Part shown: piece after piece, positions 1-64,000 of the stretch | How positions within the stretch are numbered: the first letter of the stretch is position 1 | How the letters are laid out: every line of letters begins with the position of its first letter | Assembly: GCA_964418255.1 (NCBI GenBank) | Contig: CAYQKV010000005.1 | Coordinates: forward strand, 16,956 to 80,955 | Direction: 5' to 3' | DNA length: 64,000 bases | Origin: an uncultured Christensenella sp. | Lineage (GTDB): Bacteria; Bacillota; Clostridia; Christensenellales; DTU072 | The notes under the pieces: generated by a model | Database searches by the model: none | Told to the model about the DNA's origin: nothing | What the model saw: the letters and a program-made list of their open reading frames with translations, nothing else | Translations under genes and position numbers: made by a program

Positions 1-305
1 ACCTTGCGATAATCGCGGCAACCGCTATGAACAATCCCTCGTTTGCCGAAATCGTCAAAACGAAAGTTAAAACTGTAGGAGAAGGAGAGAGCAAGCGAAC
101 TATCGCGAACAAGAACAAAATGTTGTCCCTTTATCCCGACGCAAACGGCGTAAAAACGGGTTATACGAAGAAATCGGGAAGATGTCTCGTTTCATCCGCA
201 ACGAGAGACGGAGTAACACTTGTATGCGCGGTTCTGAACTTCGGAGACACTTATGGTCTCAGCAGTTCTCTTCTCGATAAAGGATTTGAAAAGATTTTCG
301 ATTAA
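1..305 (+). CDS. D-alanyl-D-alanine carboxypeptidase (serine-type, PBP5/DacB-like), C-terminal fragment truncated by the window edge
   Basis: The reading frame is open from nt 3 (LAIIAATAMNNPSFAEIVKTK...). It has the KTG box VKTGYT followed by a C-terminal beta domain. The stop is at 303-305. Confidence 0.75.
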   Translation, partial: LAIIAATAMNNPSFAEIVKTKVKTVGEGESKRTIANKNKMLSLYPDANGVKTGYTKKSGRCLVSSATRDGVTLVCAVLNFGDTYGLSSSLLDKGFEKIFD

Positions 306-371
306 ACGCTTGTTAAAAGGCAACTTTTATAGTAAAATATTCGTCGAAAATAAAAAAGAGAGACGAATAAA

Positions 372-1082
372 ATGAGAATAAACAAATATATCGCTTCTTC
401 GGGCGTGTGTTCGAGAAGAGCGGCGGAAGAACTGATAACCGCGGGCAAAGTAAAAGTAAACGGCAAAGTAGTTACCTTACTTTCCACGGATATAGACGAG
501 ACGAACGACACCGTTATGCTGGACGGTAGAAAAATCTCCCCGGTAACGAGGCAAATATATATAATGTTCTATAAACCGAAGGGCTGTATTTGTTCGTTAA
601 AAGACGAAAAAGGCAGAAAAACGGTATTCGACTATCTGGAAGATTTCAAGACCGCTCGAATATTTCCCGTAGGAAGACTCGACTACGATACCGAAGGACT
701 GTTGCTTCTTACAAACGACGGAGAACTGAGCAATAAACTCACTCAACCCGTAAACGAAATATCCAAAACGTACGTCGCAAGGATAGAAGGGGAAATTCAG
801 GAAAGCGACCTTGCGCGGTTACGCAACGGCGTAACCGTAGACGGCGTGAAACTCAAACGCTGTAAAATAAAAGTCCTTGAAAAGGACGAAAAATATACGA
901 GGCTGGAAATAACGATTTTCGAAGGAAAGAACCGTGAAATTCATAAAATGTTCGAAACCGTCGGAAAAAACGTAATTTTCCTTAAACGAATAAAGATAGG
1001 GGAAATCAAACTCGGCGGACTCGGCAGAGGCGCTTACCGTTATCTTACAGATAAGGAAATATCCTACCTGAACGGCATTTGA
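372..1082 (+). CDS. rluB: 23S/16S rRNA pseudouridine synthase, RsuA/RluB family
   Basis: It has an N-terminal S4 domain (INKYIASSGVCSRRAAEELITAGKVKVNG) and the catalytic motif GRLDYDTEGLLLLTNDG. Confidence 0.9.
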   Translation: MRINKYIASSGVCSRRAAEELITAGKVKVNGKVVTLLSTDIDETNDTVMLDGRKISPVTRQIYIMFYKPKGCICSLKDEKGRKTVFDYLEDFKTARIFPVGRLDYDTEGLLLLTNDGELSNKLTQPVNEISKTYVARIEGEIQESDLARLRNGVTVDGVKLKRCKIKVLEKDEKYTRLEITIFEGKNREIHKMFETVGKNVIFLKRIKIGEIKLGGLGRGAYRYLTDKEISYLNGI

Positions 1083-1116
1083 TTTTACCTACTGATTATT
1101 ACTTTGAGATACGTTT

Positions 1117-1156
1117 GCGGACGGGAAAAACACTGAGCGTTTTCCCGTCCGTTTTT
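1117..1156 (+). terminator. Intrinsic terminator after rluB
   Basis: An 11-bp stem (GGACGGGAAAA / TTTTCCCGTCC) is followed by GTTTTT. Confidence 0.75.
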
Positions 1157-1168
1157 CATATAGATATA

Positions 1169-1205
1169 TAAAGACAATTTTCGGTAAAAAATCAAAGACA
1201 ATTTT
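1169..1205 (+). repeat. Two direct copies of AAAGACAATTTT, 24 bp apart, just upstream of the oad promoter -35
   Basis: The copies are read directly at 1170-1181 and 1194-1205. Confidence 0.6.
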
Positions 1206-1225
1206 AAAAAATAGTTTTTTATCGT

Positions 1226-1254
1226 TTGCAAAAACCGGCAAAGAGAAGTATACT
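1226..1254 (+). promoter_or_regulatory. Sigma70/SigA-type promoter of the decarboxylase operon
   Basis: TTGCAA (1226-1231), a 17-nt spacer, then TATACT (1249-1254), about 34 nt upstream of the GTG start. Confidence 0.6.
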
Positions 1255-1287
1255 GTTATAGAATTTAATTCTGTCAGGAGGCGCAAA

Positions 1288-1677
1288 GTGCACTTACTAT
1301 CGTTGCTCGGCACGACTGCGGCGGAAAAGTGGACGACAAGCGGACTAACGACGCTTATCGGTTTGGGTATGACTTTCGTTATGCTTACCCTTCTTATCTG
1401 TTCGATACATTTGCTGAGACTCATTCTTAAAGGATTGGAAAAGGTTGTTCCCGATTTCAAGCAGAAGCTTTCCGAAGTATTCCGCAAAAAGGACAAAACC
1501 AAGCCTGTCGTGGAAATCGCCGAGGAAACGCCTGCGGATAAAGACAATACCGTAGACGAGGAGACTATGGCTGTTATCGAAGATTCGGTTAAACGTTACG
1601 TCGCAAATTCCGCAACCGACGGCAAGCCTCACGACCGTATTAAAATTTTGTCGGTAAAGGAGGTTTCCGATGACTGA
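1288..1677 (+). CDS. Small single-TM subunit, OadG-like gamma subunit of a Na+-translocating decarboxylase
   Basis: It encodes 129 aa with one hydrophobic helix (LIGLGMTFVMLTLLICSIHLL). An AGGAGG SD lies 6 nt before the GTG. It overlaps the beta-subunit gene by 8 nt. The call rests on position and size, not on a strong motif. Confidence 0.6.
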   Translation: MHLLSLLGTTAAEKWTTSGLTTLIGLGMTFVMLTLLICSIHLLRLILKGLEKVVPDFKQKLSEVFRKKDKTKPVVEIAEETPADKDNTVDEETMAVIEDSVKRYVANSATDGKPHDRIKILSVKEVSDD

Positions 1678-3076
1678 GTTGCTCGCTTCCAAAATAGGAG
1701 ATTGGTTCCTTAATCTCTGGAACTCAACGGGATTTCAGACTGCGGTTCCCGATTACTACGTAATGAACGGATATACGTTGGGTATCTGGGGACAATTTAT
1801 TATGTTAATCATCGCCGCGGTTTTCGTTTTTCTCGCCATTGCGAAGAAATTCGAACCCAACCTGTTGCTTGCGATAGCCTTCGGTATGTTTATAATAAAT
1901 ATTCCGGGAGCATATTCCGTCCTTTACGGACAAGGCGGCTATACTTTTACCGACGAACTCGGCAAAGTAATAGCTTCGGGCACGCTCGAACAACTCTGCG
2001 ACACGTTCGGACTCGCGTACAGCAACGCGAGCGCGGAAAGCCTGCAAGCGTCTTTCGACGGTTTGCTCAGATTTATAGAAGAAAACTGGAACGGAACATT
2101 AGGCGCGTACGGCGCGTTCACGGAAACGTCCTATACATACGAAATAATCGCGGAAAAAGGACTTTTCTACTATCTGTATAAAGGGGTAGACTGGGTTATT
2201 TTCCCGCCGCTAATCTTCCTCGGCATCGGCGCAATGACAGACTTCGGACCGTTGATTGCCAACCCGAAGAGCCTGCTTCTGGGCGCGGCGGCGCAGCTCG
2301 GCATATTTATGACGTTTATCGGCGCGCTTTTCCTCGGTTTCGGAGAACAAGCGGCGTCGGCGATAGCAATCATCGGAGGCGCGGACGGTCCGACCGCTAT
2401 TTATCTTACGCAGAAAATGGGACAGAGCGATTTGCTGCCAGCAATAGCCGTCGCAGCATACTCGTATATGGCACTCGTTCCCGTAATTCAACCGCCTATA
2501 ATGAAACTTCTGACGACAAAAAAAGAACGTCTTATAAGAATGGAACAGCTTCGTCCCGTCAGCAAAAAAGAGAAAATCATATTCCCGATTATCGTCACGG
2601 GCGTCGTAGGAATAATTCTTCCGTCCGCGCTTCCTTTGCTCGGAATGCTTATGTTGGGTAACCTTATAAAAGAATCGGGCGTAGTACCTCGTCTGAGTTC
2701 GACGGCGCAAAACGAGCTTATCAATATTATCACGATTTTCCTCGGCATAACGGTAGGAACGAAAGCGTTTGCTCCCGTGTTCCTGCAAGTACAGACTCTC
2801 GAAATTATTCTGCTTGGCATAATCGCATTCAGCTTCGGCACCGCGGGCGGACTGCTCCTCGGGAAACTGCTTTGTAAACTTTCGGGAGGAAAAATCAACC
2901 CGCTTATCGGCGCAGCCGGTGTAAGCGCGGTTCCTATGGCGGCGAGAGTCGCTCAGGACGTGGGCAGGAAAGAAGACCCCAACAACTATTTGCTTATGCA
3001 CGCAATGGGACCTAACGTTGCCGGAGTTATCGGCAGCGCGGTCGCGGCAGGCGTTTTAATCGCGATGTTCGCATAA
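1670..3076 (+). CDS. oadB: Na+-translocating decarboxylase beta subunit (OadB/GcdB/MmdB family)
   Basis: It is a polytopic membrane protein with family-typical segments IIGGADGPTAIY and GAAGVSAVPMAARV. An AAGGAGG SD is present. Confidence 0.9.
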   Translation: MTELLASKIGDWFLNLWNSTGFQTAVPDYYVMNGYTLGIWGQFIMLIIAAVFVFLAIAKKFEPNLLLAIAFGMFIINIPGAYSVLYGQGGYTFTDELGKVIASGTLEQLCDTFGLAYSNASAESLQASFDGLLRFIEENWNGTLGAYGAFTETSYTYEIIAEKGLFYYLYKGVDWVIFPPLIFLGIGAMTDFGPLIANPKSLLLGAAAQLGIFMTFIGALFLGFGEQAASAIAIIGGADGPTAIYLTQKMGQSDLLPAIAVAAYSYMALVPVIQPPIMKLLTTKKERLIRMEQLRPVSKKEKIIFPIIVTGVVGIILPSALPLLGMLMLGNLIKESGVVPRLSSTAQNELINIITIFLGITVGTKAFAPVFLQVQTLEIILLGIIAFSFGTAGGLLLGKLLCKLSGGKINPLIGAAGVSAVPMAARVAQDVGRKEDPNNYLLMHAMGPNVAGVIGSAVAAGVLIAMFA

Positions 3077-3089
3077 TTCTCGGAGGTTT

Positions 3090-4841
3090 ATGATGTATAA
3101 TAAAGAAACTGTAAAAAATAATAAATTATTGATAACGGAAACCATCTTGCGCGACGCGCATCAATCGCAAGCGGCGACCCGTATGAGAACGGAAGATATG
3201 CTTCCCGTCCTCGATAAAATAGACAAAGTAGGGTATTATTCCGTAGAGTGTTGGGGCGGAGCGACTTACGACTCGTGTCTGCGTTTCCTTAACGAAGACC
3301 CCTGGGAGAGATTAAGAGCGCTTAAAAAAGGTATGCCAAACACAAAACTCCAAATGCTTCTCAGAGGACAAAATCTGCTCGGTTACAAGCATTACGCGGA
3401 CGACGTCGTAGACAGGTTCGTAAAAATGTCCATAGAAAACGGTATCGATATTTTAAGAATTTTCGACGCGCTTAACGACGTCAGAAATCTCAGACAGGCA
3501 ATAGACTCTGCGAAACAATACGGAGGAATAGTCGAAGCCGCTTTAAGTTATACGACAAGCCCCGTACACGATTTCAATTACTTTGTAAATCTTTCCAAAA
3601 CGCTTGTAGATATGGGCGCGGACGTAATCTGTATCAAAGATATGGCAAACCTTCTTTTGCCGTACGACGCTTACGACCTTGTCAAAGCTATAAAAGCGGA
3701 AGTCAAAGTCCCCGTTCATCTCCATACGCATAATACAACCGGCACGGGCTCGATGACGTATCTCAAAGCCGCCGAAGCGGGAGTAGACATTGTCGACACG
3801 GCGCTGTCGCCGCTCGCCAACGGAACCAGCCAGCCGGGAACCGAATCTCTTGTCGCAACGCTTAAAGGAACGGACAGAGACACCGGACTCGACCTCAAAC
3901 TTCTCAACGAGATTTCCGCGCATTTCCGCAAAGTCGCAGACAGATTAAAACAAGAAGGTTTTCTCAATCCGAAAGTTCTCAACGTTGACGTAAACACTCT
4001 TATTTATCAGATTCCCGGCGGAATGATGAGTAACCTTCTCAATCAGCTTAAAGAACAAGGTGCAAGTGATAAATACCAGGAAGTTCTCGAAGAAGTTCCG
4101 CGAGTTAGGAAAGATATGGGATATCCTCCGCTCGTAACACCCACGAGCCAAATCGTCGGAACGCAAGCGGTTCTTAACGTCGTTCTCGGGGAAAGATATA
4201 AAATGGTCACAAAAGAGACCAAAGGTCTTCTCCGCGGAGAATACGGCAAACTTCCCGCAGAACCAAATCCCGAAATCGTTAAAAAATGTATCGGAGACGA
4301 AGAACGTATTACCGTTCGTCCCGCAGATAAAATTGCGCCCGAATACGAAAAATACAAAAAAGAAATGCAGAAATACTACACCAAAGAAGAGGACGTGCTC
4401 AGCTACTGTATGTTCCCGCAGGTTAGTGAAAAGTATTTCAAGAAAAGAGAAGAAGAGCACAAGCGCAACCTTACGGTAAAAATTAACGGAAAAGAGTATC
4501 GAGTAGAAATAGAAGACTACGACTACGTCGAGCCAGAAAAGCCTGTTGCGCCTGCTGCCGCGCCCGCCGTTCAGGCTGCGTCGACTCCCGCGCCTATCTC
4601 AACTCAACCCGCGCCTGTCGCAGCAGGAAACGGACAGCCCGTGTATGCGCCTATGCCGGGCACCGTGCTAAAAATCAAAGCGCCTACCGGTACGAAAGTC
4701 AAAAAAGGCGACCCGATTCTGGTTCTCGAAGCTATGAAAATGGAAAACGACATAGCGGCACCGTGCGACGGAACGGTAACTATCGCAGTCAATCAAGGGT
4801 CGACGGTAGATACCAAAGCGTTGCTTGCAACGATAGCTTAA
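3090..4841 (+). CDS. oadA: Oxaloacetate decarboxylase alpha subunit / pyruvate carboxylase subunit B type (5S carboxyltransferase plus biotinyl domain)
   Basis: It has TLRDAHQS and HTHNTTGTG (HMGL-like TIM barrel), a Pro/Ala linker, and the C-terminal biotinyl-lysine motif EAMKMEN. Confidence 0.9.
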   Translation: MMYNKETVKNNKLLITETILRDAHQSQAATRMRTEDMLPVLDKIDKVGYYSVECWGGATYDSCLRFLNEDPWERLRALKKGMPNTKLQMLLRGQNLLGYKHYADDVVDRFVKMSIENGIDILRIFDALNDVRNLRQAIDSAKQYGGIVEAALSYTTSPVHDFNYFVNLSKTLVDMGADVICIKDMANLLLPYDAYDLVKAIKAEVKVPVHLHTHNTTGTGSMTYLKAAEAGVDIVDTALSPLANGTSQPGTESLVATLKGTDRDTGLDLKLLNEISAHFRKVADRLKQEGFLNPKVLNVDVNTLIYQIPGGMMSNLLNQLKEQGASDKYQEVLEEVPRVRKDMGYPPLVTPTSQIVGTQAVLNVVLGERYKMVTKETKGLLRGEYGKLPAEPNPEIVKKCIGDEERITVRPADKIAPEYEKYKKEMQKYYTKEEDVLSYCMFPQVSEKYFKKREEEHKRNLTVKINGKEYRVEIEDYDYVEPEKPVAPAAAPAVQAASTPAPISTQPAPVAAGNGQPVYAPMPGTVLKIKAPTGTKVKKGDPILVLEAMKMENDIAAPCDGTVTIAVNQGSTVDTKALLATIA

Positions 4842-6130
4842 TGAATATTTGCATTATCGGCGGCGGCGCCGCCGGAATGATTTGCGCTATAACCGCCGCC
4901 CGACTGGGCGGCGACGTTACTGTAATCGAAAAAAACGAAAAACTCGGAAAAAAAATATATATAACCGGGAAAGGAAGATGTAATCTCACAAACAGCACCG
5001 ATTTCGACGGTTATATGAACAATATCGTAACGAATAAAAAATTTCTGTACAGTTCGTTGAAAGAATTCGACAGCAAAAAATGTATGGATTTTTTCGAAAA
5101 CATCGGATTGAAATTGAAAATCGAACGCGGAAACAGGGTCTTCCCCGAAAGCGATAAATCGAGCGACGTAATAAAAGTTCTCGAAAGAGAAATGAAAAGG
5201 TTGGGCGTTAAAGTTCGTCTTAACGAAAAAGTTATCAAACTATCCGCGGAAAACGAAAAGATAAGCGAAGTTATTACGGACAAAAATACGTATCGTCCCG
5301 ATAAAACCGTTATCTGCACGGGCGGAATAAGCTATCCTCTTACGGGAAGCACGGGCGACGGTTTCCGTTTTGCTTCCTCGCTCGGTCATACGATAATATC
5401 GCCCGTTCCCGCGCTGTGCGGGCTTACGGTGAATTCGGTTTTAAGCGGAAAGGGACAGAAAATTCCGATAAACGCTTTGCCGTATCCGAAGGGATTATCG
5501 TTAAAAAACGTTTCGGCAGGCGTAGTCGAAATCGCGTCTGGCAAGCGTCTTTTCTCCGAATTCGGAGAAATGCTGTTTACCGAAAACGGTATAAGCGGTC
5601 CGATAATTTTGACCTTATCAAGCAAAATCAACCGTAAATCCGTACAAAGCGTTCTGCTTGAAATCGACTTGAAACCCGCTCTGAACGAAACAAAACTCGA
5701 CGAACGTATTTTACGGGATTTCGACAATGCGAAAAACAAACAGTTAAAAAACGCTTTATACGAACTTCTGCCGTCGAGTATGGTTCCGTTTATCGTGGCA
5801 ATCAGCGGTATCGACGCGGAAAAAACGGTAAACTCGATTTCTCGGGAAGAACGCAGAACTCTCGTACGTTTATTAAAACGCCTTACTTTTGTTTTGAGCG
5901 GCTCGGAAAAAATCGAAACAGCCGTCGTGACTTCGGGAGGAGTAAGCGTTAAAGAAATCGACCCGAAAACGATGCGAAGCAAACTGATTGAAAACTTATA
6001 TTTTGCGGGAGAAACAATCGACGTAGACGCGCTTACGGGAGGATTCAATCTGCAAATCGCGTTTGCAACCGGCTATGCCGCAGGCAAACATATGTGTGAG
6101 AATAATTCTGAAAAGGAGAAAAATTTATGA
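4841..6130 (+). CDS. NAD(P)/FAD-dependent oxidoreductase, HI0933/BaiN-like family
   Basis: The protein begins MNICIIGGGAAGM (Rossmann GxGxxG) and contains GKGRCNLTN. The ATG at 4841 overlaps the oadA TAA (TAATG). The longer ORF-track start at 4763 lies inside oadA. Confidence 0.85.
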   Translation: MNICIIGGGAAGMICAITAARLGGDVTVIEKNEKLGKKIYITGKGRCNLTNSTDFDGYMNNIVTNKKFLYSSLKEFDSKKCMDFFENIGLKLKIERGNRVFPESDKSSDVIKVLEREMKRLGVKVRLNEKVIKLSAENEKISEVITDKNTYRPDKTVICTGGISYPLTGSTGDGFRFASSLGHTIISPVPALCGLTVNSVLSGKGQKIPINALPYPKGLSLKNVSAGVVEIASGKRLFSEFGEMLFTENGISGPIILTLSSKINRKSVQSVLLEIDLKPALNETKLDERILRDFDNAKNKQLKNALYELLPSSMVPFIVAISGIDAEKTVNSISREERRTLVRLLKRLTFVLSGSEKIETAVVTSGGVSVKEIDPKTMRSKLIENLYFAGETIDVDALTGGFNLQIAFATGYAAGKHMCENNSEKEKNL

Positions 6131-6780
6131 AAATAGCAATCGACGGACCGAGCGGAAGCGGAAAAAGCACGATAGCGAAAGCGCTCTCGGCAAAACTCAA
6201 CATTGCATATCTCGATACGGGAGCGATGTACAGAGCAATAGGGTATTACGTCCTTAAAAACGGCGTATCTCCAAGCGACGAAACCGCCGTAATACCTTTG
6301 GTCGACGGCTTAAGAATGGACGTATGGGAAGAAAACGGGATACAGCAGGTTTCGGTAAACGGCGAGAACGTAACGCCGTTTATAAGGGAAAACCGCATTT
6401 CTATGGCTGCAAGCACCGTGTCGAAAATTCCCGCTGTACGTATCAAACTCGTGGAATTACAGCGCGAAATCGCGGCTAAAACCGATTGCGTTCTCGACGG
6501 ACGGGACATAGGAAGTTACGTTCTTCCCGACGCGGATTTCAAATTTTATATGACGGCGAACAGTCTTGTGCGAGCCCAGCGCAGACAAGCCGAACTCGCG
6601 GCAAAAGGAGAAACGCACACGGTAGAAGAGATACGCGAAGACATAGAAAGGCGCGACGAACAGGATAAAAACAGGTCGTTCGCTCCGCTCGTAATATGCG
6701 ACGACGCGGTAGTAATAGACACTTCTTGTATGACGATAGAAGAAGTCGCCGACGCGGTTATGAAAAAAATATGCGAATAA
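6127..6780 (+). CDS. cmk: Cytidylate kinase
   Basis: It has the P-loop IAIDGPSGSGKST and the family-typical YLDTGAMYR. Confidence 0.95.
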   Translation: MKIAIDGPSGSGKSTIAKALSAKLNIAYLDTGAMYRAIGYYVLKNGVSPSDETAVIPLVDGLRMDVWEENGIQQVSVNGENVTPFIRENRISMAASTVSKIPAVRIKLVELQREIAAKTDCVLDGRDIGSYVLPDADFKFYMTANSLVRAQRRQAELAAKGETHTVEEIREDIERRDEQDKNRSFAPLVICDDAVVIDTSCMTIEEVADAVMKKICE

Positions 6781-9008
6781 TTCTTGCGAAAAACACCGGG
6801 GTTTGCAACGGCGTAAAAAACGCGGTGTCCATTGCTTTATCCGCTTGCGAAAAGTACGGAATTCTTTATGCAAATCATCCGATTATACATAATTCTTTCG
6901 TAACGGAAAAACTCTCGCAAGCTGGTCTTATCATAAGAAATACCGACGAACTAAAAAGCGGCGACGTTACCCTTATCAGCGCGCACGGCGCGTCGGAAAA
7001 AACGATAAAACAACTTGAAAACAAGGGAATAACCGTCGTAGACGCGACTTGTCCGTTTGTCAAAAAAGTTCGCACACGCGTAGCGGAAAGCATAAAAAAA
7101 GGTGAAAACGTCATTATTTTCGGAGATAAAAATCACGCGGAAATAAAAGGAATAACCGAAGATTTTCCGCAGTGCAAAGTGGTAACGGACATTAACGAAA
7201 GCGATTTTTCCGAAGAAGGCGACTATCTCGTCATTACTCAGACTACTTATAACGTTTCCGAATTCGAAGATATACGAAAAAAAATTAAAAAAATAGCAAA
7301 CAGTTTACAAAAAACAGTTGTTTTTTTCGATAGCATTTGTTATACTACATTATGGCGGCAAAGAGAAGCGGAAGAGCTGTCGAAAAAGTGCGATATAATG
7401 CTTGTTATCGGAGATAAAACAAGTTCAAACACGAAAAAGCTCCTTGATATTTGCCGAAAAAAGGTTGCGGAAACGTACCTAATAGAAAAAGTATCCGATT
7501 TGAAATCGGTGCGAATAGAAAATAATAACAAAGTCCTCGGAATAGTATCCGCGGCGTCAACTCCCGAAGAGTTGATAATGGAGGTTTTTTACATAATGAG
7601 CGAATTTAACACTACCGACGAAATCAAAGTAGCGGACGTCACAGTCAATGCCGAAGCGGTTGCGGAGCCGAAAGAAGCGACCGAACCCAAAGAAGCGGCG
7701 CACGAAGAAGTAAGTTCCATGGCGGAAGCTATGAAAAAATACAGCGGAAAAACTTACCGCGAAGGTATGCGCATTACCGCAAAAGTAGTTAGCGTGGACC
7801 CGACCGGCATATCCGTAGCCATCGAGGGCGGCGGAAAAAACGACAGCGGTTTTATCTCCAAAGAAGAAGCCGAAATCGACGGAACGTTCGACGTTGCGAA
7901 CTACAAAGTCGGAGATGAAATCAAATGTATCATAATTCCGAAAGAACCCGGAACGAAAAGCAATTCCATAAATCTCAGCAAAAAGGCTTTTGATATAGCG
8001 AAACTCGACGACGAACACGTTCAGCGTATTCTCGCGGGAGAAGAGTTCACTCTCAGTTCCACGCAGGAAGTAAAAGGCGGTCTGCTCGGAAAAATCGGTT
8101 CCTACACCGTATTCATTCCAGCTTCGCAAATCCGTATCGGTTTCGTGAAAAATCTCGCGGACTATACGACGAAAACTCTGCGCCTCGTCGCTCTTCCTCC
8201 GAAGGAAGAATTCGACGAAGAGGGCAATCCCAAAAAACCGCGCAACAGCAAACGTATCGTAGCAAGCCAGCGCGTAATTCTCGAAAAAGAAAAAGCGGCA
8301 AAAGAGAACGATTTCTGGTCGGGAATTTACGAAGGCGCAATCGTTTCCGGAAAAGTAAAGAGATTTGCAAGTTTCGGCGCTTTTGTAAATCTGAAATATA
8401 TGGACGCGCTCGTTCATTGCACTGATTTATCTTGGAGCAAAAAGAGAGTTTCCGACCCGTCAGAAGTTCTCGAACTCAATAAAACTTACGACTTTATCGT
8501 TCTTTCCGCAGACAGAGAAACAGGCAAAATCAGCCTCGGTTACAAACAACTGCAAAAGAAACCTTATGAAATCGCTCAGGAGAAATATCCCGTCGGCAGT
8601 ATTGTGAACGGAAAAGTTGCAAGAATAGTCAAATTCGGAGCGTTCGTGGAACTCGAACCCGGCATCGACGGACTCGTTCACGTAAGCCAGATTAAAAACG
8701 GCTGGATAGAAAACGCCGCGGAAGTTCTGAAAGAAGGCGATGAAGTCCAGGTTAAGGTTATGGGTTATGAGGGTGAAAAAATTACCCTCAGCATCAAAGA
8801 ACTGCTTCCCGACGAACCCGTTGTAGCTTACCAGGACGAAGAAGGTAATCCGAAAGCGAAAGGCGAGAAAGGCGGCAAATTCAAGAAAAACAGAGAAATC
8901 AAAGAGGATGACGGCGAACCGCGCGAGTACGTTTCCGGAAATCACGGCGTAACCCTCGGCGACATATTCAAGAATCTTACCGTTTCCGACGATAAAAGCG
9001 AAAACTGA
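6771..9008 (+). CDS. ispH: Bifunctional 4-hydroxy-3-methylbut-2-enyl diphosphate reductase (IspH/LytB) / ribosomal protein S1-domain protein
   Basis: The N-terminal half is IspH (GVCNGVKNAV, ATCPFV, SSNTKKL). An acidic linker follows, then about four S1 repeats (G..V.GKV....FGAFV). The ATG at 6771 is preferred over the 6696 start, which lies inside cmk. Confidence 0.9.
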   Translation: MRIILAKNTGVCNGVKNAVSIALSACEKYGILYANHPIIHNSFVTEKLSQAGLIIRNTDELKSGDVTLISAHGASEKTIKQLENKGITVVDATCPFVKKVRTRVAESIKKGENVIIFGDKNHAEIKGITEDFPQCKVVTDINESDFSEEGDYLVITQTTYNVSEFEDIRKKIKKIANSLQKTVVFFDSICYTTLWRQREAEELSKKCDIMLVIGDKTSSNTKKLLDICRKKVAETYLIEKVSDLKSVRIENNNKVLGIVSAASTPEELIMEVFYIMSEFNTTDEIKVADVTVNAEAVAEPKEATEPKEAAHEEVSSMAEAMKKYSGKTYREGMRITAKVVSVDPTGISVAIEGGGKNDSGFISKEEAEIDGTFDVANYKVGDEIKCIIIPKEPGTKSNSINLSKKAFDIAKLDDEHVQRILAGEEFTLSSTQEVKGGLLGKIGSYTVFIPASQIRIGFVKNLADYTTKTLRLVALPPKEEFDEEGNPKKPRNSKRIVASQRVILEKEKAAKENDFWSGIYEGAIVSGKVKRFASFGAFVNLKYMDALVHCTDLSWSKKRVSDPSEVLELNKTYDFIVLSADRETGKISLGYKQLQKKPYEIAQEKYPVGSIVNGKVARIVKFGAFVELEPGIDGLVHVSQIKNGWIENAAEVLKEGDEVQVKVMGYEGEKITLSIKELLPDEPVVAYQDEEGNPKAKGEKGGKFKKNREIKEDDGEPREYVSGNHGVTLGDIFKNLTVSDDKSEN

Positions 9009-9028
9009 TTACTTGTAAAATAAAACGC

Positions 9029-9059
9029 AAAGCCACCTGGGTTAATCGGGTGGCTTTTG
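9029..9059 (+). terminator. Intrinsic terminator after ispH-S1
   Basis: The stem AGCCACC...GGTGGCT is followed by TTTT. Confidence 0.8.
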
Positions 9060-9137
9060 AATTTACGCGACGCATTTAATTGTTCAAACAAAACCCGTTT
9101 GGCGTAGATATACCTATGTTTGGAGGAAATCTTATAG

Positions 9138-10571
9138 ATGAATACGGAAACATATGAAAATCCGTTAATTACGCGTTATGCGTCTAAAAAGATGTCCGCG
9201 TTGTTTTCCGAGAGAAAACGTATCGGTCTTTTTCGCCGTCTGTGGCTTGCTCTTGCCGAAAGCGAAAAAGAGCTCGGCTTGCCGATTACCGATAAGCAAC
9301 TCGAAGAAATGCGCTCTCATCTCGACGACATAAATTTCGAAGACGCCGCAGCCAGGGAAAAAATAGTGCGACACGACGTTATGGCGCATATATACGCCTA
9401 CGGTTTACAATGTCCGACCGCCGCGCCTATAATTCATCTCGGCGCAACAAGTTGCTACGTAACCGATAATGCGGATATAGTTATCTACAAAGAAGCGCTC
9501 GAACTTCTACAAGACAAACTTGCCGACGTTATGCGCAAACTTGCCGATTTCGCTGTAAAATACAAAAAAATGCCTACGCTCGGGTTCACACATCTGCAAC
9601 CCGCTCAGCTCGTCACGGTAGGTAAACGCGCGTGCCTATGGCTACAAGACCTCTATCTCGATTATGAGGAATTAACTCATATAATCAAAAATCTTAAACT
9701 CAGAGGAGTTAAGGGAACTACCGGTACGCAGGCAAGTTTTATGGAACTGTTCGACGGTGACGAAGAAAAAGTAAAACTACTCGAAAAAAAGGTCATCGAT
9801 AAAATGGGTTTCAAATCCGCTTTCGACGTTTCGGGACAGACATATACCCGCAAAGCAGATTACGCCATTCTTTCGACTCTCGGTATGCTTGCGCAAAGCG
9901 CATACAAATTCAGCAACGACGTACGTATACTTCAACATCTCAAAGAAATCGAAGAACCGTTTGAAAAAAATCAGATAGGCAGTTCGGCAATGGCATATAA
10001 GCGCAACCCGATGAGAAGCGAAAGAATAAGTTCTTTGGCGAGATACTTAATCACTCTTCCGACGAACACGGCGATAACCGCGTCTACGCAGTGGTTTGAA
10101 AGAACACTCGACGACTCGGCAAACAGACGAATAGTAATGGCGCAGGCATTCCTTACCGCGGACGCAATTCTCGAATTATACTACAACGTGGTAAACGGGT
10201 TGGTTGTTTATCCGAAAGTGATTAAAAAACACGTTATGGAAGAACTGCCGTTTATGGCGACGGAGAATATTCTTATGGAATGTGTAAAATGCGGCGGTAA
10301 CCGTCAGGAATTACACGAAAGAATAAGAATTCATTCGATGGAAGCAGCTAAACGCGTAAAAATGCTCGGTAAATCGAACGATTTGATAAGCAGAATAAAA
10401 CAAGACCCTGCTTTTGATAAAATATCGGACAAAATCGACGATATTATCAATCCGGTTAATTTTATCGGCAGAGCGCCGTCGCAAGTTACCGAATTTGTAA
10501 AGAAACTTCGCCCGATACTTAAATCGGACAAAGATAAACAAGATAAAATCGAAAATAACATTACCGTCTGA
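9138..10571 (+). CDS. purB: Adenylosuccinate lyase
   Basis: It has the fumarate-lyase signature GSSAMAYKRNPM and full-length family-like sequence. Confidence 0.95.
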   Translation: MNTETYENPLITRYASKKMSALFSERKRIGLFRRLWLALAESEKELGLPITDKQLEEMRSHLDDINFEDAAAREKIVRHDVMAHIYAYGLQCPTAAPIIHLGATSCYVTDNADIVIYKEALELLQDKLADVMRKLADFAVKYKKMPTLGFTHLQPAQLVTVGKRACLWLQDLYLDYEELTHIIKNLKLRGVKGTTGTQASFMELFDGDEEKVKLLEKKVIDKMGFKSAFDVSGQTYTRKADYAILSTLGMLAQSAYKFSNDVRILQHLKEIEEPFEKNQIGSSAMAYKRNPMRSERISSLARYLITLPTNTAITASTQWFERTLDDSANRRIVMAQAFLTADAILELYYNVVNGLVVYPKVIKKHVMEELPFMATENILMECVKCGGNRQELHERIRIHSMEAAKRVKMLGKSNDLISRIKQDPAFDKISDKIDDIINPVNFIGRAPSQVTEFVKKLRPILKSDKDKQDKIENNITV

Positions 10572-10584
10572 AAACCTGACAAAG

Positions 10585-10620
10585 AAAAACCCGTCGCAAG
10601 CATAACTTACAACGGGTTTT
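10585..10620. terminator. Hairpin shared by convergent purB and tRNA-Trp (bidirectional terminator candidate)
   Basis: The stem AAACCCGT...ACGGGTTT has a T-run on the + strand and TTTTTCTTT on the - strand. Confidence 0.6.
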
Positions 10621-10694
10621 GGCAGGGGAGACGCGATTCGAACACGCAACCAGCGGTTTTGGAGACCGCTGCTCTACCATTGAGCCACTCCCCT
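10620..10694 (-). tRNA. trnW: tRNA-Trp (anticodon CCA), 75 nt with encoded CCA end
   Basis: I folded the cloverleaf by hand. The acceptor stem is AGGGGAG/CTCCCCT, the D arm is GCTC-AATGGTA-GAGC, the anticodon arm is GCGGT-CTCCAAA-ACCGC, and the T loop is TTCGAAT. Confidence 0.9.
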
Positions 10695-10776
10695 AAGAGA
10701 AACGGTAATATTATAACCTAAAATATAAGTTTAGTCAAGAAAAAATATGAGAATTGAACCAACGGAGGGAATAAAA

Positions 10777-11577
10777 GTGAAATTCAAACTCGGAATAATA
10801 GGCGCAGGGGTTATGGGACAAGCTATATTGAAAAGTATAGCGGAGAAAAAACTGCTTGCACCGTCAAATATATCGGTTTTCGACCTTTCGAAAGAGAAAA
10901 CCGAAACATTAAAAGAAAACGGATTTTCCGTTTGTTCATCGGAGAAAGAACTCGTTGCCGAATCGGAATACATATTGATTGCCGTTAAACCGCAACACTT
11001 CGACTCGCTTGCGGAAGAAATAAAGTTGAGCGAGAAAAACACGGTTATCAGTATAATGGCAGGTATTAAAACGAGCACTTTAAGCGCAAAATTAGGAAAA
11101 ACCATAGGAATTGCCAGAGTAATGCCTAATACGCCTTGTCAGATAGGAAAAGGGGTTTGCGCGGTTGTTTATAAAAATCTCAACGAAGAAAAACAGTCTT
11201 TCGTAAAACAACTTCTGAGTTGTTGCGGAGAAGTCGTAGAGGTAGAAGAACAATACTTTGACGCGGTTACTAGCGTAAGCGGCAGCGGACCCGCTTACGT
11301 ATATATGTTTATAGACGGAATGATTAAAGGCGGAATCGACGGCGGACTAAGCTATGAACAGAGCAAAAAACTTGCCGTAAACACCGTTATCGGCGCAGCT
11401 TTACTGTCTTTATCAAGCGATGAACTTCCGGAAATCCTTACGGAAAAAGTATGCAGTAAGGGCGGCACCACCATCGAAGCGGTAAAAGTTTATCGGGAAA
11501 AAGGACTGGAAACGCTTATACGCGAAGGAATTTCCGCGTGCAGAAAAAGAAGCGAGGAAATGAGTAAAAGCATATGA
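10777..11577 (+). CDS. proC: Pyrroline-5-carboxylate reductase
   Basis: It has GIIGAGVMGQA (NADP-binding) and SGSGPAY. A GTG at 10777 is preceded by GGAGGGA; an alternative ATG at 10747 lacks an SD. Confidence 0.9.
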   Translation: MKFKLGIIGAGVMGQAILKSIAEKKLLAPSNISVFDLSKEKTETLKENGFSVCSSEKELVAESEYILIAVKPQHFDSLAEEIKLSEKNTVISIMAGIKTSTLSAKLGKTIGIARVMPNTPCQIGKGVCAVVYKNLNEEKQSFVKQLLSCCGEVVEVEEQYFDAVTSVSGSGPAYVYMFIDGMIKGGIDGGLSYEQSKKLAVNTVIGAALLSLSSDELPEILTEKVCSKGGTTIEAVKVYREKGLETLIREGISACRKRSEEMSKSI

Positions 11578-12029
11578 AACACGTTGATATTTATACCGAC
11601 GGAGCTTGCAGCGGGAATCCGGGTCCCGGAGGTTGGGCGGCTATCTTGATTTACAAGGGAGTAGAGAAAACCGTTTCGGGCGGCTATCCGTCAACCACAA
11701 ACAACCGTATGGAATTGTTTGCGATTATAAACGCATTACTACAATTAAAAGAACCTTGCGACGTAACCGTATACAGCGACAGCGCGTATTCGCTTGAACC
11801 GTTTTTCAAAGGCTGGATAACAAAATGGAAAGATTCCAACTGGAAAACGCTTTCGGGAGACCCTGTAAAAAACGTAGATTTATGGAAAGCTCTTCTCATA
11901 GAATTAAATAAGCATAAAGTAAACTTTGTCAAAGTCAAAGGGCATAGCGACAACGAATACAATAATCGTTGCGACGAAATGGCAAGAGCGGAAATTCAAT
12001 CGGTAAAAAAAGATGACGGCGGAGACTAA
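11574..12029 (+). CDS. rnhA: Ribonuclease HI
   Basis: It has IYTDGACSGNPGPGGWA, NNRMEL and GHSDNEYNNRCDEMA (the DEDD catalytic set). Confidence 0.93.
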   Translation: MKHVDIYTDGACSGNPGPGGWAAILIYKGVEKTVSGGYPSTTNNRMELFAIINALLQLKEPCDVTVYSDSAYSLEPFFKGWITKWKDSNWKTLSGDPVKNVDLWKALLIELNKHKVNFVKVKGHSDNEYNNRCDEMARAEIQSVKKDDGGD

Positions 12030-13266
12030 AAATAATTTTCCGATTAAAAAAATTTCGGGCGCGGTTATCGGTATAGCTGCTTATGCGCTCACCGCCGCTC
12101 TTTGTCGCAAATTTTTCCCGTTGTACGTCGAAATACCTGTTTGGTGCGTTCTCGCCGCATTATGCGTTTGTTTTTCGATAGGAATTGCAAAAAACAAGAG
12201 CGGTTTGTATAAAATCAGTATACTTATAGTGTATTTTGCCGTAATTATTATGGCGATTTTTGCGATAATCACCGCTACGGGAGTACTTCAAAATATTCTC
12301 GAAGCGAAAGACGGCAAAGAATTATACGAGACGCTGAACGAACAATACGGAAAAAATCTTTATATTATTCTGATAGTATTCCAGTTTTTGCAAGTAACGT
12401 TTATACCCATTGCTTCTTCCATCGTAACCGCGGCAGGCTACTATTTATGCGGACAAAATATTCCGCTTACGATTTTATTTTGCTGTATAGGTTTATGGGC
12501 AGGTTCGCTGTTCGCGTTTTTTCTCGGAAGAACATTCGGCGTCAGACTGGTACGTTGGGTAGCGGGGGAGAAAGTTCTGCTTAAATATCACCAGTTCGTC
12601 AAAGGCAAGGACAAAGTTATGCTCGGATATATGTTCGTTTTTCCAGTATATCCCGACGACGTGCTGTGTCTTATCGCAGGACTTACAGCTATGAGCTGGC
12701 GAGAATTCATTTTCTTACAACTGATTTCACGCCCGATAAACGTTGCCGCAACTGTTCTTATGTTATATCTCGGAACAAGTCTTACTAAAATTTTTCCGCT
12801 TAACTCGTTCGTCGGGATAGTCTTTTGGGTAGTCATAGCCGCTTTATTCGTACTTTCTTTCATTCTCGTATGGAAAAAAGCCGACAAATTAGAGCGCTTT
12901 ATGACAAAACTTATTTCAAAAATCACGGGCAGACCGATTTTAAGCGACATCAACACCATATATAAAATAAACGTTACTTCAAAACAAATCGCCGAAGAAC
13001 AAGCGGTTGCGGCGAGCATAACAGAGGAGCCGCAGAGCGAAACAGTATATGAAACAATCGAGGTTTTCAACGATAAAAGCGCCGAAATTACGGACTCGAC
13101 AGGGGAAAACGCAATCCTTGCGTCCGATGCGGAACAAACGGAAGAACCTCATATCGACGTAGAAGCGCTTAAAAAAGCCGAAGAAGAACGCGAAAAACGA
13201 AAACTTGAAGAGACGAAAGATATTATAAATTCGGCATTAAAACAGGATATCACTATTAAATTCTGA
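12013..13266 (+). CDS. TVP38/TMEM64 (DedA/SNARE-associated) family membrane protein with an acidic C-terminal tail
   Basis: It is multi-TM with family-like segments FIPIASSIVTAAGYY, FFLGRTFG and PDDVLCLIAGLT. Residues from about 300 to 417 are low-complexity and rich in E/K. Confidence 0.8.
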   Translation: MTAETKNNFPIKKISGAVIGIAAYALTAALCRKFFPLYVEIPVWCVLAALCVCFSIGIAKNKSGLYKISILIVYFAVIIMAIFAIITATGVLQNILEAKDGKELYETLNEQYGKNLYIILIVFQFLQVTFIPIASSIVTAAGYYLCGQNIPLTILFCCIGLWAGSLFAFFLGRTFGVRLVRWVAGEKVLLKYHQFVKGKDKVMLGYMFVFPVYPDDVLCLIAGLTAMSWREFIFLQLISRPINVAATVLMLYLGTSLTKIFPLNSFVGIVFWVVIAALFVLSFILVWKKADKLERFMTKLISKITGRPILSDINTIYKINVTSKQIAEEQAVAASITEEPQSETVYETIEVFNDKSAEITDSTGENAILASDAEQTEEPHIDVEALKKAEEEREKRKLEETKDIINSALKQDITIKF

Positions 13267-13269
13267 AAG

Positions 13270-13301
13270 AAATCCCGTTGCAATGATTTGCAACGGGATT
13301 T
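13270..13301. terminator. Bidirectional terminator hairpin at the convergence point
   Basis: A perfect 14-bp stem (AAATCCCGTTGCAA-TGAT-TTGCAACGGGATTT) has T-rich flanks on both strands. Confidence 0.75.
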
Positions 13302-13334
13302 CAATATCCATATATGAAATTTCTTTACAAAGGT

Positions 13335-14750
13335 TTATTTCTGAAAATAATTTTCCGATTTATATAATACTGTAAAAATCAATCCCATAAAAACCGACGT
13401 AGAAGCGATGATTACAGGCGAATAAATTTCCGGCGACTGCAATCCTTTTCCGCCCGGCACAAGAAGTGCAACAATCAAATCAAGCATAAAGAACAGTGTA
13501 AAAAATCCTATCGTCGCGGCGTTTATCGCTTTAAGATTTACCTTGTCTTTTCGTCTTTTGTCCGGATTTCTGAACCATACCAAAGCAACGCACAGGGCCA
13601 ACGCCAACGCGATACTTCCGCATACAATCAAAGCCGTAAGAGAAAAACCGAATGTATTCCTCAAAAAATAGAGTAAAAGGAGAGTAATTATCATATAAAG
13701 CGCGCTGAGAGCAACTACGTCTCTGAATAAACGATTTACATAAACATACTTTACCGTTTGCACGGATTCTTTTTCCGCTTTATATGTATTAAGCGCAAAT
13801 CCTTCGCTGCGCAGGCTGTTGCGGAATTTCTCGATATTACTTTCTTCCGCCGCTTTAATATTCATTTTAACGGGTTTAGCCTCGGCAATCTGCTCGCTAA
13901 AAGAGTCAACAGACGAAGTTTTTACGGTATTTTTCGAAGCAGCGGATTTTGTCGGCTGCGTAGATTTACTTTTAGCCGGGGCCGTTTGTCTGTTTTTAGA
14001 CGATTTTGAGCTATTACCGTTTATAACAGGAGCAGTGATTTTTTCAAAAACGGCTTTGTAATCCGTACTTGTTTTTTTACTGCGAGTCTGGGTAGAACCG
14101 TTAGAGGCAGGTTTAGCGGGAACAGGGTTGAAAACAGGAGAGGAGATTTCGACGTTTTTCGCAGAAACAGTCATAGTTTCACTCTGCGAATAATCGTTCG
14201 CGGCAGTCGGCTCGATTGCGGTTTCGGTATCTTCAGCGACATAACCCGCGGCGGCAACTTCGTCGACGGGGTCATCAGCTGACGCGCCGTCGTCGTGCGC
14301 GTCCTGCCTTGTACGCTTTGTAAGAGGCTTCAAATCGCCCGCATAATAAGGCGCCTCCTCGTTATCAAGGTCAAAATCTTCGTCCGTAAGGAGATTATCA
14401 AGCAAAGTCCTCAGATACTTATATTCTTCCTTGTTGTCGTCAAGATATTTTTTTCCTTCGGGCGTGAGTGTATAATATACTCTTGCCGCGCCGTTGGTCT
14501 CTCCGTCGCCTGCGGACGAATAAACGAGATTCTGCTCTTCGAGACGTTTGAGAGTGTTATAAACCGTTGAATACGTCTTTATTTTATAATGACCCTTCGT
14601 CCTGTTCTGAATATAGTTAATGACGTCATAGCCATAACTCGCTCCATCCTTGTCCTCAAGCGCGTTTAACACAAAAATATCGAAACGCGAGCGGAACATT
14701 TTTTTATTTTCCGATTCGGCAATTTTTTTTCTGCTTTCGATTTCTTCCAT
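13335..14750 (-). CDS. PadR-family wHTH regulator fused to a long disordered linker and a C-terminal multi-TM domain
   Basis: The N-terminus (ASYGYDVINYIQNRTKGHYKIKTYSTVYNTLKRLEEQNLVYS...ARVYYTLTPEGKKYL) is PadR-like. About 200 aa of S/K/T/A-rich linker follow. The C-terminus has about 4 hydrophobic helices. Confidence 0.8.
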   Translation of the reverse strand: MEEIESRKKIAESENKKMFRSRFDIFVLNALEDKDGASYGYDVINYIQNRTKGHYKIKTYSTVYNTLKRLEEQNLVYSSAGDGETNGAARVYYTLTPEGKKYLDDNKEEYKYLRTLLDNLLTDEDFDLDNEEAPYYAGDLKPLTKRTRQDAHDDGASADDPVDEVAAAGYVAEDTETAIEPTAANDYSQSETMTVSAKNVEISSPVFNPVPAKPASNGSTQTRSKKTSTDYKAVFEKITAPVINGNSSKSSKNRQTAPAKSKSTQPTKSAASKNTVKTSSVDSFSEQIAEAKPVKMNIKAAEESNIEKFRNSLRSEGFALNTYKAEKESVQTVKYVYVNRLFRDVVALSALYMIITLLLLYFLRNTFGFSLTALIVCGSIALALALCVALVWFRNPDKRRKDKVNLKAINAATIGFFTLFFMLDLIVALLVPGGKGLQSPEIYSPVIIASTSVFMGLIFTVLYKSENYFQK

Positions 14751-14785
14751 TTCAAAAGATTCTCCGAAAAAATATTTATAGGGAA

Positions 14786-14814
14786 ATTATAACCGTATAA
14801 ATATAATTTGTCAA
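14786..14814 (-). promoter_or_regulatory. Consensus SigA promoter for the PadR-like gene
   Basis: On the - strand, TTGACA (14814-14809), an exact 17-nt spacer, then TATAAT (14791-14786). A GGAGAA SD lies before the ATG at 14750. Confidence 0.65.
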
Positions 14815-14905
14815 CAAAAGATTTATGAATAATAATGATTTTTAATACTCTTTAATGTAGAAATTAGAATACTTATGTCGTAAAATAGGGGATAATGCGA
14901 TTATT

Positions 14906-14921
14906 ATGCGAAATTTCGCAT
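14906..14921. repeat. Perfect 16-bp palindrome ATGCGAAATTTCGCAT abutting the recombinase stop codon, with an extra direct half-site AATGCGA at 14894-14900
   Basis: Read directly from the sequence. Its function is unknown. Confidence 0.9.
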
Positions 14922-16004
14922 TTATTCTTCGGTTGAAGAATTTTTACGAAAATTCACTTTATCCGCCGCAGATTTTTTTATATCTTCGCTGATTGCCGCA
15001 TAGTGTTTTTTAGTAGTATTTATATCTTTATGTCCGAGAACTTCGGCGACAACGTAAATATCGTTTGTTTGCCTATACAACGCGGTACCGTAAGTGCTTC
15101 TCAATTTATGCGGAGAAATTTTTTTGAGCGGCGTTACTATCTGCGCATACTTTTTTACCATTATTTCAACGGCGCGCACTGTAATTCTTTTATTTTGAAG
15201 CGAGAGAAACAACGCGTCGACTTCTTCCGCCGAAATTTTCTTTTTTTCAAGCTGCGCTTTTCTTACAGGTAAATACGCGTTTATCGCGTCGATTATTTCA
15301 TCGTTAAGATAGAGGATTGACTCTTTTTCACCTTTTCTCGTCACTATAAAACTTTTATTTGCAAAGTTTATATCGTCCAGATTCAGTCCGACGCATTCGC
15401 TTACACGAATTCCCGTACCGAGGAGCAGGGTAATTATCGCATTATCGCGTACTTTAGTATTATTATTGTTATATGCGTTTTGTTGCTCGCTGATAAACGT
15501 AGATTCCGTATCCAAAAGTTCGAAAACTTCCTGAACTTCATCGTTTTCCAATCTGATTATTTCTTTTTCCCTAAGTTTGGGCATAGCGACTTTTGTAGTT
15601 ACGTTTTCGCCGATAAGTTCGTGCGTATAAAGATATTTGAAAAGACTGCGAACCGCGCTAAGTTTTCTGGCTTTAGCTTTATCCGAATTCTTCACAAAGT
15701 CGCCGTTTACGGTATAATAACCGCCTATATAATCAACAAAACGCTCAATATCTTTGCCTTTAACCGTATTCAAGTCCGATAGGGTAATATCTCTAACATT
15801 CATTCCGTCAAAAATAGCACCGTCTGAAACAAGATAATTAAAAAAAACAATTAAATCAGTACCGTAATTAAATCTCGTTAGGACAGTTGTAACCGAGGAA
15901 ATCCCGATAAAAAAATCTTCGCAAAACGCAGGCAAAGAGGGAATTATCTCCGTGCGCAATTTATTTAGATATTTTTTATCTCGTTCATATACGTATTTTT
16001 CCAT
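14922..16004 (-). CDS. Tyrosine site-specific recombinase, Xer family (long, XerS-like architecture)
   Basis: The C-terminal catalytic region has ...GIRVSE... (Arg), HKLRSTYGT and LGHKDINTTKKHY (His/Arg/His/Tyr set). The N-terminal SAM-like domain is long. The ATG at 16004 (MEKYVYERDKKYL) is preferred over the GTG at 16127. Neither start has a clear SD. Confidence 0.85.
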   Translation of the reverse strand: MEKYVYERDKKYLNKLRTEIIPSLPAFCEDFFIGISSVTTVLTRFNYGTDLIVFFNYLVSDGAIFDGMNVRDITLSDLNTVKGKDIERFVDYIGGYYTVNGDFVKNSDKAKARKLSAVRSLFKYLYTHELIGENVTTKVAMPKLREKEIIRLENDEVQEVFELLDTESTFISEQQNAYNNNNTKVRDNAIITLLLGTGIRVSECVGLNLDDINFANKSFIVTRKGEKESILYLNDEIIDAINAYLPVRKAQLEKKKISAEEVDALFLSLQNKRITVRAVEIMVKKYAQIVTPLKKISPHKLRSTYGTALYRQTNDIYVVAEVLGHKDINTTKKHYAAISEDIKKSAADKVNFRKNSSTEE

Positions 16005-16250
16005 AGATTTAATTCTAACACAAACCCAAAATAAAGTCCACACGATGCGATTGAAAAAGCAAATTGTGTAAATAAGGCGACCGACAGTAGACTTTATAAG
16101 TCGCGTATGAAAAAAAGTTTTATCCACAAATCATATAATAGGGAAGAAAGACAGAAGCCACAAGGGAATCAACCAACAAAAATCACGCAAAATAGAAAGC
16201 AAAAAGTCGACAAGACAGGAAGAGAATAAGAAAAATTTTAACTTCTATAT

Positions 16251-16280
16251 CTTTTCGCAAAATACAGCTTTTGCGAAAAG
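16251..16280. repeat. Perfect 12-6-12 inverted repeat CTTTTCGCAAAA-TACAGC-TTTTGCGAAAAG
   Basis: Read directly from the sequence. No U-tract follows on either strand. It is either a candidate recombinase core site or a non-canonical terminator. Confidence 0.9.
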
Positions 16281-16361
16281 AAATGGTTAAGGGGAGAGGG
16301 TATTATTGTAAATTAACGTTTGAATTATAATTTCATTGTTAAATCTTTGCTTATTTGTTAC

Positions 16362-17600
16362 TTAATTCTGCGCGTTAAAATACTTTACGATTTCCATTAT
16401 CGCCAACTTGCAATGTTCGTAAGTCAGCCCGCCTTGCATATAGGCAACAAACGGTTCGCGAACCGCGCCGTCTGCGGATAATTCCAACGACGCGCCTTGT
16501 ACGAACGCGCCGGCAGCCATAACAACCTGATGGTCGTATCCCGGCATATCCCACGGCAACGGCGTGACATAACTGTCGACCGGAGAGGCTTTCTGTATTT
16601 CTCCGCAGAACGCAACGAGCTGTTCCGCGCTGTCAAACTTTATGCTTTCGATAATATCATACGGCATATTCCCGGGTTTCGGCATAGTCTCAAAACCGAA
16701 TCCCTGCAAAGCGTAACCGGCAAGCACGCTTCCTTTCAACGCGTTCCTTACCGCAGACGGCGCAAGAAACAGTCCTTGGTAATACGGTAAATAACCCGAT
16801 AAGCAAGACCCGACTTCCATTCCGAGCAAAGGCGCGGTAAGCCTGTATGCTATTGAACGAATATATTCTTTCTTTCCGCAGACGTACCCCCCGGTAGGCG
16901 CAATACCGCCGCCGGGATTTTTTATAAGCGACCCGACGATAACGTCCGCGCCGACTTCGGTAGGTTCTTTCTTCTGGACGAATTCGCCATAGCAGTTATC
17001 TACTACAAAAATAGCCGTAGGGCACATCGCCTTTATTTTCGCTATCGCGTCCCCTATTTTTTCCACGCTGAGCGCGTCTCTCCACGCATAACCTTTACTT
17101 CTTTGCAGGAAAACTACTTTCGGCTTATGTTTATCGATAGCGTTTTTTACCGCTTCAAAATCGATTTCACCGTCTTCCGTCAACTCCGTTTTAGCAAAAC
17201 TTACTCCGAAATCGCGCAACGACCCGTTGCCTTTTCCGCTTATAACCTCGTCAAGCGTATCATAGGGCTTTCCAGTTACGCTCAAAATGCCGTCGTCGGG
17301 ACGAAGCAACCCGAAAAGCGCAATAGTAAGCGCGTGCGTTCCGTTTGCAATCAGCGGAGAAACCACCGCGTCTTCCGCGCCCATAACAGATGCAAATAAT
17401 TTGCAAAGAGTTTCTCTCCCGACGTCGTCGTATCCGTACCCGGTCGACGGGTTGAAATGCACTGCGGCAACGCGGTTTTCTCTGAACGCGTCAAGCACTT
17501 TTTTCTGATTAAATAGCGCTATATCATCAAGCGCGGCAAACTCTTTCTCCGCGGCTTTTTCGCATTTAAGTATATATTCGTCAATATTATTTATAAACAT
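16362..17600 (-). CDS. Methionine gamma-lyase family / aluminium-resistance (YnbB-like) PLP protein
   Basis: It resembles the YnbB family over its full length (STGYGYDDVGRE..., GSLIKNPGGGIAPTGGY). Its position after miaA matches Bacillus-type synteny. Confidence 0.85.
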   Translation of the reverse strand: MFINNIDEYILKCEKAAEKEFAALDDIALFNQKKVLDAFRENRVAAVHFNPSTGYGYDDVGRETLCKLFASVMGAEDAVVSPLIANGTHALTIALFGLLRPDDGILSVTGKPYDTLDEVISGKGNGSLRDFGVSFAKTELTEDGEIDFEAVKNAIDKHKPKVVFLQRSKGYAWRDALSVEKIGDAIAKIKAMCPTAIFVVDNCYGEFVQKKEPTEVGADVIVGSLIKNPGGGIAPTGGYVCGKKEYIRSIAYRLTAPLLGMEVGSCLSGYLPYYQGLFLAPSAVRNALKGSVLAGYALQGFGFETMPKPGNMPYDIIESIKFDSAEQLVAFCGEIQKASPVDSYVTPLPWDMPGYDHQVVMAAGAFVQGASLELSADGAVREPFVAYMQGGLTYEHCKLAIMEIVKYFNAQN

Positions 17601-17635
17601 TTTTATTCCTCCGATTCCGATTTACCTATCTATCG

Positions 17636-18547
17636 TCACAAACGGCAGAAAAATCTGTAATAATCCCCTGCTATTCTGTCCGCCTTTTCCTCGATTGTTT
17701 CATCTTTAAGCCATATCGCTGTCTCTATGCTTTTGAACCACGTTATCTGCCGTTTGGCGTAATTTCTCGTATGCTGCATTATCTTTTCCGTTACGTCCAT
17801 TATTGTCGCTTCTCCGTCGAAATACGGCTTGAATTCCTTATACCCTATGGCTTGCATACTCTGACAATCGAAAGTTACATTTTTATCGCGCAACAATGCG
17901 GAAACTTCCTCTTCCAGCCCGCTTTCGAACATCTTTTTTACCCGCAAATTTATCTTTTCGTAAAGCAATTCCCTTTCTTCTCCGCCGAGCGCGTAAACGA
18001 GCGCGGGAATCGTAAATTCGCGGTCGCACTTCTCCACAAGCGACTCGCCTGTCAAAATTTTGACTTCGAGCGCGCGTAAAACGCGCTTTACGTTGTTTTT
18101 ATGAATGATTTCCCCTGCTTTCGGGTCAATATCGCAAAGCCTTTCGTGCATATGCTCCGCGCTTGTGCGCTTATACTCTTCTATAAGCTCCATCCGCAAA
18201 TTATTGTCGTTTTTGAACGGAGAATAACCGTATAAAAGAGAATTTATATACAAGCCAGTGCCCCCTACAACTATGGGCACTTTGCCCCTGCTTTTTACGT
18301 CTTCGATTATTTCTGTAGCTTTCTTCTTATACTCGGCCACGCTGTAATTCGCGTCGGGGTCGACGATATCTATCATATGATGGACTATTCCGCCCATTTC
18401 TTCTTCCGACGGTTTTGCCGTTCCTATGTTCATATAACGGTATATCTGCATCGAATCCGCGCCGATTATTTCTCCGTTTATTTTTTTCGCAACTTCCACT
18501 CCGAGCGCGCTTTTACCAGTTGCCGTCGCGCCGCCGATAACAATCAT
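17636..18547 (-). CDS. miaA: tRNA dimethylallyltransferase
   Basis: It has the P-loop GATATGKS and the MQIY...IGTAKP motif. The ATG at 18547 has a GAGGTG SD; the TTG at 18565 would overlap mutL. Confidence 0.93.
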   Translation of the reverse strand: MIVIGGATATGKSALGVEVAKKINGEIIGADSMQIYRYMNIGTAKPSEEEMGGIVHHMIDIVDPDANYSVAEYKKKATEIIEDVKSRGKVPIVVGGTGLYINSLLYGYSPFKNDNNLRMELIEEYKRTSAEHMHERLCDIDPKAGEIIHKNNVKRVLRALEVKILTGESLVEKCDREFTIPALVYALGGEERELLYEKINLRVKKMFESGLEEEVSALLRDKNVTFDCQSMQAIGYKEFKPYFDGEATIMDVTEKIMQHTRNYAKRQITWFKSIETAIWLKDETIEEKADRIAGDYYRFFCRL

Positions 18548-18561
18548 TGCCGCAACACCTC

Positions 18562-20640
18562 TCAAACTATACGCTTAAACCATTTTTCCACGTCGTTTTG
18601 GGCGAACATAATGATAGTCGGTCTTCCGTGCGGGCACTGCAACGGCATATTTTCCTTGAAGAAATACTGCATAACATAGTCGATTTCTTCCTGCGACAGC
18701 CTCATTCCTCCCTTAATCGCGCTACGGCACGCTATTCTTGCAAATCTTGCCTTTACCTTTGACAAATCTTTGAGATGACGTATTTCTCCGCCCTGTTCGA
18801 GTACCGAGTAAACAAAGTCGTCGAGGTCGATATCCGCAAGTATGCACGGCGCGGATACTATTTCGAGACTGCCGTTTTGAACTATTATATCAAAACCCAA
18901 CGTCCACAAATTTTCTTCGTTACTTTTGAAAATCTCGAGTTCTTCATCCGAAAGTTGTTTATAATAAGGCACGACGAAACTTTGCGCGCGCATATGTTTG
19001 TCGCAATCTTCCAGAAGTTTATCATAGAGAATTCTTTCGTGTGCGGCGTGTTGGTCGATAAAAAACAGTTTTTTTTCGCTTTCTACGATGATATACGTAT
19101 CGAAAACCTGTCCCACAACGCGATATTGCGCCCTTATATTCTCCTCTTCGTCGGAAATAAGCGTATCCTGATATTCGCGCTGTATTCCGCGCAAAGTTTC
19201 CTCTTCCTGCACCGCCTCTTCTTCGTCTACGTACGCGGGCGCAAATTTTTTACCCGACGAAACGTCTTTAGAATAAGGATTACGGGCAAGCTGTCCGATA
19301 ATTTCGGGAGGAAGCCCTTCGAGAAGCATTTCTTTTGGCAACGGAGGCGGCGCGTGATAGGGTTCCGACGGTTCTCCGTTTTCAAAAAGTTTGTCGTCGT
19401 TTTCGTAATATTCTGGCGGGAAAATCTGATAATTCCGTTCTTTTTTCTTCTTTATCGGTCCGAGGTCGCTTTCGCTCACCGAATATTTTTTCATCAGCTC
19501 TTTGATTTTCGTCTTTGATACGTCCGCAACCATTACGTCGTTTCCGTCGTCTACCACGTCCATAACGCGTTGAAGCGTAAAGCAAATGTCCTCTTTCGTT
19601 TCCGGCGAAAGCAACATTCCGAGCCGCATTTCTTCTTCCCGTTCCTCTTCGTCCTTTTCGAGAGCTTTTTTGATTGCTCCGTAAATCATTCCGTTAAGTA
19701 TTTTCTTCTCGGCAAAGCGAACTTCTTTTTTTCCCGGATGAACGTTGACGTCGACTTCGTCGAACGGCATAACGATGTCGATGACGGCAACCGGAAAAGT
19801 CCGTTTCATAAGCCTTTCTCCGTATGCGTTTTGTATAACCGAAGGAATATTCTGGTCGATAAACACCCTGCCGTTTACGATATAAACCTGCTTGTTACGG
19901 TTTCCCTGTATCGCGTCCGTGGCGGGACGCCCTACATAACCCTTAATAGTGTAATTCTTCTCAGCGGTCTGAAAAAAGATAAGATTATTGCAAATATCGT
20001 CGCCGAACACCGCATATAGCGCGTTATCCATTCCCGAACCGTTGGTATAGCAAACTTGTTTTCCGTCAACTACATACTTAAAGGAAACGTCGGGGTTTGC
20101 AATCATAAGTTCGTGTATAAGTTTCGTAACCGCGCTTTCTTCTCCTTTGGGCGGTTTGAGAAACTTGAATCTTGCAGGAGTGTTGTAAAAAAGGGATTCG
20201 ACGCGAATCGACGTACCTAAGTTCAACGCACAATCTCCTTCTCCAACGATTTCTCCGCCGTTTACGCGTATAAAACCCGCTACTTCTTCGTCGAGAAAAC
20301 GACTTTTTATCTCTAATTTACTTACGCTTGCAATCGAAGCAAGCGCTTCCCCTCTGAAACCGAGCGTGGCAATCGTTTCCAAATCTTCCGCGCAGGAAAT
20401 CTTGCTCGTCGCGTGCGGCATAACCGCAAGACGAAGGTCGTCTTTTTCTATTCCGCAACCGTCGTCAGTTATGTTTATAGACTTTATCCCGCCGCTCTCA
20501 ATGGAAACGACTATATGTTTCGCTCCCGCGTCTATGCTGTTTTCGGCAAGTTCTTTGACGATTGACGCGGGATTTTCCACTACTTCGCCCGCCGACAACC
20601 TGTTATATACCGATTTATCGAGTTGATTTATTTTACCCAA
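18562..20640 (-). CDS. mutL: DNA mismatch repair protein MutL
   Basis: It has a GHKL ATPase N-terminus (ELAENSIDAG, GFRGEAL) and the C-terminal endonuclease-type motif DQHAAHERI. Confidence 0.95.
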   Translation of the reverse strand: MGKINQLDKSVYNRLSAGEVVENPASIVKELAENSIDAGAKHIVVSIESGGIKSINITDDGCGIEKDDLRLAVMPHATSKISCAEDLETIATLGFRGEALASIASVSKLEIKSRFLDEEVAGFIRVNGGEIVGEGDCALNLGTSIRVESLFYNTPARFKFLKPPKGEESAVTKLIHELMIANPDVSFKYVVDGKQVCYTNGSGMDNALYAVFGDDICNNLIFFQTAEKNYTIKGYVGRPATDAIQGNRNKQVYIVNGRVFIDQNIPSVIQNAYGERLMKRTFPVAVIDIVMPFDEVDVNVHPGKKEVRFAEKKILNGMIYGAIKKALEKDEEEREEEMRLGMLLSPETKEDICFTLQRVMDVVDDGNDVMVADVSKTKIKELMKKYSVSESDLGPIKKKKERNYQIFPPEYYENDDKLFENGEPSEPYHAPPPLPKEMLLEGLPPEIIGQLARNPYSKDVSSGKKFAPAYVDEEEAVQEEETLRGIQREYQDTLISDEEENIRAQYRVVGQVFDTYIIVESEKKLFFIDQHAAHERILYDKLLEDCDKHMRAQSFVVPYYKQLSDEELEIFKSNEENLWTLGFDIIVQNGSLEIVSAPCILADIDLDDFVYSVLEQGGEIRHLKDLSKVKARFARIACRSAIKGGMRLSQEEIDYVMQYFFKENMPLQCPHGRPTIIMFAQNDVEKWFKRIV

Positions 20641-20650
20641 TGCAATACCC

Positions 20651-23293
20651 TCATTTCAGTAGTTTTTTCATATCGGAAAGTATGGTAAGCGCCTCTATAG
20701 GCGTGCACCTGTTAAGGTCTGTGCCTTTAAGCATACGCTTGATTTCGGTAAACGTTTCGTCTTCGGGGAACATAGAAATCTGGTCGCATATAACCGCCGT
20801 TTCGCGAGCGCAGGAACTCATTTTCTCTTTCAAATCTCCGCTCAATTCGTGCGTTTCCGAAAGCGTTGCGAGAATATCTTTCGCGCGCTTTATTACTTCG
20901 TCTTTGACCCCCGCAAGCAGCGCGACTTCTATACCGAAACTTCGGTTGGCGCCCCCTCTTGCGATTTTATAGAGAAATACTATCCCGTTTCCGTTTTCCT
21001 GAATAAGCACGCGATAGTTCTTTATGCCTTTCAGTAACTTTTCAAGTTCGCTCAATTCGTGATAATGCGTCGCGAACAAAGTTTTCGCTTTGATTTTCAA
21101 GAGTATGTGTTCAACGATAGCCCACGCAATGCTCAGTCCGTCGAGCGTGGACGTTCCTCTTCCGATTTCGTCGAGAATAAGTAAACTTCTGCTCGTAGCG
21201 TTATTCAGAATATTAGCCATTTCGAGCATTTCTACCATAAACGTACTCTGTCCTCTTACAAGGTTGTCGCTTGCCCCTACTCTCGTAAATATCCTGTCGA
21301 CAATCCCTATCTCCGCTTTTGCCGCAGGCACAAAACTTCCTATATGCGCAAGAAGCGTTATTACGGCAACTTGTCTTATGTAAGTGCTTTTACCCGCCAT
21401 ATTGGGACCGGTTATTATCGCAACGGGATTATTCTTTTCGAGCAAAGTGTCATTAGCGACGTATTCGTTTGCTTTCAAGAGACATTCCACTACGGGATGT
21501 CTTCCGTCGACTATGTTTATAGCTCCGTTATCGGAAATTTTCGGTTTAACGTAATTGTTTACTTCCGCAACTTCGGCTAACGAATATACGGCGTCGAGGG
21601 AAGCAACTATATCCGCGTCGGTTTTGATTTCTTTGATTTTCGAAAACAGATAGTTTTTAAGTTCGGCAAAAATCGCTTCCTCTAAACTCAAAGATTTTTC
21701 GCTCGCTCCGAGAATTTCTTTTTCAAGCTCCATAAGCTCGTTATTCGTGTAACGCTCCGCGTTAGTAATCGTCTGTTTTCGAATATAATCGGAAGGCAAA
21801 TTTTCCGTAATTTTCGATTTGGTAATTTCGATATAATACCCGAAGACGCGGTTAAAACCGACTCTGAGCGACGGTATCCCCGTCAACTGTTTTTGCTTTT
21901 CGGCAAATTCGGAAATAATTGCACCCGAATTGATATTTATCATTCGCAGATTATCGAGTTCTTCGTTAAAACCGCCGCGGATATAATTTCCGTCTTTCGT
22001 CGTAGGCGGCGCGGAAGGATTTATCGTTTTTTCAAGACGGGTCGCAACTTCGCCTAAATCGATGAATTTATCGCTGAGTTCGGTAAAAAACCGAGCTTTT
22101 GTTTTTGACATAATCTTTTCAAGCGCAGGAAGTTCTTTCAGCGATTCGCATAACGCGTTACAACCTCTCGGCGTAATCGTACCGTAAGAAATCTTAGTAA
22201 CAAGCCTCTCTATATCTTTGATTTTCGACAACAAAACGGCAAGGCTGTTTCTGAGCGTATGGTTTCGTACGAGTTCTCCCACCGCGTTCTGTCTCAATTC
22301 TATATCCTCGATTTTCTGCAACGGGTGAAGCAGCCAGTTGCGGAGTTTTCTTGCTCCCATACCGGTTTTCGTCTTGTCGATAACCCATAAAAGACTGCCG
22401 TTGCGTTTGCCGTCGGCAAGGGTTTCGGTGAGTTCGAGATTTTTCCTCGTATTGAAATCGATATACATTTCGTCCGCTTCTTCTTCGAACGCGGGAACGG
22501 ATATATGAGTAAGGCTTCTTTTCTGAGTATTGACCACATATTCGAGCAAACCGCCAAGCGCACAGACGGCAAGCTCCTCTCCGTCGAGTCCGAGCGCTTC
22601 GAGTCCGAACGCGTTAAATTGTTTCAACAACCGCTCCTTAGCGTTTGCAAAATCGAAACTGTAATCGTAAAAAGGAGTAAACTTAGCAAGCCTTTCGCAA
22701 ACCACGCTGTTTAACCTTTTCCCTTCTCGACATATCGTTTCGTTTGCGATTATTTCGCTCGGCATAATGTTAAGAAGAAAATCTTCAACGTCAGTAAGCG
22801 TAGCTTCGGCAAATTTTTTAACCTTGAATTCTCCGGTAACTATATCAAGCATCGCCACCGCGTAAGAAGTTTCTTCTTTACTCCTTGCAATCGAAACGAG
22901 ATAATGATTCATCGTTCCGTCAAGCATTTCTTCTATCGTATTCGTTCCGGGCGTTATAACGCGAATAATATCCCTTTTAAGCATTCCTTTCTGGTCGCCG
23001 GGATTAGTTAACTGCTCGCAAATAGCAACTTTTTCTCCCGCGGCAAGCAGTCTTGCGATGTAATTATCCACGGCGTGGTAAGGAACGCCGCACATAGGCG
23101 CTCTCTCCGCTTTGCCGCAATCTCTGCCCGTAAGCGTAAGGTCGAGAATTTTACTGGCTTTTATCGCGTCGTCGAAAAACATTTCATAAAAATCGCCGAG
23201 CCGATAAAGAATTATCGCGTCGGGATTTTTAGCCTTGATTTCCTGATAATGCTCCATCATAGGAGAAAACTTTTTCTCTTTTTCCGCCGTCAT
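20651..23293 (-). CDS. mutS: DNA mismatch repair protein MutS
   Basis: It has SPMMEHYQEIK, Walker A GPNMAGKST, and DEIGRGTST. The ATG at 23293 overlaps the miaB stop (ATGA). Confidence 0.95.
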   Translation of the reverse strand: MTAEKEKKFSPMMEHYQEIKAKNPDAIILYRLGDFYEMFFDDAIKASKILDLTLTGRDCGKAERAPMCGVPYHAVDNYIARLLAAGEKVAICEQLTNPGDQKGMLKRDIIRVITPGTNTIEEMLDGTMNHYLVSIARSKEETSYAVAMLDIVTGEFKVKKFAEATLTDVEDFLLNIMPSEIIANETICREGKRLNSVVCERLAKFTPFYDYSFDFANAKERLLKQFNAFGLEALGLDGEELAVCALGGLLEYVVNTQKRSLTHISVPAFEEEADEMYIDFNTRKNLELTETLADGKRNGSLLWVIDKTKTGMGARKLRNWLLHPLQKIEDIELRQNAVGELVRNHTLRNSLAVLLSKIKDIERLVTKISYGTITPRGCNALCESLKELPALEKIMSKTKARFFTELSDKFIDLGEVATRLEKTINPSAPPTTKDGNYIRGGFNEELDNLRMININSGAIISEFAEKQKQLTGIPSLRVGFNRVFGYYIEITKSKITENLPSDYIRKQTITNAERYTNNELMELEKEILGASEKSLSLEEAIFAELKNYLFSKIKEIKTDADIVASLDAVYSLAEVAEVNNYVKPKISDNGAINIVDGRHPVVECLLKANEYVANDTLLEKNNPVAIITGPNMAGKSTYIRQVAVITLLAHIGSFVPAAKAEIGIVDRIFTRVGASDNLVRGQSTFMVEMLEMANILNNATSRSLLILDEIGRGTSTLDGLSIAWAIVEHILLKIKAKTLFATHYHELSELEKLLKGIKNYRVLIQENGNGIVFLYKIARGGANRSFGIEVALLAGVKDEVIKRAKDILATLSETHELSGDLKEKMSSCARETAVICDQISMFPEDETFTEIKRMLKGTDLNRCTPIEALTILSDMKKLLK

Positions 23294-24606
23294 TTTTCTA
23301 TTACTCCCCACAACGCCGACGAACGCGCCGACGTGATTTTTACGTTAGTGAATTTGCCTATAAGGTCTTTTTCTCCGTCGAAAGTGACCAGCCTACCGCT
23401 TTCGGTACGTCCGCAGACCGTTCCCGCTTTCTTCGGATTGATGTCTTCGACGAGAATTTCTTCCGTTTTTCCCACGTAATCGAGACTTTTTTTTGCGCTG
23501 ATTGAATTCTGCAACGCAACAAGCGCTTTAATTCGTTCCCGCTTGACTTCGTAAGGAAGTTGCTCCATCTTTGCAGCGACAGTCCCGTTTCGAGGAGAAT
23601 AAACAAACATAAACGCGTTCGAAAAGCCGACCTTTTCCACAAGGGACAACGTGTCCGCGAAATCTTCGTCGGTCTCTGTGGGAAAACCAACCATAATATC
23701 GCTCGTAATGCCTACGGAAGGTATTTTTTCGTAAATTTCGTCAATGATTTCAAGATAACGTTCTCGCGTATACTTGCGGTTCATAAGCCCTAAAATTCTG
23801 TCGCTTCCCGACTGAACGGGAAGATGAATGTTGTTGCATATATTCGGGTAGTTTTTTATTATGTCGATAACTCTTCCGTTAAAATCTTTCGGATGAGAAG
23901 TCATAAACCGTATTCGAAACTTTTTATCGATTTTAGCAACTTTTTCGAGAATATCGGCAAAATTATAACCGTCGTAGGAATAGGAATCTACATTCTGCCC
24001 GAGAAGAGTTATTTCTTTATATCCTTCCCCAACAAGATTTTCGACTTCGTTTACAATATCTTCGAATTTACGGCTTCTCTCTCTGCCTCTTACGTACGGA
24101 ACGATGCAATATGTGCAAAAATTGTTACAACCGTACATAATGTTTACCCACGCGTTGGTACCGCTCGTCCTGTATACGGGTAAATCCTCGCATATCTCGG
24201 GTTTCTCGGAAGCGGGAACGGATATTCTGCTTTTGACCTCGCGCGCCTCAATCATCGTAACGCATTTCGGCAATTCGTTCAGATTATTTGCCCCCAAAAC
24301 GATATTGACGAAGGGGAATTTCTTTCTGAGATTTTCCGCCGCGCCGCTTTGCTGCGTCATACACCCTACGACCGCGACTATAAGAGACGGTTTTTCTTTT
24401 TTTAAGTGTTTAATGTCTCCGATGTTTCCTAAAATTTTTTTCTCAGCGGTGTCGCGTATACAACAGGTGTTAAACACAATAATATCCGCGCTCGCCGCTT
24501 CGGTCGCTTCAGTATACCCGACCGAACGAAGCATCCCGGCAATTTTTTCCGACTCGTGAACGTTCATCTGGCAACCGTAAGTAAATATATAATAAAACTT
24601 ATTCAT
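23290..24606 (-). CDS. miaB: tRNA-i6A37 methylthiotransferase MiaB
   Basis: It has the UPF0004 N-terminus (TYGCQMN), the radical SAM motif CNNFCTYC and a C-terminal TRAM domain. Confidence 0.93.
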   Translation of the reverse strand: MNKFYYIFTYGCQMNVHESEKIAGMLRSVGYTEATEAASADIIVFNTCCIRDTAEKKILGNIGDIKHLKKEKPSLIVAVVGCMTQQSGAAENLRKKFPFVNIVLGANNLNELPKCVTMIEAREVKSRISVPASEKPEICEDLPVYRTSGTNAWVNIMYGCNNFCTYCIVPYVRGRERSRKFEDIVNEVENLVGEGYKEITLLGQNVDSYSYDGYNFADILEKVAKIDKKFRIRFMTSHPKDFNGRVIDIIKNYPNICNNIHLPVQSGSDRILGLMNRKYTRERYLEIIDEIYEKIPSVGITSDIMVGFPTETDEDFADTLSLVEKVGFSNAFMFVYSPRNGTVAAKMEQLPYEVKRERIKALVALQNSISAKKSLDYVGKTEEILVEDINPKKAGTVCGRTESGRLVTFDGEKDLIGKFTNVKITSARSSALWGVIEK

Positions 24607-24687
24607 AGCTCATATTATAAAATAAAAACCGAGAATAATCAAGCGATATTTGATAATCCCGCAGTCGTTGAAACATACTAACGGCAA

Positions 24688-26958
24688 ATGAAAAAAAGCG
24701 GAAAAAATTATTCTAAATTAGCAAAATTATTCTTAATTATATCGATTTTTATAATTATCATTGTTTCAATTATGTTCTTTTCCGTATATTTCTCAGCAAA
24801 ACTCGACAAAAATGCAATCATTTCCCCAAAAGCGGAAATTACCCTTGTCGACAGCAACGGAAAAGCAATAGAAAACAAACGATTATATAAATACGTCCGA
24901 TATGAAGATATCTCCCCCAATATAGTAAACGCTTTTGTCGCGCTCGAAGACAAAAGATTTTACTCGCATAGGGGCGTAGATTATTATCGAACAGCAGGCG
25001 CGCTAATTCAGGATATTAAAACCGCGTCGTTTAAGGAAGGCGGTTCGACGATTACTCAACAACTCGCAAAAAACACCCAGCTCAGCGGAGAAAAAACTCT
25101 CAAACGTAAAATCAAAGAACTTCGACTTGCGCGTATAATCGAAAAAAATTACACCAAAGAACAGATTATGGAAATGTATCTGAACGCAATCTATTTCGGA
25201 AGCGGCGTTTACGGAATAGACAGCGCTTGCAAGAATTATTTCGGCAAATCGCCTGCCGAGCTAACCCCTTCCGAAGGCGCGATATTAGCGGGAATTGTAA
25301 AAAATCCTTCCAACTACTCCCCTAAAAATAATCCTTCCGCCTCCGTCGAACGCAGAAACCTTGTTCTTAGACTTATGAAAGAACAAAACTATATCGACGA
25401 ATACACTTACGAACGTTCGATAAAAGAAAATTACGAAACGCCGAAGGATATTTCCGACGGGCAGATTTGCACGCCGTATTTTAATAACGCAATCAGCGAA
25501 GCGGCAAAATTGCTCGGCGTAACCGAAAAACAATTAATTTCTTCAAAATACGTTATCCACACCTACTACTCTCCCGAGTTACAACAAACGATATGTTCGT
25601 CAATGACGGCAAACGGATATAGAGCCGTAAATTCATCGGGCAATGAAGCGTCGCGTTACGCTCTGCTTGCCGACAACGAAAGCGGCGGCGTCTCCGCATA
25701 TTATTCCGACGACGAAATAAACGTTTTTCTTTTTCGCAGACAACCGGGGTCGGCCATCAAACCGATAATAGCCTATGCTCCGGCATTAGAATATGGTTTA
25801 ATAACAACAAAAACACCTGTTTTAGATGAAAAAATCGACATAAATGGTTATTCCCCCAAAAATTACGGCGGAAATTATTCCGGTTGGATTACCGCGGAAA
25901 GCGCAATGGCAAAATCGGTAAACACCGTAGCCGTTAAACTTTTCGACGAGCTCGGAAGCAAAAACTGTTTCGATTTTGCCACAAAATGCGGTTTAAGATT
26001 TTCGGATAACGACGGAACGGCGGCGGCTCTCGGCGGTTTAACAGACGGTTCGACCGCTATAGAACTAAGCGAAGCGTATATGACCCTCGCAAGCGGCGGA
26101 CAGCATAAAATAAATACTTTTATAAAAAAAATCGAAGATTCGAACGGAAAATTACTGTACGAACATAAAAAAAATATAACAAAAGCAATGTCGCAAGACA
26201 CGGCGTTTCTTACCACCACTATGCTTGAAAACACAGTGAAAAACGGTACCGCAAGCAAATTAAACGGCTTTTCCTACGCTATCGCGTCGAAGACCGGCAC
26301 CACACAGAGCGTCAAATGCGATAAGAACCTCGACGCCTGGAACGTAAGCTACACGACCGAGCACACGTTAACCGTATGGTACGGCGACGGAAAAAACACT
26401 GCGGAAACCGCAATCGAGACGACGGGAAGCGGTTACCCCACGCTTATGGCGCGAAAAATCTATTCGCTTCTTCCCGCTCCCGCAAAAAAAGATTTTGGAA
26501 TTCCCTCTTCGGTTTACAAAATGGAAATCGACGGCTTCGCCCTCGAAAAAGACCACGAACTTTACCTTAGTAACGGTTTTACTCCCGAAATATATAAGGT
26601 TAATTCCTATTTTTCTCTCAAAAACTGCCCGTTAACTTGTTCCCCGTATTTCGATATAAACAACATAACTTTCAATGTGTTTAATAGCGGAGAAAGCCGC
26701 ACGGCGGAAATCGTGGCAGACGAACCATACAGTTATATTCTCGAAGAATACGATATGCTCGGCGGCATAAAAAACGAATACACATTTACCGAAAGCGGTT
26801 CATATACGCTTTTGCCGCCATCTGAAAACGCCATATACTCTTATCGTTTAGGCGTTTATTTCAACGGAAAAATTCTGGGCTATACCTCGAATTCACAAAA
26901 ACAGGATTTTAATTTTTACAATGCACCACTTCGACGCCGTCTATCGCGTCTTGTATAA
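24688..26958 (+). CDS. Class A penicillin-binding protein (glycosyltransferase plus transpeptidase)
   Basis: It has an N-terminal TM anchor, GT51 motifs (EDKRFYSHRGVD, GGSTITQQ), transpeptidase motifs (GSAIKP for SxxK, KTGTT), and an extra C-terminal beta-rich region. Confidence 0.9.
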   Translation: MKKSGKNYSKLAKLFLIISIFIIIIVSIMFFSVYFSAKLDKNAIISPKAEITLVDSNGKAIENKRLYKYVRYEDISPNIVNAFVALEDKRFYSHRGVDYYRTAGALIQDIKTASFKEGGSTITQQLAKNTQLSGEKTLKRKIKELRLARIIEKNYTKEQIMEMYLNAIYFGSGVYGIDSACKNYFGKSPAELTPSEGAILAGIVKNPSNYSPKNNPSASVERRNLVLRLMKEQNYIDEYTYERSIKENYETPKDISDGQICTPYFNNAISEAAKLLGVTEKQLISSKYVIHTYYSPELQQTICSSMTANGYRAVNSSGNEASRYALLADNESGGVSAYYSDDEINVFLFRRQPGSAIKPIIAYAPALEYGLITTKTPVLDEKIDINGYSPKNYGGNYSGWITAESAMAKSVNTVAVKLFDELGSKNCFDFATKCGLRFSDNDGTAAALGGLTDGSTAIELSEAYMTLASGGQHKINTFIKKIEDSNGKLLYEHKKNITKAMSQDTAFLTTTMLENTVKNGTASKLNGFSYAIASKTGTTQSVKCDKNLDAWNVSYTTEHTLTVWYGDGKNTAETAIETTGSGYPTLMARKIYSLLPAPAKKDFGIPSSVYKMEIDGFALEKDHELYLSNGFTPEIYKVNSYFSLKNCPLTCSPYFDINNITFNVFNSGESRTAEIVADEPYSYILEEYDMLGGIKNEYTFTESGSYTLLPPSENAIYSYRLGVYFNGKILGYTSNSQKQDFNFYNAPLRRRLSRLV

Positions 26959-28066
26959 GTTTTTCGCAATCGAGTTTTTCTTCATACTTTTTCGCCGCCT
27001 CTACGTCGGGACGAATTACGGGATTTTTCGGCAGAAATACGGTACAACAGTCTTCATAAGGTAGAATACTGGTTTCAAAAGTGCCTATTTTTCTCGCAAT
27101 ATCGATAATATCGGTTTTATCAAATCCGATAAGCGGTCTGAAAACGGGAGTCGTTACAACACTGTTCGTTACCGTTATACTCTCCATCGTCTGACTCGCC
27201 ACCTGTCCGAGGCTCTCGCCCGTAATTATCGCGCCGCACCCTTGTTCTCTCGCAATCCGTTCGGCAATACGCATCATAAACCGACGCATTAAAGTAATCA
27301 TATATTCAATCGGGCAGTTTTCTTTAATCGCGTATTGTATATCGGTAAAAGGCACGACAAAAAGAACAATCTCGCCGCAATAACCCGATATTTGCTTTGC
27401 AAGCTCGATAACTTTTTCTTTCGCCTGCTCGCTCGTAAACGGAAAACTGTGGTAATGCACCGCGTATATTTTCACTCCGCGTTTTGCCATAAGAAAACCT
27501 GCGACAGGGCTGTCAATCCCTCCGCTCAGTAAGAGCATCCCTTTCCCTCCGCATCCTACCGGGAGTCCGCCTTGACAAATGATTTTATCGTAATAAATAT
27601 AAGTCACGCCGTTTTCTCTTATATCTACGTTCACCTCAAAATCAAACTTATACAAGTCGACGGTAAGTTCGGGCGACGCGTCAAGCATTTTCTCCCCGAT
27701 ATTTCCCGCAATTTGCATAGAAGTAAGCGGTAACCTCTTGTCCGCGCGATTAACCGACACCCTGAATTTACCTTTTTTCGGGAAAAGCTCCGAGCATACA
27801 GCCGCTATTCTATCGAAGTCTGTCGGTATTTTAACGGCTACGCTTATGCTGTATATACCGAAAACCTTTTTCAATCTGTCGATAATTTCCGTTTCATCCT
27901 CTTCGGCATAGCGTTCTACGTACATTCTGTTTTGCGCTTGCAAAAGAACGCATTTAATACCTTTAAGAGCATTAGAAATATTACGTTTAAGCGTAGAAAT
28001 AAAAAATCCTTTATTGTTGCCTTTCAAAAAAATCTCGCCAATTCTTATCAGAATGGTTTTTTCCAT
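26909..28066 (-). CDS. thiI: tRNA 4-thiouridine synthase ThiI
   Basis: It has a THUMP-type N-terminus and the PP-loop LLSGGIDSPVA. Confidence 0.92.
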   Translation of the reverse strand: MEKTILIRIGEIFLKGNNKGFFISTLKRNISNALKGIKCVLLQAQNRMYVERYAEEDETEIIDRLKKVFGIYSISVAVKIPTDFDRIAAVCSELFPKKGKFRVSVNRADKRLPLTSMQIAGNIGEKMLDASPELTVDLYKFDFEVNVDIRENGVTYIYYDKIICQGGLPVGCGGKGMLLLSGGIDSPVAGFLMAKRGVKIYAVHYHSFPFTSEQAKEKVIELAKQISGYCGEIVLFVVPFTDIQYAIKENCPIEYMITLMRRFMMRIAERIAREQGCGAIITGESLGQVASQTMESITVTNSVVTTPVFRPLIGFDKTDIIDIARKIGTFETSILPYEDCCTVFLPKNPVIRPDVEAAKKYEEKLDCEKLIQDAIDGVEVVHCKN

Positions 28067-28086
28067 TTTTCACCTCAAATATTATT

Positions 28087-29211
28087 CTAATTTATGTATT
28101 TCTTTAATCTATAATATTCTAAATTAAAGTATTTTTTGAAATATTCGATGTCGTTTTCAGAAGTAAAACGCGAGAAACTTATCCTAATTATGCCATTTTC
28201 GTATTCGGTAGATAATCCGAGTATTGTAGGCAATCTTTTATGACTTTTTTTACTTGAACACGCGCTTCCCGTTCCGATAAATATATCATATTTTTCAATA
28301 GAATGTAATATTACTTCTCCTCTTACGCGCGGCATAACAGCGCATAAAATATACGGAGATTGATTTTCAGATGTAACCGTAAGTATTCCGTTTTCTTTGA
28401 AATAATCCAAAAGATTGTCTCTTAACGCCGAAACTTTTTCAAAAGAATCCGCGCATTTTTCTACGGCTTGCTCAACGGCTGCGCCGAACGCCATTATGCC
28501 GCCGACGTTTTCCGTAGACGAACGCAATCCGAATTCCTGTCCGCCTCCGTAAATTAAAGGTTTTATGCTAATACCCTCTCTGATGTACAACCCCGCTACT
28601 CCCTTTATTCCGTGAATTTTATGTCCGCTTACGGTATATAAATCCACGCCCAAATCGTTTAGCGATACTTTTATCTTTCCGACAGCCTGCACGCCGTCAG
28701 AGTGAAAAATTACGTCGGGGTTTTTCTCTTTTGCGATTTTGCACAGTTTTTTTATATCGTTTACGCATCCTGTTTCATTATTGACGTGCATAATAGAAAC
28801 AAGCGAGGTATTCTCAGTTACCAACTCGGAAAATTTTTCTTCTTTGACTCTTCCTGTTTCGTCCACGTCGCAGAAAACCACGTCGTACCCTCTTTGTTTC
28901 AATTCCATTGCCGCATTATAAACGGCAGGATGCTCGCTCGCCGATACGATTATTCGCGAATTTTTCGCTTTCTTTGCGCCGAACAATGCTAAATTATCGC
29001 TTTCCGAACCGCTCGAAGTGAAAATAAAACGTCCTTTCCCCTTCAATATTCCGAGTATTTTTTCGCGAACGCTTTTTATTTCATTCGCTACGCATAAAGA
29101 CGGATGATAAGGCGCGGACGGATTGAAGAAATTTTCCGTCTGGTATCTGTCGAATATTTTCACAAATTCGGGCAAAACGTTCGTAGTACCCGCATTATCG
29201 AGATAAACCAT
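28087..29211 (-). CDS. Cysteine desulfurase (NifS/IscS class V aminotransferase)
   Basis: The protein begins MVYLDNAGTT and has the PLP lysine in SGHKIHG and the active-site Cys in GSACSS. It is adjacent to thiI. Confidence 0.9.
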   Translation of the reverse strand: MVYLDNAGTTNVLPEFVKIFDRYQTENFFNPSAPYHPSLCVANEIKSVREKILGILKGKGRFIFTSSGSESDNLALFGAKKAKNSRIIVSASEHPAVYNAAMELKQRGYDVVFCDVDETGRVKEEKFSELVTENTSLVSIMHVNNETGCVNDIKKLCKIAKEKNPDVIFHSDGVQAVGKIKVSLNDLGVDLYTVSGHKIHGIKGVAGLYIREGISIKPLIYGGGQEFGLRSSTENVGGIMAFGAAVEQAVEKCADSFEKVSALRDNLLDYFKENGILTVTSENQSPYILCAVMPRVRGEVILHSIEKYDIFIGTGSACSSKKSHKRLPTILGLSTEYENGIIRISFSRFTSENDIEYFKKYFNLEYYRLKKYIN

Positions 29212-29650
29212 TTGCACTCCCTTCGGCAATCAATGCGTACATATATTTATCCGGCGTAACAAAAATGTTTTTCCTGTCACACTCGTTTTTTATCAGTACT
29301 TTTATACTATCTCTGCCGCTTTTTATCGAATAATCTATTGTATTTTCAGGTAAAAAATCTACTTTTTCAACCGCAATACTTCTGCAATCCACACTTTCAA
29401 GGCATTTCTCTTCTCCGTCCAAAGAAATAAACGTAACCTTGAAAATTCCGTTATGCCACGAATATTCCAGCGTATAAACGCTTTTTTTCGCCAGATTATC
29501 AAAGACGATGGACAACGCAATACATACGGGAATGCCTGTGGCAAAATACGGACTTAATAAAAACGCAAGAAACACCAATACAACCGTCAATACTCTGCAA
29601 ACGGGTGAAGCGAATATGCCGAAACGATACAATGCTCGATTTTCCTCCAT
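29195..29650 (-). CDS. Hypothetical small membrane protein (2 TM plus a beta-rich soluble domain)
   Basis: The ORF sits in the operon in the sense orientation. The internal ATG at 29650 avoids an overlap with mutS2. I recognise no family motif. Confidence 0.5.
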   Translation of the reverse strand: MEENRALYRFGIFASPVCRVLTVVLVFLAFLLSPYFATGIPVCIALSIVFDNLAKKSVYTLEYSWHNGIFKVTFISLDGEEKCLESVDCRSIAVEKVDFLPENTIDYSIKSGRDSIKVLIKNECDRKNIFVTPDKYMYALIAEGSANGLSR

Positions 29651-29669
29651 TCTAAATTCCAGTCTGTAA

Positions 29670-32021
29670 TCACTTAAAATACGCAACGGTAACTCCTCTT
29701 CCGCCTTCACCGTACTCACCGGGTCTGAACGATTCAATTTCTTTCCGTGTTTTAAGATAATTCTGGACGGTTTTTCGCAAAATACCCTCTCCGTATCCGT
29801 GAATAATACGGATTTCGTGCAATCCGACTCTGCTCGCTTTATCTATATATTCTTCCAATGCTTTTTCCGCTTCGAGCGCTGTTTTTCCTATCAGATTTAT
29901 TTCGGGAGAAACCTGCTCGTTGAAAAGCGCGCGCCTGCCTTCTTTTTTCTCCGATTCCTTCTTTTCTGCGGGTTTTAAGCGGGTAAGTTCTGTTATCTTA
30001 GCGTTGCAACTCATTTTACCGAGTTTGACTTTTGCGTCGCCTTTTATGGGATTTATCGACAAAACTTCGCCCTCTGCGTTTAAGTTCTTGACCAAAACCC
30101 TGTCTCCGACGGAAATTTCACCGCTAATTTCTTCGCCCATTCCCTGAAATTCGTTGTCTTCGGCTATTACAAATTTTTTCAACGATTTCCTCAGTTTTTG
30201 CGCAAGAAAAACATCGGATTCCGACGGGTCGTCCAGTAATGCCCGCATTTTATCGATAATTTCGTTCGCTTCCGCCATAGCTTCCTCTACGAGTCTTTTC
30301 GTCTCGCGCCTCACGCTTACATTTAGTCTTTCTCGCTGAGCGAACAGTTTTTCCCTCTCTTTTTCCGCCTCTTTTTTTATTTCCGATGCTTCTTCCCGCA
30401 TTTTTTCGCTCTCTTCGCGGTTTATTTCCGCTTCGCGACGCGCTACTTCCAAAGATTTCAATACGTTTTCGAAATCGAATTTGCGGTTTCCTATGCCGTT
30501 TCTCGCGATTTGAAGTATTTCATCGTTCAATCCGAGTTTTTCCGCTATAAGTAAAGCGTTCGACGCGCCCGGAGTACCTATTATTAGTTTATAAGTGGGC
30601 GAATAAGTGGACGGGTTGAAATCCATAGACGCGTTCTGCACGCGCTCCGTAACCACGGCGTACTCTTTGAATTCGTTGTAATGCGTCGTAATAACGGCTT
30701 TCGCGCCTTTTTTCAGTATATATTGCGCTATCCCGAGAGCAAGCGCGGCGCCCTCTGTCGGGTCTGTTCCCGCACCCAATTCGTCAAGCAAAATCAGGCT
30801 GTTTTCCGTCATTTCACCGATAATTCGCACTACGTTTGTCATATGCGACGAAAAAGTACTAAGGCTCTGTTCTATACTTTGCTCATCGCCTATATCGCAG
30901 AAAACGCTGTCTGCGCAAGCAAGTTCCGCATAAAGCGCAGGCACGAAAACTCCGCTCATTCCGATAAGTTCGATTATACCTATCAGTTTAAGGCAAACCG
31001 TTTTCCCTCCCGTGTTCGGACCCGTAATGAGAAGCATATCGAAGTCCTGCCCGACTCGTATATCGTTGGGGATAACTCTGTCCGCCGCAATAAGCGGATG
31101 TCTTCCTTTTCTTATATCTATATTGTTGTTTGCTCCGAATATCGGTTTAACGCCTTTAATCGAATTTCCGTAATATGCCTTTGCAAAAATGACGTCAAGC
31201 TCTACGATAACGCCCAAAGTATATCTCAACACTCCGGTTTCTTCGCTTACTCTGAATGTAAATTCGCGTAAAATTCGTTCTATTTCTCTTTCTTCTTCGA
31301 TAAGCAATTCTTTTAGGTCGTTATTCATTTCCACGATTGCAAACGGTTCGACGTACAAAGTAGCTCCCGAAGAACTTTGGTCGTGTATAAGCCCCGGTAT
31401 CATACCCTTGTATTCGGCTTTAAGCGGAATTACGTACCTGTCCGAACGAACTGTTACTATGTTATCCTGCAAATATTTTGTGTATGCCGAACTTGTGACG
31501 TAGCTATTTAACTTAGCCTTGATATTTTCCCCTTTTTTACGGATTTTGTCGCGGATATTTTTCAATTCGTGCGAAGCTTCGTCGCTCATCTCCGTATCCG
31601 ACAGAATGGATTTATCTATATCGCCCGAAAGTTTTTTATCTGTAAAAAGAGTTTTCGCCATAGTTTTAAGCAAAGTAACGCCTTCGTCGGGAACGCCGAG
31701 AATCTGCGATTGCAATGCAGAAGAAACTCTGAGGACGCGGCTTATTTTAAGTAAGTCCTGCATTGTGAGCATACTTAAAACGTCCGCGCTCGACAATGCG
31801 GCTGTTATATCGTCAAAATTAAGAGACGGATTTATCGCATATTCAAACAATAATTTATCCGCTTCTTCCGTTTTATTAAGTTCTCTTATAATCTCTTCTC
31901 TCGTTGTATACGGGCGCATTGCAAGCACTTTTTCTTTTGCCGGCGCGCTCGCCGCGAACAAGGCTATTTTTTGCAAGATTTTATCATATTCGAGAGTTTT
32001 TATCGTTCTTTCGCTAATCAC
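29670..32021 (-). CDS. mutS2: Endonuclease MutS2 (MutS ATPase plus Smr domain)
   Basis: It has Walker A GPNTGGKT, DELGAGTDP, a coiled-coil region and a C-terminal Smr domain (IIHGYGEGILR). Confidence 0.93.
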   Translation of the reverse strand: MISERTIKTLEYDKILQKIALFAASAPAKEKVLAMRPYTTREEIIRELNKTEEADKLLFEYAINPSLNFDDITAALSSADVLSMLTMQDLLKISRVLRVSSALQSQILGVPDEGVTLLKTMAKTLFTDKKLSGDIDKSILSDTEMSDEASHELKNIRDKIRKKGENIKAKLNSYVTSSAYTKYLQDNIVTVRSDRYVIPLKAEYKGMIPGLIHDQSSSGATLYVEPFAIVEMNNDLKELLIEEEREIERILREFTFRVSEETGVLRYTLGVIVELDVIFAKAYYGNSIKGVKPIFGANNNIDIRKGRHPLIAADRVIPNDIRVGQDFDMLLITGPNTGGKTVCLKLIGIIELIGMSGVFVPALYAELACADSVFCDIGDEQSIEQSLSTFSSHMTNVVRIIGEMTENSLILLDELGAGTDPTEGAALALGIAQYILKKGAKAVITTHYNEFKEYAVVTERVQNASMDFNPSTYSPTYKLIIGTPGASNALLIAEKLGLNDEILQIARNGIGNRKFDFENVLKSLEVARREAEINREESEKMREEASEIKKEAEKEREKLFAQRERLNVSVRRETKRLVEEAMAEANEIIDKMRALLDDPSESDVFLAQKLRKSLKKFVIAEDNEFQGMGEEISGEISVGDRVLVKNLNAEGEVLSINPIKGDAKVKLGKMSCNAKITELTRLKPAEKKESEKKEGRRALFNEQVSPEINLIGKTALEAEKALEEYIDKASRVGLHEIRIIHGYGEGILRKTVQNYLKTRKEIESFRPGEYGEGGRGVTVAYFK

Positions 32022-34393
32022 TTTATACCTCTCGTCAAATGTAGTTTGTTTGTCCCTTGCGGTTTATACTCTTGTTTTGCGTAATATAACGATAAGATTT
32101 TCTTTATTGTCTGTTCGTTGCTCATAGTAAAATCGAAATACTTTTTCGTTTCGTAAGTATTCCCTATATCTGTCAGAATTCCGTTGTGCAAAATATGCTC
32201 GCAATATCCGTCGAATTTTTGCGTAGTTATCGGATATTCTCCCTTTTCGTCTGTATATTTCAAATCGCCGCCGCATTCTTCGCAAATCTGTCCCGCAACT
32301 TTTCTCGGACAAAAATTAAGATGCATAAGCGGCAGGTATCCGTACGCGTAAACTATCGGATTATTAAATTTCTTTACGTCGGCATACCGAAGTTCTGTAG
32401 ATACAATATATCCGCAACTGTTTTTTATAAGCCAATTCTTTGTGTTTGTTATATTGAGATTAACGCCGCAAAGGAGAAGTTTTTTCAGTTTTTGAGCGAT
32501 ATAAACTCCGCCGATATTGTCCGCGGCTACTCCGTCGAAAATCGAAATAAGTTTTTCGAAAAACTCTTCTTTCGACGTGGGAACGTAAATAGGCAATTTA
32601 ATAAAAATCAGATTATCGTCTCTTTTTACTTCATCATAGAACTTTTTGCACTCGTCTTCGGTAAATGCATACGGACTGTAAACGATATTCTTCACCTTAG
32701 AAGCAGCTTGCGCTTTGCTTATCGAGTCGACCTCGCAGAAGTCTCCTTCCACGTATCGCGACGTTTCTTCTCCGTATTTTGGGATAGGTTTTTCTTTGAA
32801 AATCTTTTCGGTTCTTTCGTAATAACCCAACAAAAATCTCCATACGTTGTCGAGTGCGTCGCGGCGTAGCTGATTAAGTTGCGCTTTGGTCAAAAAAGCG
32901 TTGTAAAGTTGTATATCCGTGATTATAAACCTTACTTCTCTTACCCTGCTTCCCTCAAAAAGATTTCTTATTTCTTCTTCGGTTATAGGTTGGTTCATTG
33001 CAAACTGCGCATAATCGCGCCCGCAGAACTCAAACCTGTTACCGCATATATTCATTACGATATGCGGTCTTTCTCCGCACGCAATTCTAACGGTAATAAA
33101 AATGTTCTTTCGTTTCTTTCTTTCGCATACGAATTTAGCAAGCTCCGCGTCGTTCGTAAGTCTGACAACGTCTCCCACTTTAAGATGCATATTCGATTTA
33201 ATCACGGAAAAACCGTTCTTATATTCTCCCGTCGCCACTGCGCCGCCTACTTCCATCCGGTTTCGAAGAATTTTGTATCCGTTTTCCACCTGTAAAGGCT
33301 CTTCGGAAACGACGTAAGCTTTGTTGTCTCCTATTAAATGCACGACTTTTCCCGCATACACTCCTATATGGTTCGGCTGTCCGGTATATATTACGTTTTT
33401 GTCCTCGAAATAACCCGCGGTGTAATCGCCTCTGTTAAAAAGCACTTTTACGTCTTCCGCGGTGTAAATAGGGTCGACATTTCTTTTTACGTCGGAATAC
33501 AGCATAGTTATGCCGCCGACGTATTCGGGTCTTTTAAGCCTACCTTCGATTTTCAGAGACGCTACGCCTATATCAACAAGGTCGTCTATGTGTTTATCTA
33601 GACAAATATCTTTCGCGCTTAAAAGATACCCTTTCGAAGTTTGTTTTCCATCGATATAGGATTTATAATACTGCCGACATAACTGATTACATTTTCCGCG
33701 GTTCGCGCTGTTTCCCGTAAGCATAGAAGAAAGCAGGCATCCGCCTGAAAAACAGGAACAAAGCGCGCCGTGTACGAACACTTCGGTATCTATCGCCAAA
33801 GTATCGGTAACGTGCCTTATGTCTTGAAAATTCATTTCCCGACTGAGCACGGCGCGGTTAAATCCCATTTCTTTGAGAAAACTCATTCCCCAGGAGTTAT
33901 GCGCGCCAAGCTGCGTACTTGCGTGTAACGCCGCTTTCGAATGACGGCGTATTATGGGAACAAGCGCAAGGTCACAGATAATAAACGCGTCGATATTTGC
34001 TTCTTCAGCCTCTTCTATTACTTCAGGAATTCTGAAAATTTCCGAGTTAGTGAAACAAATATTCAACGCAAGATACGCCTTTACGTTATAAAAATGACAA
34101 AAGTCGACTACTTCTTTTAACGAATCGAAATTGTCGCCGCCCGCTCGCGCGTTAAACTCCTTATAGCCGAAGTATATCGCGTTTGCGCCGCCGTAAATCG
34201 CCTGTTTATAGGTGTTGCGGTTCGCGGGCGCAAGAATTTCCGTAGTATCTTCGTTTTTTACGCTGAAATTTTTATAGTCGCCGAAATCGAAGAGACTTTT
34301 CGATACGGACTCTCCTTCATAAGTGTCGAACGATTCTTCAACGTAAGGAAACGCTGTTTTTCTTGCGTCAACGTAAGATAATACTTCTTCCAC
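32018..34393 (-). CDS. Peptidase U32 family protein (long form)
   Basis: It has a U32 signature-like EVFVHGALCSCFSGGCLLSS, plus LKIEGRLKRPEY. It has long N- and C-terminal extensions. Confidence 0.85.
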   Translation of the reverse strand: MEEVLSYVDARKTAFPYVEESFDTYEGESVSKSLFDFGDYKNFSVKNEDTTEILAPANRNTYKQAIYGGANAIYFGYKEFNARAGGDNFDSLKEVVDFCHFYNVKAYLALNICFTNSEIFRIPEVIEEAEEANIDAFIICDLALVPIIRRHSKAALHASTQLGAHNSWGMSFLKEMGFNRAVLSREMNFQDIRHVTDTLAIDTEVFVHGALCSCFSGGCLLSSMLTGNSANRGKCNQLCRQYYKSYIDGKQTSKGYLLSAKDICLDKHIDDLVDIGVASLKIEGRLKRPEYVGGITMLYSDVKRNVDPIYTAEDVKVLFNRGDYTAGYFEDKNVIYTGQPNHIGVYAGKVVHLIGDNKAYVVSEEPLQVENGYKILRNRMEVGGAVATGEYKNGFSVIKSNMHLKVGDVVRLTNDAELAKFVCERKKRKNIFITVRIACGERPHIVMNICGNRFEFCGRDYAQFAMNQPITEEEIRNLFEGSRVREVRFIITDIQLYNAFLTKAQLNQLRRDALDNVWRFLLGYYERTEKIFKEKPIPKYGEETSRYVEGDFCEVDSISKAQAASKVKNIVYSPYAFTEDECKKFYDEVKRDDNLIFIKLPIYVPTSKEEFFEKLISIFDGVAADNIGGVYIAQKLKKLLLCGVNLNITNTKNWLIKNSCGYIVSTELRYADVKKFNNPIVYAYGYLPLMHLNFCPRKVAGQICEECGGDLKYTDEKGEYPITTQKFDGYCEHILHNGILTDIGNTYETKKYFDFTMSNEQTIKKILSLYYAKQEYKPQGTNKLHLTRGIK

Positions 34394-36746
34394 TCAAATT
34401 TTCCAATACAGTTTTTATTTCTTCGTTTACTTCTTCGTCTTTGAGCGTTCTGTTAAGGTCTCTGAACGTCAGATTAACCGCAACGCTCTTCTTTCCCGCG
34501 GGTATTTGTCCGCCGGAATACACGTCGAACACTTCCGCTTTTTCCAGTATTTCGGAACAGGATTTTCTTATCACCGAAATAATTTCCGCAGCGGGCACGC
34601 TTTCGGGCGCAAGCAACGCGATATCCCTTTCCATTCCCTGATAACGGCTGAAAGGTTTGAAAGGCTTTATATCCCTTCCGACGGCGGAAATAAATTCTTC
34701 GTCGAGTTCCGCAACGTACACCCTGCCGTCGTAATCGAAATTTTCGTTTACGTCGGGATGAACTTCGCCTAAAAACCCTACTTTTCTGTCTCCCGCATAA
34801 ATATAAGCGCTTCTTCCGGGATGAAGAAAAACTTCATCCGCCCTTTTATATTCGATTTCTATACCGAATATATCGAAAATATCGTCAATAACGCCTTTAA
34901 TCGTATAATAATTCTCGTTTGTTCCGTAAAAACCTATCGCAAGTTTCGCTTTCTCTTCGGGCAGTTCGGTTAAGGGCATTTGCAAAGGCAAATAAGTGTT
35001 TCCTATTTCAAAAAATCTTGCCGCTTTATTCCCTCTCTTAAAGTTGTATTCGATGGTTTTCAACATACTGTAAACGAGGTTCGTTCTCATTACGCTCATA
35101 TCCGCGCCTATCGGATTACGTATTTCTATCGTTTTACGCAACGGCGAATTTTCGGGTAAATTAAGCGCGTTGAGCGATTTCGGCGACACAAACGCATAAG
35201 AAACCGTCTCGAACGCCCCTTTGCCTACAAGTATTTCACGGATTTTTTCCGTTCTGAGTTGTTTATCGCTCATTCCTCCTCGACAAACGCTGACCAATCT
35301 CGGCTCGACGACGTCGTAACCGTAAATTCTGATAACTTCTTCGGTAAGGTCGTTTACTCCGTAAATATCTTCTCTGTACGGAGGGACAACGCTTGTAAGA
35401 GTATCTCCGTCTGCCGTCGTCGAAATATCCAGCCTGTTAAGGATACCGATTATCGCGTCTTTTTCGAGCTTAACTCCGATAATATCGTTGATTTCGTTGT
35501 AATTATATTTTAATACGGTTTTATCGTTCTTTGTTTCGCGTAAATCGAATACTCCTCCGACGATTTTTCCCCATTTATACTTATAAAACAGCGATAAAGC
35601 GCGTTTTAGTCCCAGTTCCTGAGAATAAAAATCAATTCCTTTTTCGTATCTTGCGGAAGAATCGGAATGAAGCCCCAAGTCTCTTGCCGTATGTCTTATG
35701 CTGTCTCTTGCAAAACGCGCGCTTTCGAGTATAACCGTGCTCGTCGTATCGCATATCGAAGAGTATTCGCCGCCCATTACCCCTGCAATGGCAACGGGTT
35801 TTTCCGCGTCGCAAATCGCAAGCTGCTCTTTTTTCAAAGAATATTCTTTCCCGTCGAGCGCAACGATTTTTTCCCCTTCGTTTGCATTCCTTATTATAAT
35901 CTTCCTACCGGCGAGATTATTGAGGTCGAATGCGTGCATAGGTTGCCCTATTTCCGTAAGAACGTAGTTGGTAACGTCTACAAGGTTGTTTATCGGTCTT
36001 ATTCCCACCGCTTTCAATCTGTCGCGAATAATTTTCGGCGATTGCGTTTCCACCACATCAATTACCGCTTTTGCCATATACCTCGGGCAAAGCGCGTAAT
36101 TCTTGTTTTCGACGTCGATATAATCGGTAATCGAACCTTCCGTTTCTTCGTAACTTAAATCGGGCATTCTTAGCGGTTTGTTCATTACAGCCGCCACTTC
36201 GCGGGCTACGCCGAGAATACTGTTGCAATCGGGTCTGTTAGCGGTTACCGCGACGTCGAGGACGATTTCGTTGTTTCCTATCACGTCGTTTATATCTTCT
36301 CCTACGCGTTCCTCTTCTTTAAGTATCAGAATTCCGTATACGCCTGCACCGGGATAATCGTCTTCCACGAGTCCGAGTTCCTCGCCCGAACAAAGCATAC
36401 CGCAACTCATTACGCCTCGGAGTTCTCCGCTTTTAATATGTTTTCCGTCGGGAAGAACTGCGCCATCAAGCGCAACCGGCACTTTATCGCCTTTTTTAAC
36501 GTTCTGCGCTCCCGTAACGATTTGCAGGACTTCCTTCCCCGTGTTTACGAGACATATATTGAGGTGGTCGCTGTCTTTATGTTTTTCTATACTTTCAACC
36601 TTGCCGACGACTACGTTTTTAATATTGTCGCGTAAGTTTATATATTCTTCGATTTCAAACCCTGCGGAAACAAGCCTGTCCCCGAGTTCCTGTGCCGAAA
36701 TATCTATATCGACAAATTCTTTTATCCAACCGAAAGGTACTTTCAT
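34368..36746 (-). CDS. pheT: Phenylalanine--tRNA ligase beta subunit
   Basis: The N-terminus is MKVPFGWIKEF, followed by tRNA-binding, B3/4, B5 and FDX-ACB regions. The ATG at 36746 has an AGGAGG SD. Confidence 0.95.
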   Translation of the reverse strand: MKVPFGWIKEFVDIDISAQELGDRLVSAGFEIEEYINLRDNIKNVVVGKVESIEKHKDSDHLNICLVNTGKEVLQIVTGAQNVKKGDKVPVALDGAVLPDGKHIKSGELRGVMSCGMLCSGEELGLVEDDYPGAGVYGILILKEEERVGEDINDVIGNNEIVLDVAVTANRPDCNSILGVAREVAAVMNKPLRMPDLSYEETEGSITDYIDVENKNYALCPRYMAKAVIDVVETQSPKIIRDRLKAVGIRPINNLVDVTNYVLTEIGQPMHAFDLNNLAGRKIIIRNANEGEKIVALDGKEYSLKKEQLAICDAEKPVAIAGVMGGEYSSICDTTSTVILESARFARDSIRHTARDLGLHSDSSARYEKGIDFYSQELGLKRALSLFYKYKWGKIVGGVFDLRETKNDKTVLKYNYNEINDIIGVKLEKDAIIGILNRLDISTTADGDTLTSVVPPYREDIYGVNDLTEEVIRIYGYDVVEPRLVSVCRGGMSDKQLRTEKIREILVGKGAFETVSYAFVSPKSLNALNLPENSPLRKTIEIRNPIGADMSVMRTNLVYSMLKTIEYNFKRGNKAARFFEIGNTYLPLQMPLTELPEEKAKLAIGFYGTNENYYTIKGVIDDIFDIFGIEIEYKRADEVFLHPGRSAYIYAGDRKVGFLGEVHPDVNENFDYDGRVYVAELDEEFISAVGRDIKPFKPFSRYQGMERDIALLAPESVPAAEIISVIRKSCSEILEKAEVFDVYSGGQIPAGKKSVAVNLTFRDLNRTLKDEEVNEEIKTVLENLSGRSIILR

Positions 36747-36756
36747 CTTATGCCTC

Positions 36757-37785
36757 CTACTTATACTGTTTGAGAAAACGCGCGTCGTTTTCAAACAGAA
36801 TTCTTATATCGGGTATGCCGAATTTAAGCATAGCGCATCTTTCTATTCCTATACCGAACGCATATCCGCTGTATTCTTTGGAATCTATGCCGCAATTATC
36901 CAAAACCACGGGATTGACAATTCCCGCGCCGAGAACCTCTATCCACCCCGTGCCTTTACACAATCTGCAACCTTTTCCTTTACACATAAAGCAACTTACG
37001 TCCATTTCGACGCTCGGCTCGGTAAACGGGAAATATGAAGGTCTCAATCTTGTTTTCGTGTCGCTCCCGAAGAATTTACGCGCAAATTCATCGAGGCAGC
37101 CTTTCAAATCTCCGAGCGAAACGTTTTCTTTTTTATCGATAACCAATCCTTCCATCTGATGAAACATCGGAGAATGGGTCGCGTCGTCGTCCGCTCTGAA
37201 AACTTTACCCGGGCAGATAATTCTGATAGGCGGTTTTGTGGTCAACATCGTTCTTGCCTGAACGGCGGAAGTCTGCGTTCTCAGAAGAAAATTATCAGTG
37301 ATATAAAACGTATCCTGCATATCCCGCGACGGATGGTCGGCGGGAATGTTGAGAAGTTGAAAATTATAGTAGTCGGATTCGATTTCCGGACCCTCTTCCA
37401 CTGAAAAGCCCATTCCGACGAAAGCGTTTACGAGCATATTTTTCGCAATGGTAAGCGGATGAAGCGCGCCCACTCTTTCATCGTGCGCAAGAGAAAGAGT
37501 AACGTCTATCTCCTCTTCTTTTAATTTTTTTGCCTTTATTTTTTCATTAAACGCCTTTTCCGCACTCGACAAAGCCGTTTCTATTTTTTGTCTCAGTTCG
37601 TTGATTTTCTTTCCCAAACCGGGCTTTTCCTCTGCGGAACAGTTTTTCAGTCTTTTAAGCAGTTCGGTCACTTCGCCGTTTTTCCCGAGATACTTTACTC
37701 TGAGCCCGTTCAAATCGCTCAAAGTATCCGCGGCGGCGATTTTTTCTCCGAACGCGTCGAAAATCTGTTTAATTCTCTGTAACAT
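36757..37785 (-). CDS. pheS: Phenylalanine--tRNA ligase alpha subunit
   Basis: It has class II motifs (YFPFTEPSVEMDV, AFGIGIERCAML). Confidence 0.95.
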   Translation of the reverse strand: MLQRIKQIFDAFGEKIAAADTLSDLNGLRVKYLGKNGEVTELLKRLKNCSAEEKPGLGKKINELRQKIETALSSAEKAFNEKIKAKKLKEEEIDVTLSLAHDERVGALHPLTIAKNMLVNAFVGMGFSVEEGPEIESDYYNFQLLNIPADHPSRDMQDTFYITDNFLLRTQTSAVQARTMLTTKPPIRIICPGKVFRADDDATHSPMFHQMEGLVIDKKENVSLGDLKGCLDEFARKFFGSDTKTRLRPSYFPFTEPSVEMDVSCFMCKGKGCRLCKGTGWIEVLGAGIVNPVVLDNCGIDSKEYSGYAFGIGIERCAMLKFGIPDIRILFENDARFLKQYK

Positions 37786-37813
37786 TTGTTCGCTCCTCTT
37801 ATGAATTCGTATT

Positions 37814-37842
37814 ATTATATCATTTTGAATTATTAAAGTCTA
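37814..37842 (-). promoter_or_regulatory. Candidate extended -10 promoter for pheST
   Basis: On the - strand, TAGACT, a 17-nt spacer, then TGaTATAAT. It lies within the 79-nt gap and leaves a short leader. Confidence 0.5.
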
Positions 37843-37864
37843 TGAATTAAGCGCATTCTCCTCT

Positions 37865-40800
37865 TTAATTCGCGCTTCCGATAACGGTGGAAAACATAAG
37901 CTGCCCGTTGTTTCCGCCATATCCCGCGCCGAATTTATGCGACGAGAAAATAAAGTAATCGTTGCTTGTCTCCGTCGCTCTGTAATATGTCGCCGTCGAA
38001 GAGAATTCTTCGGACGCAGACGTAATTTTGTTACCTTGATAAACGTAATAATCGGCATATTCAGTTTCCCATCTTCCGTTGGAATTTGCATTTGCGGCGG
38101 AAGAAGTCGCTTCTTCGTAATAAACGTAACTTTCCGCATAAATTACCGCGTTCAGTCTGCAACTTCCTTTTACCGTTCCTTTTTCAAACGCTCCCGTCGT
38201 TTCGTCGGTAAACCCGTTCGAGCCTATTACGCTTCCTATGGTGTTAATCTCTCCGCCGAACGGCTTGCCTTCCAACATCACCGAGAAATTATGAATTTCC
38301 AAAGAAAATTCCGCAGTACCGTAATTTACGCCCGCTCCGCAACCGACGTATAACTCTCCGATTACGGAAGATACGTTAATCGACAAAGCGTTTACCGAGC
38401 ATACCGCACCGTTTACCGTTCCTCCGCCGAACCCGAAAATTCCGCCTACATACGCGCTTCCGCTTATCGCTCCGAAAGAAATCTGTGCCGTGACGTTGAC
38501 TTTCACGTTTTCGATTATTCCGTTATTTCTTCCACATACGCTTCCGATATATGCTTTTCCCGCAAAGTCTCCCGTAAAACCGAGTTCGATAACTGCGTTT
38601 ACAACGGTATTTTTGATTGTTCCGCCGTTTACTTCGAAAATTCCCGAATAAACTTCCTGCGCGTACGGTACGTTCTGCCTAACGGTAACGGTATGATTAT
38701 TTCCGTTAAATACGCCTTTATATTCGCCTTTAATGGGTTCGATTAATTCGACGTCGGCTAAAAGAACGACAGAAACTCCGCTGTTTTCGTTTATTGCGTC
38801 GACAAGTTGTTCCTTTGTTTCGATAAATTCCGGCCACACGGCGTACAGAACCGCGTTTTCGTATTTATCCCATTGCGTAAGTGCATTTCCATCAGCGTCC
38901 GCATAGTTCTTTCCTTCAAAATCAGCCCAACCTGCAAAGAATTGAATTTTTTCGTCATATTTGTCGCGTAATTCTACGGGAACTTCGCTTATATTCAACG
39001 GGAACTTGTAATCTCCGCTTCCGTACACGGCGTTCATTTGAGCATATAAGTCTCCGTCTCCGAGCATAAGCGAAACCTGTATGGTTTTCGGTTTCCATAC
39101 GGGATAGAACGTAACCGTATCGGCAAAAGAAATTTTCCATTCCGTGCAGCTTGCTCCGCTGGCGTAAGTCATTTTCACAGACGTACCGTCCGCGGCTTGC
39201 ATTCGCCACTCTACGAATTCATAACCGTTTTTTCTCGGTACGGAAAGCGTATAATTTTCTCCGTAAAAGACGGTTTTTCCCGTTCCGTCTACGATAACCG
39301 AACTGTCCGAAGAGTCATAAACGATGTGATATTCCTTTTTATTTCTTTCGGGCGTAAGCACGGCTTGTCCGTTATTAAGCACCGCGCTCCACGTTCCTTT
39401 AATAGCTATCTTAGTCTCATTGTCGATAACCCAACCCGAAAAAACGTACGCCGCGGCGTCCTCGTCGATAACGGAAAAATCGTAGTCCGACCCAAATTCC
39501 ACGCTTGCGCCGTAATAAGAGTAATCATCGTCTTTATAAAGATACTCCGCGTTGAAATCCAAAGTTACTTTTTCGGGCACGGCAAACACAAGTTCGTACT
39601 CGTCCGCTATCCACTCGCATTCGAAAACGGCATTGTATGTAATGACGTATCCGTCGATAAGATTTACGTAACTGCCGTCTCCCGAATAGTTTGTCCACAT
39701 CCCTACCGAATAACCGTCTTTCTTGCCGTTTACCGCAATCAATGCGTCTCCGTCCACCGTTCCGTACTGCACCGAAGCCGTTCTTCTTACGTTATCGTTA
39801 TCAATATAAGAAAGTACGATAAACGGCTCGCCGAAAATGAGGTCTGCCGAAGCAATCGACTGATTGCCGTTTTCGTCGATATAATCGAAAGTATCTATTA
39901 TTCCCTGCCACTTATCGAAATACGAACCGTCGCTCGTCGGGTCGCACTCGACGGTGATTTTCAAACCGTTATTGAAATTATCTCCGAGACTGCCTTCATA
40001 AATTGTCGGAACGTCGTCGATTTCCTCTCCGTTAATAACGAGCTCCGCCAAAGAGAACGCTCCTCCGAGCGCGTTCCGTTCGAATTCCGAAACCCCGTTT
40101 ACCGTAAGTTTTTTAAGGTTGTACCCGTAAAACGCGTACTTCTCCACAATTTTGTCCGTATACGTTATTCCGTCGATAACCACGACTTCAGGAATGACGT
40201 GTTCGGTATAAGAAGAAGTCCTTTCCGCCCCGTTTATACTCAGAATTCCATTAGCCACAGAATACAGTATTCCGTTGAGCATATAAAATTCGCACGGCGC
40301 GTCGTTGGTTTTCATCTCGGAATACAGTTCGTTATCCCGTCCGAAAAACGTAAGTATGGTTTCTTCGCTCAGTTCTCTTTCGAAAACGAACTTAGTCGCG
40401 CCGGTTTTTGAAAACACGCTTCTGTACGACGAATCGTGCAAACTCGTCTTCGCGAGAAATTTTACGTATACCAAAGACGGAAGATTTAATGCGTTGACGT
40501 TAGTCGCTTCCACGCATTCTTCCAGTTCGAGCGCGCCTATATCGGCATAACAAAGAGAATATTCGCCGAGGGAAACGACCGTTATTTCCGTATTCCCATC
40601 GGGTTTGGAAGGGTTGAATACTCCCGCGGTTTTTCCCGAGGGATAAAGGAACAACGAATGTTTTCCCTCTCCCTCTTTTCTATACAGAATACCTGCGTAA
40701 GAAACGTATTCTTCGTTCTCCGCCACGTTGATTTCCTGCAACGCGTAACAGTTGAAAAAAGCGCGTGTGCTTATTTCGGTTAGCGTCGTCATTCCGAAAT

Positions 40801-43003
40801 TAACGCGTTCGAGGTAAACGTTTCCCGCAAACGCATAATCGTCGACAACCGACAAACTTCCGCCCTGTCCCTGCGCGGCATTTTGCGTTTCAATTCCTTT
40901 AATTGCGGTGTTTCTGAACGCGTAAGCCGCTATTTTTTTCAGCGCGGGTTTAATCAGCAAAGCGTTTCCGGTAGCACCCGCGGCAAAAGATTTGAAATTT
41001 ATGCAACCGTCAAACGCATAAGCGTCCACTCTTTCGAGAGCGACGTTGTCGGTTATATCCACCGCTTCTATATTCGTATTTCCCGCAAACGCACCTTCGG
41101 CAATTCTTTTTATACTACCGTCAATAACGAAAACGTAATCCGTTCCGAGATATTTATACAGAGTATTATTGAATATCACCGCGTGGTTTTCGAGGTTTTC
41201 CGCCCACGGAGTATCGTCAAAAGCGTGGTCGCATACCCTTTCCAACCCGGACGGTAAAACGACGGTTTTCAGAGAAAAACAGTTACGGAACGCATATGCC
41301 CCTATGGAAGAAACAATAAATTCGTTGTTTCGTCCTTCGAGCATATATGGTACGGTAATTTCCGTAGCCGTCCTCGATATTCCTATAATTTCGGCTGTTC
41401 TCGACTTGACGTCGAAAAATTCTCCCACGATAAGCCTGAACAATACGGTAACGCCGTTTTCCGTCTCCGCAGTGTAAACGCTGTCGAGCATAGTGGCGTC
41501 GGTAATGATTTTACTCCTTTCGGAAGTAAATAAGGAAGCATATGCGTTTTCTTCGGACTCGTCGACAAGTATCGCGGTCAGATAATCGTTAAATACTTCT
41601 TCTCCTATGCCGATTATTTTCTCGCGTTTAAGAGCGGAAAAATCCACATAATCGATATGAACGCTGTCGAATGCGTAATTTCCTATTTTCGATACGTCGG
41701 ACGGCATCGCCACTCCGCCGAGCACCGCGTTATAAAAAGCGTAATCGCATATGGACGTGACCGTCGATTCTATACTGTACTCTGCTTCGACTCTTCCCGC
41801 GGGGTATGCGACAAGCACCGATTTGTCGTTCATATACAACGCGCCCTTTTCCGCCGAAAAGTTTCTCGACGACGCGTCGACGTAGAACGACTGCAAAGAC
41901 GAACAGTTTCTGAACGAACCCTCTTCTATCTCTATAACGGTAGACGGAATGGTTATTCTCGTCAGTTTCGCCGCGTTTTCGTCGATAAACGCGTCTTTCG
42001 AAATGGCAATAACGTCCTGTCCGTCGCTTGTGGACGGAATTTCGAGCTCGGTAAGATTTCCCGTGTAAGAAACTATCTGTTTACCGTCCACGCGTTTGCC
42101 GGCATATTGCAATGAAACCGTTGTGTAAGTAAATCCGGTCGGCGTCCATACAGCATAAAACGTAACGTCTTTTTCTATCGTATAAGGAAATTCGACAAAG
42201 CCTTCTTCCACATTACCCGATAACGCCTCTTCGCGCGTAATTTCTTCGGTCGTCCAGCCCATAAAGACGTATCCGTCCATAGACATTTCGGAAGCGATTT
42301 CCGACGCGCTGTATATGGTTTTTGCCTGTATCTGCGCGATACTTACGTTTGGATTATACGTTACGAACGTGGCGGAATACAGAAAATCTTCGGCAAAGGC
42401 GACGTATTCGTAATTCGCGTTCATAACTACGGAAGTTCTGCGTTGATTGTCTATGACTTTCCCTTCGGATTTCCAGTGACCGAATACTTTTCCTTCTTCT
42501 TCCGTCCAATCGATTACGACGACCGTTCCCCTGTCGTACTTTGCCTCGAAAACGTCTTCCGTCACGGGAAAACTCACTTCAACTCCGTCCACGCTTACGG
42601 GCGCACCTCCGTGTACAGTCAACGTGTACTGCACGTCCGACGGGTCAAGCAACACTATTGAGAAACTGCATTTGCAATTTTCATATACGACGTCGATAAT
42701 ATGCGTTCCGGGCTCTCCGAGTACGCTCATACTGCGCACGCTTATGTATTCGCTTGCGAGAGCTACGTTTTCCGTATCCCCGTTGTCGTACGTTACGTTA
42801 AGCATAATAACGGACAAACGCACTTCTCCCGCATATACGTTGCGAGGTACGGTGTTTTTGTCTACGGAAACCGCTATCGCTTTTCTCTCGGGTTCATCCG
42901 CGTCGTCTCCGCCGTCGTCGGAAGACGGAAGGCACGCAGAAAACGCCAGACAAAGCAATAATATTATCGTAAAAAGAGCCGTTAAACCGAATTTTCTTTT
43001 CAT
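37865..43003 (-). CDS. Giant surface lipoprotein with an Ig-like domain, Listeria-Bacteroides (Flg_new-like) repeats, BspA-type leucine-rich repeats and a C-terminal GLUG-like glycine-rich module (1712 aa)
   Basis: The signal peptide has a lipobox (LCLAFSAC). LRR_5-type units are present (IPSTVIEIEEGSFRNCSSL...). Repeats of the form GY.F.GW...W occur throughout. The tail contains YVGGIFGFGGG. The ATG at 43003 has a GGGAG SD. Confidence 0.8.
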   Translation of the reverse strand: MKRKFGLTALFTIILLLCLAFSACLPSSDDGGDDADEPERKAIAVSVDKNTVPRNVYAGEVRLSVIMLNVTYDNGDTENVALASEYISVRSMSVLGEPGTHIIDVVYENCKCSFSIVLLDPSDVQYTLTVHGGAPVSVDGVEVSFPVTEDVFEAKYDRGTVVVIDWTEEEGKVFGHWKSEGKVIDNQRRTSVVMNANYEYVAFAEDFLYSATFVTYNPNVSIAQIQAKTIYSASEIASEMSMDGYVFMGWTTEEITREEALSGNVEEGFVEFPYTIEKDVTFYAVWTPTGFTYTTVSLQYAGKRVDGKQIVSYTGNLTELEIPSTSDGQDVIAISKDAFIDENAAKLTRITIPSTVIEIEEGSFRNCSSLQSFYVDASSRNFSAEKGALYMNDKSVLVAYPAGRVEAEYSIESTVTSICDYAFYNAVLGGVAMPSDVSKIGNYAFDSVHIDYVDFSALKREKIIGIGEEVFNDYLTAILVDESEENAYASLFTSERSKIITDATMLDSVYTAETENGVTVLFRLIVGEFFDVKSRTAEIIGISRTATEITVPYMLEGRNNEFIVSSIGAYAFRNCFSLKTVVLPSGLERVCDHAFDDTPWAENLENHAVIFNNTLYKYLGTDYVFVIDGSIKRIAEGAFAGNTNIEAVDITDNVALERVDAYAFDGCINFKSFAAGATGNALLIKPALKKIAAYAFRNTAIKGIETQNAAQGQGGSLSVVDDYAFAGNVYLERVNFGMTTLTEISTRAFFNCYALQEINVAENEEYVSYAGILYRKEGEGKHSLFLYPSGKTAGVFNPSKPDGNTEITVVSLGEYSLCYADIGALELEECVEATNVNALNLPSLVYVKFLAKTSLHDSSYRSVFSKTGATKFVFERELSEETILTFFGRDNELYSEMKTNDAPCEFYMLNGILYSVANGILSINGAERTSSYTEHVIPEVVVIDGITYTDKIVEKYAFYGYNLKKLTVNGVSEFERNALGGAFSLAELVINGEEIDDVPTIYEGSLGDNFNNGLKITVECDPTSDGSYFDKWQGIIDTFDYIDENGNQSIASADLIFGEPFIVLSYIDNDNVRRTASVQYGTVDGDALIAVNGKKDGYSVGMWTNYSGDGSYVNLIDGYVITYNAVFECEWIADEYELVFAVPEKVTLDFNAEYLYKDDDYSYYGASVEFGSDYDFSVIDEDAAAYVFSGWVIDNETKIAIKGTWSAVLNNGQAVLTPERNKKEYHIVYDSSDSSVIVDGTGKTVFYGENYTLSVPRKNGYEFVEWRMQAADGTSVKMTYASGASCTEWKISFADTVTFYPVWKPKTIQVSLMLGDGDLYAQMNAVYGSGDYKFPLNISEVPVELRDKYDEKIQFFAGWADFEGKNYADADGNALTQWDKYENAVLYAVWPEFIETKEQLVDAINENSGVSVVLLADVELIEPIKGEYKGVFNGNNHTVTVRQNVPYAQEVYSGIFEVNGGTIKNTVVNAVIELGFTGDFAGKAYIGSVCGRNNGIIENVKVNVTAQISFGAISGSAYVGGIFGFGGGTVNGAVCSVNALSINVSSVIGELYVGCGAGVNYGTAEFSLEIHNFSVMLEGKPFGGEINTIGSVIGSNGFTDETTGAFEKGTVKGSCRLNAVIYAESYVYYEEATSSAANANSNGRWETEYADYYVYQGNKITSASEEFSSTATYYRATETSNDYFIFSSHKFGAGYGGNNGQLMFSTVIGSAN

Positions 43004-43008
43004 AATCG

Positions 43009-46000
43009 TTACTCCCATTTAGCATACGCCGTATACTCGTTTTTCGCGGTCTCCGACCACGCCGAAAGTCCTTTCCCCGTTTCGTCGGTAACAAGCGCGC
43101 CGTCTTCCGACAACGCCCAACCGAGGAATGTTTTACCGCCTGCGGATACGGGCGCGCCGAAATCAAACTCCGCGCCGTTGAAAACGTATTCCGTATCAGG
43201 TTCGAAATCTCCTACGTCTTCGCCGTCGAAATCAAAATTTATTTTATATCCGAAATCCGCCCAGAGCTCGATTTCTCCGTCGCATACGGAAGTCCATATC
43301 CCGCTCGGCAAAATTCTTTCCCCGCTCTCCGTTCTCCAAAAAACGTTTTTCCCGTCGGAATTAACCGTAGGCGCAAACGAATACTCCGCGTCGAAAATTA
43401 CTTCCGCGCGGTATTTTTTAAGTCCCGACGCGTCTTGAGAAATTTCTTCGAAATCGAATCCCAAAGACGGCGAAGCATAGAGATAAACCGTGTAAGTTTG
43501 CGGCTCGAATTTGCAAGTCAAAACCTGATTGTAAGGAATTACGTAATCCGCATCCGCCGAAATCGCGCGTCCGTTTTCGTCTTCCCACGCCGCTATGTCA
43601 TATCCTTTTTTCGTTATGGATTCCTGCAACTCGGATACTTCGTCCGTACTGATAGTCCCGTACAGCACGTCTATTGTTTGCGTTCCGTCTTCGTTTTCGT
43701 AGACGATAACGGCGAACGCTCCTCTTTCGTCTTTTATAAGATATTTGGACGCAAAATACTCCGCGCCGTCCGATGAAACATAAGTGAAGAATTCAAGTTC
43801 CCACCCTTCCGCGGCTTTATACAAGTCGGTTCCGTTTATGTAATCGCGTATAAACAGCCCGTTCCCGAACAGATTGCCGAAAGCGTTTTCTCCGACGACG
43901 GAAATAAAATCGCTATTGAGGTCAAGCGTCGTCAAACCGTAAGCCATACAAAAAGCGTCTGCTTCGATTTCCTCGATTTTTTTCAGATATACGGTTTTTA
44001 TTTTCGCTCCGAAAAACGCGTAAGAATTTATAATCTTTTTCTCGGTAATTATCGTTCCGTCTTTTCTCGCTACACTCTCCGGTACGGAAATTTCCGAAAC
44101 GGACCTCGACGTTCTCGCTATCGCCGTTTTCACCGTGCCCGTCGCGGCTCCGTTATAAGAATACAATACGGTTTTATCGTACGCATCCGTCGTTTCGTCG
44201 TACGCATAGAAAAACTCTACGGGGACTTCGTTTTTGTCTTTTGCGCCCATCAGAGCGTCGTTATTTCCGTAAAATTTCTTTTTGTTTCCGAGGGAAACCG
44301 CCGCGTCCGACATTACTACGTATTTGGGTTCGTATTCTTGGAAAATACGACTGTAATCGGAAACCGGAGTCGTTTCGAACGCTATGTAAACAAGCCCCGG
44401 AATATTTATCGCTCGTTCTTCGATTTCTCTGACGTTGGCGGATACTTTAAGCGCGGCGATATTGCTGTAACAGAGCGAATATTCCCCGAACGCGGTCACA
44501 GAGAGGTTTACGTCGTAATAATAATTATCGTTTTCTTTATCGTAAAAAAGAACGGTTCTCGCTCCGCTTTCGTCAAAAACGTAATAATATTTCTGTCCGT
44601 TGGGAACGAACGTTCCTTCGACGAATTCTCCTTCGGTAGTTTCCGTCAGTCTGTTTCCGTCTCTGTCTGTAATAAATCCGTCCGAACCGCGGTTCAAACG
44701 ACTCTTGTCAAGCCCGTTCACGCTCATATAAAGCGTACGCGAAACTCCGTTAAACGCCACCGTACCGATTTCTTCCGACGTAAAATAGTTGTTTTCGTCG
44801 CGTTTAATCGCCGTCACGTAGTTTCTTACCGAAGTCGGGTCGAATTCCGCGTCCAAACGTCCTGCGGGATATATTCTCAAAACATAATCGGCGCCGTCGG
44901 CTTCGTATAATATACCGTCGTAAACTTTATATTTTGTATTCGCAGTCGCAAGAACGAATTTTTCCAGTGCATAGCACCCTACGAACGCGCTTGGCGCGAT
45001 ATTTCTCATCGCCGAAGAAAGCTGCGCGCTCGAAAGTTTGTCGCAAGAACCGAAAGCGTATTCTCCTATCGACTCCCACGCGCTCGCTGTTACGGCGCTT
45101 TCGGTCTGCAAGACAATTTTCTTTATTTCCGTGTTATAAAACGCGTAGGCTCCTATGTCTTTTACTGCGCTTTTCAGATAAAGAGTATCATTTTCCGCTT
45201 CCGACGAATAAATAAATCCTTTGAAAGAATCGCAGTTATAAAAGGCGTATGCCGCTATCGTCGTCAAAGAGGCGTTTTCGGTAATGTCTATGTATTTCAA
45301 ATCGGAATTCCCGCTAAATGCGCCTTCTGCGATTTTTTCGACGCCTCGTTCGATTTTAACGCGTTCCGCATTTCCGAGATACTTATAAAAAACATAATTC
45401 GCTACGATTGCGTCGTTTGCAAGCGTCTTTTTCCACGGCGTTCCGTCAAAAGCTCCGTCGCATATCCTTTCCAGTCTGCTACCTAATGGTATTCGGAAAG
45501 TCGTCAGATTATCGCAATCGGAAAAGGCGCCTTTCGCTATGGACGAAACGTAATAGTCTCCTATACGTATTTGAAGCGTATAGTTTTTTACGGCGCGGTC
45601 AACCGCGAGTATTTCCACGGTTTCGCCGCTGTTTTCGAAATTCTCGTTTTTAATAACGCGATAAACCGTTTTCGAAATATTTCCGTCGGATTCGATAGTC
45701 TCAAATATCCCGACTTCCGTCGGTTCGTCTTCGTCCGTTATGATTTTATCCGATACTTTACCAAACTCGCTTTTCGTACAAAACGCTTCTTTCCTGACCG
45801 AATTCACCCGCACTGCGGACAGATTTTCGTGAAACAGTTCTTCTCCCGTAGTAAGATTAGCGGGATTGACGAAATAAAAATCGACATAGGATACATACTT
45901 GCCGTAAAAAGCGCGGTTCCCTATTTTTTTAATTCCCGAACCGAGGGTAATTCCTCCGACAGCCGCGCCGTAAAAAGCGTACGCGGAGACGGTTTCGGTC

Positions 46001-47199
46001 TCTTCCTCTACCGCATAAATTCCTTCCGTTCGACCCGACGGATAGCAAACCAACGTTCTTTTATCCGACGAATAAAGCACGCCGTCTACCGAGACAAAAT
46101 AATCGGAACCTCCCGCTACTTCGACACGTTCAAGGTGTTTACAGTCCGAAAAAGCTCCGTCCGCGATTATTTCGACAGAAGAAGGTATTATTAGCGAAAC
46201 AAGTTTTTTTCCGTTATCGGTAGCAAACGCGCCTTTCCGAATTTCGATAATCGGCTTGCCTTCGTATGTCTCGGGAATAACCAGGTCTGTTACGTTGCCG
46301 TTAAATCCGACGATTGCGTATCCGTCGTTCTTTTCGGTATAAGTAATACCTATCGAAGTCCATACTCCATACAAAACGGTGTCTCTCGTAACGGTATACG
46401 GAAACTTGATTAAATTTTTATCATATGCGCTATGCGCCTGTTCGCGACTTATTTCGTCAGTCGTCCAACCGATAAAAACATATCCGTCCATCGCTATTTC
46501 GTCGATGTCCGCTTCGTTCAGAACGTCCGTTATTTTCGACTTTACGTTCAATCCGTCAAACCCCGGCACAAAAGACACGGTATTGCTTACCGCGCTGGTA
46601 TATGCGTGATAACGCGCTTCTTCGGTAACCGTCACGTCGATTATGCTGTTTTCGGAAATTTTTATGTCGTTAAGCGTCCAGTAATCGAAAAATCTACCCG
46701 CAACGTCAACCCAATGCACGGTAAGGACGGTTCCTTCAAGGTATGAAGCGACAAAACTTTCCCCGTCGTCGGGTATCGACGGCGAGACGATTTCTTTTCC
46801 GTTTACCGCGGAAACGTATCCTCCGGTAATCGTGACTTTATAGTGGTTTTCCGAAGCCGTAACGAGATTGAGAGAAATTTTTGTCGTGTAACCGTTATAA
46901 ACAACTCTGATTTGCCTCATTCCCTCTTTGGAAAGCAACGCCTTATCCGCTTCGAAAATCATATCTTCGGTAAGAGCGACGGATTCTGTGGTATTGTTCG
47001 AATAAAAAATATTCAAAGTGATATCAGCATAGTTTATCTGACCGATAACAAAGTCTTTATCCGGCACGGAAGCGCTCAGCGATACGATTTTTTTCTCGCC
47101 GTTCCCGGTCGGTTCATCCTTGACGCACGCCCCGAGCACAACTGCCGTCACGACAAGCAACGCTATGATGCAAGCGAAAATCAGTCTATGTCTTTTCAT
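43009..47199 (-). CDS. Giant surface lipoprotein, paralog of the downstream gene, with an Ig-like domain, Flg_new-like repeats and BspA-type LRRs (1396 aa)
   Basis: The signal peptide has the lipobox VVLGAC. The N-terminal module order matches its neighbour. LRR_5-type units are present (IIPSSVEIIADGAFSDCKHL...). The C-terminus carries Flg_new-like repeats. Confidence 0.8.
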   Translation of the reverse strand: MKRHRLIFACIIALLVVTAVVLGACVKDEPTGNGEKKIVSLSASVPDKDFVIGQINYADITLNIFYSNNTTESVALTEDMIFEADKALLSKEGMRQIRVVYNGYTTKISLNLVTASENHYKVTITGGYVSAVNGKEIVSPSIPDDGESFVASYLEGTVLTVHWVDVAGRFFDYWTLNDIKISENSIIDVTVTEEARYHAYTSAVSNTVSFVPGFDGLNVKSKITDVLNEADIDEIAMDGYVFIGWTTDEISREQAHSAYDKNLIKFPYTVTRDTVLYGVWTSIGITYTEKNDGYAIVGFNGNVTDLVIPETYEGKPIIEIRKGAFATDNGKKLVSLIIPSSVEIIADGAFSDCKHLERVEVAGGSDYFVSVDGVLYSSDKRTLVCYPSGRTEGIYAVEEETETVSAYAFYGAAVGGITLGSGIKKIGNRAFYGKYVSYVDFYFVNPANLTTGEELFHENLSAVRVNSVRKEAFCTKSEFGKVSDKIITDEDEPTEVGIFETIESDGNISKTVYRVIKNENFENSGETVEILAVDRAVKNYTLQIRIGDYYVSSIAKGAFSDCDNLTTFRIPLGSRLERICDGAFDGTPWKKTLANDAIVANYVFYKYLGNAERVKIERGVEKIAEGAFSGNSDLKYIDITENASLTTIAAYAFYNCDSFKGFIYSSEAENDTLYLKSAVKDIGAYAFYNTEIKKIVLQTESAVTASAWESIGEYAFGSCDKLSSAQLSSAMRNIAPSAFVGCYALEKFVLATANTKYKVYDGILYEADGADYVLRIYPAGRLDAEFDPTSVRNYVTAIKRDENNYFTSEEIGTVAFNGVSRTLYMSVNGLDKSRLNRGSDGFITDRDGNRLTETTEGEFVEGTFVPNGQKYYYVFDESGARTVLFYDKENDNYYYDVNLSVTAFGEYSLCYSNIAALKVSANVREIEERAINIPGLVYIAFETTPVSDYSRIFQEYEPKYVVMSDAAVSLGNKKKFYGNNDALMGAKDKNEVPVEFFYAYDETTDAYDKTVLYSYNGAATGTVKTAIARTSRSVSEISVPESVARKDGTIITEKKIINSYAFFGAKIKTVYLKKIEEIEADAFCMAYGLTTLDLNSDFISVVGENAFGNLFGNGLFIRDYINGTDLYKAAEGWELEFFTYVSSDGAEYFASKYLIKDERGAFAVIVYENEDGTQTIDVLYGTISTDEVSELQESITKKGYDIAAWEDENGRAISADADYVIPYNQVLTCKFEPQTYTVYLYASPSLGFDFEEISQDASGLKKYRAEVIFDAEYSFAPTVNSDGKNVFWRTESGERILPSGIWTSVCDGEIELWADFGYKINFDFDGEDVGDFEPDTEYVFNGAEFDFGAPVSAGGKTFLGWALSEDGALVTDETGKGLSAWSETAKNEYTAYAKWE

Positions 47200-47240
47200 A
47201 CGGTCTCCAAATACGCGATAATTAAAATATAATATAATAT

Positions 47241-47270
47241 AACATAGGTTAAAATAAAAATCAAGGTCAA
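47241..47270 (-). promoter_or_regulatory. Weak candidate promoter for the giant-lipoprotein genes
   Basis: On the - strand, TTGACC, an 18-nt spacer, then TATGTT. A GGAGA SD lies before the ATG at 47199. Confidence 0.35.
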
Positions 47271-47343
47271 ATCGGCATTTTTAAGGGATTATAAATACAA
47301 AGACGACGTTACGGCACAAAAAAACAACCGCCGCCGAAAAATA

Positions 47344-48759
47344 TCAGGCGTTAAAACCGAAAAAACGGCTCTTCTTTATGCAAACTTCTTCGTTTCTCTC
47401 GCAATATTCGCGGAAACCTTTCGGGTCGGACAGTCTTTCTATTCTGCCGTCTTTTACGAGTTTCGTCATCGCTCCCGCGCCTACGCCGATAATAGTAGCC
47501 GCCTCTTCCATCATATCGATATTGTAAACGCATTGTTTTTGCGGCAACGTATATCCCGTGTTTTCGAGATTATCCGCCATATTTTTCTGACGGTACATAT
47601 AATACGGCGCATAGCCCGCAGCGGAAAGCGCGTTGTGCGCGTAATCAATCATATTTCCCGCGACGCCGTACTCGCTTTTCGACATTCCCGACAAAGTGAA
47701 ATCCGAACCGCGTTTAAGACTTAACGTATGAACCGTTATGTTCGCGGGATTAAGCGCGATACAACTGTTCACGCTGTTTTCGAAAATTTCCTGCGTTTCT
47801 CCCGGCAAACCCGCAATAAGGTCCGCGTTTATATCGAAACCTCTTTTCTTCATCAATTCGTAAGCGCGATAAAAATCGTCTACGGTATGATTTCTTCCTA
47901 TCCTCGCGAGAGTGTCGTCGGAAAAAGTCTGCGGGTTTACGCTGACGCGCGTAACCCCAAGCTCTTTGAGAACTTCCGCGACCTCTTCCGTTATCGAATC
48001 GGGTCTTCCCGCCTCCACGGTAAATTCGTCAGCCACTCCGACGACGGGAGAAAGTATACTCTTTAACCTCGACGTACCTATCGAGGTCGGCGTTCCTCCG
48101 CCGACGTAAACAGACCTGATTTTATAACCGCATTTATCTATAATTTCAAAAGCCGTCTCTATTTCATTTTTGACGCAGTCCACATAAAAATCGAGTTTAT
48201 CTTTAACGCGAAAAACCTCTGTACTGATAAAAGAACAATACTTACATTTTGTCGGACAAAACGGAATATTTATAAAAAATCCTATATTTTTTTCTTCTCG
48301 ATTTATGTAATCTTTTTGATTTTTTACACAATTTGCAATTAAATCGGCTTTTTCGGGTGAAACACCGTAATTTTTGACAAGTTCAGAAATCGGATATTCG
48401 ATTTTTTCGCTTAATTCATAATAAAGTTTGGTCGGTCGAACGCCTGTAAGACTTCCATATGGGAGTTTAATTTGCAATACTTCGGATAAAAAATCGTAAA
48501 GACAAGTTTTTATGAAACGACGGGTTTCACGCTTATATTCCGAAAAGTCCTTATCACTTACATTAAAAGAATAATTTCGTTTTTCAAAAATATCTCCGAA
48601 AATATCTAATTCGAAAATTCCGTTTATATAACTATATTCCCATTGCAGAAAATGCTCGGCATTATCGTCTACAATAAGGTACGGACTGAACGCGCGCGGT
48701 ATATCCTGCACGTCGTTAAGGTAATCTTCTCTTCTGTAAACCAGCCTTACTCTTATCAT
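47344..48759 (-). CDS. Radical SAM coproporphyrinogen-dehydrogenase-like protein (HemZ/HemN-related)
   Basis: It has the CPTKCKYCSF radical SAM cluster motif and a HemZ-style N-terminal extension of about 160 aa. Confidence 0.8.
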   Translation of the reverse strand: MIRVRLVYRREDYLNDVQDIPRAFSPYLIVDDNAEHFLQWEYSYINGIFELDIFGDIFEKRNYSFNVSDKDFSEYKRETRRFIKTCLYDFLSEVLQIKLPYGSLTGVRPTKLYYELSEKIEYPISELVKNYGVSPEKADLIANCVKNQKDYINREEKNIGFFINIPFCPTKCKYCSFISTEVFRVKDKLDFYVDCVKNEIETAFEIIDKCGYKIRSVYVGGGTPTSIGTSRLKSILSPVVGVADEFTVEAGRPDSITEEVAEVLKELGVTRVSVNPQTFSDDTLARIGRNHTVDDFYRAYELMKKRGFDINADLIAGLPGETQEIFENSVNSCIALNPANITVHTLSLKRGSDFTLSGMSKSEYGVAGNMIDYAHNALSAAGYAPYYMYRQKNMADNLENTGYTLPQKQCVYNIDMMEEAATIIGVGAGAMTKLVKDGRIERLSDPKGFREYCERNEEVCIKKSRFFGFNA

Positions 48760-49385
48760 ATATTCCGTAATATCGGATTAAAATTCCGCTCCTCTATCGC
48801 CGTCGTACTCTCTCCGTGCCCCGGCAAAAACAAAGCGTCCGCTTCGCGCATAACGATTTTCTCCACGGAAGAAATCAATTCGTCGAAATTGCCGCAGTAA
48901 AAATCCGTCCTGCCGTATGAATGATAAAAAACGGTGTCGCCCGTAAATACCGTTTCCCTTTCCTGCCCTTTCAAGACAAAACAAACGCTGCCCTTGGAAT
49001 GTCCCGGCGTATGAACCGTTTCAAATACCATTCCGGCAATTTTCAAAACGTCGCCGTCTTCGATAACGACGTCGGGTTCGGTCGGCTCAACGGCAAAACT
49101 TCGCCCGGGAATAATCTGTTTTTCGTTGCGAAGGAGTTCGACGTCCGCGCTGTGAATATATATTTTTGCTCCGTATTTCTGCCATTTATGCGCGTCGTAA
49201 ACGTGGTCGAAATGCCCGTGCGTACATAATACGGCAACCGCTTTCTTCCCAAGCCCGTCGAGATAACTCTTGATTTTATCAAAGCCGCCGCCCGCGTCGA
49301 CTATTACGGCGCCCTCTCCGTCTGTCGTAACGACATAACAGTTCGTAGCAAGAAAGCCGACTGTAAACAGTTTTATTTCCGCCAT
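48756..49385 (-). CDS. MBL-fold metallo-hydrolase (glyoxalase II-like)
   Basis: It has the THGHFDH metal-binding motif, and HTPGHS. Confidence 0.85.
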   Translation of the reverse strand: MAEIKLFTVGFLATNCYVVTTDGEGAVIVDAGGGFDKIKSYLDGLGKKAVAVLCTHGHFDHVYDAHKWQKYGAKIYIHSADVELLRNEKQIIPGRSFAVEPTEPDVVIEDGDVLKIAGMVFETVHTPGHSKGSVCFVLKGQERETVFTGDTVFYHSYGRTDFYCGNFDELISSVEKIVMREADALFLPGHGESTTAIEERNFNPILRNI

Positions 49386-49387
49386 TT

Positions 49388-50569
49388 TCAGATTCTTTTT
49401 CTGATTTCTTCGATAAAATCGTCCGTATTTACGGCTTTGGCTTCGCCGTCGTATACGATTGCGAGGTCTTTCGTCATAATTCCGTTTTCTATCGTGTTTA
49501 TGCTTGCTTTTTCCAGTCTGTCGGCAAATTCAATGAGCTCTTCTATTCCGTCAAGCTGTCCTCTTTTTCTCAACGCTCCCGTCCACGCAAACAGAGTAGC
49601 CATAGGATTTGTGGAAGTTTCTTCTCCGTTGAGATATTTGTAATAATGGCGCGTAACCGTGCCGTGCGCCGCTTCGTATTCGTATTTCCCGTCGGGACTG
49701 ACAAGAACCGAAGTCATCATCGCAAGAGAACCGAAAGCGGTCGCGAGCATATCGCTCATTACGTCTCCGTCGTAGTTCTTGCACGCCCATACCATTCCGC
49801 CCGAACTCTTTACAATTCTGCTTACGGCGTCGTCGATTAAGGTATAAAAGTAAGTAATTCCCGCTTTTTCGAACTTTTCTTTGTATTCAGTCTCGAAAAT
49901 TTCACGGAAAATATCCTTAAATCTGTGGTCGTAAATTTTACTTATCGTATCTTTACTGCTGAACCACAAATCTTTCTTTACATCCAAAGCATAATTCATA
50001 CAGCTTCTCGCGAAACTTCTTATACTCTTGTCTGTATTGTGCATTGTCTGAACTATGCCGGCGTCTTTGAAATCGAAAATAAGTTTTTCGGTTCCGTCGG
50101 GAAGGATAAATTTCACCTTTCCGCCCTGCGGGACATATGCTTCCACCCCGCCGTATACGTCGCCGTAAGCGTGACGGGCTATAACGATAGGCTCTTTCCA
50201 GGTCGGAATAAGAAGTTTTATTCCTTTACAGAGTATCGGCGCGCGGAAAACCGTTCCGTCGAGAGACGCGCGCAAAGTTCCGTTTGGCGATTTCCACATT
50301 TCCGTGAGATTATATTCTTCCACCCTCTGCGCATTAGGCGTTATCGTAGCGCATTTTACGCCCACGCCGTATTTTTTTATCGCTTCGGCGGCTTCTTTGG
50401 TAACTCTGTCTTTCGTCTTCTCTCGATTGACAAGTCCGAGGTCGTAATATTCCGTTTTCAAGTCAACGTAGGGCAAAATCAATTTTTCTTTGATTTTCTG
50501 CCATATAATTCTCGTCATTTCGTCGCCGTCGATTTCAACAAGCGGTGTTTTCATCGTTATTTTAGCCAT
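49388..50569 (-). CDS. icd: NADP-dependent isocitrate dehydrogenase, eukaryote-like (IDH1/2) subfamily
   Basis: It can be aligned by eye to the IDH1 type ([46 protein letters not shown]). The ATG at 50569 has a GGAG SD. Confidence 0.93.
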
Positions 50570-50580
50570 ATATCGCTCCA

Positions 50581-51084
50581 TTAAAATAATTTTTTGGGAT
50601 TTGTGTTTTTGTATTCGGTAAACTTAATATCGTATTCGCCGTCCGAAACGGGTTCGCTCTCCTTTTCCAGCCGCCACCCTTCAAGTTCGTCGAGATTTTC
50701 GAAAAATACTTCCGCGTCTCCGTCCGCGTCGACTTTCGTCACGAGAGCGGCGTCGCAATAAGGAAGCATCGTTCGATAAAACATCGCGCCTCCTATAATA
50801 AAAATATCGTCGCCGTCATATTTGACAAGCTCGCTTTTAAGTTCGTCGAAACTCCCGCAAACCGTGCAATCGTCTCGTTTTTCTCCGTCGGGCCAGAACA
50901 CAATATTCGTTCTGTTTTTAAGAGGTTTTCCGCCGGGAAAACTTTTAAGCGTATTGCTGCCCATAACCACCGTTTTATCGATTGTATTTTTACGGAAATA
51001 CGCCATATCTTCGGGCAATCTGAAAAGAAGCCCGTTTTTCTTACCTATTCCCCATTTCCTGTCGACCGCTACTATACATTTCAT
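50581..51084 (-). CDS. folA: Dihydrofolate reductase
   Basis: It has [30 protein letters not shown] and IIGGAMFY. Confidence 0.9.
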
Positions 51085-51095
51085 AACGCGCTCTC

Positions 51096-51926
51096 CTATA
51101 TCGCCACGGGAAGTTTTTTGCCGAGCAGATGATATTTATAATCGCATAGAACAAAATCTTCAACGCGAAAATCGTAAAAATTCGTTATTTTATCGTTGAT
51201 TATAAGTTTCGGCGCAGGATATTGCTCTTTCGCTATTACTTCTTTTGCTGTTTCTATATGTCTGTCATATATATGCGCGTCGGAAATAACGTGAACGAGT
51301 TCTCCCGCAACAAGTCCGTTTACCTGCGCCAACATCATAAGCAACACGGAATATTGCAGAACGTTCCAGTTGTTCGCCACAAGCATATCGTTGCTTCTCT
51401 GATTGAGTATACCGTTGAGTTTATTTCCCGAAACATTAAACGTCATCGAATACGCGCACGGATAGAGATTCATTTCGTGCAAATCGTCGAAGTTATAAAT
51501 ATTCGTCATTATTCTTCTGCTGTTCGGGTTATGTTTCAAATCATATAGGACTCTGTCGACCTGGTCGAACTCGCCCTCTTTATAAATGCTTTTTTTTGCC
51601 AACTGATACCCGTACGCCTTGCCTATCGACCCGCTTTCATCCGCCCACGAATCCCATATATGACTGTTCAGGTCGTGCACGTTATTGCTTTTTTTCTGCC
51701 AAATCCACAATATTTCGTCGATTGCGGCGGTAAAATTGGTTTTTCTTATGGTAAGAATGGGCAATTCTTTGGTAAGGTCGTAGCGATTGACTATACCGAA
51801 CTTTTTAATCGTATGCGCCTTAGCGCCGTCTTCCCATCTCGGGCGGACGTCATAGGCGGTATCCCATACTCCGTTTTCGAGAATGTCGTTGATGTTTTTT
51901 ACAAATATTTCGTCGGCGTAACTCAC
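51096..51926 (-). CDS. thyA: Thymidylate synthase (ThyA)
   Basis: It has RRIMTNIYN and a catalytic Cys in LYPCAYSMTFNV, plus DAHIY. Confidence 0.95.
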   Translation of the reverse strand: MSYADEIFVKNINDILENGVWDTAYDVRPRWEDGAKAHTIKKFGIVNRYDLTKELPILTIRKTNFTAAIDEILWIWQKKSNNVHDLNSHIWDSWADESGSIGKAYGYQLAKKSIYKEGEFDQVDRVLYDLKHNPNSRRIMTNIYNFDDLHEMNLYPCAYSMTFNVSGNKLNGILNQRSNDMLVANNWNVLQYSVLLMMLAQVNGLVAGELVHVISDAHIYDRHIETAKEVIAKEQYPAPKLIINDKITNFYDFRVEDFVLCDYKYHLLGKKLPVAI

Positions 51927-52049
51927 AGGCTGTTCCCTCGCTTAATTATATTATAGATATAATTACATTTTTTTGCCAAAAAGTCAAGCGATAGCCGAGT
52001 CAATCGCCTTTTCGTTGACAAAAAAAGCGTTTTCCGACGGATTCTTTGC

Positions 52050-52078
52050 TTTGCATTATATCTTAAATATGCTATAAT
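52050..52078 (+). promoter_or_regulatory. Candidate extended -10 promoter for the helicase-nuclease gene
   Basis: TTTGCA, a 17-nt spacer, then TGcTATAAT. A GGAG SD lies 5 nt before the ATG at 52112. Confidence 0.55.
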
Positions 52079-52111
52079 GGTAATAATTAACTGTACGCAC
52101 CCGGAGATTTA

Positions 52112-55100
52112 ATGCAACGTATATATAAAAAATACAAAGACAGGTTCATCGAAATAAGCGGAAAAAGCCGCGCTCTGTTCACGCGAAGCATAATCAAGAA
52201 ATATTCGTTTGACCTCGGCGCGCTTATGCCCTTCCTCGATTTGGACGCGTTCTATTCTTTTTTGTGGATGCAAAAAGACTCGTTTGACCTTATAAACGAA
52301 AAAATTGCGAAAAAAATTGCTAAAACCGCGGAAAAATCGGACGAACTCTCCCCTTCCGCCGCGCCCGCCGACAGACAGCTTTCCGACCTGAGATACTTAC
52401 GCCGCGAAGTTGAAGAAATTCAAAAAGAAACGGGAAAATACGACCTTTACGTAGGGTTTCCTTACGTTTTCGGGAAAATCGGCGCGGATATAACCGTTAA
52501 AGCCCCTCTGCTTCTTTTCCCGGTTGCGTTGGAAATAGACAAAGACGCGGCGGTTCTTACCCATATCGAGAACCAGCCCATAATCATCAACCGCAGTCTC
52601 GTACTTGCTTACTGCAATGAAAACAGGATAAAATCCGACGGTATCATAGGTGAATTCGACCCGCTGTCCGAAAGCACGTTTTCCTGCGTTCAGGACGTCA
52701 TTGCCTATCTCGAAAAAAACGGAATAAAACTCGTTCATCAAAAGCGGAAAACCATCGTTCCTTTCGACCCGATAAAGGATATAAATCAGAATTTTATAGA
52801 AGTCAAATATATGGCGGTTCTCGGAAGATTTCCCCTTGCCAACCCCATATACAACGACTACGAAATACTCGAAAAGGAAAACCTCAGCACTCCGAGTATC
52901 GATTTGCTTCTTCAAGGCAAAATCAAAAAGGAAAAACGGCAAAAAAGCGTCCCCGTAACCTACACGATTAACGACCTCGATTACTCGCAGGAAAACGCGA
53001 TTGACCAGATTAACCAGAAAAGCAACATAGTTATTTACGGTCCCCCGGGAACGGGAAAGAGCCAGACTATCGTAAATATAATAAGCGACGCGCTTTGCCG
53101 AAACAAACGCGTCCTTGTCGTAAGTCAGAAACGCGCCGCGCTCGACGTCGTTTTCTCCCGCCTCGGAAAACTCAATTCGAAAGCAATGTTTATTCCCGAC
53201 CCCGAGAAATACAAATTTGACTTTTTCGAACGCATACGGCAGACTCACACGCAGGTAATGCGCGAAGATTACAGCGCGGCTCAGAAAAAATTTCAGCATA
53301 ACGAAATAAACATCAACCGTGAAATAGGCACGCTTGAAAATATAAGCAAAGTTCTCTTCTCGCCTACCGAATTCGGTCTTTCGTTGCAGGAAATGTACGC
53401 TCAAAGTTACAATATCGGCAAAGATTCGAAAGACTATAAACTCTACGAAGAACTTCTGAAAACTTCGGCGGCGAAGCGTAACTATCCCGAACTTTACGAA
53501 ACGGTGCGCTATCTTAAAGATAAAGACGTTCCCAAACTCTTCATCGACAGAGAAAAAGCCGTAGCAAGCAATCCTATGATTACGCATCTCAAAACGGATA
53601 TAGACGTTCATAAACTTCGCGAAGCGTATTCGTTTGTATCCAAACTTTCGTCTTCCGACCTGCCGCCGTTCGACTTTTCAATATACCCACACAGCCGCTA
53701 CCTTGCGACTTTTTATCTCGAAAAAACGGCGAACAATCGTCCCGAGATGACGGAAATCGCAAATATCATAATGCAAGTGGAAAATAAAAGTCTGTGTTCG
53801 TGGCTTAAAGCAAGTTATTTTCCCGCTCTCTGGTGGCTTTTCCCCTTCCTTAAAGCGCGCCACTGTAAACTGAGAGAAAATATCGTAATCGACCTCAATA
53901 TCGCGTTGAAAGCGTTCAAAATGTTCGAAGAACCGTTCGCGCTTTTACAGGATATACTCGACGACGAAGGTTACGCGCTCGTTATGGGCGGCATTATAAA
54001 CGGTAACTCCGTTTTCCTCAAAGGATTGAAACAGGCTTTGGAAAACTACGTTTCCGTCAGGGATATGAACAAAGCCCTCAACGAACTTACCGATGAAATG
54101 CGCGATATGCTCGAATTTTCTTACCGAAACTCGGACAAGACTTACTCGGGCGTAAAGGAAGTTCTTAACAAGGTTATTCCTCTCCGTATATACCACGAAA
54201 TCGTCAAAAACGACTATTATATCGACAATACGCTTTCGAAAACCGTGAGCTTCGACAGTATGCGGGAAAGAATTCTTCATCTTAAATCCGACCAGAGAGA
54301 ACTCACTCGTCACCTCGCGCTTGACAGATTCAGTCAGGAATATCTCGAATATTTCGAATCGAGCGCGAATTCGAAAGACTATCTTTATCAGATACAAAAA
54401 CAGCGCGCTCTATGGCCTATTCGCAGAATGATAGAGTTTTTCTCGGATTACCTGTTCCGCCTTTTCCCTTGCTGGCTTATGTCTCCGCAGACGGTAAGCA
54501 CTATTTTCCCGCTCGAAAAGAATATGTTTGACCTCGTAGTCTTTGACGAAGCGAGTCAGATGTTTGTCGAAAACGCTTTGCCCACCATTTACCGAGGCAA
54601 CCATATCGTCGTCGCGGGCGACGGAAAGCAACTCCGTCCTTCGAGCGGTTTCGTTCGCAGATACCAGGCGGACGACAGTTTCGATTATAATATGGACCTG
54701 TCCACGCAAGCCGCGCTCGAAGTGGAATCCTTACTCGACCTTGCAACTGCGAAGTTCACGCCCGTGCACCTCGTATATCACTACCGCAGTATGTTCTCCG
54801 AGCTCATCGATTTCAGCAATATGGCTTTTTACGACAACAAACTGCAAATCGCGCCCAACATCACCCTCTCGTCCGACAACAAACCTATCGAACGCATTAA
54901 AGTACGCGGGATATGGCAGTCGAGACACAATCACGAAGAAGCCGTCGCTGTCGTAAGACTCGTACGCACGATTATGCGCGAAAGAAAATTCAACGAAAGC
55001 ATCGGCATTGTGACCTTCAACAACGAACAAAAGGAATATATCGAGGATATGCTCGACGCCGAAGCGGATAAAGTAGCCGTTTTCAGAAAACAACTTTACG

Positions 55101-55834
55101 CAGAGCAAAACCGCATAGAAAACGGCGAAAACTATTCCATTTTCGTTAAAAACCTTGAAAACGTACAAGGCGACGAGCGCGATATTATCATTTTCAGCAT
55201 AGGCTACGCAAGAAACGATTACGACAAAGTCGTAGCGCAATTCGGCTCTTTGTCCACAGACGGCGGCGAAAATCGTCTTAACGTAGCCATTACCCGCGCA
55301 AAAAAGAAAATCTATGTCGTAACGAGTATCGAACCAGAAGAACTCGACAACGTGGAAACCACTAAAAACAACGGTCCCAAACTTCTGAAAAAGTACCTTC
55401 TTTACGCTCGCGCCGTAAGCAACGGCAGACCCGACGAAGTAAAAGCCGTCCTTGCCACGTTTAACGCGGGCAAAAAGACGACCGACCCCATAGGCGCGTA
55501 TGAAGAACGTATTAAACAGGGATTGGAAGCTATGGGGTATACCGTGTATACAAACCTCGGAAACACAAGTTATAAACTTTCCTTAGGCGTGTTCGACAAA
55601 ACTCTAAACCGTTTCGTATTAGGTATAGAATGCGATTACCGCGCATACGAAAGCAGCGAAAGCGTGCTCGAAAGAGACGTATACAGAATTAAATTCCTGG
55701 AAAACCGCGGTTGGAAAATCGTGCGCGTATGGTCGAGGGACTGGTGGCAATCGCCAAAACAGGTTTTACAGAACCTCTCCGCTCTCATCGAAGAGGAAAA
55801 AGCCCGCCTTATTGCGGAACGCGAGGCAATGTAG
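52112..55834 (+). CDS. DUF4011-like N-terminal region plus Upf1/DNA2-like SF1 helicase (AAA_11/AAA_12 type) plus C-terminal PD-(D/E)xK Vsr/DUF559-like endonuclease domain
   Basis: Walker A GPPGTGKSQT lies at about 53041. Other helicase motifs are VVFDEASQM, VVAGDGKQLRP, VQGDERDIIIFS and RLNVAITRAKKKIYV. The C-terminal segment is LSLGVFD...VLGIECDY...RDVYRIKFLENRGWKIVRVW. Confidence 0.85.
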   Translation: MQRIYKKYKDRFIEISGKSRALFTRSIIKKYSFDLGALMPFLDLDAFYSFLWMQKDSFDLINEKIAKKIAKTAEKSDELSPSAAPADRQLSDLRYLRREVEEIQKETGKYDLYVGFPYVFGKIGADITVKAPLLLFPVALEIDKDAAVLTHIENQPIIINRSLVLAYCNENRIKSDGIIGEFDPLSESTFSCVQDVIAYLEKNGIKLVHQKRKTIVPFDPIKDINQNFIEVKYMAVLGRFPLANPIYNDYEILEKENLSTPSIDLLLQGKIKKEKRQKSVPVTYTINDLDYSQENAIDQINQKSNIVIYGPPGTGKSQTIVNIISDALCRNKRVLVVSQKRAALDVVFSRLGKLNSKAMFIPDPEKYKFDFFERIRQTHTQVMREDYSAAQKKFQHNEININREIGTLENISKVLFSPTEFGLSLQEMYAQSYNIGKDSKDYKLYEELLKTSAAKRNYPELYETVRYLKDKDVPKLFIDREKAVASNPMITHLKTDIDVHKLREAYSFVSKLSSSDLPPFDFSIYPHSRYLATFYLEKTANNRPEMTEIANIIMQVENKSLCSWLKASYFPALWWLFPFLKARHCKLRENIVIDLNIALKAFKMFEEPFALLQDILDDEGYALVMGGIINGNSVFLKGLKQALENYVSVRDMNKALNELTDEMRDMLEFSYRNSDKTYSGVKEVLNKVIPLRIYHEIVKNDYYIDNTLSKTVSFDSMRERILHLKSDQRELTRHLALDRFSQEYLEYFESSANSKDYLYQIQKQRALWPIRRMIEFFSDYLFRLFPCWLMSPQTVSTIFPLEKNMFDLVVFDEASQMFVENALPTIYRGNHIVVAGDGKQLRPSSGFVRRYQADDSFDYNMDLSTQAALEVESLLDLATAKFTPVHLVYHYRSMFSELIDFSNMAFYDNKLQIAPNITLSSDNKPIERIKVRGIWQSRHNHEEAVAVVRLVRTIMRERKFNESIGIVTFNNEQKEYIEDMLDAEADKVAVFRKQLYAEQNRIENGENYSIFVKNLENVQGDERDIIIFSIGYARNDYDKVVAQFGSLSTDGGENRLNVAITRAKKKIYVVTSIEPEELDNVETTKNNGPKLLKKYLLYARAVSNGRPDEVKAVLATFNAGKKTTDPIGAYEERIKQGLEAMGYTVYTNLGNTSYKLSLGVFDKTLNRFVLGIECDYRAYESSESVLERDVYRIKFLENRGWKIVRVWSRDWWQSPKQVLQNLSALIEEEKARLIAEREAM

Positions 55835-55842
55835 GTAGCTCG

Positions 55843-55874
55843 CGTTCCTTAACGGTTAAGCAACGTCTACTTTT
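55843..55874 (+). terminator. Weak terminator candidate after the helicase gene
   Basis: An 8-bp stem with one mismatch (CGTTCCTT/AAGCAACG) is followed by a T-run that begins 5 nt downstream. Confidence 0.3.
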
Positions 55875-55909
55875 CCGCATCGATAATTTTCTAATAAAAA
55901 TTCCGACGA

Positions 55910-57001
55910 TTATTTTTTCACGCCGAATTCGAGCTTGGAAGCGTTGAATTCCGACAAAATATTATTATCGAAAGAAGTAACGATTTTCTTCTTCTTTTCG
56001 AACCTCGCTATCCCTTCCTCCGCCAAATCGCAAAGCAAACGGGAAAGGTTTATCCCTTGACCTTTGAACAGATAGAAAGCAAGCGACCCGGGAACGGTAT
56101 TTATTTCATTGACATAAAGTTTCCCCTTATCCGACAGCAGAAAATCTATCCTGACCACACCGCATAATTCGGAAAATCTGTAAATATCCGCGGTTATTTT
56201 CTTTATTCTTTCCGCTAATTTTTCTTCGATAACAGCGGGAATTTCCCTTGTCGCGCCCTCTTTCCCGTATTTGGAATCAAAGTCGTAAAACTCCCCTTTC
56301 GTTTCGATTTTTTCTATATCTCCGACAATTATCTCGCCGTTATGCCTATACGCCGCACAATTAAGCTCGGTAAAATTTTCAAGAGCCTTTTCCGCAAGCA
56401 CTTTTTCATCGAACTTTTTAGCAAGCTCATATGCGTTTTTAAGTTCTTCCGCGTTTGTAGCAACGCTTATTCCTATACTGCTTCCCTGCCTTGCGGGCTT
56501 TAAGATGACGGGATAATCTAATTCTTCCGCCACAGACAAATCGTTTTCACCTCTGATAATTTTGTACGGAACAACGGGGAATTTTTTCTTTTCAAGAAAA
56601 TATTTAGTGAAAACTTTATCCATATAGAGCGCGCTCGGAAACACGCCCGCCGAGGTATACGGAATATCGGCAAGCTCGAAGACCCCGGCTAAAGCGCCGC
56701 TTTCTCCCCCTCCTCCGTGATTACAGTTTATCGCGCAATCTATACGCACGCCTTTTTTTCTTTTCCCGACAAATCGCATCTCACCGTCGGAAAAAAACAC
56801 TTCCTCAAAATTTTTCTTTGAAAAATTTACGATTTTTTCAATTTTTAGCGATTTTTTACACAGAAAAAAACTTGCGTTTTTTAAGTAAACAGACAAAATA
56901 TTGAACTGTCGGTTTATAGCGTTATACGCCGATAATGCAGTTATAACCGATACGTCGTGTTCGCAACTTTCTCCACCAAAAGTGATAACATAATTTTTCA
57001 T
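55910..57001 (-). CDS. ddl: D-alanine--D-alanine ligase
   Basis: It has an ATP-grasp fold sequence (FGGESCEHDVS, PVILKPARQGSSIGI, RIDFLL...YVNEINTVPG). Confidence 0.93.
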   Translation of the reverse strand: MKNYVITFGGESCEHDVSVITALSAYNAINRQFNILSVYLKNASFFLCKKSLKIEKIVNFSKKNFEEVFFSDGEMRFVGKRKKGVRIDCAINCNHGGGGESGALAGVFELADIPYTSAGVFPSALYMDKVFTKYFLEKKKFPVVPYKIIRGENDLSVAEELDYPVILKPARQGSSIGISVATNAEELKNAYELAKKFDEKVLAEKALENFTELNCAAYRHNGEIIVGDIEKIETKGEFYDFDSKYGKEGATREIPAVIEEKLAERIKKITADIYRFSELCGVVRIDFLLSDKGKLYVNEINTVPGSLAFYLFKGQGINLSRLLCDLAEEGIARFEKKKKIVTSFDNNILSEFNASKLEFGVKK

Positions 57002-57009
57002 AAAATCTC

Positions 57010-58545
57010 CTAATATACGTCGGGAATATCGTTCTGCAACAGAAGTATATCGCCGTATTTGACGTTTTCTTTTATTATTTTTTGCACTTCCTTAAAGTTT
57101 CTCGCGCGAATTATACGTCCCGAAAAATTGCGCATTTTAAGTCCGTTAAGAATATATTTCGAGTTTACGCCGCACAACACCACGACATCCGCGCTTGACG
57201 ACAGTTCCGCCCCTATATTCTCGTTAACCCGCTTTGCGTCCGCGCCGAGCTCGACTATCCCTTGCGACACGACGATACGCCTCCCCCGAAAACACGACAG
57301 AACTTCGAGCGCGCTTTTTACTCCGAAAATGTTTCCGTTATAAGCGTCGTCGAGAATATGTACGCCGTTGGCATAGATATACTCTAATCTATGCTTTATT
57401 TGCGGCAATTTTTCTATTTTTTTTACGATTTTTTCAGCTTTACACCCAAGTTCTATTGCCATAGCCGCACACATAACGATATTCTGAACATTGTGCCGTC
57501 CAAGCAAAGCCGTTTTGCAGCTATATCTATTTTCCCCGACGTTAAGCGTAAATTCGCTTCCTTTTTCGCTCAGGCTTATATCGGAAGCAAAGACGTCGGC
57601 TTTCTTATAACTCCCTGCGGATACTTTCCTTCCCTTATGTTCTTTCCACATTTTAAGAACGTTCTTATCGTTGATATTGAACACGCACGTTCCGCCGTTT
57701 CCCGCAACGGCTTGCGCCAGCTTAAATTTTTCCTCATAAATATTGTCAATACAGCCGAAATATTCGAGATGCTGCCTGCATACTCCGGTTATTATCCCGT
57801 AATCGGGCGGAAACAGCGAACAAAGTTCTTCTATGTCGCCCACTTTTCTCGCTCCGAATTCGGCGATAAAAACCTGCTCGTCGCCTTTGAGCTTATCTAT
57901 ACTTAACGCTACTCCCATCGGCGTGTTGTAGTTCTTATCCGTAACCGCAACAGAAAAATCGTCCGAAAGAAAAAATTCAAGCGTTTTTTTACAACTCGTT
58001 TTTCCATAACTTCCTGTAATTCCTATCACTATCGGTTTTATTGCCGATAACTTCTCTTTTTGCGCGTTTACAAATTTTCTATTTTTGCACTCATACACCG
58101 AATTTAACGGTAGTTCTATAAGTTTAATAATTATGGGCAAGCCCAGATTTATACAACATATTCCAAGCGATAAAATATATATATTTTTCGCAAATATTGC
58201 CAAAAGCGCACATATCAAAAAATACGAAAAATAGCAGAGAATCGCAAATTTTGTTCCACGGACGGTAAATTTGAATTTTGTTCTGTAAGTCAAAATTTTC
58301 AGAACGGTGAAAATTGCCGACAAAACCGCCGCCGAGATAGCGGCAAAGATGATTTTGCCGTCGACGAACATAGAAAGCGCCGTAAGGATAAAAATCAAGC
58401 ACGTCGCCACCGCCGTTGGAAGATAAAAATTAAGAGTTACCCTGTTAAAAGGCAAAGAATACGCGTTATTTTGACTTAGGCATAGGTATCTTAATAGTCC
58501 TGCCGCGCCCGCGATTACCAAAGCTCCCGTTACAATCCACCCCAT
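57010..58545 (-). CDS. murF: MurF-like UDP-MurNAc-tripeptide--D-Ala-D-Ala ligase with an N-terminal polytopic membrane domain
   Basis: Mur ligase motifs are present (GITGSYGKTS, NYNTPMGV, EFGARKVGDI, DDAYNGN). The first 165 aa or so are 4-5 hydrophobic helices in place of the usual MurF domain 1. A GGAGGA SD lies 5 nt before the ATG. Confidence 0.85.
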   Translation of the reverse strand: MGWIVTGALVIAGAAGLLRYLCLSQNNAYSLPFNRVTLNFYLPTAVATCLIFILTALSMFVDGKIIFAAISAAVLSAIFTVLKILTYRTKFKFTVRGTKFAILCYFSYFLICALLAIFAKNIYILSLGICCINLGLPIIIKLIELPLNSVYECKNRKFVNAQKEKLSAIKPIVIGITGSYGKTSCKKTLEFFLSDDFSVAVTDKNYNTPMGVALSIDKLKGDEQVFIAEFGARKVGDIEELCSLFPPDYGIITGVCRQHLEYFGCIDNIYEEKFKLAQAVAGNGGTCVFNINDKNVLKMWKEHKGRKVSAGSYKKADVFASDISLSEKGSEFTLNVGENRYSCKTALLGRHNVQNIVMCAAMAIELGCKAEKIVKKIEKLPQIKHRLEYIYANGVHILDDAYNGNIFGVKSALEVLSCFRGRRIVVSQGIVELGADAKRVNENIGAELSSSADVVVLCGVNSKYILNGLKMRNFSGRIIRARNFKEVQKIIKENVKYGDILLLQNDIPDVY

Positions 58546-59245
58546 CGCTATCCTCCGCCAAAAAGCATTTCACGATTTTGCAAAACAGACCGTGTCTTTC
58601 CACATAGGCAAAATGCCCGCATCCTTCAAAGACAATTAGTTCGCTGTTTGTCAATCTCTTTTTCAGCTTTCTTGCCATATATATGGGAGTGTCTTCATCT
58701 TTGTTACCCCAAATTATCAAAGCGGGCACGGTTATTCGCGCCAATAGTCCGCTCAAATCTTCATTGACCACGTTCTTGAATGTTTCACGCATTGTTCCGC
58801 TCATTTTTTTGTAATCGTCGCTACCCGCTTCGTGAGGGATTTTTAATTTCGTCAAAATTTTATGTCGAAAAATTTTCGCATAATAAATCGCCCCTCTTCG
58901 AGGTTTTATCCCCGCGCTGTCGACAAGAATCAATTTATTGAGTAAATAACCGTACTTTGCGGCGATTTTAATTCCCACCCTGCCGCCGAAAGAATGGCAC
59001 ACGAGGGTCACGTTTTCCATTTTATAATATCTGATTAAATTTACCACGCTTAAAGCATAGTCGTCTACCGTAAGCGGCGTATCGGGATGCGGAGTTAATC
59101 CGAAGCCGTAAAAATCGACCAACGTCACGCGATATTCATTCCATAAATTTTTTGCCAAGCCCAAAAAACTGTCGCAGTTCCCGCCCCAGCCGTGCAGACA
59201 GATAACGTCGTCTCCCCGTCCGTATTGAATATGATGAATTAAAAT
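58466..59245 (-). CDS. Alpha/beta-fold hydrolase; probable non-canonical ATT start
   Basis: It has the nucleophile elbow CHSFGG and GCGHFAY. The in-frame HGWGG oxyanion motif lies upstream of the first canonical start (TTG at 59164). A GGGAGG SD lies 5 nt before the ATT at 59245. Confidence 0.7.
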   Translation of the reverse strand: MLIHHIQYGRGDDVICLHGWGGNCDSFLGLAKNLWNEYRVTLVDFYGFGLTPHPDTPLTVDDYALSVVNLIRYYKMENVTLVCHSFGGRVGIKIAAKYGYLLNKLILVDSAGIKPRRGAIYYAKIFRHKILTKLKIPHEAGSDDYKKMSGTMRETFKNVVNEDLSGLLARITVPALIIWGNKDEDTPIYMARKLKKRLTNSELIVFEGCGHFAYVERHGLFCKIVKCFLAEDSDGVDCNGSFGNRGRGRTIKIPMPKSK

Positions 59246-59256
59246 GGAATCCTCCC

Positions 59257-59694
59257 TTACATATACAACCAGTATATGCAGGCGTCCTCCTTATCGGGAT
59301 AATATTTCGGTCTCACCCCGACGCACAGAAAACCCGCTCTTTCGTACAATCTGCGAGCGGCGGAGTTGCTTACTCGCACTTCCAATGTAAAAGCGATTAT
59401 TCCTTTTTCTTTTCCCGAAGCGATGAGTCGGCTCAATATTTCCGAGCCTATACCTACTTTTCTATACTTCGGGTCAACCGCTATATTCATTATATGCCCT
59501 TCGTCGAAAATTTGCGCAAAACCGCCGAAGCCCGCTACTTCTCCGTCGACCGTGCACACGACGTAATGTTTGCTTGCGTCGTAAATTTCGCTGCGCAAAA
59601 GTTCCTTGCTCCAACGCTCTGCGCCGAAACACCTGTTTTCGAGTTCGGAAACGGCATTTACGTTAGTTTCGTTAAGCGTGGTAAACTTTTTCAT
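59257..59694 (-). CDS. rimI: Ribosomal-protein-alanine N-acetyltransferase (GNAT)
   Basis: It has a GNAT motif A-like RKVGIGSEIL. Its position after tsaE-tsaB is typical of rimI. Confidence 0.85.
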   Translation of the reverse strand: MKKFTTLNETNVNAVSELENRCFGAERWSKELLRSEIYDASKHYVVCTVDGEVAGFGGFAQIFDEGHIMNIAVDPKYRKVGIGSEILSRLIASGKEKGIIAFTLEVRVSNSAARRLYERAGFLCVGVRPKYYPDKEDACIYWLYM

Positions 59695-59742
59695 AATAAA
59701 TTTTATTCCGGGAATGAGTAGTTATATTCTTTTATTAAAACG

Positions 59743-60294
59743 TTATTTTCTTTCTGCGGATGATTTTTTCAGGTAAAAAGGTTTCGCTTGTTCCACGAAT
59801 TGTTCCTCGGAAAATTTTTGTAGGGTTTTATTTAATAGCTTTCTCGGCGAAATTTCTTCCAAACAAATTTTCTCGCCTTCGATTTTTTCCGCCTCTTCGC
59901 CGTCAAGCGAAAAATAACTCTTTTCTTTACCGAACCTCGCGGCGTAGTAGTTTCCGTGTCCGCACGGCAAAAGGACGGTTTTATCGCTTCCGTCGTCTTC
60001 CGTTTCGAGAGAAGTGATTTCCACCGTTTTTTTTTTCAAAGCAAGACTTAACGCGTTTACCGTCGCTACGCCTATTCTTATCCCCGTAAACGAACCGGGA
60101 CCGACGCACACCCCGAAACAATCTATTTCGTTTATCGATATGCCGTTTTCGGAAAGCATATTGTCAATCGCATTGAGAAGTTCCGAGTTATGTCTTTTGC
60201 AACCGACTTCGCCCCGATAAAAGAAATCTTTTTCTCCTATTTTGAGCGCGATAATTATTCTGTCCGAAGTCGTATCCAAACTAAGTACGTTCAT
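59743..60294 (-). CDS. tsaB: tRNA t6A biosynthesis protein TsaB (short form)
   Basis: It has LSLDTTSD and GPGSFTGIRIGVATVNAL. At 183 aa, the C-terminus is shorter than typical. Confidence 0.85.
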   Translation of the reverse strand: MNVLSLDTTSDRIIIALKIGEKDFFYRGEVGCKRHNSELLNAIDNMLSENGISINEIDCFGVCVGPGSFTGIRIGVATVNALSLALKKKTVEITSLETEDDGSDKTVLLPCGHGNYYAARFGKEKSYFSLDGEEAEKIEGEKICLEEISPRKLLNKTLQKFSEEQFVEQAKPFYLKKSSAERK

Positions 60295-60701
60295 AACCCC
60301 TCCGTCACGATTTTTCTTGCCGAATCGCCGCAGTAATCAAAATTTATTTTAATAGGCTTTCTCGGAAAATCGGTAAATTTATTCCATTCTATAATGCAAA
60401 CGCCGCCCGCTTCGAAATAATCGCGAAAACCGAGTTCTTCCACGTCGTCTTCGCTTTCCGCTCTATAAAGGTCGAAATGATACAACGTAAGCCTGCCTTC
60501 CGAATACGTTTTCATCAACGTAAACGTTGGACTGGTTACGTTTTGCTCTATTCCTAGCGCTTTGGCAAAACCTTTCGTAAACGTCGTCTTTCCCGCTCCG
60601 AGTTCGCCGTCAAGCAAAATTATTTCATTCCCTTTACACGCCTCGGCTATTCTTGCGGCAAACGTCATCGTTTCGTCGGGCGATTTCGATATGAATTCCA
60701 T
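60291..60701 (-). CDS. tsaE: tRNA t6A biosynthesis ATPase TsaE
   Basis: It has the P-loop LDGELGAGKTTF, plus PTFTL and YHFDLYR. Confidence 0.9.
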   Translation of the reverse strand: MEFISKSPDETMTFAARIAEACKGNEIILLDGELGAGKTTFTKGFAKALGIEQNVTSPTFTLMKTYSEGRLTLYHFDLYRAESEDDVEELGFRDYFEAGGVCIIEWNKFTDFPRKPIKINFDYCGDSARKIVTEGL

Positions 60702-60707
60702 AAAACT

Positions 60708-60736
60708 ATTATAAATCTTTCGCCCGCCATTTGCAA
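60708..60736 (-). promoter_or_regulatory. Near-consensus promoter placed so that tsaE would be leaderless
   Basis: On the - strand, TTGCAA, a 17-nt spacer, then TATAAT. Only 6 nt (AGTTTT) follow before the ATG at 60701, and there is no SD. Confidence 0.6.
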
Positions 60737-60788
60737 TCTCTTACGGGGCATAATCGTTTTTTACTCCGTTTTATTGCCGACTGCCTTT

Positions 60789-61562
60789 TTATCGGTTCTC
60801 TTTTTCTTCCGAGCCGTCTACGTTTCCGTCGTTAAAACTTTCCTCGACACTCGTGTTTTCTTTTGTTTCTTCAGTCTTCGCCGCACTGTCTTCCGTTACT
60901 ACTTGACTCTTCTTTTTCTTTGACGGAATTTCCCAGTGCAACAGTTTTGACAAACGTTTGTATACGAGGAACGTAACGAGGCTTACGAGACCGAGCCTTA
61001 ATAGGTTAAACGGAAGAACGCCGAGGAAGATATAAAAATTGTAAAAATTGTCGCGCGTAAGCCCGTGATAAAGTCCGGAAAGCATATTTACTATGTTGTC
61101 GAAGTTGTTGTTGAAATACAGCGTAACGTAGAAAGGAATAGCAATTACTCTGTTAAAAAGCATAGACAACAGCGTCGCGGCAAGCGTGCCTATAACAAGC
61201 CCTATCACCGCGCTTTTTCTCGTTTTTTTTCTGTAATAAATTATGCTCGCAGGTAAAACGTAAGTAAGACCGAGGATTATATCCATCAGTTCCCCTACCA
61301 TTGCGGTAGATGAAAACGGCAATTTTATCAGGCATTTGATAAGTATTACCAGCGCGCCCGCGAACGGTCCCATCGAAAATCCCGCAAGCAGCGCGGGCAA
61401 TTCGGAAAACTGTATGTCTAAAAACGCGGGAAACATAAACGGCAGGCTGAATTTTGCGTACATATACAACACGAAAGATATGGCTGACAAAACCGCTATT
61501 TTCGCAATATAAGCCGTGGTAATTTTACCTCTGATTTTCTGTGCAAACTCTTTTGCTTTCAT
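60789..61562 (-). CDS. ribU: ECF-type riboflavin transporter S component (RibU/FmnP-like) with an acidic C-terminal tail
   Basis: The ATG at 61562 follows the SD AAGGAG. It resembles RibU (LDIQFSELPALLAGFSMGP, GVLPFNLLRLG). It is preceded by an FMN riboswitch. Confidence 0.85.
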   Translation of the reverse strand: MKAKEFAQKIRGKITTAYIAKIAVLSAISFVLYMYAKFSLPFMFPAFLDIQFSELPALLAGFSMGPFAGALVILIKCLIKLPFSSTAMVGELMDIILGLTYVLPASIIYYRKKTRKSAVIGLVIGTLAATLLSMLFNRVIAIPFYVTLYFNNNFDNIVNMLSGLYHGLTRDNFYNFYIFLGVLPFNLLRLGLVSLVTFLVYKRLSKLLHWEIPSKKKKSQVVTEDSAAKTEETKENTSVEESFNDGNVDGSEEKENR

Positions 61563-61582
61563 TTTTACTCCTTTTCGCTGAC

Positions 61583-61612
61583 AAAAAAAGCCCTGAATTT
61601 CAGGGCTTTTTC
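61583..61612 (-). terminator. Riboswitch expression-platform terminator
   Basis: On the - strand, AAAAAGCCCTG-AAATT-CAGGGCTTTTTTT. Confidence 0.85.
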
Positions 61613-61632
61613 TCAATCCAAAAGAAAATGTC

Positions 61633-61750
61633 GCATCTTTCTTCATCCGGACTATAACCGTCGGTGCAGGAACTTCCCCTGCTCGGCCCGAAAACTTCGG
61701 GTTCGTGGACTGTACCACCGGTGGGGATTTTCACCCCGCCCTAAAATGCT
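61633..61750 (-). promoter_or_regulatory. FMN riboswitch (RFN element) aptamer
   Basis: On the - strand, AGGGCGGGGTGAAAATCCCCACCGGTGGTA...CCGACGGTTATAGTCCGGATGAAGAAAG matches the conserved RFN core blocks. It lies upstream of ribU. Confidence 0.9.
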
Positions 61751-61768
61751 TTTTATTTAGTTTTCTTA

Positions 61769-61797
61769 ATTATACTATAGTCTTCGCTATGTGTCAA
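61769..61797 (-). promoter_or_regulatory. Consensus promoter driving the FMN riboswitch and ribU
   Basis: On the - strand, TTGACA, a 17-nt spacer, then TATAAT. The -35 lies inside the hairpin at 61791-61817. Confidence 0.65.
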
Positions 61798-61817
61798 CCG
61801 TTATTTACGGTTGACAC
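61791..61817. repeat. Perfect 11-bp-stem hairpin GTGTCAACCGT-TATTT-ACGGTTGACAC
   Basis: Read directly from the sequence. It lies 18 nt after the stop of the upstream large gene and has no U-tract. Confidence 0.85.
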
Positions 61818-61834
61818 CGAGAGAATTTGAAACT

Positions 61835-64000
61835 TTATATATTATCATACTGCTCGAATGCGATACAGTCGTAGACTCTGAGCGCGGTATTTCCCAACGC
61901 TTCGAATCCCATATAATATACTCCTTTCATAAATAGCAGGTCTTTGTTCCTTTCGTCGTCGATGACAACCGAATAGCTGTTATCTTCCACTGTGCCCATA
62001 TCGTTTCCTACGGGGATATAGGCGTAGGCTTCCGCGTAATTATCGACAAATAATATTGCCCTGTAGTTTTCGTCCGGCACGCCGCTTTCTCCTTCTCTCG
62101 CGTAGATTTCGCTGTCATCGATATATACGGAAATCATATGCTCTTCTCCGTCGCAAAGATTCAAATCCCCGAGAACCGTCTGCCTTCTGAACAATCTTCC
62201 GTATTTATAGAAGTAGAAATATAGCGTTCCGTTTGCGTATTCGAGCATAAGTCCGCGCTGTCCCTGCAATTCGAAAGACGAAGTTATATTTCTGAAATAG
62301 TACGGCGTATTCATTCCGAAATAGTATCTGAACCCGTCGCTTCCGTCGGCTTTGAATCTGATATTGAGCGCGTTGCCCGTATATGCTATCGGCACGTCGT
62401 AAATATCCGTAGCCATATAGATATTTCCCGCGGTAATCTGTCGGTCGTTTTCAAAATAACTTCCATCTATCGACGCTCCCGACGCGGGTGCGGCAGAAGA
62501 ATATTCGGCATAATCCGCTTTGGTCGTTATCGGCATACCCGTATACATATCGACAAGCCTTATCTGCGCTCCGACAAGTCCTATACCCGCGTAATGCGCC
62601 GAACCCGATTTGAACAGAGTATTTTCTATTTCCGCCCTGGAAACGGGATTTCCCGTCGTATCCTGTCCGAAACCTTCTTTCAGGCTATCTTCGAACACGA
62701 GGGAAGTTTTAGTATCGCTATGCTGATACAGTCTGAACGAAACTACGGTATCGTTCCAGATACGAACGCCGTTTTCTTCTCCTATCACACTGCCGGTATC
62801 TGTATCCGAACCAACTCTGGAAATGGTTATTCTGAGAATATTCATCACCGAGGAATCCTCTGCAAACGTAATCTCTTTTTCTTCTCCCATCCACCTTATA
62901 TTGGAATACGGATTATTCGGGTTATCCGTCGGCAGTTGTCTTGCCGCGATAATTCTCGCCGTAGTAACAACTCTTCCGTCCACGGTTTTACGCTCTATTC
63001 TCAACGCGACGCCGGACACGTCGGGAAGTTCGTCGTACCTGTTCGTAAGGTTTCTGAAATCGGTATCGGTAAGTTTGAAATACATCCATATACTACCGCT
63101 TGCCGACGTGAAATTAACGCTGTCGAACACATAAGTAAGCCCGCTCGAACCGAACATTTCGCTCTGTAAATCCGCCGTAAAGTAATAACCGTCCGTATAA
63201 ACCTGCGGCGAGTACGGGTCGACGCGATAAACTTCGTTTTCTTCATTTTCGTTGTCGTTTTCCGCTTCGAGAATAACTTTCTTCGAGGAATTCTTCGTAA
63301 CAAGCACTCTGATTTTTCTTTCGCTGATTATAAACTCCTGGTCGTTTCCGTAATTATACTTATTGGTATAAGTAATCGTATATAATCCCGGATTCATATC
63401 CACGGACGCGGGTCTGTTCGCTATATCCGTAGTTACGTCGGTCGTACTTATGACGGATTTTTCTTCGTCGTATTTGGCGTTATACGCGTCCATAGCCTCT
63501 TCGCCGCCGCTTATTGTTACGTTTCCTATCTGTCCCATAACGATGCCTATGTTTTGCGCCGTTCCCTCGTTAGTGATATACGGAATATCTTCGTCGCTTT
63601 CACCCGCCGGCCAGAACACGACGTTTGCTATATATCTTTCGTTTGTCGCCGTCGCTATCAGTCTGTTCTGAACGGTAAACTTGGAAATCATAACTTTGAG
63701 ACTGTCATAGTTTATTCCCGTTTTTCCTTCTTCCGCGAAGAACGTCGCAGTATATGCCGAACGCGTTAAAATATGCTCGTCTTCGGTATCGTCCGCATAA
63801 TCTATCGTCGATTCGGTTATTCTGTAATCGTAAGGCTCGCCTATAAAGCTGTAAAGATACGTAGTTCCGTCGACGTTTACTCTGACTGTATATACTCTGT
63901 CTGCGATAATCGTAGTGGTGTCCGTCGTCGAAGTATATAAGAGTTTTCCGTCGTCGTCCCGCACAATATTATTAAACGTATTTTTCGTATAGACCACGTT
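61835..64000 (-). CDS. Large secreted/surface protein, C-terminal part (N-terminus beyond the window), ending in a LamG/concanavalin-like lectin-fold region
   Basis: The ORF is open to nt 64000. The sequence is beta-rich and T/Y/N-rich. The C-terminal 200 aa or so (NIRFKADGSDGFRYYFG...GTLYFYFY...GEEHMISVYIDD) resemble a LamG jelly-roll. The call is tentative. Confidence 0.65.
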   Translation of the reverse strand, partial: NVVYTKNTFNNIVRDDDGKLLYTSTTDTTTIIADRVYTVRVNVDGTTYLYSFIGEPYDYRITESTIDYADDTEDEHILTRSAYTATFFAEEGKTGINYDSLKVMISKFTVQNRLIATATNERYIANVVFWPAGESDEDIPYITNEGTAQNIGIVMGQIGNVTISGGEEAMDAYNAKYDEEKSVISTTDVTTDIANRPASVDMNPGLYTITYTNKYNYGNDQEFIISERKIRVLVTKNSSKKVILEAENDNENEENEVYRVDPYSPQVYTDGYYFTADLQSEMFGSSGLTYVFDSVNFTSASGSIWMYFKLTDTDFRNLTNRYDELPDVSGVALRIERKTVDGRVVTTARIIAARQLPTDNPNNPYSNIRWMGEEKEITFAEDSSVMNILRITISRVGSDTDTGSVIGEENGVRIWNDTVVSFRLYQHSDTKTSLVFEDSLKEGFGQDTTGNPVSRAEIENTLFKSGSAHYAGIGLVGAQIRLVDMYTGMPITTKADYAEYSSAAPASGASIDGSYFENDRQITAGNIYMATDIYDVPIAYTGNALNIRFKADGSDGFRYYFGMNTPYYFRNITSSFELQGQRGLMLEYANGTLYFYFYKYGRLFRRQTVLGDLNLCDGEEHMISVYIDDSEIYAREGESGVPDENYRAILFVDNYAEAYAYIPVGNDMGTVEDNSYSVVIDDERNKDLLFMKGVYYMGFEALGNTALRVYDCIAFEQYDNI

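Follow-up and report, generated by a model that had tools for sequence, protein, structure and literature searches.

A candidate dif-like recombination site with symmetric arms beside an XerS-like recombinase gene at the inferred replication terminus of gut Clostridia

A palindrome in a 64,000-nucleotide stretch of DNA from an uncultured Christensenella sp. (this whole stretch is called the window in the following) is very probably a dif-like core site of Xer-type site-specific recombination at the replication terminus, which would separate joined sister chromosomes. With less assurance, but still on the favourable side of even, we regard the site and the gene next to it as members of an undescribed Xer/dif family that occurs widely among Clostridia of the gut and rumen (Christensenellales and their relatives, with thousands of homologues). 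This family would combine a single XerS-like recombinase with a symmetric, loxP-like 14-6-14 terminus site. The direction of the site would come only from its conserved asymmetric centre, and the site would also be a target of temperate microviruses.

The preliminary description of this DNA had reported a perfect 12-6-12 palindrome at 16251-16280. This palindrome is real and consists of the arms CTTTTCGCAAAA (16251-16262) and TTTTGCGAAAAG (16269-16280) around the centre TACAGC (16263-16268). The perfect arms are even 13 bp long, as T at 16250 and A at 16281 form one extra pair, and when one mismatch was allowed in the inverted-repeat search they reached 16 bp (16247-16262 and 16269-16284). From the inverted repeat, the consensus, the information content and the alignment of the spacers between ynbB and the recombinase gene (xer), a full recombination core site of 34 bp is predicted at 16249-16282, with the left arm ATCTTTTCGCAAAA (16249-16262) and the right arm TTTTGCGAAAAGAA (16269-16282); 13 of the 14 arm positions pair in the window. 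The central region TACAGC (16263-16268, read on the + strand) is asymmetric and comprises 6 bp according to the spacer statistics and the provirus junctions of locus L237. We infer that it is the region of strand exchange and sets the direction of the site. Even with three mismatches the palindrome pattern occurs only once in the window, and in 100 dinucleotide-preserving shuffles of the window it was found 0 times.

In the window the palindrome is situated between a YnbB-like gene and the recombinase gene, both on the - strand. The YnbB-like gene (16362-17600; PF06838, Met_gamma_lyase, Pfam 5.7e-166) ends just before the site; it closes a mutS-mutL-miaA-ynbB block which is the synteny anchor across the loci. 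Downstream, the recombinase starts about 245 nt from the end of the palindrome, as had been stated for an upstream position of the palindrome. Promoter-like hexamers (TGGACT-17-TAGAAT, with TG; 16012-16040, - strand; consensus scan only) precede the recombinase gene about 210 nt downstream of the palindrome, and a similar TGGAC(T/A)...TA..AT is seen in the spacer alignment in L001, L003, and L100. A half-site-like 9-mer, TTCGCAAAA, is present at 15918-15926 within the recombinase ORF, on the strand that encodes F-C-E of the conserved LPxFC motif; it is probably due to chance. The recombinase gene is followed by a gene for a 471-aa protein (13335-14750, - strand) that has a PadR domain at its N-terminus and is hydrophobic in its C-terminal part; this protein is a conserved neighbour in most loci.

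Conservation of the site was assessed in 80 genome loci fetched via the recombinase (50-92% identity), giving 81 loci together with the window. A palindrome of the 14-6-14 family is present in 48 of these 81 recombinase-anchored loci, nearly always as a single copy. Considering only the loci with at least 3 kb of upstream sequence, 44 out of 62 contain the site, and in the 18 remaining orthologue loci no such site is found within 4 kb. The site is located 5' of the recombinase gene in 47 of the 48 loci, at a median distance of 403 nt, and the reversed-sequence control yielded a single match in 620 kb. There is one site in the 64-kb window and, with few exceptions, one strong site per fetched locus.

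The consensus of the site is A-W-C-TATTCGCAAAA / N6 / TTTTGCGAATA-G-W-T. Within the arms the information content is about 2 bits, and outside the 14 nt of each arm it is at background level. The spacer carries less information than the arms; its consensus, [G/C]ACA[A/G][C/G] (NACANN), is asymmetric and partly conserved. Lineage variants are mirrored, both arms being altered together: TTTTCGCAAAA (the window type), TATGCGTAAAA, TATTCGTAAAA, and TTTGCGCAAAA. When ten spacers between ynbB and xer were aligned (mean column identity 36%), all 21 invariant columns fell within the palindrome. On two faecal scaffolds whose recombinase is only 44-46% identical the site is still found upstream of the gene. 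The conservation of the palindrome beside orthologous recombinases, which had been proposed as a check, thus holds down to 44-50% protein identity.

Further loci were found in metagenomes by means of the exact 22-nt consensus (site-only loci). The recombinase gene is lacking from the fetched flank in 81 of 120 such site-anchored loci, 7 of the 81 having more than 4 kb on both sides. Consequently, the linkage of gene and site is frequent but not obligatory.

Several loci deviate from the common arrangement. In loci without the site nothing consistent was found among other palindromes. One clade without the site (L022, L027, L042) has a different conserved palindrome, ATTATATAATA-TTGAC-TATTTTATAAT, about 40-60 nt past the stop codon of the recombinase gene and before a short PadR gene; it resembles a promoter or operator. 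In two Stercoripulliclostridium loci (L008 at 3554, L010 at 472) an additional right half-site, TTTTACGAATA, is found some 120 nt away from the main site; it could serve as an accessory site for binding or be left over from an old insertion. Locus L113 has two copies of the site 142 bp apart (10378-10405 and 10548-10575). Their spacers TGGTCA and TGACCA are reverse complements, so the two sites are inverted relative to each other, and the recombinase could flip the segment between them. Three IMG/VR contigs (L082 at 9847, L090 at 2368, L094 at 11890) have in common a consensus site whose spacer is GGATAG. A gene for a dUTPase and a large peptidase-like gene are nearby, and the fetched DNA of these three contains no homologue of the recombinase. 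Finally, L098 (FZPS01000068.1) shares a 2.9-kb xer-padR block with L099 at 99.9% identity in an unrelated context without site or skew switch. Since the record contains 310 N and only these 2.9 kb are common, the foreign context is probably a scaffold join.

The recombinase gene of the window (14922-16004, - strand) encodes an XerS-like tyrosine recombinase of 360 aa, as judged from the NCBIfam XerS model NF003462, the invariant columns and a structure model. The listed ORF of 401 aa has the same frame and starts at an earlier GTG at 16127. Because the protein matches the Pfam family Phage_integrase (PF00589) at 3e-32 and its homologues align from residue 1 (MEKY...) of the 360-aa form, not from the in-frame GTG, the shorter ORF was taken as the real one. 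In 28 family sequences the residues R200, K224, H299, R302, H325, and Y335 are invariant, which corresponds to the full catalytic set of tyrosine recombinases (R, K, H-x-x-R, H/W, Y).

The top NCBIfam match of the protein is XerS (NF003462; 200.8 bits, E 2.6e-59), residues 11-351 being aligned to positions 5-357 of the 360-position profile. The profiles of XerD, XerC, and XerA reach 154-160 bits and cover the protein only from about residue 77 or 105 onward. In all 28 diverse family members the XerS model is the strongest and aligns over the full length (best E-value 1.4e-61). To five annotated XerS proteins of Lactobacillaceae the identity is 29-32% over about 95% of the length, to a plasmid-borne annotated XerS 26%, and to E. 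coli XerD 27.5% over 287 aa only. A rough neighbour-joining tree without bootstrap places the family as the sister clade of Lactobacillales XerS and away from XerC/XerD. The claim that the protein resembles XerS more than XerC/XerD is therefore borne out by best score, full-length alignment and tree position, but the score of 200.8 bits stays below the curated XerS cut-off of 267 bits, and the remaining family members are presumably below it as well. On these comparisons the family appears to form a separate clade, about 30% identical to XerS.

A phmmer comparison with XerH (5jjv) gave 3.4e-8 in the catalytic domain only, weaker than with XerD (3.7e-22). The AlphaFold model (pLDDT 86) has its best PDB matches in XerH, XerD, and XerA, with XerH-difH on top; the fold search does not separate the three (TM about 0.4; the domain orientation dominates). 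The family comprises at least 8000 proteins at E <= 1e-10, and the named members come from Clostridia, Christensenellales and related genomes assembled from metagenomes. Clustering with phage integrases was rejected, since tblastn against phage records gave at most 46% identity; the top matches there are unverified faecal scaffolds which themselves have the site upstream of the gene. Thus, in the proposed comparison of Xer families and phage integrases the protein groups with the Xer families, XerS being the best. Large plasmids of Clostridium botulinum (H15-H20) and the large plasmid pNP144 of Butyrivibrio hungatei (L103, 3935-5991) encode more distant recombinases of about 350 aa, whose identity to the window protein is 33-37%. 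In pNP144 the gene adjoins that of a 299-aa recombinase, and no palindrome related to the 14-6-14 site was found there.

The recombinase gene can lie on one side of the site or on the other, always reading away from it. The arrangements were divided into class A (the window, L001, L003-L006) and class B (L015, L018, L038, L063, L075, L079), and chromosomal synteny (mutS-mutL-miaA-ynbB ... padR-dedA-rnhA) is stable across lineages at 50-85% identity. Relative to the mutS-mutL-miaA flank, not to the gene, the orientation of the spacer is constant in 9 of 10 class A and 10 of 12 class B cases, counts that are phylogenetically non-independent. The site may be fixed relative to the polarity of the chromosome while the gene has moved. 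In many class B loci lexA stands directly beside the recombinase gene (L079 5085-5741, L095 744-1352, L232 11124-11753, L237 11154-11780). Often, an ORF of about 300-330 aa is situated between site and recombinase gene (L095 2589-3479, L055 2963-3922, also L062, L064, and L078); it has no Pfam match and only a weak one to phrog_18746.

The position of the site relative to the replication terminus was deduced from GC skew and gene orientation. In the window the GC skew changes from positive to negative at about 12-13 kb, where the cumulative skew peaks, and the genes converge at 13267-13334, between an ORF ending at 13266 on the + strand and one ending at 13335 on the - strand. This presumed terminus region is about 2.9 kb from the palindrome, in agreement with the putative terminus that had been placed some 3 kb away. 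At a terminus the GC skew of the left flank exceeds that of the right flank, whichever strand is read. This relation was found in 32 of 36 recombinase-anchored loci (sign test 2e-6) and in 40 of 45 non-redundant site-only loci (mean difference 0.13; sign test 8e-8). Many site-anchored loci are without a nearby recombinase gene and contain ordinary chromosomal genes such as uvrB, ribF, and truB; in L147 the site follows ynbB at the point of gene convergence, with no recombinase within 4.4 kb. As the skew also switches at the site-only loci, the site appears to mark the terminus in a wider set of bacteria than those with the gene adjacent to it.

Microvirus proviruses inserted in the site give our strongest result, an indirect but specific indication from the junctions that recombination takes place inside the 14-6-14 site. 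In L237 the order is padR, ygjP, TATGCGCAAAA|GACAAG|TTATGTGTATA, a 5.4-kb microvirus, TCTGCGTAAAA|GACAAG|TTTTGCGCATA, xer. The microvirus encodes Phage_ORF5, Chlamy_scaf, the Phage_F capsid and REP_ORF2-G2P but no integrase. The two host arms are 5.5 kb apart, and each is joined to a phage arm across the identical 6-bp spacer GACAAG. The outer arms are exact mirror images, TATGCGCAAAA corresponding to the reverse complement of TTTTGCGCATA; we read them together as the host site and the differing inner arms as those of the phage. Mirrored outer arms, arms swapped between the junctions and the same 6-bp centre are the product expected of a tyrosine-recombinase crossover in the central region. 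In the related loci L232-L236 one intact palindrome is located between ygjP and xer, and no virus is present; measured against the same query, the L033 recombinase, their recombinases are 91-92% identical and that of L237 93%.

A second provirus was found in L095, in the order ynbB, lexA, xer, a 296-aa ORF, TATTCGCAAAA|CTATGC|TTTTGCGAATA, a 4.9-kb microvirus and a second, degenerate site, TATCCGCAAAA|GCCCTT|TTTTGCAAATA. The microvirus encodes a replication initiator (phrog_942, PF23343), a pilot protein, an F-type capsid protein (PF02305, phrog_514), a scaffold protein and a DNA-binding protein. Microvirus genes also abut the site in L033, L055, and L195. A free microvirus with the predicted attP (TCTGCGTAAAA-GACAAG-TTATGTGTATA) was found neither by the exact pattern nor among 79 distant relatives. 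A perfect consensus site is also present on a tailed-phage contig with portal (phrog_64) and large terminase (phrog_38) genes (L093 6004-6031, also L083 389-416). In L093 it is surrounded by about 500 nt of non-coding DNA with many GTGAAAC and GGATCACC repeats, and it may be a phage attP or a dimer-resolution site using the host enzyme.

We considered whether the palindrome could be a transcription signal instead. That the hairpin terminates transcription, as an intrinsic or a bidirectional terminator, or forms another kind of RNA element where the ynbB-like gene ends, is very improbable. The sites of the window and of class A do lie 33-194 nt past the ynbB stop codon, the stem would be stable as RNA, at -16 to -18 kcal/mol with z = -4, and a base-paired hairpin, too, would be expected to change its arms in a mirrored way from lineage to lineage. 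However, a T-run after the hairpin is absent on both strands, the terminator scan did not flag it and Rfam has no match for the palindrome. Unlike in terminators, the primary sequence is kept down to about 45% identity of the neighbouring protein, and the proviruses appear to recombine within it. Crude ORF calls place the site between tandem genes in 25 cases, between convergent genes in 8 and between divergent genes in 4, which argues against a terminator and against a promoter operator alike. In L079 it lies between the start codons of padR (- strand, 3694) and xer (+ strand, 3995), so there is nothing to terminate; L075, L032, and L052 also have it between divergent start codons. The terminator was rejected on the missing T-run and the divergent intergenic regions, and the earlier judgement that the hairpin is a poor intrinsic terminator stands. 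An operator for the PadR-like protein, for LexA or for a self-repressing recombinase, with no role in recombination, is hardly credible. Such a function would account for a palindrome upstream of xer with a PadR-like gene as a frequent neighbour and, in several loci, an adjoining lexA. Against this, in L037 the 3' ends of ynbB and serS face each other across the site, which is 2.2 kb away from xer and has no promoter there that it could control. In L096 the site precedes xer by 140 nt, and 21 kb of this locus contain no padR; on this context the PadR/LexA operator was rejected. In the window about 210 nt separate the site from the promoter-like hexamers downstream of it, and an operator would leave the skew switch and the split arms at the provirus junctions unexplained. 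The LexA box of Gram-positive bacteria is CGAAC-N4-GTTCG, and the 14-6-14 site is unlike it.

Two further alternatives concern the enzyme and the purpose of the reaction. The site could be a true dif-like site on which one or more XerC/XerD-type recombinases encoded elsewhere act, the adjacent XerS-like gene having another role. We consider this unlikely. Many site-bearing loci have indeed no recombinase gene within 4-9 kb, but in nearly all site-containing genome loci and in most recombinase-carrying metagenome loci the site is 5' of the gene, often by 42-300 nt, and this linkage has survived the local rearrangements between classes A and B. Identical arms fit one protein species and not a heterodimer, and no second tyrosine recombinase is encoded within the 64-kb window. 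That gene and site are the integrase and att site of a mobile element, or a DNA-inversion switch, and do not serve chromosome maintenance is most improbable. The Pfam domain is the generic "Phage integrase", L113 has its two inverted copies 142 bp apart, and distant long relatives occur on plasmids; yet the chromosomal synteny is stable across the lineages, there is one site per locus and at the terminus, and the best family scores are to Xer models. Moreover, the inserted elements are integrase-less microviruses which would use the site from outside.

Returning to the dif-like core site, the adjacent XerS-like recombinase is most likely its enzyme, an assignment made by linkage only. The perfect symmetry of the arms suggests that one protein species binds both and acts alone. 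In the proposed mechanism each of the identical 14-bp arms would be occupied by one molecule of the adjacent recombinase. In a dimer of joined sister chromosomes two such sites would synapse, and the strands would be cleaved and exchanged where the arms meet the asymmetric 6-bp centre. This would resolve the dimer to monomers at the replication terminus. Dimer resolution would accordingly be the biological role of the system, and FtsK may control the reaction.

Chromosome dimer resolution is understood in Proteobacteria, Bacilli, Campylobacterota and Archaea; the large uncultured lineages of gut Clostridia are not among the groups in which it has been clarified. A defined 34-bp site with a candidate enzyme could serve as a terminus marker for assembling and orienting Clostridia genomes from metagenomes, and the site would offer a means of linking temperate microviruses to their hosts. 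The compact, perfectly symmetric pair of recombinase and site is also a candidate genetic tool. Furthermore, full symmetry in a chromosomal dif-like site is relevant to the question of how Xer systems with a single recombinase set the order of strand exchange when their arms are not asymmetric.

The 14-6-14 site with its sharp boundaries has the generic geometry of Xer/dif sites, that is, inverted arms of about 11 bp and a centre of 6-8 bp. Neither the sequence of the site nor an XerS-like system in Clostridia was found in the full-text literature searched, and the site is absent from Kono's predicted dif sites. In the XerS/difSL system gene and site form one module near the terminus (PMC5357621). 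The system described here resembles it in this respect, in the length of the recombinase (about 356-364 aa) with N-terminal and inter-domain regions that align over the full length, and in the inner arm motif ...AAAA / TTTT.... However, difSL is a 31-bp site with the unequal, imperfect arms TTTCCGAAAA and TTTTCTTGAAA and a central region of 11 bp (PMC5357621, review), whereas the present site has identical 14-mer arms, a 6-bp centre and a different sequence. The recombinase is only about 30% identical to XerS and below the NF003462 cut-off, and the host class is Clostridia, not Bacilli. Since the XerS cut-off is missed and the site is unlike difSL, we regard it as a sister system, not as XerS/difSL itself. 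A difSL-like motif upstream of Lactobacillus amylolyticus xerS was not seen.

XerH/difH likewise has a single recombinase of 354-362 aa, a site near the gene and a 6-bp centre in crystal structures (PMC5357621). The likeness to difH of Helicobacter and Campylobacter extends to the arms, which end in GAAAA / TTTTC, to the 6-bp centre and to the position near the gene of a long single recombinase. In contrast, the difH arms are imperfect (AGTTATGAAAA / AAAAGTTTGA), sequence similarity to XerH is confined to the catalytic domain, and the hosts belong to a different phylum. With the XerS cut-off missed, an architecture other than that of difSL and a weak similarity to XerH, the system belongs to neither group.

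XerCD/dif of E. coli and B. subtilis has an 11-6-11 core and one site at the terminus and is, like the present site, an integration target of integrase-less phages including microviruses. It differs in having two recombinases of about 298 aa, two different arms and genes that are unlinked to dif. XerCD-dependent integration of gokushoviruses at dif has been shown experimentally in E. coli (PMC7062461), and integration of integrase-less microviruses at dif via the host Xer proteins has been proposed for Bacteroidetes (PMC3091885). The proviruses described here are like these prophages in their size of 4.9-5.5 kb, the lack of an integrase, and one host-like and one degenerate copy of the site. 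Unlike them, they occupy a symmetric site of the Clostridia type, and the presumed enzyme is XerS-like and not XerCD.

Known chromosomal dif sites have unequal arms, whereas the site in the window is perfectly symmetric, and this had been raised as a caveat in the preliminary description. Cre/loxP of phage P1 combines one recombinase with symmetric 13-bp arms and an asymmetric spacer that sets the direction, and it resolves replicon dimers. The caveat is answered in the same way here, since the partly conserved spacer of 6 bp (NACANN) is asymmetric like that of loxP and would supply the direction. Cre/loxP differs in its 8-bp spacer, in being borne by phage and plasmid and in having no terminus or FtsK context, and the fold match between Cre and the recombinase model is distant (E about 1e-4). 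The novelty of a single-recombinase module outside the streptococci had been overstated, as XerS is already annotated widely in Lactobacillaceae. What is new compared with these systems is instead the distinct clade of the recombinase, the distinct symmetric site, the host group and the link to microviruses.
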